Origin: Candidatus Geohabitans tengchongensis
Lineage (GTDB): Bacteria > Sysuimicrobiota > Sysuimicrobiia > Sysuimicrobiales > Humicultoraceae
Assembly: GCA_031459625.1 (NCBI GenBank)
Contig: JAVKIH010000010.1
Location: forward strand, 21,347 to 85,346
Direction of reading: 5' to 3'
DNA length: 64,000 nucleotides
Within the stretch, counting starts at the first letter, position 1; every line of letters starts with the position of its first letter. A program made the translations under genes and the position numbers. The notes beneath the pieces are model-generated. The model was not told where the DNA came from. It saw nothing but the letters and a program-made list of their open reading frames with translations, and made no database searches. Shown one piece after another: positions 1-64,000 of the stretch.

Positions 1-337
1 GCGCCTCTTCGCCGCGGATGCGGTGGAGGCGCTCCGGCGGCACCGGCACGTGGCGGAGCCAGGCCTCGTAGGCCAGGCGGAAGTTGCTCGCGGGATGGTC
101 GGGCGGGACGGCCCGCTCGTCCCCCCAGAAGATCTCCACGCGGTCGTAGGGGAGCGCTTCGGAGCCGGCGGCGGCGAGCCGGTGGTAGAGTGCGCGCGGG
201 GTGCGGCCGCCGGAGAGGGCCAGCGCGAACCGGCCGCGCGACGCCACCGCCCGGCGGGCCTCCTCCTGGAGGACCTGCAGTGCGGCAGCGGCCACTTCGT
301 CCGCCGTCGGGACGACGCGGATCTCCGGCGCCGCTAT
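1..337 (-). CDS. pgl: 6-phosphogluconolactonase, 5' part (runs off window start)
   Basis: Not in ORF track. Manual translation: (I)AAPEIRVVPT...FALALSGGRTP...IFWGDERAVPPDHPASNF; follows zwf/opcA. Start appears to be ATA at 337. Confidence 0.9.
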   Translation of the reverse strand, partial: MAAPEIRVVPTADEVAAAALQVLQEEARRAVASRGRFALALSGGRTPRALYHRLAAAGSEALPYDRVEIFWGDERAVPPDHPASNFRLAYEAWLRHVPVPPERLHRIRGEEA

Positions 338-1482
338 CCTGTGCTCTCCTCCCCCGACCGGCGGCGCGCCGCGGGTTCGAGGAGCGGGAGGAGGGCGCGC
401 AGCGACTCCTCGTAGACCCGGTCGTGGCCGTGGACGTCGAGCTCGGCCGAGAGCAGCGAGACCTCGTCGGGCGCGTCCAGGGGGACCAGGCGGCGCGAGG
501 TCCACCCGTCCTCCAGCGTGACCGAGGCGAGCAGGGCCCGGCGGTCCTCGGTCCCGGCGATGGAGAAGGTGGCCTGCCCGCCCGCGGCGACGATCAGCGC
601 CAGCAGGAGCGCCCCGGCCGGGAGGCGGGAGGTCGCATCGGGGTGGAGGGCCACGGTGACGGGGTCGCCCTGCGGGTCGGCGAGCACGGCCCGCCAGACC
701 TCCGCCTCCCGCGTGAACGGCTCCCGCACGCGCCACAGCAGGCGACCGGCCAGCCAGCCCACGTAGAGCAGCGCCTGCACCCGCGAGGAGGCGGCGTGGG
801 TGAGGCGCACGCGCTCGATGCGGTCCAGGTAGCCGGTGTGCGGCGGGTCGAAGAAATGCGCCGTCACCCCGCGCCACACCGTCAGCCGCCCCCAGGAGAG
901 GTCGCTCACCGCCACGGGCGCGGGCGGGGCGCTCACCACGCGGGCGACGTCGGCCAGTCCGGCCGCGCCCTCGGGGAAGGCGGCGGAGTCGAGCACGAGC
1001 CGGTCGGCCAGGTCGAGCAGCTCCAGGAGGAGCCCGTCCCAGGTGACCGGCGCCGGCCAGTAGAGGTAGACCGGCATGTCGGGCAGGACCAGGTGGCGCA
1101 CCAGGCTGGTCAGCCGGCCGAGGGCCTGGCGCGGCGCCCGCAGGATGATCTGCTCCGAGACGACCTGCTGGCGCTCCGCGCCCACCGCCGTCCCGTGGGC
1201 GGCCACCGCCGCCTGCAGGTCCGGCGCCCCCGGGTCCACCACCAGGATGATGGCCCGCGCCGGGTGGCGCTGGCTGGTGCGCGCCACCACCTCGATGAGG
1301 CGCTCCCCTTCGGCCAGGCCGGGCGCGAAGGCCACCAGCGTGATGGTGCGCGCCCGCGTGACCGGCCGCCCGAGCTGCTCGGCGGCCGTGCGCAGGAGGT
1401 CGCCCAGCTCCCGCTCGATGGCACCCACGGGCACCGGCCGCGGGCGCTCCACCAGCGGGCGCACGCGCACCGCCGGGCTCAC
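334..1482 (-). CDS. opcA: Glucose-6-phosphate dehydrogenase assembly/allosteric protein OpcA
   Basis: HPARAI, LVLPDMPVYLYW, DRLVLDS, DLSWGRLTVWR motifs; directly after zwf. Confidence 0.9.
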   Translation of the reverse strand: MSPAVRVRPLVERPRPVPVGAIERELGDLLRTAAEQLGRPVTRARTITLVAFAPGLAEGERLIEVVARTSQRHPARAIILVVDPGAPDLQAAVAAHGTAVGAERQQVVSEQIILRAPRQALGRLTSLVRHLVLPDMPVYLYWPAPVTWDGLLLELLDLADRLVLDSAAFPEGAAGLADVARVVSAPPAPVAVSDLSWGRLTVWRGVTAHFFDPPHTGYLDRIERVRLTHAASSRVQALLYVGWLAGRLLWRVREPFTREAEVWRAVLADPQGDPVTVALHPDATSRLPAGALLLALIVAAGGQATFSIAGTEDRRALLASVTLEDGWTSRRLVPLDAPDEVSLLSAELDVHGHDRVYEESLRALLPLLEPAARRRSGEESTG

Positions 1483-1513
1483 CGCCCCGTCCCTCCGCCG
1501 CAGGCGGCCGCGG

Positions 1514-3055
1514 CTACAGGCGCCGCCACCGGCGTCCCTCTCGCTCGATCAGGGCCTTCGCCTCCGGCGGGCCCCACGTCCCGGCCCAGTAGTTGGGGAA
1601 CGCCGCCGGCGTCTGGGACCACACCTCCAGCAGCGGCATGACGATGGCCCAGGCCTGCTCCACCTCATCGCGCCGGGCGAAGAGGGTGCGGTCCCCCACC
1701 ATGGCGTCCAGCAGGAGGCGCTCGTAGGCGGTGGGCTCCTCCACCCCGAAGGAGGTGCCGTAGTTGAAGTCCATGGTCACCGGGCGGATGCGGGTGAGCT
1801 GGCCGGGCACCTTGGCCGAGAAGCGCAGGGCGATGCCCTCGTCGGGCTGGATGTTGAGGGCCAGCACGTTGGGCTCCAGCTCGTCCACGCCCACCCGCCG
1901 GAAGAGGAGCAGGGGCGGCTGCTTGAACTGGATGGCCAGCTCGGTGACACGCTTGGGCAGGCGCTTCCCCGTGCGCAGGTAGAAGGGCACGCCGGCCCAG
2001 CGCCAGTTGTCGATCTCGAAGCGCACCGCCACGAAGGTGGGCGTCTGGGAGTGCGGGTCCACCCCCTCCTCCTCGCGGTAGCCCGGGACCTCCCGGCCGT
2101 CCACCGCGCCCCGCCCGTACTGGCCGCGCACGGCGAAGCTCTCCACCTCCTCGGGGGTGAAGAGGTGGATGGCGTGGAGGACCTTCACCTTCTCGTCCCG
2201 CACCGCGTCCGCCTCCATGGAGATGGGCGGCTCCATGGCCACCAGGGTGAGGAGCTGCATCAGGTGGTTCTGCAGCATGTCGCGGACCACCCCGGCCTCC
2301 TCGTAGAAGGCCCCGCGCCCCTCCACGCCGATGGACTCGGCCACGGTGATCTGCACGTGGTCGACGTACTCGCGCGACCAGATCGGCTCGAAGATGGTGT
2401 TGGCGAAGCGGAAGATCAGGATGTTCTGGACGGTCTCCTTCCCCAGGTAGTGGTCGATGCGGTAGACCTGCGACTCGTCGAAGACCTCGGCCACCTTGGC
2501 GTTGAGGGCGCGGGCGCTGGCCAGGTCGAAGCCGAAGGGCTTCTCGATGATGATGCGCACCCACCCCGGCCCCTCGCCGCGCCGCATCAGGTGGGCGCCC
2601 AGGTGGTCGATCACCATGGGGTAGGTGCTGGGCGGCGAGGCCAGGTAGAAGAGGCGGTTGCCCCCCAGCCCCTGCTGCCGGTCCAGCTCCTCCAGCACGG
2701 TGCGCAGGCGGGCGTAGCCCTGGGGGTCGTCGAAGGCGCTCTGGACGTAGTGCACGTGCTCGGCGAACGCCTCCCAGGGGGCGGGCTCGAAGGGGACCTC
2801 GGTGCTCTCCTCCACGGCCCGACGCAGCTGCTCCCGGAAGGGCTCGGTGCCCACGGGGCGGCGCCCCACGCCGACGACGGCGTAGCCGGCCGGCAGCTGC
2901 CCCTTGCGGGCCAGGTTGTAGAGGGCCGGGATGAGCCGGCGGCGGGCCAGGTCGCCGGTGGCCCCGAAGATCACCACGGCGCAGGGGGGCGGCATCCGCC
3001 GCAGGCGCAGCCCCTCGCGCAGCCGGTCGGGCAGGGTCGTCGTCGCCTTCACCAC
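1514..3055 (-). CDS. zwf: Glucose-6-phosphate 1-dehydrogenase
   Basis: GATGDLA, EKPFG, RIDHYLGKE, RWAGVPFYLRTGK. Confidence 0.97.
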   Translation of the reverse strand: MVKATTTLPDRLREGLRLRRMPPPCAVVIFGATGDLARRRLIPALYNLARKGQLPAGYAVVGVGRRPVGTEPFREQLRRAVEESTEVPFEPAPWEAFAEHVHYVQSAFDDPQGYARLRTVLEELDRQQGLGGNRLFYLASPPSTYPMVIDHLGAHLMRRGEGPGWVRIIIEKPFGFDLASARALNAKVAEVFDESQVYRIDHYLGKETVQNILIFRFANTIFEPIWSREYVDHVQITVAESIGVEGRGAFYEEAGVVRDMLQNHLMQLLTLVAMEPPISMEADAVRDEKVKVLHAIHLFTPEEVESFAVRGQYGRGAVDGREVPGYREEEGVDPHSQTPTFVAVRFEIDNWRWAGVPFYLRTGKRLPKRVTELAIQFKQPPLLLFRRVGVDELEPNVLALNIQPDEGIALRFSAKVPGQLTRIRPVTMDFNYGTSFGVEEPTAYERLLLDAMVGDRTLFARRDEVEQAWAIVMPLLEVWSQTPAAFPNYWAGTWGPPEAKALIEREGRRWRRL

Positions 3056-3073
3056 GGTCGTCCCCCCGTCCCC

Positions 3074-3979
3074 TCAGGCCTGGTGGACGGCGTGGCCGCC
3101 GAACTGCCGGCGCAGCGCCGCCACCACGCGCGCGCTGAAGGAGTCCTCCTGGCGGGAGCGGAAGCGGGCGAAGAGGGCCAGCGCGATGGCCGGTACAGGG
3201 ACGGCGCGCTCCACCGCGTCCTGCACCGTCCAGCGCCCGTAGCCGGTGTCCTCCACGTACCCCCGGATCCCGTCCAGGCCGGGGTCGGCGGCGAAGGCGC
3301 GCTCGGCCAGCTCCATCAGCCAGGACCGCACCACGCTCCCCTGGTTCCACAGGTGGGCGATCTGCCGCAGGTCGAGGGGGAACTCCGAGGCGTGCAGCAA
3401 CTCGAACCCCTCGCCGATCGCCTGCAGCATCCCGTACTCGATGGCGTTGTGCACCATCTTCACGAAGTGCCCCGCCCCCGGCGGGCCGACGTGGGCGTAG
3501 CCGTCGCGCGGCGCCAGCGTCCGCAGCACCGGCTCCAGGCGCTGCACGTCCTCCGGGGCGCCGCCCACCATGAGGCAGTAGCCCAGCTCCCGGCCCCACA
3601 CCCCGCCGCTCACCCCGGCGTCCACGAAGCGCAGCCCCCGGGCGGCCAGCTCCCGGGCCCGGCGCTGGGAGTCCCGGTAGTGGGCGTTGGCGCCGTCCAC
3701 CACCAGGTCGTCGGGCTGGAGCAGGGGGAGGAGGGCGTCGAGCATCTGGGTGGTGGGCGCCCCGGTGGGCAGCATCAGCCAGACCACGCGGGGCGGGGTG
3801 AGGCGCTCCGCCAGCTCCGCCAGCGAGGCCGTGCCCACCGCCCCGTACCGCCGCGCCTCCTCGACCGGTCCGGGGCTGCGGTTGAAGACGACGACCCGGT
3901 GTCCACCCTCCAGGAGGCGGCGGGTCATGTTCATGCCCATCCGCCCCAGCCCCACGAGCCCGAGCTCCATCGGCGCCAT
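3074..3979 (-). CDS. gnd: 6-phosphogluconate dehydrogenase, short type
   Basis: GLGRMG, DAGVSGG, GHFVKMVHNAIEYG, FGGH C-terminus. Confidence 0.95.
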   Translation of the reverse strand: MAPMELGLVGLGRMGMNMTRRLLEGGHRVVVFNRSPGPVEEARRYGAVGTASLAELAERLTPPRVVWLMLPTGAPTTQMLDALLPLLQPDDLVVDGANAHYRDSQRRARELAARGLRFVDAGVSGGVWGRELGYCLMVGGAPEDVQRLEPVLRTLAPRDGYAHVGPPGAGHFVKMVHNAIEYGMLQAIGEGFELLHASEFPLDLRQIAHLWNQGSVVRSWLMELAERAFAADPGLDGIRGYVEDTGYGRWTVQDAVERAVPVPAIALALFARFRSRQEDSFSARVVAALRRQFGGHAVHQA

Positions 3980-3985
3980 GCTCTT

Positions 3986-3991
3986 AGTCTA
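3986..3991 (-). promoter_or_regulatory. Candidate -10 box TAGACT 6 nt before gnd ATG (leaderless)
   Basis: Minus strand TAGACT-aagagc-ATG, no SD. Confidence 0.55.
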
Positions 3992-4218
3992 CTCGGTGCC
4001 CCCCTCCCGTGCTCAGTGGCTGGTCGTCTGGGCGCACCCCGGCCTTCCGTGCCCTGGAGCGCGCGTGTTCCCTCGGACTGCGGGCCCCCGAACCGGATCG
4101 TCGCCAAGGTGACGCACCACGGCCTATTCCTGCTGATCTGGGGGCTCGTGTCAGGTGTGGAAGATGAGGTGGCGCCCTCGGCAATGTTCGATGAAGCGGT
4201 CCGCCGTCCCGGATGGTC

Positions 4219-5280
4219 TTACTCAAAGATGTGGGGTACCTGCAGTTGACGAGACAGTGCACGTAGCTCGGCAAGTAGCGGCGGTGAGAGGGGAATGCCT
4301 TTGGCTCTCCGCTCCTCAGCGATCAGCGCCTCGAGTTCGCCTGGAAGGTAGACCCCTTCGCTCCCCTCCGCCCGAGGGGCGCTCTTGACCTGGGTCACGA
4401 GGGTCTCTAGATCGTCGTAGAAGCGTACTCGGGGGATGAACCGCTCAATGTCGATCGCGATGAGCAAGTGACCCACCCCGCCTTCCCGGCGACGGTGGGC
4501 CGTGGCCTGAAGCCCGAAGGGCGACCCGGTGAGCACTCCCGCCAGGACCTCCGAGATCAGGGCCAGCCCTGCCCCCTTGAAGCCGCCGATGGGAGCGAGG
4601 CTTCGCGTCACCAGGGCTTCCCGGGGGTCGGTCGTTGGCTGGCCGGCGGCGTCCAAGGCCCAGTCCGGCGGAATGGGGCGGCCTTCCAGCGCCGCCAGCC
4701 TGATCTTGCCGAAGGCTGCCGTGCTGAGAGCCATGTCCAGGATGATCGGAGGGTGGGGCGGGCGCCGGGGAATCGCATAGGAGATCGGATTGTTCCCCAG
4801 GACCGGCTGCATTGCCCCGTGAGGCGGGAGGACAGGCTCCGAGGTCGTGGTAACGTAGCCAATCATGACGGCCTGGGCCACGCGATCCGTGTAGAGAGCG
4901 GCCATCCCGAAGTGGTGGCTATTCCGCACCCCCACGGTGCCGATCCCGTACTGGCCCGCGAGTGCCACGCCGAGGTCGGCAGCCATGAGCATCGGCCGGA
5001 AGCCATAGCCCCCGGCCGCATCGATGAGCGCCGTGGCTCCCTCGCGGCGAAGAACCCGCACGTTGGGCCGCGTGTTCACCTCTGCCCGCTGCAGGGCATC
5101 GACGTACTGCCGAAGGCGCATGACGCCGTGGCTGTCGACCCCGCGCAGGTTCGCCTCGACCAGACAGCCGGCGATGACGCTGGCCTCCTCGGGCTCGAGA
5201 TCCACCGCCTGGAGAATGGCCGTGGCCGCCCGGCGCAGCACGTCGGGCGGCACCCGCACCGCGTCCACGGGGGTTCGCAC
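4219..5280 (-). CDS. Ldh_2 family (malate/L-lactate/sulfolactate dehydrogenase-like) oxidoreductase
   Basis: GVDSHG, NSHHFG, GNNPI, GGFKG, YLPGE; GTG at 5280 with GGAGG upstream (track start 5664 overlaps tctA). Confidence 0.9.
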   Translation of the reverse strand: MRTPVDAVRVPPDVLRRAATAILQAVDLEPEEASVIAGCLVEANLRGVDSHGVMRLRQYVDALQRAEVNTRPNVRVLRREGATALIDAAGGYGFRPMLMAADLGVALAGQYGIGTVGVRNSHHFGMAALYTDRVAQAVMIGYVTTTSEPVLPPHGAMQPVLGNNPISYAIPRRPPHPPIILDMALSTAAFGKIRLAALEGRPIPPDWALDAAGQPTTDPREALVTRSLAPIGGFKGAGLALISEVLAGVLTGSPFGLQATAHRRREGGVGHLLIAIDIERFIPRVRFYDDLETLVTQVKSAPRAEGSEGVYLPGELEALIAEERRAKGIPLSPPLLAELRALSRQLQVPHIFE

Positions 5281-5282
5281 GC

Positions 5283-6809
5283 TCAGGTGCCTCCTGCAAC
5301 GGGCAGGGACGTCTTGGGCGGAGACCCCCCGCCCAACCGCGGCAGAAGAGGCAAGCAGGCCACCAGCAGCGTCAGCAGCACCAGGATGAGGCTGAGCGGA
5401 CGCGTGATGAAGATCCCCAGGCTTCCCATGGAGATGACCAATGAGCGCCGGAGCGAGGTCTCCACCATCGGCCCGAGCACGAGGCCGATCACCACGGGAA
5501 CAAGGGGCCAGTCGTAGATGCGCAGGAGGTAGCCCAGCACGCCGAATGCGACCATGGCGACCAGGTCGAACAGGATAGGCGTGTCGGCATAGGTCCCGAC
5601 GATCGTCAGGAGCAGGATGATCGGTGCCAGGATCTGGTACGGCATCCGTAGCAGCCTCACCCAAAGCCCTATTAGGGGAAGGTTGAGCGCGAGGAGGAGG
5701 GCGTTGCCGATGTACATGCTGGCGATCACCCCCCAGACGACCTCCGGGTGGTTCTGCATAAGTAGCGGGCCCGGCTGGAGGCCGGCGTTGATCAGGCCAA
5801 CCATGAGGAGGGCGGCCGTGGCGGAGCCGGGGATGCCCAAGGCGAACATGGGCACCAGGGTGCCGGCCACAGCGGCGTTGTTGCTGGCCTCTGCACTGGC
5901 CACGCCCTCGACGGCGCCTTGACCGAACCGTTGCGGCGTGCGGGACATCCGCTTCTCCAGCCCGTAGGATACGAAGGAAGCTACACCCGCCCCCGCCCCA
6001 GGGAGGATGCCGACGAGAAAGCCGACTGCGGTCCCGCGGAGGATCGCCCAGCGGGCGCGCACCCAGTCGGCGACCCCGGGGAGCAGGTCCTGGAGGCGGA
6101 GGGGCGCCGACACGTACGGGGCCTCTCCGCGATAGAGCTGGGCGTAGCTATACAAGACCTCCCCTACGCCGAAGACGCCCATGAGCACGACGATGAGGTC
6201 GAAGCCATCCAGCAGGGGAATGAGCCCGAAGGTGAACCGCTTCACCCCCGACATTGAATCCAGGCCGACGGTAGAGAGGAGCATCCCGAAGGTGAGCATG
6301 ACGGCGCCCTTGAGCGGCCGGCCGCTCAGGTTGGCCGTCAGTGTGAGGGCCAGCAGCATCAGAGCGAACTGCTCGGGCGGCCCGAACCTCACGGCGAAAT
6401 CGGCAAACGGCTTCGCGGCAAACGTCAGCCCCAGGGTGCTGAGCGTTCCGGCGATGAACGAGGCGAACGCACTCATGCCCAGGGCCACCCCCGCGCGGCC
6501 AGCCCGGGCCATCTGGTGCCCATCCAGCGTGGTCGTGACGCTGGCCACCTCCCCCGGGACGTTCAAGAGGATCGCCGTAGTGGACCCGCCGTACATCGCC
6601 CCGTAGTAGATCGCCGCGAACATGACCATGGCGGTGACCGGATTCAGCCCGTACGTCAGCGGGAGGAGCAAGGCCAGCGCGGCAGGCGGGCCCAATCCCG
6701 GGAGCACGCCGACGGCAGTGCCCAGAACCGAGCCAAGCGCGGCTGCCAGGAGGTTCGGGCCCGTCAGAGCGACGCCAAAACCCTCCCCCAGCAGCCGGAG
6801 CGCCTCCAT
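5283..6809 (-). CDS. tctA: Tripartite tricarboxylate transporter large permease
   Basis: GVLPGLG, YGGSTTAILLNVPGE, EASNNA, LGIPGS. Confidence 0.93.
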   Translation of the reverse strand: MEALRLLGEGFGVALTGPNLLAAALGSVLGTAVGVLPGLGPPAALALLLPLTYGLNPVTAMVMFAAIYYGAMYGGSTTAILLNVPGEVASVTTTLDGHQMARAGRAGVALGMSAFASFIAGTLSTLGLTFAAKPFADFAVRFGPPEQFALMLLALTLTANLSGRPLKGAVMLTFGMLLSTVGLDSMSGVKRFTFGLIPLLDGFDLIVVLMGVFGVGEVLYSYAQLYRGEAPYVSAPLRLQDLLPGVADWVRARWAILRGTAVGFLVGILPGAGAGVASFVSYGLEKRMSRTPQRFGQGAVEGVASAEASNNAAVAGTLVPMFALGIPGSATAALLMVGLINAGLQPGPLLMQNHPEVVWGVIASMYIGNALLLALNLPLIGLWVRLLRMPYQILAPIILLLTIVGTYADTPILFDLVAMVAFGVLGYLLRIYDWPLVPVVIGLVLGPMVETSLRRSLVISMGSLGIFITRPLSLILVLLTLLVACLPLLPRLGGGSPPKTSLPVAGGT

Positions 6810-6812
6810 GCG

Positions 6813-7256
6813 TTATCGGCCTGACAGCGGGCCCGCTGGGAGTGCCACCCCTAGCAATCGTGCAAACACGACCAGGATGGTCAGCACGGCGGCGCACGCG
6901 ACCGCCGCCGCTCGGAGCGGCCGGACGCCGCCAGCCAGAACGAGCAGGGTCATGAGGTAGAGCCAAGCAGTCACCGCAAACCCAAGGCGGTCCAGGACGA
7001 GCACGGCTCCCAGGGACGCCGCTACGGCAATGAGGACGGTCCGGGGGGCGTGTGGCACTCGGACGAGGGGAGGTGTAAGGTCCCGGACGCTCGAGAGGAT
7101 GATGGCCAGCGATCCCACCCCCATCCCCAGGGAGAGCCACAGGGGGAGGAACCCGGGGCCCACGCCAAAGGTTGCCCGATAGCCCAACTGCAGGCTTTGG
7201 GTGAAGAAGACCGCCCCGAGCAGCAGGAAGAAGGCGGCGAGCAGGAGGTTCCCCAC
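6813..7256 (-). CDS. tctB: Tripartite tricarboxylate transporter small permease
   Basis: Hydrophobic 147 aa, GPGFLP and LP-G tail, between tctC and tctA. Confidence 0.85.
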   Translation of the reverse strand: MGNLLLAAFFLLLGAVFFTQSLQLGYRATFGVGPGFLPLWLSLGMGVGSLAIILSSVRDLTPPLVRVPHAPRTVLIAVAASLGAVLVLDRLGFAVTAWLYLMTLLVLAGGVRPLRAAAVACAAVLTILVVFARLLGVALPAGPLSGR

Positions 7257-7260
7257 AGGC

Positions 7261-8268
7261 CTACCGCTGCTGCTGGATCTGCCTCGTGAACTTCAGCAGG
7301 AGCCGGTCGAGCAAGGCCATCTCAGCGCGGGTACGCTCGCTGTCCACCCAGGTGATTCGAAAACCCACACGCTCGGCCGCGTCCTTGAACTCCTGATCCT
7401 CAGCCAGCCCTCGGAGGAGCGTCTCTAGTGTACGAAGGCGGTCGGGGTATGTTTGCCGAATGCGGGCAGAGGTGGCGATGAACCGCCCCGTCGAGATCGA
7501 GGGTACGATGACGTTCTTCAGCCCCATGTTGCGGAGTGCTTCGTTGACCGTTGGGACCCCCGGCATGTGCGGCATGCGGACGTCTGCGAACACCGCGAGG
7601 ACCCGAAACCGGTCAGGGTAGTAGGCCTTTGCCCCGTCCACCGAATAACCGAGGATGTCGAAGTGACCTCCGAGGAAGTCGGCCACAAGCTTGCCTCCGG
7701 AGTCGTAGGCGATCCAACGAGGCGGACGGAGGCCGAGCCGGGCGGCCAATTCTAGCAGGGCCAGCTGTGAGGAATGACCCGGGGTCGCGCCAAACGTGAG
7801 CCGGTTTGGATCCGCCTTCAGGGTGCGGATCAAGTCCTGCAGTGTCTTGATGGGCGACGTGGGCGAGACGGCGAGGACGGCGGGGTCGATGTTCAGAAAG
7901 CCCAGGTAGGCGAACTCATCGACGCGTAGGCCGCCATTGCGGAGCGCCTGCAGCCAGTCCGGCGTGGCCATGATCAGAAGGCTGTGGCCATCGGGCGGTT
8001 GGCCAAGGAGGTGGAGAGCGCCGTTGATGAACCCGCCACCCGGGACGTTGCGCAAGACGACAGGAACTCCGGCGCGGCGCGATAGGTGGGGCTGCATGAT
8101 GTGAGAGAGGCGGTCTACAGAGGATCCGGGACCGGTCGGGATGACGATCGTCAGCGGCTTGTCCGGCCAGGCAGGTTGGGCCTGGGCGCTGTGGGGCAGC
8201 AGCAGGGCGAGGAGGACGATCCCCACAAGGCGGGCCAGGCGCGGCCTTGTCACGGACTGTTCGGACAT
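7261..8268 (-). CDS. tctC: TctC/Bug family periplasmic binding protein
   Basis: Signal peptide, WPDKP, NVPGGG, PPDGHSL, PGVPT. Confidence 0.88.
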   Translation of the reverse strand: MSEQSVTRPRLARLVGIVLLALLLPHSAQAQPAWPDKPLTIVIPTGPGSSVDRLSHIMQPHLSRRAGVPVVLRNVPGGGFINGALHLLGQPPDGHSLLIMATPDWLQALRNGGLRVDEFAYLGFLNIDPAVLAVSPTSPIKTLQDLIRTLKADPNRLTFGATPGHSSQLALLELAARLGLRPPRWIAYDSGGKLVADFLGGHFDILGYSVDGAKAYYPDRFRVLAVFADVRMPHMPGVPTVNEALRNMGLKNVIVPSISTGRFIATSARIRQTYPDRLRTLETLLRGLAEDQEFKDAAERVGFRITWVDSERTRAEMALLDRLLLKFTRQIQQQR

Positions 8269-8284
8269 GGCGGTTCCTCCTCCC

Positions 8285-9085
8285 TCAACTGATCTCGGCC
8301 TTCACTTCCCGCAGGAAGCCTCCGACAGCGACCTGAGCGAGGAAGTTGATACTCTGAACCATGATCATCCGGACGCCTGTATCGTGCAGTTTTTTGATCC
8401 GACGGACTAGCTCATCCATGTCGTAGGCGTAGCTGGTGTTCGCCCCGATCATGATGTGGTGCTCGGCACCGTAGGCCACCGCCCGCTTCACATAGTCCCA
8501 GAGCTTTGGGAGGTACCAATCGGGCTTGCGCCCGCCCGACAGCACCTTGCTCGAGTCCGTCATCGCGAAGAAGAACGCTTTCAGCCCCGGGAGGCGCAAG
8601 GTTTCGTCGAACTCCTCGTAGGCGGTCACGCTCTCGAGGTGGGGGATGATGAATGTGTTCTGCTCCATCTCCGTGGTGCGCGGATCCCACTCTTCGAAGC
8701 TGTCGAAGGGATGGATCCATAGAGCTTTGCGGTGCCAGTCGCCCGCCATGGACAGGCACTCCTCGATCTCGCGCTTCCCCGAGTTCGACACGAGGACGAA
8801 GTTCGCTCCGATCGACAGGAGGCGGAAGACGTCGACGGACACCCGGTGGTCATAGCCGAGCCAGGGGCAGGACTGTACCCGGACAACCGGCGTGACGCCG
8901 GCGGCTTCGGCGGCGGTGATGAGCGCGTGGACCTGGTTGAAGTCGAAGGGGGAGAGGATCTGGTCGATAAACACCCAGTCGAACCCTAAGTGGGCGCACA
9001 AGTCGATCATGTCGGGACTCATTGCAATCGTGCCGATCGAGGTTTTTCCGGTCCTGAAGTTCTCGAGCAGCGGGCTCCTCGCCAT
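8285..9085 (-). CDS. HpcH/HpaI aldolase-citrate lyase family protein, divergent
   Basis: GFDWVFID, GVTPVVRV, PHLES; ATG 9085 with AGGAGG. Confidence 0.7.
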   Translation of the reverse strand: MARSPLLENFRTGKTSIGTIAMSPDMIDLCAHLGFDWVFIDQILSPFDFNQVHALITAAEAAGVTPVVRVQSCPWLGYDHRVSVDVFRLLSIGANFVLVSNSGKREIEECLSMAGDWHRKALWIHPFDSFEEWDPRTTEMEQNTFIIPHLESVTAYEEFDETLRLPGLKAFFFAMTDSSKVLSGGRKPDWYLPKLWDYVKRAVAYGAEHHIMIGANTSYAYDMDELVRRIKKLHDTGVRMIMVQSINFLAQVAVGGFLREVKAEIS

Positions 9086-9133
9086 CTTCCCCCTCCTCCG
9101 GCCGTTATGATGTGCTTGCATCAACACAGCGCT

Positions 9134-9487
9134 TTACCGGGGAAGAGCCGTCTCACTCGACCCTCGAATGGCCAAGAAGATCAGCTCTTCGCGAGACGTG
9201 TTGAGGAACCGGTGGCGGACGTGACCCTGGACGAAGACAAAGTCCCCAGGACCGACCGGGAGTTCCCGGTCTCCCAGGCAGATCCGACCGTGACCACTGA
9301 TCACGTAGTTTGCCTGCGGCCAGGGATGGGAGTGGAGTGCGGATCGACCTCCAACGCCTATCCGGATGCTGCGGATGTCAAAGTGGCCGCCGCTGTGCTG
9401 CAGGCTAATGAGGCGGCGCTCCGCGATCTGCTCCGCGCCGTCCACCACGATCGGCACGTACCCATCCCCCGGTACGCGCAACAGCAT
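9134..9487 (-). CDS. Cupin domain protein
   Basis: LHSHPW...GPGDFVFV...HRFLN. Confidence 0.8.
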   Translation of the reverse strand: MLLRVPGDGYVPIVVDGAEQIAERRLISLQHSGGHFDIRSIRIGVGGRSALHSHPWPQANYVISGHGRICLGDRELPVGPGDFVFVQGHVRHRFLNTSREELIFLAIRGSSETALPR

Positions 9488-9530
9488 CGGACTCTCCCCC
9501 CAGGAACCCTCCAGGCAGCTTACGCGCGCA

Positions 9531-9548
9531 TGATTTTGTATACAATCA
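9531..9548. promoter_or_regulatory. GntR/FadR-type operator TTGTATACAA
   Basis: Perfect 10-bp palindrome 9536-9545 with TGA/TCA flanks, between GntR and the divergent operon. Confidence 0.7.
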
Positions 9549-9731
9549 GGCCTTCTCGCAGGATCTAGCCGCCAAAACCCCCCTTCGAATACCTACAAAA
9601 AAGTCCGGGATTTGTGGGAAATCACGCCCCTGAGTCCCCGCTGCCCGGCCCACCTCGACAAGGAGGGGTTCGCCCAGACTGCATACAATTCCTCCCTGAC
9701 GGGCATACCAGTCCATGGGGGAGGGAGTCCG

Positions 9732-10448
9732 ATGGTGTTGGCCCCGCGACTGGCCAAACTGGACGTGTACGAACGGCTTCGTCAGATGATCGTCGAAGAG
9801 GAGCTGAAGCCGGGGCAGCGACTGGCGGAGGAGTGGTTGGCCAGCCGGCTGGGAGCTAGCCGAACGCCGATCCGCGAGGCCCTTCAGCGGCTGGAGGGGG
9901 ACGGGCTGGTCCTGCTCCGGCCTCGCCGCGGCGCGATTGTCCGCCCGTTCACCCTGGCGGAACTGATCCGCCTCTTTGAACTGCGGGTGCGGCTAGAAGA
10001 GTACGCTGCCCGCCTGAGCGCGCTGAACATCACGGCGGCGGAGCTCACTGTCCTTCAGGCGAGCATTGAAGAACACGACCGCGTGCTGACTACCCTCCCG
10101 GCGTCAGGGGCCGGACGCACGGCGGGCGTCCGGAGGCTCGTCACGATCAACCAGGAGTTCCACCGCGCCATCCACGAGGCAAGCCGAAACGAACATGTGC
10201 TCGTGATGCTCAACCGTTTACAATACTTCCCGCTGGTCTACAGGACAATCTTCCTCCAGGACGATCTGGAGCGGAGAATCTCATTACAACATCATGAGCA
10301 GCTCGTTTATGCGCTTCATCACCGCGACGCGGAGTTGGCCGAGTCGGTGATGCGAGCGCACGTCCTCCACGGGCGTCTCTCCCTTGTGCGCCACGTCCGC
10401 TCTCCAGACGGCGCAAGCACCTCGGCACCCGACAAGGGAAGACCATGA
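9732..10448 (+). CDS. GntR family regulator (FCD domain)
   Basis: LKPGQRL, SRTPIREALQRL, NQEFH, HEQLV; ATG 9732 after GGGAG. Confidence 0.92.
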   Translation: MVLAPRLAKLDVYERLRQMIVEEELKPGQRLAEEWLASRLGASRTPIREALQRLEGDGLVLLRPRRGAIVRPFTLAELIRLFELRVRLEEYAARLSALNITAAELTVLQASIEEHDRVLTTLPASGAGRTAGVRRLVTINQEFHRAIHEASRNEHVLVMLNRLQYFPLVYRTIFLQDDLERRISLQHHEQLVYALHHRDAELAESVMRAHVLHGRLSLVRHVRSPDGASTSAPDKGRP

Positions 10449-10678
10449 TGGGTCTCGAGGGCCCCTAACGGGACGCCGCACCCGGGCAACCCGGGACACG
10501 AAGGGTCCTCCGTAGCTCCTGCCGCGGGGGACCGGGATGTGGGGCTGACGCTGCCACGCGGGGGAGACCTCATGCTGGAACGCATCACGAGGGCACCCCG
10601 GCTCAACCTCGTAGCCGGCGCAAGTCAATCGGGGACTTATGACAGCCGACTCCCGTGAACCTGCTACAGTAGTAGCCG

Positions 10679-12469
10679 ATGCACCGTCTCCTCCGCACCA
10701 CGGCGTGGGCAGTGGGGCTCACGCTGCTCCTCATCGTCCTGGGCGGGATCGTGCGCGTGACCGGGGCCGGACTGGCCTGTCCCGACTGGCCGCTCTGCCA
10801 CGGCCGCCTCGTCCCGCCGCTCGAGGACCTCGTCCTCGTCGAGTACGGGCATCGCCTGCTCGCCTCGGTGGTCGGCCTGCTGACCGTGTTCCTCGTCGTG
10901 CAGGCGCGCCGCGCCCGCCCCGGCCCGGCGGTAGGCCGCGCCGCTGCGGCGGCGCTCCTCCTCCTGGTCGTCCAGGTGCTGCTCGGCGGGCTCACGGTGC
11001 ACGTGCGCCTGGTGCCGGCGGTGGTGGCTGCCCACCTCGGGACGGCGATGCTCTTCCTGGCGGCCCTGCTCGTCCTGGGCGCGAGCGCCTATCGCGCTCT
11101 GCGGCCGTTGGACCAGGGAGCGCCGCCGGGGCTGGGCACGCTGGCCGCCGTGACCACCGGGCTGGCCTTCGGCCAGATCCTGCTCGGCGGCTACCTCAGC
11201 ACGAGCGGCGCGGCGCTGGCCTGTCCCGACTTCCCCCTCTGCCGCGGGTCGCTCCTCCCTCCCGGCGGCGGGCCGGTCCTCGTCCACTGGGTCCACCGGC
11301 TGGGAGCCGCGCTCCTGGCGCTGGCCGCGGCCCTGCTGGCCGCCCGCGCCCGAGGGGCCGCGCGGCCGCTGCGCCGCCTGGCCGCGCTGGTCATGCTGCT
11401 CGTGATCGTGCAGATCGCGCTGGGAGCCCTCAACGTCCTCACGCGCGTGGCCCCCCCGGTGACGGTGCTCCACCTGCTCACGGCGGCCCTGCTCTTCGGG
11501 ACCTTGGCCCTCCTCACGACAGCGGCGTTCGGCACCACGGTCGAGCCGGTGGCCCGTCCAGGCCGCCTCACCTCCCCGGGCGAGCCCGCCCCGGCGGGCG
11601 TGGCGGCGTGGCGCCGGGTCGCCACCGACTATGTGGCGCTCACCAAGCCCCGCATCGTCCTCCTGCTGCTGGCCACCACCGTCGCCGCGATGGTCGTGGC
11701 CGCCGGCGGCTGGCTCTCCCCCGCGCTGCTGGTCTACACGCTGCTCGGGGGCACGCTGGCGGCCGGGGCGGCGAACGCCATCAACTGCTACTGGGACCGG
11801 GACATCGACGCGGTGATGGCGCGCACCCGCCGCCGCCCCGTCCCGGCGGGGCGCGTGGCGCCGCGGCGGGCGCTGGCCTTCGGGGCCGTCCTGGCCGTGC
11901 TGGCGGTGGCCGTGCTCGGCGGGCTGGTGAACTGGCTGAGCGCGGCCCTCGCGCTGGCCGGTCTGCTCTTCTACGTCCTCGTCTACACGATGTGGCTGAA
12001 GCGCACCACGCCGCAGAACATCGTCATCGGCGGTGCGGCCGGGGCGGTGCCGCCGCTCGTGGGCTGGGCGGCGGTGACCGGGCGGGTGGAGGTCCCGGCC
12101 CTGCTCCTCTTCCTCATCGTCTTCCTGTGGACCCCGCCGCACTTCTGGGCGCTGGCCCTGCAGCGGCGGCAGGAGTACGCGGCCGCCGGGGTGCCGATGC
12201 TGCCGGTGGTCGCCGGCGAGGCGGCCACCCGCCGGCAGATCTTCGCCTACACGGTGGCCCTTGTGGCCTCGACGCTCCTCCTCGTGCCCTTCGGAGGCGC
12301 GGGCGGGCTCTACCTGGCCGCGGCGGTGCTGCTCGGCGCCGGCTTCCTCCGCCTGGCCCTGGCCGTCCTGCGCGAGGGGAGCGCGCGGGCCGCCGGAGGG
12401 CTGTTCGGCTACTCCATCGTCTACCTGGTCCTGCTGCTCGCCGCGCTCATGGTGGACCGGCTGGTGTGA
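10679..12469 (+). CDS. ctaB: Fused heme A synthase (CtaA) - heme O synthase (CtaB/CyoE)
   Basis: N-half CPDWPLC/EYGHR and CPDFPLC/HWVHR; C-half LTKPRIV, DRDIDAVMARTRRRP, WTPPHFWAL. Confidence 0.92.
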   Translation: MHRLLRTTAWAVGLTLLLIVLGGIVRVTGAGLACPDWPLCHGRLVPPLEDLVLVEYGHRLLASVVGLLTVFLVVQARRARPGPAVGRAAAAALLLLVVQVLLGGLTVHVRLVPAVVAAHLGTAMLFLAALLVLGASAYRALRPLDQGAPPGLGTLAAVTTGLAFGQILLGGYLSTSGAALACPDFPLCRGSLLPPGGGPVLVHWVHRLGAALLALAAALLAARARGAARPLRRLAALVMLLVIVQIALGALNVLTRVAPPVTVLHLLTAALLFGTLALLTTAAFGTTVEPVARPGRLTSPGEPAPAGVAAWRRVATDYVALTKPRIVLLLLATTVAAMVVAAGGWLSPALLVYTLLGGTLAAGAANAINCYWDRDIDAVMARTRRRPVPAGRVAPRRALAFGAVLAVLAVAVLGGLVNWLSAALALAGLLFYVLVYTMWLKRTTPQNIVIGGAAGAVPPLVGWAAVTGRVEVPALLLFLIVFLWTPPHFWALALQRRQEYAAAGVPMLPVVAGEAATRRQIFAYTVALVASTLLLVPFGGAGGLYLAAAVLLGAGFLRLALAVLREGSARAAGGLFGYSIVYLVLLLAALMVDRLV

Positions 12470-13758
12470 GCGAGGCGGCGCGCGACCGACCCCCGGGCCC
12501 CGGCCCCGTCCCGCCCGATCCGGCGGCTGGCGGCCCCGCGGGGGGCGATCCCGCGCCGGAGGGCACCACCCAGCCTCTGGCCGGCGTCCGTGTGCTGGAG
12601 CTGGCCTCGTTCATCGCCGGGCCGTTCTGCGCCATGCTGCTGGCCGACTTCGGCGCGGAGGTGGTCAAGGCCGAGCCGCCCGGCGAGGGGGACCCGATGC
12701 GCCAGTGGGGCGTCCACCTGGACGAGGGGCGCTCGCTGTGGTGGCCGGTCATCGGCCGGAACAAGAAGTCGGTCACCCTGGACCTGCGCGTGCCCCGCGG
12801 TCAGGCGCTGGCGCGGGCGCTGGCCCAGTGCGTGGACATCCTGGTGGAGAACTTCCGCCCGGGGACGCTGGAGCGGTGGGGACTGGCGCCGGAGGTCCTG
12901 CACGCCCTCCACCCGGGGCTGGTGATCGTGCGCATCTCCGGCTTCGGCCAGACCGGGCCCTACCGCCACCGCGCGGGGTTCGGCAGCGTGGCCGAGGCGA
13001 TGGGCGGGCTGCGCTACCTCACCGGGGACCCCGACCGCCCGCCGGTGCGGGTGGGGCTCAGCATCGGCGACACGCTGGCCGGCCTCTTCGCCGCCTACGG
13101 GGCGGTGGTGGCGCTGCGCGAACGCGAGGCGCGCGGCCGCGGGCGCGTGGTGGAGCTCGGGATCACCGACGCGGTGGTGGCGGTGCTCGAGTCGGTCCTC
13201 ACCGAGTACAGCCGCCTCGGCGTCGTCCGCGAGCGCACCGGCAACATCCTCCCCGGTATTGCGCCGAGCAACCTCTACCCCACGGCGGACGGGAGCTGGG
13301 TGGTGATCGGCGCCAACGCGGATTCGGTCTTCGCCCGCCTGTGCCGGGCGATGGGGCGGCCGGAGCTGGCCCAGGACCCGCGCTACGCCACCCACACCGC
13401 CCGCGGCCAGCGCCAGCAGGAGCTGGACGAGCTGGTGGCCGCCTGGACGCGCACCCTGCCGCGGGCGGCGCTGCTGGCCTCGCTGGAGGAGCACGGGGTG
13501 CCCGCCGGGCCGGTCTACACCGCTGCCGACGTGGCCCACGACCCGCACTACCGCGCCCGGGGCACCGTGCGCGAGGTGCAGGACCCCGCCTTCGGCCGGC
13601 TGCTCATGCAGGGCCCCGTGCCCTTCTTCGACGGCGGGGGCGGGGCCATCCGCTGGACCGGACCGCCGCTGGGGGCGCACAACGAGGAGATCTACGGCGG
13701 CTGGCTGGGGCTCAGCGGGGAGGAGCTGCGCGCGCTGCGCGACGAAGGGGTGATCTGA
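12466..13758 (+). CDS. Family III CoA-transferase (CaiB/BaiF)
   Basis: PLAGVRVLEL, RNKKSVTLDL, ENFRPGTLE, GFGQTGP; GTG overlaps upstream stop. Confidence 0.93.
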   Translation: MSEAARDRPPGPGPVPPDPAAGGPAGGDPAPEGTTQPLAGVRVLELASFIAGPFCAMLLADFGAEVVKAEPPGEGDPMRQWGVHLDEGRSLWWPVIGRNKKSVTLDLRVPRGQALARALAQCVDILVENFRPGTLERWGLAPEVLHALHPGLVIVRISGFGQTGPYRHRAGFGSVAEAMGGLRYLTGDPDRPPVRVGLSIGDTLAGLFAAYGAVVALREREARGRGRVVELGITDAVVAVLESVLTEYSRLGVVRERTGNILPGIAPSNLYPTADGSWVVIGANADSVFARLCRAMGRPELAQDPRYATHTARGQRQQELDELVAAWTRTLPRAALLASLEEHGVPAGPVYTAADVAHDPHYRARGTVREVQDPAFGRLLMQGPVPFFDGGGGAIRWTGPPLGAHNEEIYGGWLGLSGEELRALRDEGVI

Positions 13759-14630
13759 TGCCCCACCTCCCCGCCGACGCCGCCACCACCGCCCCGGCCC
13801 TGCCCCGGGCTGCCACGGCCGCGGCGGCGGCCGTGGCGTTCCTCGACGTGCGCAAGACCTTCCCCATCCCCGGCGGCGGGCGGTACACGGCGCTGGAGGG
13901 GGTGACCCTCGCCGTCGCGCCGGGAGAGTTCGTGGCCATCGTCGGCCCCACCGGCGGGGGGAAGTCCACGCTGCTCAACCTGGCCGCCGGCCTGCTCGCC
14001 CCGGACGCCGGGGAGGTGCGGGTCTTCGACGTCCCGCTGCGCGGGCTCAACCGCTCCGCCACCTACCTCTTCCAGCAGGACGTCCTGTTGCCGTGGAAGA
14101 CCGCCGAGGAGAACGTCATGCTCGGCCTGCTCTTCCGCCGCCGCCCCGCCGCGCAGTGCCGGGGGCTGGCCCGGGAGTGGCTGGCGCGCGTGGGCCTGCG
14201 CGGCTTCGAGAACCGCTACCCCCACCAGCTCTCCGGGGGTATGCGCAAGCGCGTGGCCTTGGCCCAGACCCTCATCGTCGACCCCGAGATCCTCCTGATG
14301 GACGAGCCCTTCGGCTCGCTGGACGTGCAGACGCGGCAGATCATGGAGAACGACCTGCTGCGCCTCTGGGCGGAGTGCCGCAAGACGGTGCTCTTCGTCA
14401 CCCACGACCTGGAAGAGGCCATCGCCCTCAGCGACCGGGTGGTGGTGCTGAGCAGCGGGCCGGCCGCCCGGGTGATCGGGTCCTACCCGGTGCCGCTGCC
14501 GCGGCCGCGGGACGTGGCGGCGATCCGGCTGGAGGAGGCCTTCGTGGAGATCTACCGCACCATCTGGCACCAGCTCCACGCCGAGGTGCGGCGGGCCTAC
14601 GCGCGGCAGGCCGGGGAGGGGACGGGGTGA
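13758..14630 (+). CDS. ABC ATPase (SsuB/TauB type)
   Basis: GPTGGGKST, LSGGMRKR, LLMDEPF. Confidence 0.92.
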   Translation: MPHLPADAATTAPALPRAATAAAAAVAFLDVRKTFPIPGGGRYTALEGVTLAVAPGEFVAIVGPTGGGKSTLLNLAAGLLAPDAGEVRVFDVPLRGLNRSATYLFQQDVLLPWKTAEENVMLGLLFRRRPAAQCRGLAREWLARVGLRGFENRYPHQLSGGMRKRVALAQTLIVDPEILLMDEPFGSLDVQTRQIMENDLLRLWAECRKTVLFVTHDLEEAIALSDRVVVLSSGPAARVIGSYPVPLPRPRDVAAIRLEEAFVEIYRTIWHQLHAEVRRAYARQAGEGTG

Positions 14631-14670
14631 CGGTCCCGGCGCCGTCCGCCGGCGTGCGGGAGCACCGACG

Positions 14671-15444
14671 GTGAGCCCGCCCGTCCAGCGCGTCTGGCAG
14701 GCCGGGGTGCTGCTGGCGGGGCTCGTGGGGTGGGAGGCGCTCTCCCGGGCCGGGGTGCTCGACCCCTTCTTCTTCAGCCGGCCCTCCAGCGTGGCGGCGC
14801 GCATCGTCCAGTGGTTCGCCAGCGGGACCATCTACCGCCACATCGCCGTGACGACCCAGGAGACGGTCCTGGCCTTCCTCGCGGGCAGCGTGCTCGGGGT
14901 GGCGGTGGGCTTCCTCTTCGCCCGCCTGCCGGCGGTCTCGCAGGTCTTCGACCCCTACGTGAAGGTGGCCAACGCCATGCCGCGCATCGTGCTGGCGCCC
15001 ATCTTCACCCTCTGGTTCGGCCTGGGCATCCTCTCCAAGGTGGCCTTCGGCGTCACGCTGGTCTTCTTCATCGTCTTCTTCAACACGTACCAGGGCGTGC
15101 TGGAGGTCGACCGCAACGTCCTCAACAACGCCCGCATGCTGGGGGCCAGCGAGCGCGACCTCTTCCGCCACGTCCTCCTCCCCTCCGCGCTCACCTGGAT
15201 CCTGGCCAGCCTGCACACCAGCGTGGGGCTGGCCCTGGTGGGCGCGGTGGTGGGGGAGTACCTGGGCTCGGCGCGCGGGCTGGGCTACCTGATCGCCCAG
15301 GCGGAGGGGCTACTGGACACGACGGGGGTCTTTGCGGGGATCGTCGTCCTCTCCGCCTTCGTCCTGCTCATCGACGGCGTGGTGACGCTCATCGAGCGGC
15401 GGCTGCTGGTGTGGAAGCCGCAGCGGGCGGTGGAGGGGCGGTAG
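14671..15444 (+). CDS. ABC permease (SsuC/TauC type)
   Basis: Hydrophobic, ARMLGAS, GAVVGEY, GLGYLI. Confidence 0.92.
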   Translation: MSPPVQRVWQAGVLLAGLVGWEALSRAGVLDPFFFSRPSSVAARIVQWFASGTIYRHIAVTTQETVLAFLAGSVLGVAVGFLFARLPAVSQVFDPYVKVANAMPRIVLAPIFTLWFGLGILSKVAFGVTLVFFIVFFNTYQGVLEVDRNVLNNARMLGASERDLFRHVLLPSALTWILASLHTSVGLALVGAVVGEYLGSARGLGYLIAQAEGLLDTTGVFAGIVVLSAFVLLIDGVVTLIERRLLVWKPQRAVEGR

Positions 15445-15509
15445 CCTTATGCTGATTAGGATGCGAGCGGTGGGTTTGGCGTGAGCAGATCGACCGCCAG
15501 AGGGAGGCG

Positions 15510-16556
15510 ATGACGATGGTGCGACGGGTGCTGATGGCAGTGGTCCTGGCGGCCATGCTGACCGCCCCGGCCCTCTCCCAGGGGGCGGTGGCGCCGGAGA
15601 AGCCCCGCGTGGTCCTGGCCGTCGGCGGGGCGGAGGCCCTCGTCTACCTGCCCGTGAACGTGGCCTGGCGTCTCGACTACTTCCGCCAGGCCGGGCTCCA
15701 GGTGGACCTGCAGAACTTCGCCGGCGGCGGGCAGGCGCTGCGGGCGCTGGTGGGCGGCAGCGCCGACATGGTCAGCGGCTTCTACGACCACACCATCCAG
15801 ATGCAGGCGCAGGGGCGCAAGATCAAGGCCGTGGTCATGCAGCAGCGCTATCCCGGGCTCGTGCTGGCCGTGGCCAGGCACGCCGCCGACGGCGGAGTGC
15901 GCACCCTGGCCGACCTGCGCGGCAAGGAGATCGGCGTCACCGCCCCCGGTTCCTCCACCCACTTCTTCGTCAACTACCTGATGACCAAGGTGGGGATCGG
16001 CCTGGACGAGTTCAGCGTCCTCGGCATCGGCGCCGGGGCCACCGCCGTGGCCGCGGTGCGGGCGCGGCAGGTGGACGCCCTCAGCAACGTCGACCCCACC
16101 ATCACCACGCTCCAGGCCGCGGGCGACCTGGGGCCCATCCTGGCCGACACCCGCACCACCACCGGGACGCTGCGCGTCTTCGGCGGGCCGTACCCAGCGG
16201 CGTGCCTCTACACCAGCGAGGAGTTCATCCAGCGCTACCCCAACACGGTCCAGGCGATGGTCACGGCCATGGTCCGGGCGCTGCAGTGGATCCGCAGCCG
16301 CAAGGTGGAGGAGATCGTGGCCCTCATGCCGCCCGAGTACTACCAGGGCAACCGCGACCTCTACACGCGCGCGGTGCGCAACATGCTGGAGTCCTACTCG
16401 CTGGACGGGCGGATCTCGCCGGCCGGCCCGCCCAGCGTCATGGCGGTGCTGGGCGCCTTCGACCCCAACGTCCGCCGGGCCACCATCAGCCTGGCCGAGA
16501 CCTACGACATGCGCTTCGTGGAGGCGGCCCTGCGGCAGCTGCGCGGCAGCCGGTAG
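15510..16556 (+). CDS. ABC substrate-binding protein (NMT1/SsuA/TauA-like)
   Basis: Signal peptide, GFYDHTI, DLRGKEIGVTAPGSST. Confidence 0.88.
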   Translation: MTMVRRVLMAVVLAAMLTAPALSQGAVAPEKPRVVLAVGGAEALVYLPVNVAWRLDYFRQAGLQVDLQNFAGGGQALRALVGGSADMVSGFYDHTIQMQAQGRKIKAVVMQQRYPGLVLAVARHAADGGVRTLADLRGKEIGVTAPGSSTHFFVNYLMTKVGIGLDEFSVLGIGAGATAVAAVRARQVDALSNVDPTITTLQAAGDLGPILADTRTTTGTLRVFGGPYPAACLYTSEEFIQRYPNTVQAMVTAMVRALQWIRSRKVEEIVALMPPEYYQGNRDLYTRAVRNMLESYSLDGRISPAGPPSVMAVLGAFDPNVRRATISLAETYDMRFVEAALRQLRGSR

Positions 16557-16590
16557 GCGCCGCCGCCGAGCGGGCGGCGCGGAGGAGGGT

Positions 16591-17487
16591 GTGGCCGACG
16601 TCACCATCGTCGACGTCGCCCCGCGGGACGGGCTGCAGAACGAGCCGCGCCCCCTGGGGGTGGCGGAGCGCGTCGAGCTGATCCGGCAGCTGGCCGCCGC
16701 CGGGGTGCCGCGCGTCGAGGTGGGCGCCTTCGTCAGCCCGCAGCGGGTGCCCCAGATGGCCGGCACCGAGGCGGTCTGTGCCGCGCTACCGCCCGGGCCG
16801 GCCTACACCGCGCTTGTCCCCAACCTGCGCGGCTACGAGCGGGCCCGTCCCACCGGGCTGCGCCACCTGCGCCTGGTGGTGGCCGCCAGCGAGACCTTCA
16901 ACCGGCGCAACACCCGCACCACCATTGATGCCGCGCTCGACGACTTCGCCCGCATCGCCGAACGGGCGCGGGCCGACGGGATCGCGCTGGGCGGGGCGGT
17001 GGCCACCGCCTTCGGCTGCCCCTATGAAGGGCCGGTGCCGCCAGCGGCGGTGCGCCGGGTGGTGGCGGCCCTGGTGCGGCTCGGGGTGGACGAGGTGGTG
17101 CTGGCGGACACCATCGGCGTGGCCGTCCCGACCCAGGTGGCGGGCCTGCTCCGGGAGGTCGGGCGCGACCTCCCGCCGGGTGTCCCGTTGGGCATCCACC
17201 TGCACAACACGCGCAACACCGGGTTCGCCAACGCCTACGCCGCCCTCACCGAGGGCGTGCGCCTCTTCGACGCCGCCCTCGGCGGCATCGGCGGCTGCCC
17301 CTTCGCCCCGCGTGCCACCGGCAACATCGCCACCGAGGACCTGGTGTACATGTTCGAGCGCATGGGGGTCCGCACCGGGATCGACCTGGCGGCGCTGCTG
17401 CGGGCGGTGGCCTGGCTGGAGGAGGCGCTGGGGCATCCCGTCCCGGGGCTCGTGGCCAAGGCCGGCCCGGCGGCCGTTCCGGCCTGA
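16591..17487 (+). CDS. HMG-CoA lyase family protein (possibly (R)-citramalyl-CoA lyase)
   Basis: PRDGLQNE, ADTIG, HLHNTR, GGCPFAP, GNIATED. Confidence 0.9.
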   Translation: MADVTIVDVAPRDGLQNEPRPLGVAERVELIRQLAAAGVPRVEVGAFVSPQRVPQMAGTEAVCAALPPGPAYTALVPNLRGYERARPTGLRHLRLVVAASETFNRRNTRTTIDAALDDFARIAERARADGIALGGAVATAFGCPYEGPVPPAAVRRVVAALVRLGVDEVVLADTIGVAVPTQVAGLLREVGRDLPPGVPLGIHLHNTRNTGFANAYAALTEGVRLFDAALGGIGGCPFAPRATGNIATEDLVYMFERMGVRTGIDLAALLRAVAWLEEALGHPVPGLVAKAGPAAVPA

Positions 17488-17491
17488 CGCC

Positions 17492-18772
17492 GTGGGCCAG
17501 ACCATCGCCGAGCAGATCCTGGCCGCACACGCCGGCCGCGACGTCGTGCGCCCGGGAGAGTTCGTCACCGTGCGGGTCGACCTGGTGATGACCAACGACC
17601 TGATGGGCCCGCCGGTCTTCGCCCAGCTCCGCCGCCTGGGGGTCAGCCGCGTCTTCGACCCCGCGCGCGTGGCCGTCGTCCCCGACCACGTCGTGCCCGC
17701 CCGCGACCTGGCCGCCGCGGCGCTCATGCAGGAGGTGCGCCGCTTCGTCCGGGAGCAGGGGATCCCGCACTTCTGGGAGGTCGGCGAGACCGGCATCGAG
17801 CACACCCTGCTGCCGGAGCAGGGCCTGGTGGCGCCGGGGGACCTGATCGTCGGCAGCGACTCCCACACCTGCACCTACGGGGCCTTCAGCGCCTACGGGT
17901 ACGGGCTGGGGGCCACCGACGTCGCCGCCGTGCTGGCCACGGGGGAGACCTGGGTGCGCGTCCCGGAGACGATCCGCGTCGTCCTGCGCGGGCCCACGGC
18001 GCCCTGCGTCACCGGCAAGGACGTGATCCTGGAGGTGATCCGCCGCCTCGGCGTGGCCGGCGGGACGCTGAAGTGCCTGGAGTTCGCGGGGGACGTGGGG
18101 GCGCTCAACGTGGACGAGCGCATGGCCGTCGCCAACATGGCGGTGGAGGCCGGCGCCGAGTGCGGCCTCTTCCCCACCGACGAGATCCTCATGGCCTGGC
18201 TGGCGCCGCGCCTGGCGCGTCCCTACCGCCCGATGCGCAGCGACCCCGACGCCGAGGTGGAGCGCGAGGAGACGCTCGACCTGGCCGCGCTCGAGCCGCT
18301 GGTGGCTGCGCCGTTCTCCCCCGGCAACGTCCACCCGGTGAGCGCGCTGGCGCGCCGCGGCATCCGCGTCGACCAGGTCTACCTGGGCAACTGCGCCAAC
18401 GGCACGCTCACTGACCTGCGCCAGGCGGCGGCGGTCCTGCGCGGCCGGCGCGTGGCCCGCGGCGTGCGCATGATCGTCGTGCCGGCCACCCCGACGATCC
18501 AGCGCCAGGCCGTGCGCGAGGGACTCGTGGAGACCTTTCTGGCGGCGGGCGCGGTGGTCGCCACCCCGACCTGCGGGGCGTGTGCAGGCCTCCACCTCGG
18601 TGTGCTGGGCGAGGGCGAGGTGTGCGTCTCCACCACCAACCGCAACTTCCGCGGCCGCATGGGGCACCGCACCGCCGAGGTCTACCTGGCCAACGCCTAC
18701 GTGGCCGCGGCCAGCGCGGTGGCCGGCGGGCTGGCCGACCCGCGTGCGGTGGGGGTGGGGGTGGCCGGGTGA
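17492..18772 (+). CDS. LeuC/HacA/DmdA-like hydratase large subunit
   Basis: PDH, GSDSHTCTYG, GNCANG, CGACAG, STTNRNFRGRMG; GTG 17492. Confidence 0.92.
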   Translation: MGQTIAEQILAAHAGRDVVRPGEFVTVRVDLVMTNDLMGPPVFAQLRRLGVSRVFDPARVAVVPDHVVPARDLAAAALMQEVRRFVREQGIPHFWEVGETGIEHTLLPEQGLVAPGDLIVGSDSHTCTYGAFSAYGYGLGATDVAAVLATGETWVRVPETIRVVLRGPTAPCVTGKDVILEVIRRLGVAGGTLKCLEFAGDVGALNVDERMAVANMAVEAGAECGLFPTDEILMAWLAPRLARPYRPMRSDPDAEVEREETLDLAALEPLVAAPFSPGNVHPVSALARRGIRVDQVYLGNCANGTLTDLRQAAAVLRGRRVARGVRMIVVPATPTIQRQAVREGLVETFLAAGAVVATPTCGACAGLHLGVLGEGEVCVSTTNRNFRGRMGHRTAEVYLANAYVAAASAVAGGLADPRAVGVGVAG

Positions 18773-19284
18773 TCCTGCGCGGGCGCGCCCACCGCTACGG
18801 GGACCACATCGACACCGACGTGATCATCCCCGCCCGCTACTGCCACACCATCGATCCGGCGGTGCTGGGCCGCCACTGCCTGGAGGACCTCGACCCGGCG
18901 TTCGTGCACAAGGTGCGCCCCGGCGACCTCGTGGTGGCGGGGGAGAACTTCGGCTGCGGCTCCTCGCGGGAGCACGCCCCGGTGGCGCTGCGCGGTGCGG
19001 GTGTGGCCGCGGTCATCGCCCGCTCCTTTGCCCGCATCTTCTTCCGCAACGCCATCAACCTGGGGCTGCCCATCCTGGTGGCCCCCGACGCCGTCGAGGC
19101 CATCCGGGACGGGGACGAGGTGGAGGTGGACCTGGCCCGCGGGACGATCCGGGTGGGCGAGCGGACCTTCCAGGCGCAGCCCTTCCCCGAGGCGCTGCAG
19201 GCGATCATCCGCGACGGCGGGCTCATCCCGCACCTGCAGCGGCGCCTGGGGCTGGACGCGATCGCGACGCCGGACCGAGACTAG
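18769..19284 (+). CDS. LeuD/HacB/DmdB-like hydratase small subunit
   Basis: DTDVIIPARY, NFGCGSSREHA, FARIFFRN. Confidence 0.93.
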   Translation: MILRGRAHRYGDHIDTDVIIPARYCHTIDPAVLGRHCLEDLDPAFVHKVRPGDLVVAGENFGCGSSREHAPVALRGAGVAAVIARSFARIFFRNAINLGLPILVAPDAVEAIRDGDEVEVDLARGTIRVGERTFQAQPFPEALQAIIRDGGLIPHLQRRLGLDAIATPDRD

Positions 19285-19302
19285 GCCGGTCTGGCCGCCA
19301 CG

Positions 19303-19369
19303 CCGGCCCGCGGGGAGTCCCCCACACCGGCCCGCGGGGAACCCCCCCAACCCCGGCCCCCGGGCGTCC
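19303..19369. repeat. Three degenerate direct copies of CCGGCCCGCGGGGA-C-rich unit (period 24-26)
   Basis: Copies start at 19303, 19327, 19353. Confidence 0.5.
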
Positions 19370-19398
19370 TGCGCCGCCCTGCTACACTGTTGCGGGCC

Positions 19399-19983
19399 AT
19401 GGGCACCCGCGTCCACCTCGCCGTGAACGGCGCCCTCCTGCGGGAGGGGCTGGCCGCCCTCCTGCGCGACCTCGGGTGCGAGCCGGTCGGGGACCCGGAG
19501 GCCGCCGACGTCGTCCTGACCGCGGTCGGGGTCCCCGGGGAGGAGGGACTCGACTACCTGCGGGAGGCCGACCACCCGCGCGTCCTGGCGGTCGGCGGCG
19601 GAGTGCAGGTGCTGCTCGCCGCCCTGCAGCTGGGCGCGCGGGGGTGCCTGCCGCTCAGCGCCCAGCCCCAGGAGATGGCCCAGGCGGTAGCGGCCGTGAC
19701 CCGGGGGGAGGCCTACATCCATCCCTCCCTGGCCGAGGCGGTCCTGGCCAACTACCGGCAGCGCGTGGACGGGCGGGAAGCGCCCGCCGTGCTGACGCCG
19801 CGGGAGCGCGAGGTGCTGGTGCTGCTGGCGGAGGGGTACACCAACCGGGCCATCGCCGAGCGACTCCACCTGAGCGTGCGCACGGTGGAGAGCCACCGCG
19901 CCAGCATCATGGCCAAGCTGGACGCCGACAGCCTGGCCGACCTGATCTTCGCCGCCATCCGCATGGGCCTGATCACGCCCTGA
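19399..19983 (+). CDS. NarL/LuxR family regulator with degenerate receiver domain
   Basis: LTPREREVL...IAERLHLSVRTVESHRASIMAKL; receiver has DVVLTA in place of DVVLxD. Confidence 0.88.
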   Translation: MGTRVHLAVNGALLREGLAALLRDLGCEPVGDPEAADVVLTAVGVPGEEGLDYLREADHPRVLAVGGGVQVLLAALQLGARGCLPLSAQPQEMAQAVAAVTRGEAYIHPSLAEAVLANYRQRVDGREAPAVLTPREREVLVLLAEGYTNRAIAERLHLSVRTVESHRASIMAKLDADSLADLIFAAIRMGLITP

Positions 19984-19989
19984 GGTTCC

Positions 19990-20005
19990 TCCGTAGAACT
20001 ACGGA
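19990..20005. promoter_or_regulatory. 7-2-7 inverted repeat TCCGTAG-AA-CTACGGA, candidate NarL-family operator
   Basis: Perfect inverted heptamers just after the regulator. Confidence 0.5.
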
Positions 20006-20156
20006 CGCTCCCCCTCGGGTCTCCGCCCGATGAAAATCGGCGCCGGTCCCGATGCGGCGCGACGATGCGGCCCCCTACCGTACCCCTGGACCCGCAGGGT
20101 TCGCACGGCGCTGGCCCACCCGACCTGCGTGCACCCGGCGGGCAGGAGGGACGGAG

Positions 20157-20432
20157 ATGCTGGAGAGCCGGGAGCACCGCCGCGTCCTGCAGCGCCACCG
20201 CCGCACCACCGGCGCGCACCTGGAGGCGCACCGGGAGGCGCTGGCGGAGGTCCGGCGCGCCCTGCGCCACTCCCGCACCGTGCGGGCGCCGCGCGGTCAC
20301 CGCGAGGCCCTGGAGGAGGCGCGCGAGCGCATGGCCCGGGCACGCAGCGAGCACAAGGCCGCCCTGGAGCAGAACCGCTGGCTGCTGGCGCTGCTCGAGC
20401 GGCTGGCCCCCGAGCCGGGCGACCGCTCCTGA
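20157..20432 (+). CDS. Small His/Arg-rich helical hypothetical protein (91 aa)
   Basis: AGGAGG SD then ATG; host-like codon usage; coiled-coil-like pattern. Confidence 0.7.
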   Translation: MLESREHRRVLQRHRRTTGAHLEAHREALAEVRRALRHSRTVRAPRGHREALEEARERMARARSEHKAALEQNRWLLALLERLAPEPGDRS

Positions 20433-20507
20433 GGGCTCTCCCCCCGACGGCCCCGCGGGTGGTGCGGTCGCGCCGGCCGCCCGCGGGCGCCGCGGTATCA
20501 TGAAGGT

Positions 20508-21404
20508 GTGCAGGCCATCGAGGCGCTGCGCGCCTTCTTCGCTCAGGAGCCCGACGTCGCCGCCGTCTACCTGTACGGGAGCTACGCGGGCGACCGCTCC
20601 TACCCCGACACCGACATCGAGATCGCGCTGCTCTTCCCCGAGGAGACGGACGAGGAGGCCATCCGCGACTACATGGACCGGCTGGCCGGCGCCGCCCCGC
20701 TCGGTGGGGAGCCCGGGATCCTGCTCCCCTTTGCCCTCAACACCCACATCCCGCCGGTGATCTACGAGATCCTGCACGGCGGCACGCTCCTGGTGGAGAA
20801 CCAGCCGGAAGCCCGGGCCGCGGCCGTGCGCGCGCTGGAGGCCCGGGTCGAAGGGGAGCGGGCCAGCCTGCTGGAGGACGCCAAGGAAGCGATCCTGCAG
20901 GCCCGCTCGCTCGGGCTGGCCGTGGCGGCGCTGGACGGGTTCGTCCTGCCCCAGCCGCCGCGCTACCTCGACCCGATCCGCGTGGGATGGCGCCTGGCCC
21001 GCGTGCTCGGCTCGGCGGCCGTGCTCGACCAGGCCCTGCGCGACGTCGACCGCCTCCTGCGGGAGCAGGAGCGGCTGGCCCAGGCCGCGGGCTGGTACAG
21101 CAACGCGGTGGGCGCGGCGACCGGCATCGCCAAGGCCATGCTCAACATGTTCGCCATGCCGCGACCGCCCCGGCGGTGGCAGGTCTTCCTGCCGCTGGCC
21201 GACGGCGGTCTCATCTCCACCGAGCTCGCCCTGCAGCTGGGGGCCGCCGTGGAGCTGCGCTGGTCCCTGATGACCGGCGGGGCCGTGGCCGCCGAGCGCG
21301 TCGTGGGGGGGATCCGCAGCGCGCTGCCGCCCGTCGTCGCCTTCGCCCGGCTGGCCGCCTGGTACGCCGAGGTGCCCGGCGGGCGGGCGCAACCCGTCCA
21401 TTGA
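20508..21404 (+). CDS. Minimal nucleotidyltransferase domain fused to HEPN/DUF86-like domain
   Basis: AVYLYGSYA...DTDIEIALL; C-terminal FLPLADGGLISTELA...VELRWSL resembles DUF86. Confidence 0.65.
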   Translation: MQAIEALRAFFAQEPDVAAVYLYGSYAGDRSYPDTDIEIALLFPEETDEEAIRDYMDRLAGAAPLGGEPGILLPFALNTHIPPVIYEILHGGTLLVENQPEARAAAVRALEARVEGERASLLEDAKEAILQARSLGLAVAALDGFVLPQPPRYLDPIRVGWRLARVLGSAAVLDQALRDVDRLLREQERLAQAAGWYSNAVGAATGIAKAMLNMFAMPRPPRRWQVFLPLADGGLISTELALQLGAAVELRWSLMTGGAVAAERVVGGIRSALPPVVAFARLAAWYAEVPGGRAQPVH

Positions 21405-21471
21405 GCTGCGGGCGCCACAGCCCGCGCACTGACCTGCATGGTGCCGCAGGAGCCGTGACCGGAGGGACGCC

Positions 21472-21741
21472 ATGGACCCGGTGACCGTGGACGTGCAGCC
21501 GACGCCCAACGTGAACGCGCTGAAGTTCGTGGTGAACCGCCGCCTCACCGAGGGGCGCAGCCGTACCTTCCGCGCGGCCGCGGAGGCGGCGGACGTGCCG
21601 GTGGCCCAGCGCCTCCTCGCCATCCCCGGCGTGGTGCAGGTCTTCCTGCTGAACGACTTCATCACGGTGACGCGGGACCCGTCCGCCGACTGGAACGCCA
21701 TCATCCCGCAGGTGGAGGCGGTGCTGCGCGAGATGCTGTAG
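21472..21741 (+). CDS. Nfu/NifU N-terminal scaffold domain protein
   Basis: PTPNVNALKF, IPGVVQVF, DFITVT, W motif; GGAGG SD. Confidence 0.85.
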   Translation: MDPVTVDVQPTPNVNALKFVVNRRLTEGRSRTFRAAAEAADVPVAQRLLAIPGVVQVFLLNDFITVTRDPSADWNAIIPQVEAVLREML

Positions 21742-21785
21742 GTGCCGCGCGCTCAGCGCACCGCACAGGGAGGCCGCCCCCACGA

Positions 21786-23243
21786 TCACCTGAGCACCGG
21801 ATGACCGACACCGGGCGGAGGGTGGCCGGTCGTCGCCACGGCGTCGGCTGCCGGGTGCCTCCGGTGGAGCGACCAGCTCGGTCCGGGCCGAGTTCCGTTC
21901 GGCTCCTCCGCGCTGCCCTCCGTGCCATCCCGGCGCACGGTCGACCACCTCTGCGCCAGGCCCGCCACTTGGGCCTCGTACCCGTTGTGCGCCCGGCAGC
22001 GCAGCTCGAGGTTCGCGACGGTCGACCGCCCCCCTCGAGCCACGGGCTGGAGGTGGTGGAACTCCAGGAAGGCGGTCTCGCTGCACCGACGCCCATCCGG
22101 CGCGACGAAGGCGCACCGCCCGCCGTCCCGCACCCAGACCGTTCGCCTCACCGACGCCGGGATGGACCGGACCGGTGCGGCCGGCCGCTTGGCCGGTGCG
22201 GTCGGTCGCTTGGCCGGTGCGGTCGGTCGCTTGGCCGGTGCGGTCGGCCGCGCGCCCACAGACCGCGCTCCCGCCTCGCGCGCCGGGCCCGGCTCTCGTG
22301 GCCGGGCGGCGGCCCCGGTCCGGCGGCGGGCGACCTGCTGGAGGAGGGCGGTGAGGGCCCGGTCGATGACCTGCGCGAGGTCGCCGTCGGGGATCTGGTG
22401 GCGCAGCAGGTCCTGGGCCTGCCGCAGCTTGGCCACCGTGGCGGCGCTGGCGGTGAACTGGACTTTGTAGCGCCCGGGGGCGAGCGGCTGGACGAGCGGC
22501 CGGTGGGACGGACGGGGGGAGGTGGTGGATTGCGGGTGCTCACGCTGCGGCTTGAGGATGCCAGTCGTGGCTGCGCCGGAGGCATCCGCGCTGTCAGCGC
22601 CGGAGGGTTGGCCCCTCTGTGTGGTCGCCTCGGCGGGCCCCGGCGTCTGAAGGGGCGGCGCCGCTCCCAGGGACGTCCCCGAGGCTATTGACCGTGGCGC
22701 CGGCAGTCGCCGCAGGACCGTGGGCACCGGTGGCTGGGGGTGGAGTGTCGCCACCAGCGCTTCCACCTCCCGCTTCGACCGGCCGGCGGCCGCGCGTAGG
22801 ACCGCCTGGTGGTTGGCCGGGGTGAGGTGAGGAGCGAGGAGGGTGACCGTGGTAAGGGTGAGGGCGCCGCTGGCCAGGAGGTCGAGGAGGAGGGGGAAGC
22901 GGTGGGCGGCGCGGGCGGCCTGGATGCGGTGGTAGGCGGCGTGCTCGGAGAGGCGGAGGACCTCGGTGCAGTAGGTGAAGAGGGAGGCGCACCCGCGGGC
23001 CAGGTAGAGGCGGCGGGCGTCGAGCTCGGCGAGGTGGGCAACGAGGGCGGTGGTGGCCTCGCGCTCGCGGGCCGCGAGGGCCGAGACCTGCTCCAGCAGA
23101 TCCGTGTCGGAGAGCCGCGCCACCGCGTCGAGCATGGCCGCAGCAGAGAACCGTACGCCCGTGGAGCGCTGCCCGGCGGCATCGAGCGGCGCGGCGTGTC
23201 TGGCGTGTGTGGCGTGCGTGGAAGCGTTCAGGCTCGTGCTCAT
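21786..23243 (-). CDS. HNH endonuclease with long helical N-terminal (DUF222/13E12-like) region and putative RHH
   Basis: RDGGRC...RC...LEFHH...GG...NLELRCRAHN; start uncertain (23243 or a downstream ATG). Confidence 0.85.
   Translation of the reverse strand: MSTSLNASTHATHARHAAPLDAAGQRSTGVRFSAAAMLDAVARLSDTDLLEQVSALAAREREATTALVAHLAELDARRLYLARGCASLFTYCTEVLRLSEHAAYHRIQAARAAHRFPLLLDLLASGALTLTTVTLLAPHLTPANHQAVLRAAAGRSKREVEALVATLHPQPPVPTVLRRLPAPRSIASGTSLGAAPPLQTPGPAEATTQRGQPSGADSADASGAATTGILKPQREHPQSTTSPRPSHRPLVQPLAPGRYKVQFTASAATVAKLRQAQDLLRHQIPDGDLAQVIDRALTALLQQVARRRTGAAARPREPGPAREAGARSVGARPTAPAKRPTAPAKRPTAPAKRPAAPVRSIPASVRRTVWVRDGGRCAFVAPDGRRCSETAFLEFHHLQPVARGGRSTVANLELRCRAHNGYEAQVAGLAQRWSTVRRDGTEGSAEEPNGTRPGPSWSLHRRHPAADAVATTGHPPPGVGHPVLR
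21875..21894. repeat. 20-bp palindrome AGCTCGGTCCGGGCCGAGTT (copy 1, in HNH 3' end)
   Basis: Reverse complement matches 23674-23693 at 19/20. Confidence 0.8.
22174..22250 (-). repeat. 21-bp in-frame tandem repeat encoding (RPTAPAK)x3
   Basis: GCTTGGCCGGTGCGGTCGGTC repeated. Confidence 0.9.
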
Positions 23244-23526
23244 GGCTCAGAGATAACACGGGTGTGGGGAGCCCTCCGGAAGGCCGCGAGGAGGGCGCAA
23301 CTCGGTCGGCCCGCTGCCGAAGGCCCGCCGCGTCGCGCAGCCGCCCCTGCGCCGAATGGACGCGCTCCAGGGGCATCCTGGCGGTGCGCGTCGTGCGTCG
23401 CTGGATGTGCACAAATTTCCCTGTCAAGTCGACAAATCGAGCGACAGAAAAGTTTCCCCGGCTGCCGACGAAAATAATTTAGCCCCGGCCGCCGATATCT
23501 CGCTGCTAGATCTCACTGGACTCGCC

Positions 23527-23650
23527 GGGCCATCACGCGCCACACATCCCAGGGCCTGTCGCACGCCACACATCCCGGGGCCCGTCGCACGTCACACATC
23601 CCAAGGACCATCGCGCGCTGCACGTCCCAAGGCCGTTGCGCGCCGCGCAG
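23527..23650. repeat. Tandem array of about five 25-26 bp units (GGGCCyGTCGCACGCCACACATCCCA-like)
   Basis: Units start 23527, 23552, 23578, 23604, 23630; degenerate to the right. Confidence 0.85.
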
Positions 23651-23673
23651 GTGACTCGACGCGCACCAGGAGC

Positions 23674-23735
23674 AACTCGGCCCGGGCCGAGCTCAACCTG
23701 AGCGCGAGGAGGCACAACTCGACCCGACCCGAGTT
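23674..23735. repeat. Palindrome copies 2 and 3 (AACTCGGCCCGGGCCGAGCT; AACTCGACCCGACCCGAGTT)
   Basis: 23674-23693 and 23716-23735, 42 bp period. Confidence 0.8.
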
Positions 23736-23912
23736 CATCCCGATCCCTCGCCGACGAGATTCGCCGTCTGATGGCGCGGCGGGCTCATGGCACCGGACCG
23801 CCTCGCGGCAGATCAGGGCACCCGGCACCCAGAGCCGTCCTGCATTCCGGTAAAAGACCACGAGGACCACGGGGAAGAGCCCGATCGTCTGCGGGTTTGG
23901 CTGCCGTCCGGG

Positions 23913-24785
23913 CTACACCGCGATCCCCATGGCGCGCAGCATGGCCCGGTCGGGCGGCACCGGGCCGCCCACGCTCCGCAGCCCCTGCGCGCCGGCTTCG
24001 ACGATGTGCCGCACCCCCGGCGGCACCACCAGGGCACAGCCGGGGGCGAGCGGCAGCCGGGTGCCGTCGTCGAGGTCGTACGCCCACCCGGTGCCCTCCA
24101 GGACGAAGAGGCTGTCCTCGGAGGCGTCGTGGACGTGCGGGACGTTGCGCTCGCCCGCCGCCAGCTCCACCAGGTTCATCACCGCGCGCTCGGCCCCCAT
24201 GTGAGGGCTGACGACGAGCCAGGAGCGGCGGGCGATCATTGGCATCGGCACGCCGTCATGCTGCGGGTCCAGCACGCGGACGCCGGGGGCCGCCGGGGAG
24301 CGGGCGGGCCGTGCGCCGGTCGGGGAGGCCGCAGCCTCGCCGCGGGACGGGGAGGCCGCAGCCCCGCCGCGGGTGGTGGGGTGGGTGGGGCGCCCCCGCA
24401 GGGGCGCATGCTCCCCGGCCGGCAGAGGCAAGTCGCCGAGCAGCGCGGGGTCGGGCGGGCAGGGCCCGCCGACGAAGACGGCCGGGCCCCACAGCCGGTA
24501 GCCCTGGCCCGCGGCCAGGTAGATCATGCGGCCGCCACCGAGCGGCGTGCGCACGCCGTGGTCCAGGTCCTCGACCGCACCCTGGCCCGAGGCGACGTAG
24601 TAGACCGCCTCCATCGGGTGGCGCAGCGGGGCGGCGGCCGTCCCGGGGGGCAGCTCCAGGTAGATGAGCCCGCGCTCCCGCGCCCCCATGGCGGGGTGGA
24701 GGACGGCGCGGGCCCGCCCGCCGTCCGGGGTGATGGGCAGGTCGATGGCGTCCGTCTCCAGGCGGCTGACCCGCACGCCAGCCAT
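23913..24785 (-). CDS. Two-domain cupin protein with Pro/Ala linker
   Basis: LRHPMEAVYYV and PHVHDASED...VPPGVRH; ATG overlaps cyclase stop. Confidence 0.8.
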   Translation of the reverse strand: MAGVRVSRLETDAIDLPITPDGGRARAVLHPAMGARERGLIYLELPPGTAAAPLRHPMEAVYYVASGQGAVEDLDHGVRTPLGGGRMIYLAAGQGYRLWGPAVFVGGPCPPDPALLGDLPLPAGEHAPLRGRPTHPTTRGGAAASPSRGEAAASPTGARPARSPAAPGVRVLDPQHDGVPMPMIARRSWLVVSPHMGAERAVMNLVELAAGERNVPHVHDASEDSLFVLEGTGWAYDLDDGTRLPLAPGCALVVPPGVRHIVEAGAQGLRSVGGPVPPDRAMLRAMGIAV

Positions 24786-25579
24786 CAGCCGGCCTCCCCG
24801 CCTCGCCGGGCCGGTGCCGGCTCCCCCGCCTCCTCGTCCAGGAAGGCCACGATGCGGCACACCGAGGCTTCCCCGCCCACGAACTTCCAGGGGAAGGCGC
24901 CGACGGTGCAGCGCCGGTTGAGCAGCGTGGCCAGCTCCCCGCCCAGGTTCTCGGCGTGGATGACGCCGTGCCGGAAGGGCTCGTGGTGCATGCAGAAGAG
25001 GTCCGCCTCGGGGAAGCGCTCCTCCACCGACACCCCGAAGCGCCGCTCGTACTCCCGCACGAGGGCGGGGAAGCGGTAGCGGATGGAGGTGTTCATCGGG
25101 TGGTCGGCCGAGCCGCAGTCCACGCCGATCCACCGGAAGCGCATCTGGACCGCCCACGCTGCGAAGGCCCGGTCGGGACCGGGGTGGCGCGTGAAGTAGC
25201 GGGGGAGGTCTTCTTCCGGCATCCCGGCGTAGTAGCGGTGCCACCCGGTGTGCAGGATGAGGATGTCGCCCGGGCGGACCTCCACCTGGCGCATCACCAG
25301 CTCGGGCGTGTAGACGCCCCACTCCCCCACCTCGGAGACATCGGCGATGGCCGCCGGCCCGACGAGTTGCTCCAGCGGGATGGAGGCCATGTCGCCGCCG
25401 CCGGAGATCCCGTGCATCGGCGCGTCCATGTGCGTGCTGAGGTGGAGGGGCATCTCCACCATCTGGCTGACGATGCCGTGGGTGTGGTGGGTCTGGAGGT
25501 ACCACAGGCGCAGCCCCGGGTACCCCACCCACCCCGGAGAGTGGATGGAGACGGGATGGCTCAGGTCCACCACGCGCAC
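24785..25579 (-). CDS. Cyclase family (kynurenine formamidase-like) metal hydrolase
   Basis: VDLSHP, HLSTHMDAPMH, ILHTGW, GVD, HAENL. Confidence 0.9.
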   Translation of the reverse strand: MRVVDLSHPVSIHSPGWVGYPGLRLWYLQTHHTHGIVSQMVEMPLHLSTHMDAPMHGISGGGDMASIPLEQLVGPAAIADVSEVGEWGVYTPELVMRQVEVRPGDILILHTGWHRYYAGMPEEDLPRYFTRHPGPDRAFAAWAVQMRFRWIGVDCGSADHPMNTSIRYRFPALVREYERRFGVSVEERFPEADLFCMHHEPFRHGVIHAENLGGELATLLNRRCTVGAFPWKFVGGEASVCRIVAFLDEEAGEPAPARRGGEAG

Positions 25580-25672
25580 GAGCTCTCACCTCCCGGGGGC
25601 GTCCGGCCTGGGCAGGAGTGTCGCCGCCGGCGCGGAACCTGCCAGGGACGCCGACCGACCGGAGGAAGCGCG

Positions 25673-26035
25673 ATGGCCGTCCTGCGCTGGAGCGACCTGC
25701 CCCTGGAGGAGCCCTACCCGGGGATCCGCCGGCGCCGGTTCGACGGCCACGGCTTCTCGGCCGTGCTCTACCACTTCGCGCCCGGCGCGGCGTTCCCGCT
25801 CCACAGCCATCCGGAGGAGCAGCTGGTCGTCCTGCTGGAGGGCCGGGTGCGCCTGCACCAGGGCGACGACCGCCTGCTGCTCGCCCCCGGGGACGCGGCC
25901 TGGACGCCCCCCGGCGTCCCCCACGCCATCGAGGCGCTGGAGGGCCCCGCCACCCTCCTCAACCTGGTCGTCCCACGGCGCACCCGGCCGATCACCCTGC
26001 ACGGCGAGGCACCGTCGACGACCCCGGGTGCCTGA
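25673..26035 (+). CDS. Cupin domain protein
   Basis: PLHSHPEEQ...PPGVPH; GGAGG SD. Confidence 0.85.
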   Translation: MAVLRWSDLPLEEPYPGIRRRRFDGHGFSAVLYHFAPGAAFPLHSHPEEQLVVLLEGRVRLHQGDDRLLLAPGDAAWTPPGVPHAIEALEGPATLLNLVVPRRTRPITLHGEAPSTTPGA

Positions 26036-26140
26036 AGGCGTCCGGCCCCTCCGGGCGCCCCGCGGCGAGCGGAGGGTCCGTGCCCCTGCCCTTCCATGGG
26101 GAAAGAGGATTTCCCTTCATCCTGGTTTAAGTTGAATTCA

Positions 26141-26815
26141 ATGACTCTGAAGAGGCAGCCGCGCCCCCCCGCCGGGGCGGGCGTCCGGCGCCGGGTGCCG
26201 GCGCGCCCGGCCCGCCCGCGCGCGCCCGCCCGGGCCGTGCGCGCCCTGGGCGTGGCCCGGACCCTGCGGGACGTCGGGCAGCGTATCCGGGCGGTGCGCC
26301 TGGCGCGGCGGATCACCCTGGCGCACGTGGCGCGGGAGACGGGGCTGAGCGCCGGGATGCTGAGCATGGTGGAGCGCGGAGTGGTCAACCCGTCCATCGG
26401 CACGCTGGTGGCCATCGCCGACGCGCTGCAGATCCCCATGGCCGCGCTCTTCGACGCCCTGGGCGAGCCCTCGTCGAGCCCGGTGGTGCGCCGCGAGGAG
26501 CAGCCGCTCGTGCGCACCCGCCCCGGGGTGGAGCGCCGGGTGCTGGCGCGCGACGACCCCTGGGACGTGGAGCTGGCGGAGAACTGCTACGAGCCCGGCA
26601 CGGCCAGCGCCGACCACCCCATCAAGCACCGGGGCCGGGAGCTGGGGGTGGTCCTGGAGGGACGCCTCCGGGTCGAGGTGGCTGGCCGCACCTACGAGCT
26701 GCGCCCCATGGACGCCATCGCCTTCGACTCCTCGCTGCCGCACCGCTTCGTCAACCCGGGGCCGCGGCGCGCCCGCACCATCTGGGTGAACGTCCATGGC
26801 ACGCGCACTCGCTAA
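26141..26815 (+). CDS. XRE-family HTH regulator with cupin sensor domain
   Basis: GLSAGMLSMVERGVVNPSIGTL, HRGRE, FDSSLPHRFVN. Confidence 0.9.
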   Translation: MTLKRQPRPPAGAGVRRRVPARPARPRAPARAVRALGVARTLRDVGQRIRAVRLARRITLAHVARETGLSAGMLSMVERGVVNPSIGTLVAIADALQIPMAALFDALGEPSSSPVVRREEQPLVRTRPGVERRVLARDDPWDVELAENCYEPGTASADHPIKHRGRELGVVLEGRLRVEVAGRTYELRPMDAIAFDSSLPHRFVNPGPRRARTIWVNVHGTRTR

Positions 26816-29264
26816 CGCCGAGCGGACCGTGGTCGTCGGGGCCTCGGTGCGCCGGCGGGAGGACCCGCGCCTCCTCACCGGCGCGGGCCGCTACGTGGCC
26901 GACCTGACGCTGCCCGGCTGCCTCCACGCCGTGGTCGTGCGCAGCCCCCACGCCCACGCCCGCCTCCGCGCCATCGACACCGCGGCGGCGCGCCGCCACC
27001 CCGGCGTCCACCTGGTAGCCACCGCCGCCGACCTGGGCCCGGTCCCGCGCATCCCCATCCGCCTGGGCGACCGCCCGGAGCTGCGCCGCTTCCTCCAGCC
27101 GCCGCTGGCGCAGGACCGCGTGCGCTACGTCGGCGAGCCGGTGGCCCTCGTGGTGGCCGACGACCGCTACGCGGCGGAGGACGCCGCGGAACTGGTCGCG
27201 GTGGACTACGAGCCCCTGCCGCCCGTCCCCGACGTCGAGGCGGCCCTGCGGCCTGAGGCCCCTCTCCTCCACCCCGAGGCCGGCACGAACCTGGCGGAGC
27301 GGCTCCTCTTTCGCCGCGGCGACCCCGAGGGCGTGGCGGCGACGGCCCCGGTGCGGCTGCGCCGCCGCCTGAGCGTGCAGCGCCACACCGGGGTGCCGCT
27401 GGAGACGCGGGGCCTGCTCGCCGCCCCCGACCCCGCCGGCCGCCTCACCGTCTGGGGCCCGACCAAGGTGCCGCACTTCAACCGATCCGTGCTGGCCACG
27501 CTGCTGGGGGTGCCGGAGTCGCGCATCCACTTCGTGGAGCCCGACGTGGGCGGCGGCTTCGGGGTGCGCGGCGAGTTCTACCCGGAGGACCTGCTCGTCC
27601 CCTGGGCGGCGCTGCGCCTGCGCCGGCCGGTGAAGTGGGTGGAGGACCGCCGCGAGCACCTGGTGGCCACGAACCACTCCCGCCAGCAGGTGCACGAGAT
27701 CGAGCTGGCCAGCGACCGGGAGGGGCGCATCCTGGCCCTGCTCGACCGCGCCGTGGTGGACATGGGCGCCTACCTGCGCACCCACGGCGTCACCGTCCCG
27801 GAGCTGACGCAGGCGCTGCTGCCGGGTCCCTACGCCCTCCCCCACTACCGCTCCGAGGTCCTGTGCGTCCTCACCACCAAAACGCCCACCGGCACCTACC
27901 GGGCCCCCGGCCGGTTCGAGGCCAACGTCGTGCGCGAGCGCCTGGTCGACCTGCTGGCCGAGGCGGTGGGGCTCGACCCCGCCGAGGTGCGCCGCCGCAA
28001 CTTCGTCCCCCCCACCGCGATGCCCTACGACCTGGGGACGCGCACGCTGGGCACGCCCACGATCTACGACACGGGGGACTACGCCTCCGCGCTCGACCAG
28101 GCGCTGGAGGCGGGGGCGTACGCGGCGTGGCGGCGCCGCCAGGCGGAGGCCCGGCGGGAGGGGCGCGCCGTGGGCATCGGGCTGGCCTCCATCGTGGAGA
28201 AGACCGGGCTGGGCCCGTGGGAGATGGCCCGTGTGGAGGTGGACGTCTCGGGCCAGGTGGTCGTCTACACCGGCATCACCGCGCTCGGCCAGGGGATCGA
28301 GACCGCCTACGCGCAGATCGCCGCGGAGGCGCTGGGCTGCCCCCCGGAGGCCGTCACCGTGGTGCACGGCGACACGGACCGCGTCCCCTACGGGCGCGGC
28401 GCCTTCGCCAGCCGCGGCACGGCGGTGGGCGGGGTGGCGGTGCACCTGGCCGCGCGGCGCGTGCGTGACCGCCTGGTGGCGCTGGCGGCCGACCGCCTGG
28501 AGGCCGCTCCGGCGGACCTGGTGGTGGCGGACGGCGCGGTCTGGGTGCGCGGGGTGCCGGGGCGGCGGGTCACCTTCGGCGAGCTGGTGGCGGCGGCCCA
28601 CCCCGAGGCGACGGTGCCGCGCGGCGAGGCCCCGGGGGTGGAGGCCACCGCCTTCTTCCAGGCGCCGATGATGACCTATCCCTACGGCACGCACCTGGCG
28701 GTCGTAGAGGTGGACCGCGAAACCGGCGTGGTCCGCCTGCTCGACTACGCGCTCACCTATGACGTGGGCCGGGCGGTGAACCCGCGCCTGGTCGAAGGGC
28801 AGCTGGTCGGGGGGCTGGCGCAGGGCATCGGCGGGGCGCTGCTGGAGGAGCTCGCCTACGACACCCAGGCCCAGCCCCTCGCCGTCACCTTCATGGACTA
28901 CCTCCTGCCGGCGGCCACGGAGATGCCGGCCCGCCTGAGCGTGCGCATCCTCGAGGAGACGCCCACGCCGCTCAACCCGCTCGGGGTGAAGGGGGCGGGG
29001 GAGGGCGGGACGGCCGGAGCCGGGGCGGCCATCGCCAACGCCGTGGCCGACGCCCTGCGCCCCTTCGGGGCCGAGGTCTGCGACCTGCCGCTCACCCCCG
29101 CCCGCATCCTGGCCGCGCTGCGGGCCGCCGGGGATGCGGCCGCCGGGGATGCGGCCACCCGGGATGCGGCCGCCGGGGATGCGGCCACCCGGGATGCGGC
29201 CGCCGGGGATGCGGCCGTCGGGGATGCGGCGGCCGTGGGGCACGGGGAGGGGAGGCCGCGGTGA
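26796..29264 (+). CDS. Xanthine dehydrogenase-family molybdenum hydroxylase large subunit
   Basis: RREDPRLL, RSPHAHA, VGGGFG, YRAPGR, GQG, GVKGAGE. Confidence 0.93.
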   Translation: MARALANAERTVVVGASVRRREDPRLLTGAGRYVADLTLPGCLHAVVVRSPHAHARLRAIDTAAARRHPGVHLVATAADLGPVPRIPIRLGDRPELRRFLQPPLAQDRVRYVGEPVALVVADDRYAAEDAAELVAVDYEPLPPVPDVEAALRPEAPLLHPEAGTNLAERLLFRRGDPEGVAATAPVRLRRRLSVQRHTGVPLETRGLLAAPDPAGRLTVWGPTKVPHFNRSVLATLLGVPESRIHFVEPDVGGGFGVRGEFYPEDLLVPWAALRLRRPVKWVEDRREHLVATNHSRQQVHEIELASDREGRILALLDRAVVDMGAYLRTHGVTVPELTQALLPGPYALPHYRSEVLCVLTTKTPTGTYRAPGRFEANVVRERLVDLLAEAVGLDPAEVRRRNFVPPTAMPYDLGTRTLGTPTIYDTGDYASALDQALEAGAYAAWRRRQAEARREGRAVGIGLASIVEKTGLGPWEMARVEVDVSGQVVVYTGITALGQGIETAYAQIAAEALGCPPEAVTVVHGDTDRVPYGRGAFASRGTAVGGVAVHLAARRVRDRLVALAADRLEAAPADLVVADGAVWVRGVPGRRVTFGELVAAAHPEATVPRGEAPGVEATAFFQAPMMTYPYGTHLAVVEVDRETGVVRLLDYALTYDVGRAVNPRLVEGQLVGGLAQGIGGALLEELAYDTQAQPLAVTFMDYLLPAATEMPARLSVRILEETPTPLNPLGVKGAGEGGTAGAGAAIANAVADALRPFGAEVCDLPLTPARILAALRAAGDAAAGDAATRDAAAGDAATRDAAAGDAAVGDAAAVGHGEGRPR
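29127..29232 (+). repeat. 15-bp in-frame tandem repeat (GDAAA/GDAAT/RDAAA) at C-terminus
   Basis: GGGATGCGGCC recurs about every 15 bp. Confidence 0.9.
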
Positions 29265-30589
29265 TGCCGACGCGTCCGGACCCCGAGGAGGTCCTGCGCC
29301 GCATCGACCGCGAGGAGCTCGTCGCCCTGGCCCTCGACCTGGCCAACATCGACAGTCCCACCGGCCAGGAAGGGCCGGTGGGCGAGTACCTCGTGGAGAC
29401 GCTGAGCCGCTGGGGCTTCGCGCCGCGGCGCCTGGGGCTGCTGCCCGACCGCTTCAACGTCGTGGCCCGCCTCCCCGGGACCGGCGGCGGCCGCAGCCTG
29501 ATCCTGAACAGCCACATGGACACGACCATCGCCCGCGAGGAAGTCTGGACGACGCCCCGCGCCGCCGATCCGATCTTCCACACCGGCCGGCGCGAGGGGG
29601 AGTACCTGGTGGGCAACGGCATCGTGAACAACAAGGGGCCGATGGCCTGCTGGCTCATCGCCGCCAAGGCGTTGCTGCACAGCGGGGTGCGCCTGCCCGG
29701 CGACCTGGTCTTGACGATGGTGGCGGGGGAGATCGGCCAGGAGCCGGTGGACGAGTTCGAGGCGCCGCGCTACCTGGCCAAGGAGACCGGCGCCCGCTTC
29801 GTCGTCGAGCACGGCACGGTGGCCGACTACGCGCTGGTGGCCGAGGGGACCGACTTCGCCCTGGGGTGGGTGGAGGCGGGCAAGGCCTTCTTCAAGGTGA
29901 CGGTCCTGGGCGGGGACTTCCCCCTCTACACGCCCTACATCCCGCGCCCCACCCCGCTGGAGGAGAGCCCCAGCGCCATCGTCCGCGCCGCCCGGGTGAT
30001 CGAGGCCCTGGAGGCGTGGGCGGAGCGGTACGAGCAGGTGCACCGCTACGAGTGCCCGGGCGGCACCGTCATCCCCAAGGTGAACATCGGGGCGATCCGC
30101 GGCGGGGTTCCCTGGAAGATCACCAAGACGGTGGGGGTGTGCGCCCTGTACGTCGACGTGCGCATCACCCCGGTGCAGCACCCCCTGGACGTCCAGGCGG
30201 AATTGCAGGCCGTGCTGGCGGCCACGGGGATCCCCGCCACAGTGGAGCTGTATGTCTACCGCCCGGGGTACGAGGGGCGGGGGGTGGAGCCGCTGGTCGA
30301 GGCTATCAGCCGGGCGCACGCGCGCGTGCGCGGCGGGTCCCCCAGCCGGGCGGCCGCGCCCTACACGAGCATGTGGCGCGACATCAACGTCTTCAACGCG
30401 CTGGGCATCCCGGCGGTGATCTACGGGCCGGGCCCCAGCGTGGGCGGCGGCCAGCTGGCCATGGCCATCGACGACATGGTGGACGCCGCCCGCGCCTACG
30501 CGCTCGTCGCGCTCGACATCTGCAGCCAGGTGCGCCCGCCGGCGGCGCGCTCCGCGGCGGGCGTACCGGCGGGCGCGCCCGGGGGGTGA
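29261..30589 (+). CDS. M20/ArgE-DapE family hydrolase, atypical ligands
   Basis: SPTGQE, LILNSHMDT, GNGIVNNKG, YGPG. Confidence 0.8.
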   Translation: MMPTRPDPEEVLRRIDREELVALALDLANIDSPTGQEGPVGEYLVETLSRWGFAPRRLGLLPDRFNVVARLPGTGGGRSLILNSHMDTTIAREEVWTTPRAADPIFHTGRREGEYLVGNGIVNNKGPMACWLIAAKALLHSGVRLPGDLVLTMVAGEIGQEPVDEFEAPRYLAKETGARFVVEHGTVADYALVAEGTDFALGWVEAGKAFFKVTVLGGDFPLYTPYIPRPTPLEESPSAIVRAARVIEALEAWAERYEQVHRYECPGGTVIPKVNIGAIRGGVPWKITKTVGVCALYVDVRITPVQHPLDVQAELQAVLAATGIPATVELYVYRPGYEGRGVEPLVEAISRAHARVRGGSPSRAAAPYTSMWRDINVFNALGIPAVIYGPGPSVGGGQLAMAIDDMVDAARAYALVALDICSQVRPPAARSAAGVPAGAPGG

Positions 30590-30601
30590 GGGAGGGGCGC
30601 G

Positions 30602-31858
30602 ATGACACTGACGATTCGGCAAGCGCGCCTGCGCGGCCGCGAGGGGCTGTGGGACCTCCTCCTGGAGGACGGGCGCATCGCCGCGGTGGAGCCCGCCCTG
30701 CCGCCGCGCGGCGAGACCATCGATGCGGCGGGCGGGCTCGTGACGCCCACCTTCGTGAACCCGCACGTCCACCTGGACAAGACGATGCTCGGGGACGTGA
30801 TGCGCCCCAACGTCTCCCAGACGCTGCAGGAGGCCATCCGCATCACCTGGGACCACAAGCGCGCCTACACCCCCGAGGAGATCGTCGCCCGGGCCGGCCC
30901 GGTGCTGGAGGCGGGGGTGACCTACGGCACCACCGTCTTCCGGGCCTTCGCCGACGTGGACAGCATAGGCGGCCTCGTCCCCGTCCAGGGGCTGCTGGCG
31001 CTGCGCGACCGCTACGCGGCGGTGGCCCGCGTCCAGGTGGTGGCCTTCCCCCAGGAGGGGATCGTGCGCGACCCCGGCACCGCGGGGCTGCTGCGGCAGG
31101 CCATGGCGCTGGGGGCGGACGTGGTCGGCGGGCTGCCCTGGTACGAGCGGACCGACGCGCACATGCGCGAGCACATCGACATCGTCTTCGACATCGCCCG
31201 GGAGTACGACGCCGACATCCACATGCTGGTGGACGACACCGACGACCCCAACAGCCGCTCGCTGGAGTACCTGGCGGTGAAGACGCTGGAGACCGGCTAC
31301 CGGGGGCGGGTGACGGCCAGCCACTGCGGAGCGCTGGCGGCCTACAACGACGTCTACGCCGCCAAGGTCATCGCCATGGTGGCCGAGGCGGAGATCACCA
31401 TCTGCAGCAACCCGCACATCAGCCTGGTCCTGGCCGGCCGCCACGACCGCGAGCCGGTGCGCCGCGGCATCACCCGCGTCCGGGAGCTCCTGCGCGCCGG
31501 GGTGAACGTGGTCTCCGGGCAGGACGACGTGAACGACCCCTACTACCCCTTCGGGCGCAACAGCCAGGCGGAGGTGGCGCTCTTCATGGCGCACACCGCA
31601 CACCTCACCTACCCGACGGAGCTGGAGGCCGTCTTCGACATGGTGACGACCAATGCGGCGCGGGCCCTGCGCCTCGCCGGCTATGGGGTGGCGCCGGGGG
31701 ATGCCGCCGACCTGAACGTCTGGCGCGCCCCCACCGTGCGCGAGGTGCTGCGCCGGCAGGAACCGCCGGCCTGGGTCCTGCGGGGGGGCCGGGTGGTGGC
31801 GGCCTGGAGCTGGAGCTGTGAGCGGCGCTGGGCGATGGGAGGAGGGGAGCGACGGTGA
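30602..31858 (+). CDS. Cytosine/creatinine deaminase-like amidohydrolase
   Basis: NPHVHLDK, QVVAFPQEG, DVVGGLP, ASHC, GQDDVNDPYYPFG. Confidence 0.9.
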   Translation: MTLTIRQARLRGREGLWDLLLEDGRIAAVEPALPPRGETIDAAGGLVTPTFVNPHVHLDKTMLGDVMRPNVSQTLQEAIRITWDHKRAYTPEEIVARAGPVLEAGVTYGTTVFRAFADVDSIGGLVPVQGLLALRDRYAAVARVQVVAFPQEGIVRDPGTAGLLRQAMALGADVVGGLPWYERTDAHMREHIDIVFDIAREYDADIHMLVDDTDDPNSRSLEYLAVKTLETGYRGRVTASHCGALAAYNDVYAAKVIAMVAEAEITICSNPHISLVLAGRHDREPVRRGITRVRELLRAGVNVVSGQDDVNDPYYPFGRNSQAEVALFMAHTAHLTYPTELEAVFDMVTTNAARALRLAGYGVAPGDAADLNVWRAPTVREVLRRQEPPAWVLRGGRVVAAWSWSCERRWAMGGGERR

Positions 31859-32859
31859 CGCGACGGCGGTGCATCACGCTGGCACTCGGGGTGGCGCTGG
31901 CGCTGGGCGCCGCGCCGGTGGCGGGACTGGTGCCGGGCGCCGCGCCGGCGGCGGGGGCGCCGGCGGAGGTGGTCCGCCTGCGCATCGCCCGCCTGGCCTT
32001 CCCCTCGCTCGTCTCGGTGATGGTGGACGTCGTCAAGGCGGCGGGGCTGGACCGGCGCAACGGGCTCGAGCTGGAACCGGTCTCCTTCAGCGCCGTCTCG
32101 GGCTTCTACGCCGCCCAGGCCACGGGCGAGGTGGAGGCCGGGGTGGGCGGGCCGCACGTCTACCAGCGGCTGCGCCTGGAGGGGGCGCCGATCCGCATCG
32201 TCGCCTCCTATGTGGGGCTCTCGGCGATGGTGGTCATCTCCCGCAACCCCCAGGTGCGCACCATCACCGACCTGCGCGGCCGCACCCTGGCCGCCGACAT
32301 GGGCTCCTCCGAGTTCGCCATCCTCTCCATCTACGCCCGGGCGAAGGGGCTGGACCTGCGCCGCGAGGTGACCATCGTCCAGGCCGGGCCGCCGCTGGCC
32401 CGGGCGCAGCTGGCCGCCGGGCGGGTGGACGCGGCCATGACCTGGGAGCCGACGGCCACGCTCACCATGCGCGACAGCACCGACTACCGCATCATCTTCA
32501 ACGGCCGCACCGGGTGGCGCGAGATCACGGGGAAGGACGGGTGGGAGCTGGTGGTGGAGATGCGCGAGGACGCGCTGCGCCGCACCCCCGAGGCGCTCCC
32601 CCGGCTGCTCAAGACCTTCCAGGACGGCCAGGCCTACCTGCGCACGAACCTGGACGACGCCGACCGGGCGGTGGCGGCCTCCCTGGGCCTGCCGCCGGGC
32701 GTGCTCAAGGAGGCGGTGCTCTTCCGGCGCATCGTCTACGACGTCCGTCCCGCCTGGCACCCGCAGGTGAGCGCCGCCCTGTGGGAGATGTTCCGGGCGG
32801 GCGTGGAGGTGGGCTTCCTCCCCCGCCTGCCCGACCCGGGGATCATCCACCGGCCGTAG
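31855..32859 (+). CDS. ABC substrate-binding protein (SsuA/THI5-like), paralog A
   Basis: Signal peptide, DLRGRTLA, GRVDAAMTWEP. Confidence 0.85.
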   Translation: MTRRRCITLALGVALALGAAPVAGLVPGAAPAAGAPAEVVRLRIARLAFPSLVSVMVDVVKAAGLDRRNGLELEPVSFSAVSGFYAAQATGEVEAGVGGPHVYQRLRLEGAPIRIVASYVGLSAMVVISRNPQVRTITDLRGRTLAADMGSSEFAILSIYARAKGLDLRREVTIVQAGPPLARAQLAAGRVDAAMTWEPTATLTMRDSTDYRIIFNGRTGWREITGKDGWELVVEMREDALRRTPEALPRLLKTFQDGQAYLRTNLDDADRAVAASLGLPPGVLKEAVLFRRIVYDVRPAWHPQVSAALWEMFRAGVEVGFLPRLPDPGIIHRP

Positions 32860-32870
32860 CGGAGGGGCGC

Positions 32871-33668
32871 ATGGCCCGGCAGGTGACGGCGACCGAAGCG
32901 GTGGAGGTTCCCGAAGCGGTGGGGCTGGAGGCGGCCCCGCGCCTGCTGCGCTTTCCGCGGGAGACGCTGGTGGCCCTCCTCCTCTTCGCCCTGGCCTGGC
33001 AGGTGGCCTCGATGGTCCTGCCCCCCTACGTCGCCCCCTCCTGGGGACGCATCGGGCGGGCCCTGCTGGGGTTGCGCTACGACTTCGTCCTGGTCACCGC
33101 CGGCCGGGTGCTGCTGGCCCTCGTCCTCTCCTTCGCCGGCGGCGTGCTCGTGGCCGTGGTGATGTACCGGTGGCAGGCCCTGGACCGCTACCTGCTGCCG
33201 CTGGTGCGCCTGGTCATGGCCGTGCCGGTGGTGTGCTGGATCCTCTTCTCGGTGCTGTGGTTCCGCGGGGTGGAGCTGCGCATCGCCTTCGTGCTGGTCG
33301 TCGTCTGCGGCCCCATCTTCCTCATCGACGCCCTGGACGCCATGCACGGGGTGGCGCGGGAGCTGCGGGACATGCTGCGCGCCTTCCGGCCCACCACCCT
33401 GCAGTACTTCACCAAGCTCATCCTGCCGGCGACGGTCCCGGCCATCCTCACCTCCTGGAAGATCAACCTCAGCCTGGCCATCCGGGTGGTGACGATGGCC
33501 GAGCTGGTGGGCGCCACCACCGGCATCGGGTACGGGCTGGTCATCGCCCAGGAGCTCTTCTCCGTGGCCGACGTCTTCGCCTGGACCGTGGTCCTGGTGC
33601 TCATGCTCATGGCCACCCAGGTGGTGGTGGGCGCCGTGGAGCGGCGGGCGCTGGTGTGGCGCGACTGA
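32871..33668 (+). CDS. ABC permease (SsuC type)
   Basis: Hydrophobic, AELVG, GIGY; ATG 32871 after GGAGG. Confidence 0.88.
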   Translation: MARQVTATEAVEVPEAVGLEAAPRLLRFPRETLVALLLFALAWQVASMVLPPYVAPSWGRIGRALLGLRYDFVLVTAGRVLLALVLSFAGGVLVAVVMYRWQALDRYLLPLVRLVMAVPVVCWILFSVLWFRGVELRIAFVLVVVCGPIFLIDALDAMHGVARELRDMLRAFRPTTLQYFTKLILPATVPAILTSWKINLSLAIRVVTMAELVGATTGIGYGLVIAQELFSVADVFAWTVVLVLMLMATQVVVGAVERRALVWRD

Positions 33669-33676
33669 GGCGGGCC

Positions 33677-34462
33677 ATGGAGATCGCGGTGCGCCAGCTC
33701 GGCAAGGTCTACCGGCAGAAGGGCACGGGGGAGCGCGTCGTGGCCATCGAGGACCTCACCTTCACCGTGCGGGGCGGCGAGCTCGTCGCCATCGTCGGAC
33801 AGACCGGCTGCGGCAAGTCCACCTTCCTGCACATCCTCATCGGCCTGGAGGCCCCCACGCGCGGTGCGCTCGTCATCGACGGCCGGGAGCCCTACCGCGA
33901 CTTTGCCGCCTTCCGCGGCCGCATCGCCGCCGTTTTCCAGCAGGACCGCCTCCTGCCCTGGCGCACCGTGCTGGCCAACGTCGAGCTGGGGCTGGAGATC
34001 CTGGGGGTGCCGCCGCGCCAGCGCCGGGCCACCGCCGAGCGCTGGCTGGAGCAGCTCGGCCTGGGCCGCTTCCTGCGCGCCTTCCCCAACGAGCTCTCCG
34101 GCGGGATGCGCCAGCGGGTGGCGCTGGCCCGGGCCTTTGCCCTCGACCCGGAGATCCTGGTGGCCGACGAGGCCTTCGGCCACCTGGACGAGGTCACCGC
34201 CGCGCAGATCCGGCAGGACTTCCTGGCGCTCGCCCGCGCCGGACGCAAGACCGTCTTTCTGGTGACGCACCAGATCGAGGAGGCGCTCACCGTGGGGGAG
34301 CGCGTGCTGGTCTTCGGCCGGCCGGCCCGCCTGCTAGCGGACATCCGGCCGGAACACGACACCAACGGCGCCCGCGCCCGCGCCCGCGAGGCGATCCAGG
34401 CGCTGCTGAGCGCCGGGCGCCCGCCGGCCCCCTGGGAACCCGCCGGGGAGGGGTCGCGATGA
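33677..34462 (+). CDS. ABC ATPase
   Basis: GQTGCGKST, LSGGMRQR, DEAFG. Confidence 0.9.
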   Translation: MEIAVRQLGKVYRQKGTGERVVAIEDLTFTVRGGELVAIVGQTGCGKSTFLHILIGLEAPTRGALVIDGREPYRDFAAFRGRIAAVFQQDRLLPWRTVLANVELGLEILGVPPRQRRATAERWLEQLGLGRFLRAFPNELSGGMRQRVALARAFALDPEILVADEAFGHLDEVTAAQIRQDFLALARAGRKTVFLVTHQIEEALTVGERVLVFGRPARLLADIRPEHDTNGARARAREAIQALLSAGRPPAPWEPAGEGSR

Positions 34463-35505
34463 GCGCCGCGCCCGCTGCCACCCCGGCCCGCGCGCCCCGG
34501 GAGGCCGCTCGCCCCGCGCGCACCGCGCACCGCCCCGCCCGGAGCCGCTCCGGACTGGCGGCCCTGCTGGTGGCCGCCGCGCTGCTGCTCGTGCCGGCGC
34601 TCCCCGCCGGCGCGCAACGGACGCGCCTGCGCATGGCGGTGCTCTCCTTCCCCGCCATCAGCACCTTCGTGGCCCAGATCATCCGCGAGGCCGGGCTGGA
34701 TCGGCCGCACGGCCTGGAGGTGGAGGCGGTCCCCTTCGCCACCATCTCCGCTTACTACGCCGCCATCGCCACGGGTGAGGTGGACACGCTCGCGGGCGGG
34801 CCCAACGTGCTCCAGCGGATGCGCCTGGAGCGGGTGCCGGTGCAGGCCGTGGCCACGCTGGTGCGGCCGAGTGACCTCGTCCTCATCACCCGCCACCCGG
34901 AGGTGCGCTCGGTGCTGGACCTGCGGGGCAAGACCCTCGCCGCCGACATGGGGTCCCAGCAGTTCCAGCTCCTGGCCATCTACACGCGCTGGAAGGGGAT
35001 GGACCTGCGCCGCGAGGTCACCATCGTCCAGGCGCCCTTCCCGCTGGCCCGGGCGCAGCTGGCGGCGGGGCGGGTGGACGCGGCCATGCTCATCGAGCCG
35101 GTGGCCACCCTGGCCATGCGCGACAGTCCGGCCTACCGGATCATCTTCAACGGGCGCCGGGCCTGGCGGGAGATGACCGGCACCGACGGGTGGGAGCTGA
35201 TCGTGTGGATGCGCGAGGACGTCATCCGCCGCTCGCCGGCGCTGGTGCCGGCGGCGCTGCGCATGTTCACCGACTTCCAGCGCTACGTGCGCACGAACCT
35301 GGACGAGGCCGACCGCATCGTCGCCCGCACGACGGGGCTGCCCCCCGGCGCCTTCAAGGAGTCGGTGCTCTACCGGCGGCTGCACTTCGAGGTCTCCCCG
35401 GCCTGGGGGCGCGAGCGGGCGGCTCTGGAGCAGATGTTCCGCCTGGCCGTGGAGGCCGGGGTCATCGAGCGCCTCCCCGACGCGGGGTGGCTCTACCAGC
35501 CATGA
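34459..35505 (+). CDS. ABC substrate-binding protein, paralog B
   Basis: Closely similar to 31855-32859. Confidence 0.85.
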   Translation: MSAAPAATPARAPREAARPARTAHRPARSRSGLAALLVAAALLLVPALPAGAQRTRLRMAVLSFPAISTFVAQIIREAGLDRPHGLEVEAVPFATISAYYAAIATGEVDTLAGGPNVLQRMRLERVPVQAVATLVRPSDLVLITRHPEVRSVLDLRGKTLAADMGSQQFQLLAIYTRWKGMDLRREVTIVQAPFPLARAQLAAGRVDAAMLIEPVATLAMRDSPAYRIIFNGRRAWREMTGTDGWELIVWMREDVIRRSPALVPAALRMFTDFQRYVRTNLDEADRIVARTTGLPPGAFKESVLYRRLHFEVSPAWGRERAALEQMFRLAVEAGVIERLPDAGWLYQP

Positions 35506-35518
35506 GGGGCACCTGCCC

Positions 35519-36103
35519 ATGAGCGCTGCCACGCCCGCCCCCCGTTCCCCCGTGCCCGCGCGCACGACCCGTCGCCGCCGGCCGCAGCCGGTGGCGGAGC
35601 AGCGCATCACCCTCACCGTGAACGGGGTGGCGCGCACGCTGACGGTGCCGGTCCGCCGCACCCTGGCCGACGCCCTGCGCGACGACCTGGGGCTCACCGG
35701 CACCCACCTGGGGTGCGAGCACGGGGTGTGCGGCGCCTGCACCGTCCTGCTGGACGGGCGGGCGGTGCGCTCCTGCCTGCTGCTGGCGGTGCAGGCGGAC
35801 GGCCGGGAGGTGCTCACGGTGGAGGGGCTGGCCCAGGGCGACCGCCTCCACCCCATCCAGGAGGCCTTCTGGGAGACGCACGCCCTGCAGTGCGGGTTCT
35901 GCACCCCCGGGTTCCTGATGACGGTCTACGCCTTCCTGCGGGAGACGCCCCACCCCACCGACGAGGAGATCCGGGAGGCGCTGGCGGGCAACCTCTGCCG
36001 CTGCACGGGCTACGTGAACATCCTCAAAGCCGTGCGCCTGGCTGCCGAGCGGCTGGCCGCGGGCGAGGCGGCCACCGTGGCAAGAGAGGAGGGAGGACCA
36101 TGA
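35519..36103 (+). CDS. 2x[2Fe-2S] small subunit of Mo hydroxylase (CoxS/CutS-like)
   Basis: GCEHGVCGAC, QCGFCTPG, NLCRCTGY. Confidence 0.95.
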   Translation: MSAATPAPRSPVPARTTRRRRPQPVAEQRITLTVNGVARTLTVPVRRTLADALRDDLGLTGTHLGCEHGVCGACTVLLDGRAVRSCLLLAVQADGREVLTVEGLAQGDRLHPIQEAFWETHALQCGFCTPGFLMTVYAFLRETPHPTDEEIREALAGNLCRCTGYVNILKAVRLAAERLAAGEAATVAREEGGP

Positions 36104-37098
36104 GGCTCGGGCGCAGTGCGGCGGCGGCGCTGGGGGCGATCACGCTCCTGGCCGCGCTGGTCGGCGCTGCCGGGGAGAGCGTGGCGGCGCCGACGCGGCT
36201 CACGGTGCTCTCCACGGTCACGCGCGTGGTCAACCTGCCCATGCTGGTGGGGTTCAAGCTGCTGCGGCAGGACGGGGTGGCCTTTGAGGTCAAGGACCTG
36301 CGGACGCCGGAGGCGGTCGTCCTGGCCACCGCCGAGCGGCAGGGTCAGTTCGGGACGGGGTTTGCCGCGTTCTACCCCGCGGTGGAGAAGGGCGCGCCGG
36401 TGCGGGCGCTCTTCGAGCTGTCGAAACCCGAGTTCGTCGTCGTGGCCAAACGGGAGATCACCGCGGTGGCGGGCCTCTCCGGCGTGCGGCTGGCCTCCCA
36501 CTCCCCCGGGTCGACGGTGCAGGCGCTCCTGGAGTTCTTCCTCCTGGACCACCCGGGGGTCTCCCCCAACATCGTCTTCATGCCCGAGGGCTCCCCGGCC
36601 CGCGCCGAAGCCATCCTGCGCGGGGCCGTCGACGCCGCGGCCATCGACCTGACGGCGGCGCAGGTGGTGCTCGACCGCGCCCCCGGCCGTTTCCACGTCC
36701 TGGTCGACCTGACGCGCATCCCAGTGAGCAGCAGCTTCCTCATCGCCCGCCAGGACTTCATCGAGGGGAACCGGCCGCTGGTGCGGCGGGTGCTCCGCCG
36801 GCTCCTGGAGTCGTACCGCCGCGGCGTGGCCAGCCCCGCCTTCTGGGCGGCGGAAGGCGCCGAGTTCTTCCCGGCGGTGCCGCGCGACCAGCTGGAGCGG
36901 CAGCTGGCCGCCCTGGCCCGTGTCTTCGACCCCAACGGCGGCATCGACCGGATGACCGGGCAGGGGGCCATCAGCAACATCCAGTTCCAGGTGGCCACCA
37001 AGAACCTGAGCGGCCCGGCCTTGAAGTGGAAGCGCGCCCAGTTCTTCGACACGGAGATCCTCGAAGAGCTCCTCGCGGAGCTGGGGCGGGTCCGGTAG
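36100..37098 (+). CDS. ABC substrate-binding protein (NMT1-like)
   Basis: Signal peptide, SPGST, GAVDAA; ATG overlaps upstream stop. Confidence 0.8.
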   Translation: MRLGRSAAAALGAITLLAALVGAAGESVAAPTRLTVLSTVTRVVNLPMLVGFKLLRQDGVAFEVKDLRTPEAVVLATAERQGQFGTGFAAFYPAVEKGAPVRALFELSKPEFVVVAKREITAVAGLSGVRLASHSPGSTVQALLEFFLLDHPGVSPNIVFMPEGSPARAEAILRGAVDAAAIDLTAAQVVLDRAPGRFHVLVDLTRIPVSSSFLIARQDFIEGNRPLVRRVLRRLLESYRRGVASPAFWAAEGAEFFPAVPRDQLERQLAALARVFDPNGGIDRMTGQGAISNIQFQVATKNLSGPALKWKRAQFFDTEILEELLAELGRVR

Positions 37099-37133
37099 GC
37101 CCGCCGGGCCCGCGCGCGAAGGGCGGAGGCGGG

Positions 37134-37886
37134 ATGACGGGACACGTGGCGGCCCACCTCCTGCGCATCCTCTCCCTGGTGACGTTCCTGGGGGTGTGGG
37201 AGTGGGCGGGGCGGGTGCGGGTTACCTTCGCCTTCCCCACCGTCGGGGCCACCCTGCGGGCGGGGGCGGAGCTCCTGCGGTCCGGCGAGCTGCCCGCCGC
37301 CCTGCTGGTGAGCGCCCAGGCCCTCGCCATGGGACTCGGCACGGCGGTGGCCGTGGCGATCCCGCTCGGGCTGGTCATGGGCATGGTCCGCCCGGTGGCG
37401 CGGGTGGCGGGGCTGTACCTGGAGCTGCTCATCGCGCTCCCCTCGGCGGCCCTCATCCCCCTGGTCATCCTGACGCTGGGGATCAGCGTGCGCTCCTCGG
37501 CGGCGGTCGTCTTCGTCTTCAGCATGCCCTTCATCGCCATGAACGCCTACGGCGGCGTGCGCGAGGTGCCGCCCCGGCTCGTGGAGATGGCCCGCGCCTT
37601 CCAGGCCACCCCGGCCCAGCTCTTCGTCAAGGTGATCCTGCCGGGCAGCCTGCCGTTGCTCCTGGCCGGACTGCGCTACGGGCTGTCGCGGGCCTTCGTC
37701 GGGCTGGTGATCGCCGAGCTGCTGCTCTCGCCCTTCGGCGTGGGGAAGGTGATGACCACCGCCGCGGCGGTCTTCGCCTACGACCGGCTCTTCGCCACCG
37801 TGGCCGTGATCATCCTCCTCGCGGTGGGGGCGCTCACCCTGCTCCAGCGGCTCGAGCGCGTCCTTCTGCGCTGGCGGACCGCATGA
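37134..37886 (+). CDS. ABC permease
   Basis: EMARAF, VIAELL. Confidence 0.88.
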   Translation: MTGHVAAHLLRILSLVTFLGVWEWAGRVRVTFAFPTVGATLRAGAELLRSGELPAALLVSAQALAMGLGTAVAVAIPLGLVMGMVRPVARVAGLYLELLIALPSAALIPLVILTLGISVRSSAAVVFVFSMPFIAMNAYGGVREVPPRLVEMARAFQATPAQLFVKVILPGSLPLLLAGLRYGLSRAFVGLVIAELLLSPFGVGKVMTTAAAVFAYDRLFATVAVIILLAVGALTLLQRLERVLLRWRTA

Positions 37887-38662
37887 GCGTGGACGCCCTG
37901 GTCGCCCGGCAGGCCCCCACCCTCATCGAGGTGGTCCGGGCCGCCAAGCGCTTCGGGGCCGTCGCCGCCCTGGCCGACGTCTCGCTGGTGGTCCGTGCCG
38001 GGGAGTTCGTCACGCTGATCGGCCCCAGCGGGTGCGGCAAGACGACCCTGCTGAAGATGCTGGCCGGGCTGATCGCCCCGGATGCGGGAGAGATCCGCAT
38101 CGGCGGACGGACCGTCACCGGGCCGGGACGCGACCGCAGCCTGGTCTTCCAGGACTTCGCCCTCCTCCCCTGGGCGACGGTCCTGCGCAACGTGGCCTTC
38201 GGCCTGGAGCTGCAGGGGGTGCCGCGGGCCGAACGGGAGGCCCGGGCCCGCGAGTACATCCGCAAGGTCAAGCTTACCGGGTTCGAGCACCACTACCCGC
38301 ACCAGCTCTCCGGGGGGATGCAGCAGCGGGTGGGGCTGGCCCGCGCCCTGGTCACCCGCCCGCAGATCCTGCTCATGGACGAGCCCTTTGCCGCTGTGGA
38401 CGAGCAGACCCGGCGGCTCTTCCAGGACGACCTGTTGCGGCTGGTGGCGGAGGAGGGGACGACGGTGATCTTCGTCACCCACAGCATGGAGGAGGCCGTC
38501 TTCCTCTCCGATCGGGTCTACGTCCTGTCGGCCCGTCCCGGCCGGATCATCGAGACGCTCCCCATCCCCCTCCCCCGGCCGAGGACGGACGCCGTGCGCC
38601 GGCACCCGGAGTTCACCGAGCTGGTGGAGCGCCTGTGGGCCGTCCTGAAGGAGCTCCAGTGA
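37883..38662 (+). CDS. ABC ATPase
   Basis: GPSGCGKTT, LSGGMQQR, LMDEPF. Confidence 0.92.
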   Translation: MSVDALVARQAPTLIEVVRAAKRFGAVAALADVSLVVRAGEFVTLIGPSGCGKTTLLKMLAGLIAPDAGEIRIGGRTVTGPGRDRSLVFQDFALLPWATVLRNVAFGLELQGVPRAEREARAREYIRKVKLTGFEHHYPHQLSGGMQQRVGLARALVTRPQILLMDEPFAAVDEQTRRLFQDDLLRLVAEEGTTVIFVTHSMEEAVFLSDRVYVLSARPGRIIETLPIPLPRPRTDAVRRHPEFTELVERLWAVLKELQ

Positions 38663-39441
38663 GGCGGGCGGTCGGAGGGCCCGATGCGCCGGCAGGGCGG
38701 GCGCGCCTCGCCGCCTGGGCACAGACCGCGGCCGCGCTGCTGCCGCTCCTCCTCCTGTGGGAGGCCCTGGGGCGGGCGCAGGTCTCCCTCTTCGTGCCTC
38801 CCCTTGAGGCCATCGCCCGCGCCTGGGTCGAGGAGGTCGTCACCGGGCGCCTGTGGCGCGCTCTGGCCACCAGCCTGGACGCCCTGGTCACCGGCTACGG
38901 CCTCGCGGTGCTGGTGGGCATCCCGCTCGGGCTGCTCATGGGACGGTCGTGGGCGGTGCAGGTCGCAGCCGACCCCTTCGTGAACACCCTGATGTCCGCC
39001 CCCCTCTCCGCGCTGGTGCCGGTGCTCATCGTCATCTTCGGCGTCCGGGAGACCGTGGTCACCGCCACCGTCTTCCTCTTCAGCGTCTTCATCGTCGTCG
39101 TAAACGCCCGCGCCGGGACGCAGGTGCTGGACCGGTCCCTCGTCGAGATGGCCCGGGCGTTCGGGGCCTCCCCGTGGCAGGTGTTCCAGAAGGTCGCCCT
39201 GTGGGCGGCGCTGCCGGCCATTATGGTCGGGCTGCGCCTGGGCGCGCTGCAGGCGGTCAAGGGGATGGTGGTGGGGGAGATCCTGATCGCGGTCACCGGG
39301 CTGGGGGAGCGCCTCATCTACTACGGCAACACCTTCCTGATACCGCACCTCTATGCGGCCATCCTGACCGTGCTGCTGCTGGCCCTGGGGGCCTCGCAGC
39401 TCGTCCTGGCCGCCGACCGGCTGCTGGTGCGCTGGAAGTGA
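38659..39441 (+). CDS. ABC permease
   Basis: EMARAFGA, VVGEIL, TGLG. Confidence 0.88.
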   Translation: MRRAVGGPDAPAGRARLAAWAQTAAALLPLLLLWEALGRAQVSLFVPPLEAIARAWVEEVVTGRLWRALATSLDALVTGYGLAVLVGIPLGLLMGRSWAVQVAADPFVNTLMSAPLSALVPVLIVIFGVRETVVTATVFLFSVFIVVVNARAGTQVLDRSLVEMARAFGASPWQVFQKVALWAALPAIMVGLRLGALQAVKGMVVGEILIAVTGLGERLIYYGNTFLIPHLYAAILTVLLLALGASQLVLAADRLLVRWK

Positions 39442-39457
39442 GCCGAGAGGGGTAGCG

Positions 39458-40504
39458 GTGGCCGGGATGCGCGTCGACGCCCACGTCCACTACGTCTCGC
39501 CGCGGGTCTTCGCCGTGCTGCGTCGTGACGCGGCCCGGTACGGCGTGACGTACCTGGAGACCCCCGCCCCGCAGGTCCACCTCCCCGACGTCCCGCTGGC
39601 GCGGCCGATCCTCCCGGCGCTCTCCGACCTGGACGGCCTGCGCGCCCACCGCCACCGCCAGGGCCTCGACCGGCTGGTCCTCGGCCCGCTCATGGACCTG
39701 GCGGGCTACGGCCTGCCCGTCGAGCAGGGCGCCCTCCTGAGCCGCCTGGTGAACGAGAGCCTGGCCGCCGACCTGGCTGCGGCGGAGGCCTGCTGGGGGC
39801 TGGCCACCGTGCCGCTCCAGGACGGCGACGCGGCCGCCGCGGAGCTGCGCTACGCCGTGCGGCACCTCGGCCTGCGGGGCGCCATGATCGACACCAACGT
39901 GCGCGGCCGCAGCCTCGCCCAGGCGCCCCTCGAGCCGTTCTGGGCGGAGGCGCAGGCGCTGGGGGTCCCGGTGGTCCTCCACCCCTTCGCCGTCCCGGCG
40001 CTGGAGCGGCTCCGCCCCTACTACCTGCACAATGTCGTGGGCTACCCGTTGGAGACCACGCTGGCCGCGGCGGAGCTGGTCTTCGGCGGCGTGCTGCGGC
40101 GGTTTCCAGGTCTCCGCGTCGTCCTGGTCCACGGGGGCGGGTTCCTGCCGTACCAGATCGGCCGGCTGGAGCGGGCGTACCGGGCCCGGGAGGAGGCGCG
40201 GGTGCACCTCGACGTCTCCCCGGCGCAGTTCCTGCAGGCCTTCTACTACGACGCCCTCACCCACCACCCCGCCGCCCTGCGGTTCCTGGTGGAGCAGGTC
40301 GGGGCGGCGCGGGTGCTGCTGGGCAGCGACTACCCCTTCAGCATGGCCGATCCGGCGCCGGGGGCGACGCTGGACGCGGCGGGGCTTGCGCCCGAGGCGC
40401 GGCAGATGGTCGCGGGGGGGACGGCACTGGCGCTGTTCGCACCCCGTACCGGGGCACCGGCGGGCCCCCGCCCGGCGGGCCCTCACCATGGAGAGGAGGA
40501 GTGA
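39458..40504 (+). CDS. Amidohydrolase_2 family (ACMSD/LigW-like decarboxylase or hydrolase)
   Basis: DAHVH, VVLHP, HGGG, GSDYPF. Confidence 0.88.
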   Translation: MAGMRVDAHVHYVSPRVFAVLRRDAARYGVTYLETPAPQVHLPDVPLARPILPALSDLDGLRAHRHRQGLDRLVLGPLMDLAGYGLPVEQGALLSRLVNESLAADLAAAEACWGLATVPLQDGDAAAAELRYAVRHLGLRGAMIDTNVRGRSLAQAPLEPFWAEAQALGVPVVLHPFAVPALERLRPYYLHNVVGYPLETTLAAAELVFGGVLRRFPGLRVVLVHGGGFLPYQIGRLERAYRAREEARVHLDVSPAQFLQAFYYDALTHHPAALRFLVEQVGAARVLLGSDYPFSMADPAPGATLDAAGLAPEARQMVAGGTALALFAPRTGAPAGPRPAGPHHGEEE

Positions 40505-40507
40505 CCC

Positions 40508-41599
40508 ATGCAGGTCGGCAGACGGTTCTGTGCGCTGGTCCTGGCCGTCCTCGTGCTGGCGACGGCGGCCGCATCCACGGCAGGGGCGGGCCAGGCGGCC
40601 ACCCGGGTGGCCTTCATCTACGTGGGCCCCATCGGCGACGCCGGCTGGACCTACCAGCACGACCAGGCGCGCCGCCACCTGGAGCGCACGCTGGGCGTGC
40701 AGACGCGCTACGTGGAGTCGGTCCCGGAGACGGCCGAGGTGGCCCGGGTGATGGAGCAGTTCATCCGCCAGGGCTACCGCATCATCTTCGCCACCGCCTT
40801 CGGCTACCAGACCTTCGGCCTGCAGGTGGCCCGCCGCCACCCCGACGTGCGCATCATCGGCATCGGGCCGGCCATCGGGCTGGCGCCCAACGTGAAGACC
40901 ATCTACGGGCGCATCTGGGAGGGGCGCTACCTGACCGGCCTCGTGGCCGGGAAGATGACCCGCACCAACACCATCGGCTTCGTCGCCGCCCACCCCATCA
41001 GCACCGTCGTGGCCGGTGTGAACGCCTTCGCCCTCGGCGTGTGGTCCGTGAACCCCAACGCGCGCATCCGGGTGGTGTGGACGCGCACCTGGTACGACCC
41101 GCCCAAGGAGAAGTCCGCCGCCAAGGCGCTGCTCGATGCCGGCGCGGACGTCATCGCCCAGCACCAGGACACCCCGAGCGCCCTCCAGGCCGCGGCCGAG
41201 GAGGGGAAGTGGGGGATCGGCTCCGAGTCCAACATGCAGCGCTTCGCCCCCCGCGCCTACCTCACCGGCACCATCTGGGACTGGCGGGCGGTGGACGAGG
41301 CGATCGTGCGGGGCATCCAGCGGGGGCAGTTCCGCTCCGAGGACTACTACGGCGGGCTCGCCGACCGCATGGTCTCGCTCGGCCCCTTCCACCCCGACGT
41401 GCCCGCGGACGTGCGGCGCCTGGTGGACGAGCGGCGGCGCGGCATCATCGCCGGGACCTTCCAGATCTTCAAGGGGCCGCTGGCCGACCAGAACGGCCGT
41501 GAGCGCGTCCCCAAGGGCAGGGTGATGACCCTGAAGGAGATCCTCGCCTTCAACTGGCTGCTGCGCGGCATCGAGGGGCAGCCCCCGACGGCGCGGTAG
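40508..41599 (+). CDS. BMP family nucleoside/purine-binding protein
   Basis: YVGPIGDAGWTYQH, WYDP, DVIAQHQD. Confidence 0.9.
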   Translation: MQVGRRFCALVLAVLVLATAAASTAGAGQAATRVAFIYVGPIGDAGWTYQHDQARRHLERTLGVQTRYVESVPETAEVARVMEQFIRQGYRIIFATAFGYQTFGLQVARRHPDVRIIGIGPAIGLAPNVKTIYGRIWEGRYLTGLVAGKMTRTNTIGFVAAHPISTVVAGVNAFALGVWSVNPNARIRVVWTRTWYDPPKEKSAAKALLDAGADVIAQHQDTPSALQAAAEEGKWGIGSESNMQRFAPRAYLTGTIWDWRAVDEAIVRGIQRGQFRSEDYYGGLADRMVSLGPFHPDVPADVRRLVDERRRGIIAGTFQIFKGPLADQNGRERVPKGRVMTLKEILAFNWLLRGIEGQPPTAR

Positions 41600-41602
41600 C
41601 CT

Positions 41603-42724
41603 GTGGGAGCGGCCGAGCGCCCGCTGCGGGTGCGCGCGCCGGCGGCCGGCGCGGCCCGGTCCGCGGGTCCCGCTTCCCCCGCCTGGGCGGAGGGGGCGGT
41701 GCTCCGCGCCGGTGGTGTGGCGGCGGCGCTGCTGGTGGGCGCGGCGCTGCTCGCCGCCACTGGGCACGACCCCTGGACCGCCTACCGGGAGATGGCCGTC
41801 GGCGCCTTCGGGTCGGCCTACGCCTGGGAGCAGACCCTGGTGAAGGCCATCCCGCTGGCGCTCACCGGGCTGGGGGTAGCGCTGGCCTTCACGATGGGGC
41901 TGTGGAACATCGGCGCGGAAGGCCAGCTCCTCGTGGGGGCGCTCGCCGCCTCCTGGCTGGCGCTGGCCGGTCCGGCGCTGCCACCCGCGGCGGCGGTGCC
42001 CGCTCTGATGCTCCTCGGCGCCGCCGGCGGGGCGCTGTGGGCGCTCGGCCCCGCACTGCTGCGGGCCTACGCCGGGGTGAGCGAGATCATCTCCACCCTC
42101 ATGCTCAACTACGTCGCCGCGCTGTGGGTGGACTACCTGGTCTTCGGCGCCTGGGCCGACCCGGCGGCGTTCAGCTTCCCGTACTCCCGCCCCTTCCCGG
42201 AAGGGATGCGCTTCCCCCTGCTCGTCGGCGAGGTCCACCTGGGAGCTCTCCTGGCGCTGGTGCTGGCCGCCCTGCTGGCCTGGGCGGTGCGCCGCACGCG
42301 CTGGGGGTTCGAGGTGCGGGCCATCGGGGCCGGAGCGGAGGCGGCGCACGCCGCGGGAGTGGCCGTGCGGCGCTATGTCCTGGGGGTGATGGCCGTGAGC
42401 GGCGCCCTGGCGGGGCTGGCGGGCGTGGGGGAGGTGGCCGGCGTGGTCCACCGCCTCCAGCAGGGGCTCTCACCGGGCTACGGGTTCAGCGCCATCATCG
42501 TCGCCTGGCTGGCCGGGCTCCACCCCTGGGCCGTGGTGGCCGTGGCGGTGCTCTTCGCCGGGCTGCTCAACGGCGGGTTCGTCATCCAGACCGCCGGGGT
42601 GCCCGCGGCCATCGCCGCGATGCTGCAGGCGCTCATCCTGTTCTTCGTGCTGGCCGGCGAGGTGGCCGTGCGCCGCCGCCGCCGTCACCGCCTGCTGGCC
42701 GCATCCGCCGCCAGCGGGGCCTGA
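41603..42724 (+). CDS. Nucleoside-type ABC permease 1
   Basis: WNIGAEGQ, EIISTLMLNY, GYGFSAI. Confidence 0.9.
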   Translation: MGAAERPLRVRAPAAGAARSAGPASPAWAEGAVLRAGGVAAALLVGAALLAATGHDPWTAYREMAVGAFGSAYAWEQTLVKAIPLALTGLGVALAFTMGLWNIGAEGQLLVGALAASWLALAGPALPPAAAVPALMLLGAAGGALWALGPALLRAYAGVSEIISTLMLNYVAALWVDYLVFGAWADPAAFSFPYSRPFPEGMRFPLLVGEVHLGALLALVLAALLAWAVRRTRWGFEVRAIGAGAEAAHAAGVAVRRYVLGVMAVSGALAGLAGVGEVAGVVHRLQQGLSPGYGFSAIIVAWLAGLHPWAVVAVAVLFAGLLNGGFVIQTAGVPAAIAAMLQALILFFVLAGEVAVRRRRRHRLLAASAASGA

Positions 42725-42734
42725 CCCGACGCCC

Positions 42735-43658
42735 GTGGACCCGCTGACCGCGCTGGCCGCCGCCGCCGTCACGCTGGGCACCCCGCTGCTGCTGGCCGGG
42801 CTGGGCGAACTGGTGGCGGAGCGCAGCGGCGTGCTCAACCTGGGGGTGGAGGGCGTGATGCTGGTCGGGGCGGTGACGGGCTTCGCCGTGGCCGTGGCCA
42901 CGCGCGAGCCGTGGCTGGCCGTGGCCGCCGCGCTGGCGGTGGGGGCGGTGCTCGGGGGGGTGCACGCCGCCCTCACGGTGGGCCTGGGGGTCGAGCAGGT
43001 GACCGCCGGCCTGGCGCTGGCGCTCTTCGGGACGGGGCTCAGCGCCTTCCTGGGGAAGCCGCTGATCGGCATCCCCAACCCCGTCCCCTTCCGGGCCCTG
43101 GCCGTCCCGGGGCTGGCGGCCCTGCCGGTGGCGGGTCCTGTCCTCTTCCGGCAGGACGCGCTGGTCTACCTGGCCTACGCGCTGGCGGTGGCGGCGTGGT
43201 GGTGGCTCGACCACACGCGGTCGGGGCTGCGCCTGCGCGCCTGCGGGGAGCACCCCGAGGCGGCGGACGCCATGGGCGTGAACGTGGCGGCGGTGCGCGC
43301 GGGGGCGGTGGTGGCGGGCGGGGCCCTGGCGGGCCTGGCCGGGGCGTACCTCTCCCTGGCCTACACGCCGGCCTGGACCGAGCACATGACCGGAGGGCTC
43401 GGGTGGATCGCCATCGCGCTGGTGATCTTCGGGACGTGGCGCCCGCTGCGCCTGGCCGCCGGCGCCGTCCTCTTCGGCGCGGTGGACGCCCTGGGGTTCC
43501 GGGCGCAGGTGCTGGGGGTGGAGACCTCGGCCATCCTGCTGCGCATGCTGCCGTACCTGTTCACGCTGGGGGTGCTCTTCGTGATCACCGTGTTGCGGCG
43601 CCGGGGCGGGGCCGGCGTGCCCGAAGCCCTGGCCCGTCCCTACCGCCGCGAGGCGTGA
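42735..43658 (+). CDS. Nucleoside-type ABC permease 2
   Basis: ERSGVLNLGVEG, GWIAIA, LPY, PEAL. Confidence 0.9.
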   Translation: MDPLTALAAAAVTLGTPLLLAGLGELVAERSGVLNLGVEGVMLVGAVTGFAVAVATREPWLAVAAALAVGAVLGGVHAALTVGLGVEQVTAGLALALFGTGLSAFLGKPLIGIPNPVPFRALAVPGLAALPVAGPVLFRQDALVYLAYALAVAAWWWLDHTRSGLRLRACGEHPEAADAMGVNVAAVRAGAVVAGGALAGLAGAYLSLAYTPAWTEHMTGGLGWIAIALVIFGTWRPLRLAAGAVLFGAVDALGFRAQVLGVETSAILLRMLPYLFTLGVLFVITVLRRRGGAGVPEALARPYRREA

Positions 43659-43678
43659 GCCGACGAGGAGGGATCGCC

Positions 43679-44386
43679 ATGGAGGCCTACTTCTACGGGG
43701 CGCGCAAGCCCGTGCCGCCGGCGTTCGCCGAGTGGCTCGACCCTCAGGTGACGGCCGCGGTCTCCATCGACATGCACCGCGGCCACCTGGACGCGGACGA
43801 CCCGGAGTGTCCCTGCCCGGCGCCGCGGGCGCGGGAGATCGTCGAGCCCATCAACGCCTTCCACCGGGCCTGCCGCCGGCTGGGCGTCCCGGTCATCCAC
43901 GTGAAGACCGGCCTGCGCCCCAGCGGCGTCGACGACGTGCGCGGCATCCCGTCCGCCTGGCGCCTGACCTTCCCCATGACCGTCGGGCCCATCCCAGGGC
44001 ACGAGCGCCACGGGCTGCAGGGGACGCGGTGGACCGAGCTGGTCACCGAGGTGGCCCCCGAGGACCACATCGTCGACACGAAGAAGCGGCTGAGCATCTT
44101 CTACCCGACCGACCTGGACTTTCTCCTGCGCCAGCTGCGGCGGCGCACGGTGGTGCTCACCGGCGGGTTCACCGACTGCTGCGTGCTCAACGCCGCCTTC
44201 GACGCGGCCAACCGGGACTACCGGGTGGTGGTGCCGCGCGATCTGGTGCGCGGTTTCTCGCCGGAGATGGAGGAGGCGGCGCTGCACATCGTCTCCCTCC
44301 ACCTGGGGCTGGTGGTGGACGCCGCTGACCTGCTGGCGGCGTGGGAGGCCCGCCTGGGACAGCGCGTAGAGGGGCTGGCGGGCTAG
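43679..44386 (+). CDS. Isochorismatase-family cysteine hydrolase (amidase)
   Basis: IDM, KKRLSIF, TDCCV triad region. Confidence 0.88.
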   Translation: MEAYFYGARKPVPPAFAEWLDPQVTAAVSIDMHRGHLDADDPECPCPAPRAREIVEPINAFHRACRRLGVPVIHVKTGLRPSGVDDVRGIPSAWRLTFPMTVGPIPGHERHGLQGTRWTELVTEVAPEDHIVDTKKRLSIFYPTDLDFLLRQLRRRTVVLTGGFTDCCVLNAAFDAANRDYRVVVPRDLVRGFSPEMEEAALHIVSLHLGLVVDAADLLAAWEARLGQRVEGLAG

Positions 44387-44400
44387 GCCGTCCGCGTCGA

Positions 44401-44452
44401 CCGGAACTACTCCAGCCTGCCGCAGTCCACCCGGAACTACTCCAGCCTGCCG
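44401..44452. repeat. 22-bp direct repeat duplicating the pdhC 3' end and stop
   Basis: CCGGAACTACTCCAGCCTGCCG at 44401 and 44431. Confidence 0.9.
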
Positions 44453-45657
44453 GGGTCGACGACGAGCAGCAGCGGCGTCTCCAGCAGGCGCCGCAGCTCG
44501 GCCAGGTACCGGGCGGCCTCGGCGCCGTCCGTCACCCGGTGGTCGGCCGAGAGGGTGGCCTTCATGACGTGCGCCGCGCGCACCTGTCCCCCGTCCACCA
44601 CCGCGCGCGGCAGCGCCGTCCCCACGGCCAGGATCGCCGCCTGGGGCGGGTTGATGATGGCGGCGAAGGACTCCACCTCGAACATCCCCAGGTTGCTCAC
44701 GGTGAAGGTCCCGCCCTCCAGCTCCTCGGGGCGCAGCCGGCCGCTGCGGGCGCGCTCGGCCAGGTCGCGCGCCTCCCGGGCGATGGCCACCAGGCCCTTG
44801 CGGTCGGCGTGGCGGATCACCGGGACGATGAGTCCCTCGGGCCGGTCCACGGCCACCCCGACGTGGACCTCGCCGTAGCGTAGCACCGTCTCCCCGCGGT
44901 AGGAGGCGTTCAGGTTGGGGAAGGCGCGCAGCGCCAGCGCCGCCGCCTTCACCACCAGGTCGTTCACGGAGACGACCTTCTCCCCCAGCGCCGCGTTGAG
45001 CTGGCGGCGCAGGTCGAGGGCCGCGTCCATGCGGATCTCCACGGTGACGTAGAAGTGCGGGACGGGGCCCTTGGCCTCCACCATGCGCTGCGCCACCGTG
45101 CGGCGCGGGCGGCCGAGCGGCACCTCCTCGGTGCGGAGGGGAGGGGTGGGTGGGGCGGCGGGCGCCGCGCCGGCCGTCCGGGCCAGGTAGGCCTCGACGT
45201 CCTCTTTGGTGATGCGGCCCTCGGGGCCGGTGCCGGTGAGGGCGGCCAGGTCGACTCCATGCTCCCGGGCCAGGCGCCGGGCCAGCGGTGAGGCCTTGAT
45301 CCGCTCCTCGGCGGGGATGCGCGCGGGGGCGGGGGCCTCCGCCGGTGTCGCGGGACGGGGCGCCGCAGGCTCGGCACCGGGAGTGGACCGGGCCGGCGCC
45401 GTCGCTGTGCCGGGCTGCTCCCCCGGCCGGCCGATCACCGCGATGGGCTGCCCCACCGGCACCGACTGCCCCTCCGGAGCCAGCACCTCCAGCAGCGTGC
45501 CGGCCTCCTCCGCGGGCAGCTCGACGTTCACTTTGTCCGTCTCGATCTCGGCGATGGGCTCCCCCGGGGCCACCGCGTCCCCCGGCCGCTTCATCCAGCG
45601 GAGGATCTTCCCCTCCGTCATGGCGTCGCCCATCTTCGGCATGATGACCTCGGCCAT
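44437..45657 (-). CDS. pdhC: Dihydrolipoamide acetyltransferase E2
   Basis: ETDKV lipoyl motif, ASPLARR, GTGPEGRI, DHRVTDG. Confidence 0.92.
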   Translation of the reverse strand: MAEVIMPKMGDAMTEGKILRWMKRPGDAVAPGEPIAEIETDKVNVELPAEEAGTLLEVLAPEGQSVPVGQPIAVIGRPGEQPGTATAPARSTPGAEPAAPRPATPAEAPAPARIPAEERIKASPLARRLAREHGVDLAALTGTGPEGRITKEDVEAYLARTAGAAPAAPPTPPLRTEEVPLGRPRRTVAQRMVEAKGPVPHFYVTVEIRMDAALDLRRQLNAALGEKVVSVNDLVVKAAALALRAFPNLNASYRGETVLRYGEVHVGVAVDRPEGLIVPVIRHADRKGLVAIAREARDLAERARSGRLRPEELEGGTFTVSNLGMFEVESFAAIINPPQAAILAVGTALPRAVVDGGQVRAAHVMKATLSADHRVTDGAEAARYLAELRRLLETPLLLVVDPGRLE

Positions 45658-45660
45658 GGC

Positions 45661-46641
45661 CTATCCCCGGTAGAGCGTGCGGCGCACCGCCTGGACGATG
45701 TCGGGTTCGTGCGGCAGGGCCAGCACTTCCAGGTTGCGGGCGTAGGGCATGGGGACATCGGCGCCAGTGACACGCTCCACCGGCGCGTCCAGGTCGTCGA
45801 AGGCGTGCTCGTAGATCAGGGCGGCGATCTCGGCGGCGGCCCCGAAGGGGCGCCACTGCTCCTGCACCACCACCGCCCGGTGCGTGCGCCGCACCGAGCG
45901 CAGCACCGTCTCCAGGTCGAGGGGGCGCAGGGAGCGCAGGTTGATCACCTCGGCCTCGATCCCCTCCTGCGCCAGCTGCTCCGCCGCCGCCAGCGCCAGC
46001 GCCACCATGCGGCTGTAGGCCACGACGGTGACGTCCCGCCCGCGCCGGGCCACCTCGGCCTGCCCGAAGGGGATGGTGACGTCCCCGTCGGGGACCTCCC
46101 CCTTGGTCCCGTACAGGGCGGCGTTCTCCAGGAAGATCACCGGGTCGTGGCTGCGGATGGCCTGCCGCAGCAGCCCGCGGGCGTCCGCCGGGGTGGCCGG
46201 CGCCACCACCCGCAGCCCCGGGAAGTGGGCGTAGAGGACCTCCAGGCTCTGGGAGTGCTGGGCCGAGAGCTGCACCCCCGCGCCGTTGGGGCCGCGGATG
46301 ACCATGGGCACGCTCACCTGGCCCCCGGAGAAGTAGCGCACCTTGGCGGCGTTGTTGAGGATCTGGTCGGCGGCCAGGATGGAGAAGTTCCAGGTCATCA
46401 CCTCCACCACCGGACGCAGGCCCAGCATGGCCATGCCGATGGCCGCCCCGACGAAGCCCAGCTCGGAGATGGGCGTGTCGATGACGCGCCGCGGGCCGTA
46501 GCGCTGCAGCAGGTCGGCGGTGATGCGGAAGGTGCCCTGGTAGACGCCGATGTCCTCGCCGAGGAGGACGACCGTGGGGTCGCGGTCCATCTCCTCGATC
46601 AGGGTGGTGCGCAGGGCGTCCCGGTAGGTCAGCTCGGGCAT
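45661..46641 (-). CDS. pdhB: Pyruvate dehydrogenase E1 beta
   Basis: GEDIG, DTPISE, AQHSQ, LRSLRPLD. Confidence 0.92.
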   Translation of the reverse strand: MPELTYRDALRTTLIEEMDRDPTVVLLGEDIGVYQGTFRITADLLQRYGPRRVIDTPISELGFVGAAIGMAMLGLRPVVEVMTWNFSILAADQILNNAAKVRYFSGGQVSVPMVIRGPNGAGVQLSAQHSQSLEVLYAHFPGLRVVAPATPADARGLLRQAIRSHDPVIFLENAALYGTKGEVPDGDVTIPFGQAEVARRGRDVTVVAYSRMVALALAAAEQLAQEGIEAEVINLRSLRPLDLETVLRSVRRTHRAVVVQEQWRPFGAAAEIAALIYEHAFDDLDAPVERVTGADVPMPYARNLEVLALPHEPDIVQAVRRTLYRG

Positions 46642-46653
46642 CGGGACGCGCCC

Positions 46654-47688
46654 TCAGGGGACGAAGCCCGACGGCGGGTCGGTGTAGACGTCGCGGGTGA
46701 GCTCCTCGGGGTCCGGGGCGGGGCTCTCCTCGGCGAAGCGGACCGCCTCGGCCACCTGGGCCTCCGCCTCCTGGCCGATCGCGGCCACCTGCGCGTCGTC
46801 GAGCAACCCGGCCTCGCGCAGCCGCCGCTCCAGCAGCAGGATGGGGTCGCGCTGTTTCCAGCGCTCCACCTCCTCGCGGGTGCGGTAGGGCTGGAAGAGG
46901 TCGGCCGCCCCGTGGCCGGCAAACCGGTAGGTCAGGCATTCCACCGCGTAGGGGGCGCCGCGCTCCCGCACCTGGCGGACGACGCGCTGGGCGGTCTCGT
47001 GCACCGTGAGGAGGTCCTGTCCGTCGATGCGCTCGCTGGGGATGCCGTAGGCATCGAACTTGCGGGCGAGCTCCGTGACGACGGTGGAGCGCTCCACCGA
47101 GGTGCCCATGGCGTACTGGTTGTTCTCGACGACGTAGACGATCGGGCAGAGCCCCTCGCGGCCCCACAGGGCGGCCATGTTCACCGGCTCGTGGAAGGAC
47201 CCGGAGTGCATCGCCCCGTCGCCGAGGAAGCACAGGCAGATCCGGTCGGTGCCCAGGTAGCGCAGGGCGTAGGCCGCCCCCGTGGCCAGCGGGATGTGCC
47301 CGCCGACGATCCCGTACCCGCCGTAGAACCCGCGGGCCACGTCGAAGATGTGCATCGATCCGCCCTTGCCCTTGGCCACGCCCGTGACCTTGCCGAAGAG
47401 CTCGGCCATGATGCGGCGCGGCTCCGTGCCGCGGAAGATGGCGTGGGCGTGGTCGCGGTAGGCGGTGAAGAAGATGTCGTCGGCCCGCAGCGCCGCCAGC
47501 CACCCCGCCGCCACCGCCTCCTGGCCGTTGTAGAGGTGCAGGTAGCCGCCGACCTTCCCCCGCCGGAAGGCCCGTTCCGCCTCCTCCTCGAAGCGCCGGG
47601 CCAGGACCATCAGCCGGTACCAGGGCAGGTAGGTGGCGAGCTCCTCGCCGGGGCGCGCAGGGGCGGCTTCCCGCTTCACCGTCGCCAT
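46654..47688 (-). CDS. pdhA: Pyruvate dehydrogenase E1 alpha
   Basis: HLYNGQEA, GKGGSMH, GDGA...ENN, YRFAGH. Confidence 0.92.
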   Translation of the reverse strand: MATVKREAAPARPGEELATYLPWYRLMVLARRFEEEAERAFRRGKVGGYLHLYNGQEAVAAGWLAALRADDIFFTAYRDHAHAIFRGTEPRRIMAELFGKVTGVAKGKGGSMHIFDVARGFYGGYGIVGGHIPLATGAAYALRYLGTDRICLCFLGDGAMHSGSFHEPVNMAALWGREGLCPIVYVVENNQYAMGTSVERSTVVTELARKFDAYGIPSERIDGQDLLTVHETAQRVVRQVRERGAPYAVECLTYRFAGHGAADLFQPYRTREEVERWKQRDPILLLERRLREAGLLDDAQVAAIGQEAEAQVAEAVRFAEESPAPDPEELTRDVYTDPPSGFVP

Positions 47689-47697
47689 GACTTAACA

Positions 47698-47717
47698 ATT
47701 ATATCGGCCGCTATAAT
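47698..47717. promoter_or_regulatory. Bidirectional promoter, two back-to-back TATAAT boxes
   Basis: ATTATA-TCGGCCGC-TATAAT in the 37-bp gap between divergent ATGs. Confidence 0.85.
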
Positions 47718-47725
47718 GGCGGCAA

Positions 47726-48790
47726 ATGTCCGGCACACCTCCCCGCGAGGCTGCGGACGGTCCCGGGGCCGCCGGGGTGCCCGCCGCCCTGCGCGCCCTG
47801 CCCAAGGTGGAGCTCCACCTCCACCTGGAGACCTCGCTGCGCTTGCGCCGGCTGGCTGAGCGCTCGCCCGACGCCGGCGACCGCCTCGGGGCCCCGCACC
47901 TCGTGGCCGACCCGGCCGCCTTCACCGGCTACGACCGGCTGCGCCGCCTGCGCTATGCCGGCCGCGCCGGCCGCATCCCCGACGCCCTCTACACCCCGGC
48001 CAACCTGCGGCAGATCACCGCCGAGCTGCTGGCGGAGTGCGCGGCCCAGGGGGTGCGCCACGTGGAGGTGCGGGTGGGCGGCCGGCGGGCCTTCGCCGCG
48101 CTGGGGGTGCGCGGGGTGCTGGAGGCCATGGCCGAGGCGGCGCAGGCCGCGCGGCCGGCGCTGGGGATCAGCGCGGGGCTGATCGTGACCCTCGTGCGCG
48201 AGCGCGGACCGGCAGAGGCCGAGCGGGTCGTGCGGGAGGCGGTGGCCTGCCGCGACTGCGGGGTGGTGGGGGTCGACCTGGCCGGGGACGAGGCCAACTT
48301 CCCGCCGGCGATGTTCCGGGCGGCTATCGACCGGGCGCGCGAGGCCGGGCTCGGCGTCACCGTGCACGCCGGGGAGTTCACCGGCCCGGCCAGCATCTGG
48401 ACCGCCCTCTACCACCTGGGGGCGCAGCGCATCGGCCACGGCCTGCGGGCGGTCGAGGACCCCGAGCTCCTGGCCTACCTGCGGGAGCACCGCATCACCC
48501 TGGAGGTGTGCCCGACGAGCAACGTCCGGCTGGGGCTCGTCCCCTCGCTGGAGCGCCACCCCCTGCGCACCTTCCTGGAGGCCGGGGTCCCGGTGACGGT
48601 GAGCAGCGACGACCCGCTGCTGCTGCACACCGACCTGACCCGGGAGCTGTGGGCGGTGCAGCGGACCTGCGGGCTCACCCTCGACGACCTGGGCGGCCTG
48701 ATGGCCACAGCCGCCCGGGCGGCCTTCCTGCCGCCGGCTGCCCGGGCGGCGCTCCTGCGTGCGTGGCCGCGGGGGGTCGAGGTCGTTTGA
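47726..48790 (+). CDS. add: Adenosine/adenine deaminase
   Basis: PKVELHLHLE, HAGE, RIGHG, CPTSN, SDDP. Confidence 0.88.
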   Translation: MSGTPPREAADGPGAAGVPAALRALPKVELHLHLETSLRLRRLAERSPDAGDRLGAPHLVADPAAFTGYDRLRRLRYAGRAGRIPDALYTPANLRQITAELLAECAAQGVRHVEVRVGGRRAFAALGVRGVLEAMAEAAQAARPALGISAGLIVTLVRERGPAEAERVVREAVACRDCGVVGVDLAGDEANFPPAMFRAAIDRAREAGLGVTVHAGEFTGPASIWTALYHLGAQRIGHGLRAVEDPELLAYLREHRITLEVCPTSNVRLGLVPSLERHPLRTFLEAGVPVTVSSDDPLLLHTDLTRELWAVQRTCGLTLDDLGGLMATAARAAFLPPAARAALLRAWPRGVEVV

Positions 48791-48815
48791 CGCCCCACGC
48801 AGCTCGCCGTAGAAT
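48787..48815 (+). promoter_or_regulatory. Sigma70-type suf promoter TTGACG-N17-TAGAAT
   Basis: -35 at 48787-48792, -10 at 48810-48815. Confidence 0.8.
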
Positions 48816-48862
48816 GATTGTTGAGTGATTTCATTAAGAATTGTTGGGCAGCCGGAGGCTCC

Positions 48863-49687
48863 ATGCCCGACCTGGAGATTCGCGACCTGCACGTCCAGGT
48901 GGAGGACCGGGTGATCCTCAAGGGAGTCACCCTCACCGTCAACCGGGGCGAGATCCACGCGCTCATGGGCCCCAACGGCTCGGGGAAGTCCACCCTGGCC
49001 AACGTCCTCATGGGCAACCCCTTCTACCAGGTGGTGCGCGGGGACGTCTTCTACAAGGGGGAGGACCTCCTGGCCATGGCCCCGGACGAGCGGGCCCGGA
49101 AGGGCCTCTTCATCGCCTTCCAGTACCCCGTGGCCATCCCCGGCGTGACCATGGCCTCCTTCCTGCGCACGGCCGTGAGCGCCCGCCGAGGCTACGAGCA
49201 GGAGCTCATGCCGGTGGGGGAGTTCCAAAAGCTCCTCCGCCAGAAGATCGCCGAGCTGCGCATCGACCCCAGCATCGCCGGCCGCTACATCAACGAGGGC
49301 TTCAGCGGCGGGGAGAAGAAGCGGGCGGAGATCCTGCAGATGGCCCTGCTCGAGCCGGAGATCGCCATCATGGACGAGACCGACTCCGGCCTGGACATCG
49401 ACTCGGTGAAGGTGGTGGCGGACGGCGTCAACCGCATGTACGAGCAGCTGGGGCTGGGGCTGGTCGTCATCACCCACTACTCCCGCATCCTCCACTACAT
49501 CCGTCCCCACCACGTCCACGTGATGTTCGACGGGCGGCTGGTGGTCTCGGGCGGCCCGGAGCTGGCGGAGGAGCTGGAGCAGAAGGGCTACGAGGGCATC
49601 AAGTCCCAGGTGGAGGTGGTGGCGGCGGAGGTCCAGGAGTCGGGCGCCGTCCGCCGCGCGGGCAAAGTCTTCTGGGTGGTACACTGA
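48863..49687 (+). CDS. sufC: Fe-S assembly ATPase
   Basis: GPNGSGKST, FQYP, FSGGEKKR, DETDSGLD. Confidence 0.95.
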   Translation: MPDLEIRDLHVQVEDRVILKGVTLTVNRGEIHALMGPNGSGKSTLANVLMGNPFYQVVRGDVFYKGEDLLAMAPDERARKGLFIAFQYPVAIPGVTMASFLRTAVSARRGYEQELMPVGEFQKLLRQKIAELRIDPSIAGRYINEGFSGGEKKRAEILQMALLEPEIAIMDETDSGLDIDSVKVVADGVNRMYEQLGLGLVVITHYSRILHYIRPHHVHVMFDGRLVVSGGPELAEELEQKGYEGIKSQVEVVAAEVQESGAVRRAGKVFWVVH

Positions 49688-49691
49688 GGCC

Positions 49692-52112
<2,421 letters not shown>

Positions 52113-52147
52113 GCGCGCATCGGGCGGCGCGGCGTCGCGGACGCGGA

Positions 52148-52182
52148 CAGGAGGCAGGGCGCGACCCGTGTCCTGCCTCCTG
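52148..52182 (+). other. Intercistronic hairpin between sufB and sufD
   Basis: CAGGAGGCAGG...CCTGCCTCCTG 11-bp perfect stem, extendable with G-U pairs. Confidence 0.7.
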
Positions 52183-52205
52183 CGCTGCGAGACGGTTGCG
52201 GGACG

Positions 52206-53618
52206 ATGGAGGAGCGGACGACGGTGACGGAGGCGGGGAGGGCCTGCGGGGCCACGGAGGACCGGCCGGTGACGCTCGCCGGCCTGGGGCCGACGGCCGC
52301 CGCGGCGCTGGGGGAGCGCCTGGGCGAGCCGGGGTGGCTGCGCGACCTGCGCGCGGAGGCCTGGCGCCTGGCCGAGGCGCTGCCGCTCCCGGACCCCGCC
52401 CAGGAGGAGTGGCGGCGCACCGACCTGAGCGGGCTCGACCTGGCGGCCCTGGTGCCGGCGCCGCTCCCCCGCCATGGCGCCGGCATCCCGCGCGTGCTCG
52501 AGGACATCCTCGGCCTGAGCGGCGACGGGGCTGGCGCCCTGGCCGAGGCACACGGCGGGCTGCTGGTCCACCGCGACGCCGGCCCCGTGCGGGCGGCCCT
52601 CGACGCGGCCCTGGCCGCCCGCGGGGTGCGCTTCACCGACCTGGCCACCGCCACGCGCGACCACCCGGATCTCCTGCGCGAGCACCTGCACCGCCTGATC
52701 CGGCCGGAGGAGCTGAAGTTCCGGGCGCTGGGGGCGGCGCTGCGGGGGGCCGGCACCTTCCTCTACGTCCCCCCGGGCGTCGAGGTGACCGTGCCGCTCC
52801 TGGCCGCGGCCTGGCTAGACACGCCCGGGGCGCTCCACAGCCCCCACACGCTGGTGGTGGCCGACCGCGGCAGCGTGGTGACGCTCATCGAGGTGAGCGG
52901 CTCGCTGGGGGTGGAGCGCCAGACCCTGGTCACCCGCACGACGGAACTGGTGGTGGGGGAGGGGGCGCAGGTGCGCCACGTCCTCTTCCAGGAGTGGGGC
53001 GCGGGGGTCTGGGAGGTGGGGGCGGTCCGGGCGCGCTTGGCCCGGGACGCCACCCTGCGCAGCCTGGTCGTGGCCTTCGGGGGCAGCCTGGTGAAGACCG
53101 ACGTGGAGTGCCTGCTGGCCGGCCCCGGCGCCCAGTCGGAGATGCTGGGGGTCTACTTCGGCGCCGACCGGCAGCACGTCGACTTCCACACCCTCCAGGA
53201 GCACCAGGCCCCGCACACCCTCTCCGACCTGCTCTACAAGGGGGCGGTGCAGGACCGCGCCCGCACCGTCTTCGCCGGGCTGATCCGCGTCCACTACGGC
53301 GCCCAGAAGACCAACGCCTTCCAGTCCAACCGCAACCTCATCCTGAACGCCGGGGCGAAGGCGGACAGCATCCCCAAGCTGGAGATCATGGCCAACGACC
53401 TGCGCTGCACCCACGGCTCGGCGACGAGCCGGCTGCACGAGGAGCACCTCTTCTACCTGATGAGCCGGGGGCTCACCCGCCCCCGGGCGGTGCGCATGGT
53501 GGTGGACGGCTTCTTCGCCGAGGTGCTGGACCGCATCCCGCTGGAGCGCCTGCGCGCCCGCGTCCACGAGGGCATCGCCGCCCGGCTGGCCCGGCGGCAG
53601 GAGGACGCCGCGGCATGA
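52206..53618 (+). CDS. sufD: Fe-S assembly protein SufD
   Basis: EEWRRT, DSIPKLEI, CTHGS, FYLMSRG. Confidence 0.93.
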   Translation: MEERTTVTEAGRACGATEDRPVTLAGLGPTAAAALGERLGEPGWLRDLRAEAWRLAEALPLPDPAQEEWRRTDLSGLDLAALVPAPLPRHGAGIPRVLEDILGLSGDGAGALAEAHGGLLVHRDAGPVRAALDAALAARGVRFTDLATATRDHPDLLREHLHRLIRPEELKFRALGAALRGAGTFLYVPPGVEVTVPLLAAAWLDTPGALHSPHTLVVADRGSVVTLIEVSGSLGVERQTLVTRTTELVVGEGAQVRHVLFQEWGAGVWEVGAVRARLARDATLRSLVVAFGGSLVKTDVECLLAGPGAQSEMLGVYFGADRQHVDFHTLQEHQAPHTLSDLLYKGAVQDRARTVFAGLIRVHYGAQKTNAFQSNRNLILNAGAKADSIPKLEIMANDLRCTHGSATSRLHEEHLFYLMSRGLTRPRAVRMVVDGFFAEVLDRIPLERLRARVHEGIAARLARRQEDAAA

Positions 53619-53637
53619 CCGAGGGGGCCGGGCCGGC

Positions 53638-54003
53638 ATGACCGAGGGGGCCGTGTCGGAGGAGCGGTTCGTCCGGGTGGCCTCCCTGGCGGAGCTGCCC
53701 CCGGGGACGGCGAAGCGGGTGTTCCTGGACGGCTACCGCATCGCGCTCTTCAACGTCGGCGGCACGGTCTACGCCATCGACGACACCTGTACCCACGAGG
53801 ACGCCTCCCTGGCCGAGGGTGCGCTGTCCGGCGAGATCGTGGCCTGTCCCAAGCACGGCTCGCGCTTCCACATCCCCACGGGGCGGGTGCTGTCGCTGCC
53901 GGCCGTCCGGCCGGTGCGCACCTACCCCGTGCGGGTCGAGGGGACGGAGGTGCTGGTGGCGCCGGCGCCGCGGCAGGGCGTCGGGTTGCCCCACCGGCGG
54001 TGA
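53638..54003 (+). CDS. Rieske-type ferredoxin
   Basis: CTH...CPKHGS. Confidence 0.9.
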   Translation: MTEGAVSEERFVRVASLAELPPGTAKRVFLDGYRIALFNVGGTVYAIDDTCTHEDASLAEGALSGEIVACPKHGSRFHIPTGRVLSLPAVRPVRTYPVRVEGTEVLVAPAPRQGVGLPHRR

Positions 54004-54016
54004 GGAGCGACGACCC

Positions 54017-55261
54017 ATGATCCCGCCCCGCGTGCGCGAGGACTTCCCCCTCCTGCGGCAGCGCATGCACGGCAAACCGCTCATCTACCTGGACAGCGCC
54101 GCCACCTCGCAGAAGCCGCAGGTCGTGCTGGACGCCCTGCGCACGTACTACGAGACCATCAACGCCAATGTCCACCGGGGCATCTACGCCATCGCCGAGG
54201 CGGCCACGGAGCGCTACGAGGCCGCGCGCGCCCGCGTCGCCGCCTTCATCGGTGCCGCCCGGCCCGAGGAGGTCGTCTTCACCCGCGGCACCACCGAGGC
54301 CATCAACCTGGTGGCCTACGCCTGGGGTCGCGCCAACGTGGGCCCGGGGGACGAGATCCTCCTCACGGAGATGGAGCACCACAGCAACCTGGTGCCCTGG
54401 CAGTTGCTCGCAGCCGAACGGCACGTTCGGCTGCGCTTTGTCCCCTTCGACGAGCAGGGACGCCTGGTGCTGGACGCCTTCGACCGCCTGCTCAGCGAAC
54501 GGACCCGGCTCGTGGCCGTGACCCACCAGTCCAACGTGCTCGGCACCATCAACCCCGTGGCGGAGATCGCCCGGCGCGCCCACCGGGTCGGGGCGCTGGT
54601 GCTGGTGGACGGGGCCCAGAGCGTCCCGCACATGCCGGTGGACGTCCGCCAGCTCGGGTGCGACTTCCTGGCCTTCTCCGCCCACAAGATGTGCGGGCCG
54701 ACCGGGGCGGGGGCCCTGTGGGCGCGCTACGAGCTGCTGGAGGCCATGCCCCCCTTCCACGGGGGCGGCGAGATGATCATGCTGGTGCAGCTAGAGCGCT
54801 CCACCTACAAGGACCCGCCGCACAAGTTCGAGGCGGGGACGCCCAACATCGCCGACTGCATCGCCTGGGCCACCGCCATCGACTACCTGGAGGGGGTGGG
54901 CATGGCGGCCATCCGCGCCCACGAGCGCGAGCTCACCGCCTACGCCCTGGGGCAGCTGCGCGAGGTGGAGGGGCTGCGCCTCTTCGGCCCGGAGCGCGTG
55001 GAGGAGCGCGGCGGGGCCATCGCCTTCGACCTGGCCGGCGTCCACCCCCACGACGTGGCCCAGGTGCTCGACCAGGAGGGCATCGCCGTGCGCGCCGGGC
55101 ACCACTGCGCCCAGCCGCTCCACCGCCGGCTCAACCTGCCGGCCACGGTGCGGGCCAGCCTCTACCTGTACAATACGCCGGAGGACATCGACGCCCTGGT
55201 GCGCGGGCTGGAGACGGTGCGCCGCCTCTTCCCGGCGCCCCGGGCCCCGGTGAGCGGCTGA
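54017..55261 (+). CDS. sufS: Cysteine desulfurase
   Basis: YLDSAATSQKP, FSAHKM, RAGHHCAQP. Confidence 0.96.
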   Translation: MIPPRVREDFPLLRQRMHGKPLIYLDSAATSQKPQVVLDALRTYYETINANVHRGIYAIAEAATERYEAARARVAAFIGAARPEEVVFTRGTTEAINLVAYAWGRANVGPGDEILLTEMEHHSNLVPWQLLAAERHVRLRFVPFDEQGRLVLDAFDRLLSERTRLVAVTHQSNVLGTINPVAEIARRAHRVGALVLVDGAQSVPHMPVDVRQLGCDFLAFSAHKMCGPTGAGALWARYELLEAMPPFHGGGEMIMLVQLERSTYKDPPHKFEAGTPNIADCIAWATAIDYLEGVGMAAIRAHERELTAYALGQLREVEGLRLFGPERVEERGGAIAFDLAGVHPHDVAQVLDQEGIAVRAGHHCAQPLHRRLNLPATVRASLYLYNTPEDIDALVRGLETVRRLFPAPRAPVSG

Positions 55262-55725
55262 TGGGCCTGGAGGACCTCTACCGCGAGATCATCCTCGACC
55301 ACTACAGCCGCCCGCGCAACCGCGGCCGGCTCGAGCCGGCCGACATCGTGGTCGAGGGGGCCAACCCCCTGTGCGGCGACGAGCTGGCCCTCACGGTGCG
55401 CGTGGCGGACGGGCGCATCAGCGAGGTGCGCTTCGAGGGGCGCGGCTGCTCCATCAGCCAGGCGTCCGCCTCGATGATGACCGAGGAGCTGCGGGGGAAA
55501 ACCCTGGAGGAGGCGCGGGCGCTGGTGGCGGCCTTCCGGGCGATGATGCAGGGGCAGCCCTCCGCGCTGGACGCCACCGACCTGGCCGCGCTGCAGGGGG
55601 TGCGCAAGTTTCCCGTGCGGGTGAAGTGCGCCACGCTGGCCTGGGTGGCCATCGACCAGGGGATCCACGAGTACCAGCAGGGGCGGCAGACCGCCCGCGC
55701 CACCACCGAGGGGCCGGAGGGGTGA
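55261..55725 (+). CDS. sufU: SufU/IscU-type scaffold
   Basis: LYREIILDH, NPLCGD, GCSISQAS, RVKCA. Confidence 0.94.
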   Translation: MGLEDLYREIILDHYSRPRNRGRLEPADIVVEGANPLCGDELALTVRVADGRISEVRFEGRGCSISQASASMMTEELRGKTLEEARALVAAFRAMMQGQPSALDATDLAALQGVRKFPVRVKCATLAWVAIDQGIHEYQQGRQTARATTEGPEG

Positions 55726-55729
55726 GGCG

Positions 55730-57640
55730 GTGAGCGGCTCCCGCGGCTGGGCCGAGGAGGCCCGCGCCCTGGCCCGGCAGCTGCGCGTCGACGCCATCCG
55801 CATGACCGCCCGCGCCGGCTCGGGGCACCCCACCTCGGCGCTCTCCGCGGCGGAGCTGGCGGCGGTGCTCCTGCTGCGCCACTTCCGCTACGACGTGCGC
55901 CACCCCGAGCGGGCCACCAACGACCGGCTGATCTTCTCCAAGGGCCACGCCACGCCGCTGCTCTACAGCCTGCTCAAGGCCGCCGGCGCCATCAGCGACG
56001 AGGAGCTCCTGACCTACCGCCAGCCCGGCAGCCGCCTCCAGGGACACCCGGTCCCGGTGCTGCCCTGGGTGGACGTGGCCACCGGCTCGCTGGGGCAGGG
56101 GCTGCCCGTCGCGGTGGGGATCGCGCTGGCCGGCCGCTACCTGGACCGCCTCCCCTACCGGGTCTGGGTGCTGCACGGGGACAGCGAGACCTCGGAGGGG
56201 TCGGTCTGGGAGGCGGTGGAGCACGCCGCCCACTACCGCCTGGACAACCTGATCGTCATCCTCGACGTCAACCGGCTCGGACAGCGCGGGGAGACGATGC
56301 TGGGGTGGAACCTGGAGGCCTACGCCGAGCGCGTCCGCGCCTTCGGCTGGCGGGCGATCCTCACCGACGGCCACGACGTCGAGGCCATCGACCGGGCCTA
56401 CCAGGACGCCGTCGACGGCATCGGCAGCGGGCGCCCCGCCATGGTCATCGCCCGGACGGTCAAAGGGCGCGGGGTCTCCTTCATGGAGGACCGCGACGGA
56501 TGGCACGGCAAGGCGCCGAAACCCGACGAGGCGGAGCGCGCCATCGCCGAGCTGGGCGGTCCCGCCGACCCCCCCATCGTGGTCGCGGTGGCCCCGCCCC
56601 CCGACGGCGCGCCGGCCCCGCCGCCGCCCGCCGCCCCACTGGCCCTGCCGGCCTACGAGGTGGGCCAGCCGGTGGCCACGCGCAAGGCCTACGGCGACGC
56701 GCTGCGGGCGGTGGGGGCGGCCGACCCGCGGGTGGTGGCCCTCGACGGCGAGGTGAACAACTCTACCTACGCCGAGGAGTTCGCCCGCGCCCACCCGGAG
56801 CGCTACTTCGAGATGTACATCGCCGAGCAGCAGATGATCGCCGCGGCGGTGGGGCTGCAGGTGCGCGGCTACAAGCCCTTCGCCTCGACCTTCGCCGCCT
56901 TCCTGACGCGCGCCTACGACTTCATCCGCATGGCCGCCATCTCCCGCGCCCACCTGCGCCTGTGCGGGTCCCACGCCGGGGTCTCCATCGGGGAGGACGG
57001 GCCCTCCCAGATGGGGCTGGAGGACCTGGCCATGATGCGCGCCGTCTTCGGCGCCACGGTGCTCTACCCGTGCGATGCCAACCAGACCGCCGCCCTGGTG
57101 GCGGAGATGGCCGGGCGGCCGGGCATCGTCTACCTGCGCACGACGCGCCTGGCCACGCCGGTGATCTACCGGCCGGGGGAGCGCTTCCCGGTGGGCGGCT
57201 CCCGGGTGCTGCGGCGCACCGACCGCGACCGGGTGACGGTGGTGGCCGCGGGCGTCACGGTGCACGAGGCCCTGCGCGCGGCCGACCGGCTGGCCCAGGA
57301 GGGGATCGCGGTGCGGGTGATCGACGCCTACTCGGTGCAGCCGCTGGACGCGGGGACGGTGCGCGAGGCGGTGCGGGCCACCGGCGGCCGGCTGGTGGTG
57401 GCCGAGGACCACTACCCGCAGGGCGGCCTGGGCGAGGCGGTGCTCAGCGCGCTCACCGAGCCGGAGGCGGATATTGGCCTCCCCCTCCAGGTGCGCCATC
57501 TGGCCGTGCGCAGGATGCCCGGCTCGGCTCCGCCGGCGGTCCAGCTGGCCGAGGCGGGCATCGACGCCGCGCACATCGCCGAGGCGGTGCGGGCCCTGGC
57601 CGCCGTCCCCGTGGAGTCCCCGCGCGCCGGCCGCAGCTGA
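55730..57640 (+). CDS. tkt: Transketolase
   Basis: SGHPTS, SKGHA, TGSLGQG, GWHGK, IAEQ, GEDGPSQ. Confidence 0.94.
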   Translation: MSGSRGWAEEARALARQLRVDAIRMTARAGSGHPTSALSAAELAAVLLLRHFRYDVRHPERATNDRLIFSKGHATPLLYSLLKAAGAISDEELLTYRQPGSRLQGHPVPVLPWVDVATGSLGQGLPVAVGIALAGRYLDRLPYRVWVLHGDSETSEGSVWEAVEHAAHYRLDNLIVILDVNRLGQRGETMLGWNLEAYAERVRAFGWRAILTDGHDVEAIDRAYQDAVDGIGSGRPAMVIARTVKGRGVSFMEDRDGWHGKAPKPDEAERAIAELGGPADPPIVVAVAPPPDGAPAPPPPAAPLALPAYEVGQPVATRKAYGDALRAVGAADPRVVALDGEVNNSTYAEEFARAHPERYFEMYIAEQQMIAAAVGLQVRGYKPFASTFAAFLTRAYDFIRMAAISRAHLRLCGSHAGVSIGEDGPSQMGLEDLAMMRAVFGATVLYPCDANQTAALVAEMAGRPGIVYLRTTRLATPVIYRPGERFPVGGSRVLRRTDRDRVTVVAAGVTVHEALRAADRLAQEGIAVRVIDAYSVQPLDAGTVREAVRATGGRLVVAEDHYPQGGLGEAVLSALTEPEADIGLPLQVRHLAVRRMPGSAPPAVQLAEAGIDAAHIAEAVRALAAVPVESPRAGRS

Positions 57641-57653
57641 AGCCCTCGGGCGT

Positions 57654-57682
57654 TTGACCCCTCAGGGGCCCGATGCTAGGAT
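57654..57682 (+). promoter_or_regulatory. Promoter TTGACC-N17-TAGGAT with extended -10 TG
   Basis: Upstream of nuoB. Confidence 0.75.
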
Positions 57683-57727
57683 TTGGCTGGCTTTCAGCCA
57701 GCACACCGTGTGACTGAGGTCATCTCG

Positions 57728-58315
57728 ATGGCCGACGCACCGCCGGAGATGGAGCGCACGCCCCCCGCCGTCCGCCCCAGCGGCCTGGCGCCCCTCGACC
57801 GCCTGATCGAGGTCGTGGACGTCCTGCCCGGGGGAAGCGTCCTGCTGACCAGCGTGGAGGCGGTGCTCAACTGGGGGCGGGCGGCCAGCCTCTGGCCGCT
57901 GACCTTCGGCCTGGCCTGCTGCGCCATCGAGATGATGGCGGCCTTCGCCGGCCGCTTCGACTTCGACCGCATCGGGGTGATCCCGCGGGCCACCCCGCGT
58001 CAGGCCGACCTCATCCTGGTCTCCGGGCGGGCCACCATCAAGATGGCCCCGATCATCCGCCGCCTGTGGGAGCAGATGCCCGAGCCCAAGTACGTCATCT
58101 CCATGGGCTCCTGCGCCACCTGCGGCGGCCCCTTCTACTACGACAACTACTCCATCCTCAAGGGCGTCGACACGGTCATCCCCGTGGACGTCTACGTCCC
58201 CGGCTGCCCGCCCCGGCCGGAGGCGCTCTACGAGGGGGTGCTGAAGCTCCAGGAGAAGATCCGCCGCGAGCCCTTCCTGCGGCGCCGCGCCGGGCTGGCC
58301 GCCCCGGCCGGCTGA
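57728..58315 (+). CDS. nuoB: Complex I subunit B
   Basis: [27 protein letters not shown]. Confidence 0.93.
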
Positions 58316-58343
58316 GCGCCATGGCGCTGCGCACCTGATCGCC

Positions 58344-59447
58344 ATGGCGCTGCGCACCGAAGAGCTCCTCCTCAACATGGGCCCGCAGCACCCGGCCACC
58401 CACGGCGTGCTGCGCATGATCGTCACCCTGGAAGGCGAGAACGTCGTCGAGGTCAACCCGGACATCGGCTACCTCCACTCCTCCGTGGAGAAGATGATGG
58501 AGTACCGCACCTACATCCAGAACGTCTCCCTGGCCGACCGGGGCATGGACTACCTCTCCGCCCTGGCCAACGAGGAGGCGTTGCTGCGGGCGGTGGAGAC
58601 CCTGGGCGGGATCACCGTCCCCGAGCGGGCGCGCTGGATCCGCACCCTCATGCTGGAGCTGCAGCGGCTGGCCAGCCACCTGGTCTGGCTGGGGACGTGG
58701 GGCATCGACCTGGGGGCGACGACGGTCTTCCTCTGGTGCTTCCGCGAGCGCGAGCTCATCCTCGACCTCTTCGAGCACGCCACCGGGGGCCGGCTGCACC
58801 ACAACTACTTCCGGCCGGGCGGGGTCTACGAGGACGTCACCGACGCGTGGCTCGGGCGCGTGCTGGACTTCTGCGACGTGATGGAGCGCCGCCTGGTCGA
58901 GTACCACGAGCTGCTGACCGGCAACCCCATCTTCGAGGTGCGCACCCAGGGGATCGGCGTCCTCTCCCGGGAGGACGCCATCCGCTTCGGGGCCTCGGGC
59001 CCGGTGGCGCGGGCGTCCGGGGTGGCCTTCGACGTCCGCAAGGCCTTCCCGTACGAGCAGTACGGCGAGGTCGAGTTCGACATCCCCGTGCGCACCGAGG
59101 GGGACAACTGGGCGCGCTACCTGGTGCGCATGGAGGAGATGCGCCAGGCGGTGCGCATCATCCGCCAGTGCGTGGCCCGGATGCCGGCGGGGGAGATCCG
59201 CGCCAAGGTGCCGGTGACGGTGCGCCTGCCCCGCGGGGAGGTCTACACGCGCATCGAGTCGCCCCGCGGGGACGAGGGGATCTACCTGGTCAGCGAGGGG
59301 GAGGAGCGCCCCTACCGGGTGAAGATCCGGGGCCCCTCCTTCAGCAACCTCTACGCCCTCACCCAGGTCATGCGCGGGGCGAAGGTGGCGGACCTCATCG
59401 CTATCCTGGGGAGCTGCGACATCGTGCTGGCGGACGTGGACCGGTGA
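58344..59447 (+). CDS. nuoD: Complex I subunit D
   Basis: NMGPQHPATHGVLR, GYLH, ESPRG, DVDR end; no Ni-binding CxxC pairs. Confidence 0.93.
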   Translation: MALRTEELLLNMGPQHPATHGVLRMIVTLEGENVVEVNPDIGYLHSSVEKMMEYRTYIQNVSLADRGMDYLSALANEEALLRAVETLGGITVPERARWIRTLMLELQRLASHLVWLGTWGIDLGATTVFLWCFRERELILDLFEHATGGRLHHNYFRPGGVYEDVTDAWLGRVLDFCDVMERRLVEYHELLTGNPIFEVRTQGIGVLSREDAIRFGASGPVARASGVAFDVRKAFPYEQYGEVEFDIPVRTEGDNWARYLVRMEEMRQAVRIIRQCVARMPAGEIRAKVPVTVRLPRGEVYTRIESPRGDEGIYLVSEGEERPYRVKIRGPSFSNLYALTQVMRGAKVADLIAILGSCDIVLADVDR

Positions 59448-59935
59448 TGGCGACCGACGGGCGGCGCGGACTGGGCGTCCTGACCGAGCGGGTCGGGCAG
59501 GGGCTCCTGGGCCTGGCGGTGGGGCTGCGGGCCACCTGGCGGACACTGCTCGGTCCGAAGAACACCGTCCTCTACCCGATCAAGAAGGTGAACGTCAGCG
59601 AGCGCTGGCACGGGCTGCTGGCGCTGCCGGTCGACCCCGAAACCGGCAACGACCTCTGCATCATCTGCTTCCAGTGCGAGCGCGTCTGCCCCAGCCGCTG
59701 CATCCACATCGAGGCCACGGGGCGCGCCAAGGACCGCGTCCTCACCCGCTTCGACATCGAGATGGACAAGTGCCAGTACTGCGGGCTGTGCGTGGAGGTC
59801 TGTCCCACCGAGGCCATCGTCTTTACGCCGCACTACGAGGGGAGCACCTACAACCGCGACCGCCTCCGCTACGACCTGGAGGACCTGCGCCGGGCCGCCC
59901 CCAAGGAGCCCATCGCCCGCGGGGTGATCCGGTGA
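59447..59935 (+). CDS. nuoI: Complex I subunit I (2x[4Fe-4S])
   Basis: CIICFQCERVCP, CQYCGLCVEVCP. Confidence 0.9.
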   Translation: MATDGRRGLGVLTERVGQGLLGLAVGLRATWRTLLGPKNTVLYPIKKVNVSERWHGLLALPVDPETGNDLCIICFQCERVCPSRCIHIEATGRAKDRVLTRFDIEMDKCQYCGLCVEVCPTEAIVFTPHYEGSTYNRDRLRYDLEDLRRAAPKEPIARGVIR

Positions 59936-59981
59936 CGGTGGCCATCCGGGACGCGACTCCCGCCGGGAGGGGCCAGCGGCG

Positions 59982-60623
59982 ATGAGCTGGGAGCTGGTGC
60001 GCAGGCTGCGCGAACGCTTTCCCCAGGTGGAGCCCTTCCCGCACGAGGAGGCGGATGCGCCGCCACCTGCCGGTGAGGGCGCGCCGCCACCTCCGGCCGC
60101 ACCCGCCCCCGGCCGCCCCGCACCCACCCGCCTGCCGCCCAAACCCCGGGCGGAGGAGAAGGGACCGGTCTTCCTCACGCCGGGTGCCTGGGTGCCCGCC
60201 CAGGACCTCTTGGCAGTGTGCCGCTTCCTGCGCGACGACCCCGCCTTCCGCATGGACTACCTCTCCTGGGTGACCGGCGTGGACTGGCCGCAGCGCGGCG
60301 AGCTGGAGGTCGTCTACCACCTCTTCTCGTTCACCCACGGCCACGAACTGCTCCTGAAGGTGCGGGTCCCCCGCGACGCCGCCCGGGTGCCGAGCGTCAC
60401 CCCCATCTGGGACGGGGCCAACTGGCACGAGCGGGAGGCCTACGACCTGCTGGGCATCGTCTTCGAGGGGCACCCCGACCTCCGGCGGATCATGATGACG
60501 GAGGACTGGGTCGGCCACCCCCTGCGCAAGGACTACGTGTACGAAGACCCGCCCTGGCTGGTGGAGGTGGCCCGCCTCCGCCAGCAGGAGATCGAGGGGT
60601 TCGGCCTGGGCGAGCGGGCCTGA
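59982..60623 (+). CDS. nuoC: Complex I subunit C
   Basis: EREAYDLLGI, GHPDLRRI, GHPLRKD. Confidence 0.92.
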   Translation: MSWELVRRLRERFPQVEPFPHEEADAPPPAGEGAPPPPAAPAPGRPAPTRLPPKPRAEEKGPVFLTPGAWVPAQDLLAVCRFLRDDPAFRMDYLSWVTGVDWPQRGELEVVYHLFSFTHGHELLLKVRVPRDAARVPSVTPIWDGANWHEREAYDLLGIVFEGHPDLRRIMMTEDWVGHPLRKDYVYEDPPWLVEVARLRQQEIEGFGLGERA

Positions 60624-60802
60624 GCGCGCTGACGAACTGACGCCCCGCATCGGCGCACCCGCCGGCGCCACCGGACCGGATCGCCTCCAACCCGCACCGG
60701 CCCCGGTCCAGGCGGCTCAGCGCGTCCGGGCCCGTGCGCCCCCATGCAATCCGCACCCGGAGTTGCTATCGTGAGGGTGGTGGCCCACTGCCGGAGCGTC
60801 GC

Positions 60803-62374
60803 ATGAGGTCAACCGTGGCCGGCCTGGTCGCAGGACTCCTCGCCGGGGTGCTGGCGGCTGTGGCGATGATGCAGGGGCTCTTCCTCGGCGGTGTGCCCGC
60901 CGTCCCCCTGGCCCTGTGGGAGCGCACCCTGCGGCTGCTGCCCATGGAGCTCTTCAGCGTCCTGATCGTCCGCCTGAAGTTCGCCGCCAAGCCGCTGGCC
61001 TTCTGGGGGATGCTCGGGGCCCTGGTCCTCCTGGCCGGCCTGCTCGGCCTGGCGGTGGCCCGGCCGGCCTGGCGCGGCCGCCCGCTGCTGCGGGCGGCCG
61101 TGGCGTTCCTGGCTGCCGCCGCCGTCCTGCTGGCGGTGGCGCTGGGGCCGGCGGCGGACGCGCTGGCAGCCCGGCTGGGCGCCCAGGGGTTGAGCCCGGC
61201 GCCCGGGGAGGCGGCCCGACGCGTCGCCCTGGCCGTGGCCGGCTACGCGGGGCTCTACGCGCTGGGCCTGCTGCTCCTGCTGCGGCTCTTCGAGGGGCGC
61301 CCGGAGCCGCGCGCGGCCCGCTCCGCTCCGCCACGCCCGGAGGTCACGCGCCGGGAGGTCCTGCACCGGTCCCTGGTCCTCGGGGCCACCGCGCTGGCCG
61401 GGACGGCGCTCGTGCGCCTCCTGACGGCCCTGGGGGAGGGGGCGCGCGTCGCCGCCCAGACCCTCTTCGACCGCATCCGCGGGCTGCCGCCCGAGGTCAC
61501 GCCCAACGACCAGTTCTACGTGGTGAGCAAGAACCCGCCGGGCTTCGACCCGGACGTGGACGCCAGCCGCTGGCGGCTGGAGGTCACCGGCCTCGTGGGC
61601 AAGCCGCTGCGGCTCACGCTCGAGGAGCTCAAGGCCCTCCCGGCGGTGCGGCAGGTGCAGACGCTGGAGTGCATCAGCAACGAGGTGGGGGGCGACCTGA
61701 TCAGCAACGCCTGGTGGCGGGGGGTGCGGCTGCGCGACGTGCTGGCGCTGGCGGGCGGGGTGAGCCCGAAGGCGGTGAAGCTGGCCTTCACCTGCGCCGA
61801 CGGCTACACCGAGTCGCTGCCGGTGGTGGACGCCCTGCACCCCGACACGCTGCTGGTCTACGAGATGAACGGCGAGGCCCTCCCCCGGGCCCACGGCTTC
61901 CCCCTGCGGCTGCTGGTGCCCGGCCTCTTCGGGATGAAGAACCCGAAGTGGATCACGAAGATCGAGGCGGTGGACTACGACTTCCAGGGGTACTGGGAGC
62001 GCTCCGGGTGGAGCGACGAGGCCGTGGTGAAGACGATGTCCAAGTTCACGACGCCCACGGGACGGGCCAGCGCCAGGGTGGGGGAGGAGGTGGCCCTGGG
62101 CGGGGTGGCCTACGCGGGGGACCGGGGCATCCGCGCCGTGGAGGTCTCGGTGGACGACGGGAAGACCTGGCTGCCGGCCCAGGTGAAGCCGCCGCTGGGC
62201 AAGTATACGTGGGTGCTGTGGGCGGCGCTGTGGAAGCCGACCGCCCCCGGGCAGTACACGTTGAAGGTGCGGGCCCGCGACGGGGTGGGCGTCCTGCAGA
62301 CCGCCCGGGTCAGCCCGACGCTCCCCGACGGGGCGACGGGCTACCACACCATCCGCCTGACCGTGCGGAGGTGA
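60803..62374 (+). CDS. Membrane-anchored sulfite oxidase-family molybdoenzyme
   Basis: Several TM helices, TRREVL, TPNDQFY, ECISN, HGFPLR, KNPKW, Ig-like C-terminus. Confidence 0.9.
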   Translation: MRSTVAGLVAGLLAGVLAAVAMMQGLFLGGVPAVPLALWERTLRLLPMELFSVLIVRLKFAAKPLAFWGMLGALVLLAGLLGLAVARPAWRGRPLLRAAVAFLAAAAVLLAVALGPAADALAARLGAQGLSPAPGEAARRVALAVAGYAGLYALGLLLLLRLFEGRPEPRAARSAPPRPEVTRREVLHRSLVLGATALAGTALVRLLTALGEGARVAAQTLFDRIRGLPPEVTPNDQFYVVSKNPPGFDPDVDASRWRLEVTGLVGKPLRLTLEELKALPAVRQVQTLECISNEVGGDLISNAWWRGVRLRDVLALAGGVSPKAVKLAFTCADGYTESLPVVDALHPDTLLVYEMNGEALPRAHGFPLRLLVPGLFGMKNPKWITKIEAVDYDFQGYWERSGWSDEAVVKTMSKFTTPTGRASARVGEEVALGGVAYAGDRGIRAVEVSVDDGKTWLPAQVKPPLGKYTWVLWAALWKPTAPGQYTLKVRARDGVGVLQTARVSPTLPDGATGYHTIRLTVRR

Positions 62375-62399
62375 TCGCGTGGCGCGCCGGGAGGAGCCC

Positions 62400-62816
62400 A
62401 TGCCGCGGTTCGTGACCTACGAGGAGGCGAGCCGGGCGCTGCCCGACGTGGAGCGCATCATCCGCCGGCTGCGGCGCGTGCGGGAGGAGGCCCTGGGCCT
62501 GCGCACCCGCCTGGAGGGGCTGTGGGCGGCGCTGGAGCGGGAGGAGGCCTCCCTGGAGACGATCGCCGCCGAGCAACGCCGGCTCGACGCCCTCCAGGAG
62601 GAGTTCGCCGCGCTGGTCGACGAGCTGGAGCGCCATGGCGCCATCCTGCGCGACCTCGACCTGGGCCTGGTCGACTTCCTCTCACTGGCCGGCCAGGTGC
62701 AGATCTACCTGTGCTGGCGGGTGGGCGAGGACGCGATCCGCTACTGGCACGGGCTGGCCGAGGGGTACGCGGGGCGGAAGCCCCTCTCCGCCCTCCCCGG
62801 TCGGCGCCGTCATTGA
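62400..62816 (+). CDS. DUF2203-like protein
   Basis: DLDLGLVDF, YLCWRVGE, WHG...GYAGR. Confidence 0.8.
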   Translation: MPRFVTYEEASRALPDVERIIRRLRRVREEALGLRTRLEGLWAALEREEASLETIAAEQRRLDALQEEFAALVDELERHGAILRDLDLGLVDFLSLAGQVQIYLCWRVGEDAIRYWHGLAEGYAGRKPLSALPGRRRH

Positions 62817-62891
62817 CGTGGGGCCTGACCATGGCGGGGACGGCGGCAGCGCGGCACTGGCGCCGGAGCCTGCGCCCGGAGGAGCGTGCCG

Positions 62892-64000
62892 ATGCCCGAC
62901 CCGTATGACCTCGTGATCGTCGGCGGCGGGCCCGGCGGCTACGTCGGGGCGATCCGCGCGGCGCAGCTGGGCCTGCGCACCGCGCTGGTGGAGCGGGACA
63001 AGGTGGGCGGCACCTGCCTGCACTACGGGTGCATCCCCACCAAGGCGCTGCTGCGCACCGCCGAGCTCCTCGACGCCCTGCGCCACCCCGCCGAGATGGG
63101 CGTGCGCGCAGACGGCGTGGCCGTGGACCTCCCGGCCGCGCACGCCCGCAAGGCGCGGGTCGTGGACAAGCTGCACAAGGGCACCCAGTTCCTCATGCGC
63201 AAGCACGGGATCGACGTCTTCCACGGCGAGGCCCGCTTCCTCACCGCGCACGACCTGGCCGTGGCCCTGGCCGACGGCTCGGAGACGTCCCTGCGGGCGC
63301 ATCACGTGCTGATCGCCACCGGCTCGGCACCCAAGAGCCTGCCGCACCTGCCGATCGACCAGGAGCGCATCCTGGACAGCACGGGCGTGTTGGCCCTCCA
63401 GGAGGTCCCGCGGCGCCTGCTCATCGTCGGCGCGGGGGCGGTGGGGGTGGAGTTCGCCAGCCTCTTCCGGGCCTTCGGGAGCGAGGTGACGCTGGTGGAG
63501 GTCCTCCCCACGCTCGTCCCGCTCGAGGACGAGGAGATCGGGCGGGCGCTGGCCCGCGCCTTCCAGCGCCGCGGGATCGCCGTGCACACCGAGACCACGG
63601 TGGAGCGCGTGGAGCGCCGGGGGGCAGAGCTCGTCGCCACGCTGCGCCGCGTCCGGACCGCGGGGGCGGTCCCGGCCGCCGGTCCGGGCCCGAGCGTCGG
63701 CGGGGACCAGGGCGCCGGGAGCGAACAGGGGACGGAGACGGTGCGCGCGGACTACATCCTGGTGGCGGTGGGCCGGGCCCCGGTGGTGCGCGAGCTGGCC
63801 CCGGAGGAAGCCGGCGTGGCCGTCGACGCGGCGGGCGTCGTGGTCGACGAGGACCTGCGCACCACCGTCCCGCACATCTACGCCATCGGGGACGTGGTGG
63901 GCACGCGCCGGCCCTACCGCCTGGCCCACGTCGCCTCCGACGAGGCCATCACCGTGGTCGAGCGCATCGCCGGCCACGACCCCGCGCCCATCGACTACCA
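62892..64000 (+). CDS. lpdA: Dihydrolipoamide dehydrogenase, 5' part (runs off window end)
   Basis: Not in ORF track. Manual translation: MPDPYDLVIVGGGPGGY, GGTCLHYGCIPTK, GAGAVGVE, YAIGD, LAHVA. Confidence 0.93.
   Translation, partial: MPDPYDLVIVGGGPGGYVGAIRAAQLGLRTALVERDKVGGTCLHYGCIPTKALLRTAELLDALRHPAEMGVRADGVAVDLPAAHARKARVVDKLHKGTQFLMRKHGIDVFHGEARFLTAHDLAVALADGSETSLRAHHVLIATGSAPKSLPHLPIDQERILDSTGVLALQEVPRRLLIVGAGAVGVEFASLFRAFGSEVTLVEVLPTLVPLEDEEIGRALARAFQRRGIAVHTETTVERVERRGAELVATLRRVRTAGAVPAAGPGPSVGGDQGAGSEQGTETVRADYILVAVGRAPVVRELAPEEAGVAVDAAGVVVDEDLRTTVPHIYAIGDVVGTRRPYRLAHVASDEAITVVERIAGHDPAPIDY

Follow-up and report, generated by a model that had tools for sequence, protein, structure and literature searches.

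An HNH endonuclease gene of Candidatus Geohabitans tengchongensis lies among copies of a 20-bp palindrome, which raises the question of whether gene and palindromes form one selfish element and, if so, what the nuclease does with its own ends. The window analysed here is a stretch of 64,000 nucleotides of contig JAVKIH010000010.1, for which an earlier note, made from the letters alone, had proposed such an element by analogy with REP/RAYT. The motif it had described, AACTCG-N8-CGAGYT, is present at 21875-21894, 23674-23693 and 23716-23735. As a whole, the window holds eight strand-matches to it against 0.28 expected, a number reached in none of 100 shuffles. The motif had not been noticed elsewhere, but it is not confined to the locus, since the genome has seven exact matches. 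One extra match in the window, at 8766 (one mismatch, non-symmetric), is probably due to chance. The symmetry noted for the outer 6 bp was found, but not its limitation to them, the whole 20-mer being symmetric (family consensus AACTCGGTCC|GGACCGAGTT). The first two copies, described as inverted with 19/20 identity, do agree at 19 of 20 positions, copy 1 being read on the minus strand, but "inverted" has little meaning because each copy is self-complementary. The weaker partial matches near 23299 and 23653 are not retained as palindromes in the homologous stretches most similar to this one.

The gene is an ORF of 485 aa on the minus strand (21786..23243), composed of a ParB-like DNA-binding domain, a low-complexity linker, an RHH-like segment, a Zn-HNH nuclease and an unconserved tail. 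The Zn-binding HNH domain (21930..22172, minus strand) is supported by a Pfam HNH match, a structural match of this part of the model to the HNH of phage GVE2 (Z 6.0) and residue conservation: C341, C351, H361 and C380 are kept in 161/161 homologs and H383 and N384 in 159/161 (model numbering, obtained by subtracting 36 from the ORF number; of 182 rows, the 161 that span the domain were counted), so that the zinc and catalytic residues are intact, as had been claimed. The protein model, built from 97 sequences, has a mean pLDDT of 73, with values above 90 in the N-domain, whereas the single-sequence fold of that domain was poor (pTM 0.40). It is helical from residue 1, which agrees with the helical N-domain read from the letters, and it has a strand-helix-helix at 22320..22493 (minus strand), where an RHH-like segment had been suspected; Pfam RHH_5 matched just 1 of 97 members, and the segment is likely a dimerisation module, judging by its RHH-like fold. 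No match was obtained under E 0.06 in a PDB sequence search with the protein, nor at E ≤ 0.001 in Foldseek with its model. Among the 97 members, Pfam and NCBIfam gave HNH only, with neither a DDE transposase nor a Y1 or Y2 HUH transposase, and profile searches found no recombinase domain and no ParBc family or N-terminal CTPase domain. The linker between the RHH-like segment and the HNH domain contains a strain-variable 21-nt tandem repeat (22172..22251), of which run X6 carries a form shorter by 42 nt. RNA run X4 covers the locus as contigs only, and no transcription is seen in it.

Homologs made up 4992 of 7990 scored candidates, i.e. at least 4992 database proteins labelled only "HNH endonuclease" or "hypothetical", and related loci were found in Armatimonadota, Acidobacteriota, Myxococcota, Thermodesulfobacteriota and other phyla. 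As for viral contigs, none of 28 candidate stretches was confirmed as a homolog. The genome itself carries two further long paralogs (on C27 and C28, the latter copy shared with a relative) and a 3' fragment of the gene on C12 with 93% nucleotide identity. The gene was present in 15 of 31 related genomes, all of the same family, with 0 to 16 matches per genome, many of them fragments (0 to 19 profile matches across all searches). The genomes that hold it also contain, at scattered places, truncated copies, mini-elements and solo palindromes. Palindromes are not spread independently of the HNH genes: over the 31 genomes, whose kinship makes them non-independent points, the two counts covary with a Spearman coefficient of 0.88, against -0.20 for a reversed-pattern control.

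In the flanks of homologs, the palindrome occurs at fixed places on both sides of the gene. In the 80 loci examined first, an almost perfectly symmetric 20-mer ending in ACT...AGT was found at most 450 nt upstream in 37/63 and at most 230 nt downstream in 34/65, vs. 1/411 windows more than 1 kb away. The two ends of one element differ on average by 0.4 nt, compared with 2.8 nt for shuffled ends, a difference equalled in 0 of 5000 shuffles (15 elements with both palindromes, out of 49 with both windows). In distant clades the frame AACT-N6|N6-AGTT is kept while the inner bases are altered symmetrically. Positions 5, 6 and 7, left free in the search, are symmetric in 160, 164 and 160 of 169 sites, and four pair types occur at positions 5 and 7. 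A site set selected for pairing gave the same picture of symmetry, and in that set no pair from 5 to 8 has a one-sided G-T change. The central pair takes 33 of the 112 palindrome mismatches.

Solo copies were sought with a site matrix trained on other genomes, which gave 12 sites of at least 14 bits in the genome against 2 in the reversed genome. At 11 bits and above, 15 of 16 sites are intergenic according to codon-model gene calls, the other being the copy in the ORF tail. This organisation is close to that of REP/RAYT, for which the cited sections describe a nuclease gene flanked by cognate palindromes that evolve together with the enzyme and also occur singly in intergenic positions (PMC8266576, PMC3733652). 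Here too, cognate palindromes flank the HNH gene, covary with its protein and are dispersed between genes. The analogy does not extend to the enzyme, an HNH nuclease rather than an HUH tyrosine transposase, nor to the GTAG tag, found within 8 nt at just 2 of 220 sites (CGTC-type at 24/220). The palindrome is a loop-less, perfect 20 bp, apparently read as duplex by a ParB-type domain, sites number up to about 25 per genome, and the HNH gene is itself multi-copy. These data bear on a rather improbable alternative, namely that the palindromes act as single-stranded hairpins of the REP or IS200/605 kind, with the HNH protein, or an HUH transposase supplied in trans by the host, as the cutting enzyme. 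Strict symmetry, mismatches concentrated on the central pair, where a loop is expected, and the intergenic position of the sites would all suit it, but the rarity of GTAG and the lack of one-sided G-T changes, albeit in sites selected for pairing, do not, and neither does the fact that base identity, beyond pairing, follows residues of the helix-turn-helix (see below).

The boundaries of the element were traced by comparing paralogs. In 4 of 5 pairs, upstream homology reaches the palindrome's outer edge and no further; on the other side, it runs past the downstream palindrome by 0-8 nt in most of 15 pairs and by about 25 nt in one, by some 35 nt between the window and C12, and, as far as the stop codon, by 23-30 nt in a lineage of Myxococcota. 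Element length was 1315-1485 nt in 29 of 38 elements, in which no target-site duplication was detected (1.79 nt vs. 1.95 nt for shuffled flanks). One precise and one ragged end without duplication is a pattern seen on few, diverged pairs. Rolling-circle elements of the IS91/ISCR type, which use an HUH Y2 enzyme, make no target duplication and have one precise and one ragged end; the present element may resemble them in these respects but lacks an HUH Y2 enzyme, and it differs from classical DDE insertion sequences in having neither a DDE transposase nor a target-site duplication.

In the window, the upstream end is composite. Copy 1 of the palindrome (21875..21894), which the earlier note had placed inside the ORF tail, is a subterminal end signal. 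Copy 2 (23674..23693), described there as enclosing the gene together with copy 1, closes off on the outer side a mini-element attached to the element proper. The original upstream palindrome is decayed and lies at about 23477..23500, where it was placed by alignment with the two closest leaders, those of L197 and L025, whose palindromes are intact. It is followed by a mini-element of about 190 bp (23501..23693), homologous to the solo site G000:C12:329238 and holding a 26-nt tandem array (23527-23630), with copy 2 as the present upstream end of the composite; the third, more degenerate palindrome (23716..23735) stands 42 nt from the second. Other solo sites belong to small repeat subfamilies of 45-95 nt. 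An enrichment of tandem duplications beside palindromes was considered and rejected (11/198 vs. 51/703 offset windows).

Is the element mobile? At 14 NTase-Nfu loci from other genera (Nfu visible in 13, two ending soon after it) no HNH gene follows this region, and the locus is not vertically conserved. The empty site proposed between the Nfu and cupin genes was not obtained, as these neighbours are not adjacent in other genera; the element is old at this position, since the related strains examined carry it there. Within the family, three comparisons at genus level led to orthologous loci that lack the gene, but other rearrangements there left no clean junction. Orthologous empty sites were found for two of three loci tried between two genomes of one Myxococcota family, with 63 vs. 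1449 nt and 134 vs. 1609 nt between the anchors in the empty and filled states; the third site held other DNA. The junctions are blurred because the two genomes are only 83-89% identical in the flanks. At the first empty site the junction with the flank coincides with the upstream palindrome's outer edge, and both filled loci have 65-150 nt of extra DNA past the downstream palindrome. Solo sites also differ between strains: two of those in the genome are missing in sister strains, with 17 nt in run X5 against 146 in the genome, which looks like a loss in X5, and 45 nt in run X12 against 147. A contig of X5 joins 21917 to 23154, i.e. an internally deleted copy, its short side being 37 nt long. 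Neither an excised circle nor a palindrome-to-palindrome joint was seen in the contigs of four runs.

These junctions also bear on whether the palindromes could be recombination sites, the element entering an existing palindrome and leaving one behind on excision, with solo sites as targets and scars. In keeping with this are the missing target duplication, the palindrome shared by element and mini-element in the window, several upstream palindromes at some other loci, a palindrome pair that brackets a non-HNH gene (L124), and a solo palindrome about 20 nt from the first empty site. That palindrome is, however, of a different type and persists, decayed, beside the insertion, the second empty site (134 nt) has none, downstream homology extends beyond the palindrome, and the protein has no recombinase domain. 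We regard this explanation as quite improbable, and a mobile family bounded by 20-bp palindromes as very probable.

Recognition of the palindromes by the element's own protein was approached by covariation in the 114 of 182 elements for which both a site and an almost complete protein were available. The columns that carried most information on palindrome bases 5, 7, 8 and 9 were, in that order, residues 65, 69, 95 and 121, all in the N-domain. In the window, the covarying residues of this predicted ParB/KorB-type helix-turn-helix domain (ORF residues 64-169; 22737..23054, minus strand; assigned by structure match and covariation) are H101, H105, T131, T134 and K157, corresponding to model numbers 65, 69, 95, 98 and 121. 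H65 goes with C5 in 80/82 and A, G or S65 with G5 in 14/19; G69 with G7 in 49/49 and N69 with T or C in 25/26; T95 with T8 in 77/81 and A, G or S95 with C8 in 20/24; and K121 with C9 in 87/87. Base 6 has no clear partner residue. When shared changes were scored on a tree from which the tested columns had been left out, each of the residue-base pairs came first among 961-984 tests. N69 recurs in separate clades, usually accompanied by R98 and by a pyrimidine as base 7. Strict tests on independent pairs never went in the opposite direction and were not significant (best 5/0/1, p = 0.06). In three elements from newly searched genomes, base 9 fits in 3/3, base 8 in the 2/2 that could be called and base 5 in 1/3; a single K69 element from these genomes has T7 and is off the code. 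Part of the covariation could reflect co-inheritance or module exchange.

The N-domain model matches the ParB DNA-binding domain on parS (6s6h) with a Z of 8.2 (rmsd 2.8, 94 aligned), a borderline value within what helical domains reach by chance; KorB followed with Z 7.6 and 7.2, and Spo0J, in the fifth row, with 6.7. In ParB-family domains, palindrome specificity is set by four residues, through which ParB and Noc change from one palindrome to the other and of which two are 28 apart, according to the cited part of one study (PMC7383237). Residues 69 and 98 of the model lie 29 apart, a parallel by spacing only. The family resembles ParB-parS, Noc-NBS and KorB-OB in its palindromic site and the few residues that track site bases (as in the same part of PMC7383237), and possibly in its predicted fold, but no CTPase domain or ParA partner was found, the domain is fused to a nuclease, and its sites mark element ends. 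The suggestion that the nuclease recognises its own palindromes is backed by this covariation, binding itself being predicted, and the N-domain probably recognises the palindrome of its element directly. As for the mode of recognition, a ParB-type helix-turn-helix appears to read the palindrome in double-stranded form, which the earlier note had not proposed.

Between upstream palindrome and gene lies a non-coding leader of 200-250 nt, conserved in length. An extended -10-like box, TGTTAT (23253..23258, minus strand), stands just upstream of the ATG, and the mRNA is likely leaderless. A TTGACA box (23422..23427, minus strand) lies 169 nt upstream of the TG of the extended -10; host promoters have 19-21 between the boxes, and the window therefore has 149 bp extra. 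The spacer (23259..23421, minus strand) is conserved in length (167-171 nt from box to box) but not in sequence, and it yields no common RNA fold. TTGAC was found 165-173 nt before TG-n-TA in 97 of the 144 genes for which 400 nt upstream were available (169 in 49, 168 in 24, 170 in 16, 171 in 4 and 167 in 3), with a median pairwise identity of 32% between spacers, and the split pair is present in Armatimonadota, Myxococcota, Acidobacteriota and others. A strict box pattern, derived from the family loci themselves, had 17 matches in three of five genomes, of which two lie at contig ends and 15 immediately precede family genes. The distance from palindrome to TTGAC varies from 16 to 69 nt, and the length constraint therefore ties the two boxes to each other. 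Spacer lengths are not multiples of three. The spacer was also considered as captured host DNA, an idea that was rejected, as it has no second match in the genome and is inherited with the element. From these patterns we infer a promoter that would work through looping; alternatively, a phased site for a host factor would explain the fixed spacing. As for helical periodicity in the spacer, the per-sequence test was negative (z > 2 in 3/97); a position-averaged signal exceeded the shifted control, but the sequences are related.

A leader of conserved length beside an HNH gene also recalls IscB/IsrB with their omega-RNA and HEARO, in which an HNH domain rides on a mobile unit with a non-coding neighbour, and 76 of 97 members gave weak matches to the IscB profile. 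That the leader encodes a structured RNA guiding the nuclease is nevertheless very improbable: no consensus structure was found in 33 leaders, mean folding z was about -0.7 in 40, Rfam gave no credible match, the IscB match spans the HNH part only (20.4 bits vs. a cut-off of 175), and the -10 box lies directly before the ATG, downstream of the leader. In contrast to these systems, the element has no RuvC, no TnpA and, in the upstream leader examined, no structured RNA.

An unlikely role of the palindrome would be that of operator or loading site of a regulatory or addiction-type nuclease, the gene being moved by other means and the solo sites being chromosomal binding sites. A KorB/ParB-like predicted fold, a residue-base code that suits any duplex binding site and the proximity of the palindrome to the TTGAC box would fit such a role. 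It accounts poorly for sites that lie within the linker, past the gene's 3' end or between convergent genes, for the upstream palindrome being the limit of paralog homology, for solo sites that differ in presence between strains, and for their neighbours, which, judged by eye, have no evident common function.

The family can also be compared with REP13E12/DUF222-HNH of Actinomycetota, listed among repetitive elements in the cited part of PMC10589994. Its members likewise combine a helical N-domain with a C-terminal HNH and are multi-copy, and neighbours of the protein in the Atlas were DUF222 clusters (TM 0.68-0.73, with predicted models on both sides). For PF02720, neither the window protein nor the genome has a match, and 6 of the 97 members match it weakly at E ≤ 0.01, the best of them at 0.0012; an RHH-like segment and different phyla further distinguish the present family. 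Judging from sequence and predicted structure, the element is a putative distant relative of DUF222/REP13E12. REP13E12/DUF222-HNH is under DNA-damage (LexA) control. In the literature searched, no description of a terminal 20-bp palindrome, a code or a split promoter was found for REP13E12.

Taken together, the ends, the counts and the non-vertical locus support the selfish element of the earlier note, with nicking and movement as predictions. The account that we favour with moderate confidence is that of a multi-copy element of 1.3-1.5 kb, whose own protein is predicted to bind the ends, nick them and copy the element. A dimer of this single protein would read each half-site of the palindrome in duplex DNA through its ParB-type helix-turn-helix, and the HNH domain would nick beside the bound palindromes, freeing a strand. 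HNH cleavage leaves no covalent intermediate, and joining therefore needs host enzymes: the freed strand would be copied by host polymerase and joined at a new intergenic site by host repair. In the manner of rolling-circle elements, the new copy would end precisely on the upstream side, whereas its downstream end would be ragged and extend 20-35 nt or more beyond the palindrome. Solo palindromes, like mini-elements, would be either remnants or non-autonomous passengers. In the weakest step, the split TTGACA and extended -10 would form one promoter only when the 149 extra bp are looped out, which may keep the nuclease scarce. To our knowledge, no insertion-sequence family has an HNH nuclease as its sole enzyme. 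The fullest claim, a new class of bacterial transposable elements with HNH as sole enzyme, a ParB-type four-residue code, REP-like repeats and a sigma-70 promoter with a 149-bp loop, is made tentatively, at somewhat less than an even chance.

The palindrome-ended HNH element is real, family-wide and apparently undescribed, no description having been found in the literature searched. Its series of naturally occurring protein-site pairs offers data for the study of protein-DNA recognition, and the protein is a possible compact site-specific nuclease. The element also suggests a way to examine the long-known REP13E12/DUF222 repeats. The spread of REP-like repeats is described as still poorly understood in the cited section of PMC8266576, and the present element, if the proposed account is true, would be a second, unrelated route to such repeats. 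For the HNH family itself, the result supplies a substrate, element boundaries and a testable mechanism.

Across all loci, the central C:G pair of the 20-bp palindrome that bounds the HNH nuclease element accounts for 33 of the 112 palindrome asymmetries, every one of them a transition, as cytosine deamination would give. Motifs of 10 to 14 nt, specific to each lineage, directly adjoin the palindromes in the source organism's own genome (CCGAAC type) and in genus g9 (GGAATTGTAAC type).

Palindromes were also found around or inside genes. At locus L124 (1252-2457), a non-HNH, beta-propeller-like gene lies between two palindromes, both with the same adjoining motif, making up a possible cargo element. 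Within the HNH gene linker, in-frame palindromes occur at a single homologous position in five loci of one genus (L106:1858, L107:1988, L110:1998, L111:1383 and L123:2047); the copy at that position in L122 is decayed.

As for solo palindromes, one in the source genome (contig C12, 302621; L147:4022) has a symmetry stretching to about 40 bp, is accompanied by a 12-nt tandem unit and is placed in an AT-rich promoter region, and another (contig C13, 6379; L149:4080) lies in the spacer separating two tRNA-like genes, read by eye. Within the window, positions 8766-8785 match the motif of the earlier note, AACTCG-N8-CGAG(T/C)T, with one mismatch; this match is non-symmetric, scores below 11 bits by the family matrix and is probably due to chance.

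Concerning other repeats, an unrelated repeat of about 95 bp (L287:2920-3020) has at least 35 copies, partly tandem, in genome G063. In the window, 15-nt tandem repeats (about 29140-29230) encode the Ala-Gly-Asp-rich tail of ORF 26796-29264, labelled by eye as molybdopterin dehydrogenase-like.

Near the HNH gene, the gene at 20508-21404 codes for a fusion of a nucleotidyltransferase with a weak HepT-like domain and is followed by an Nfu N-terminal domain gene (21472-21741). The fusion gene was found in 30 of the 33 genomes of the family, and the stand-alone Nfu gene comes next after it in 13 of 14 loci. The two are a conserved pair, which is unusual for a toxin-antitoxin-like fusion.
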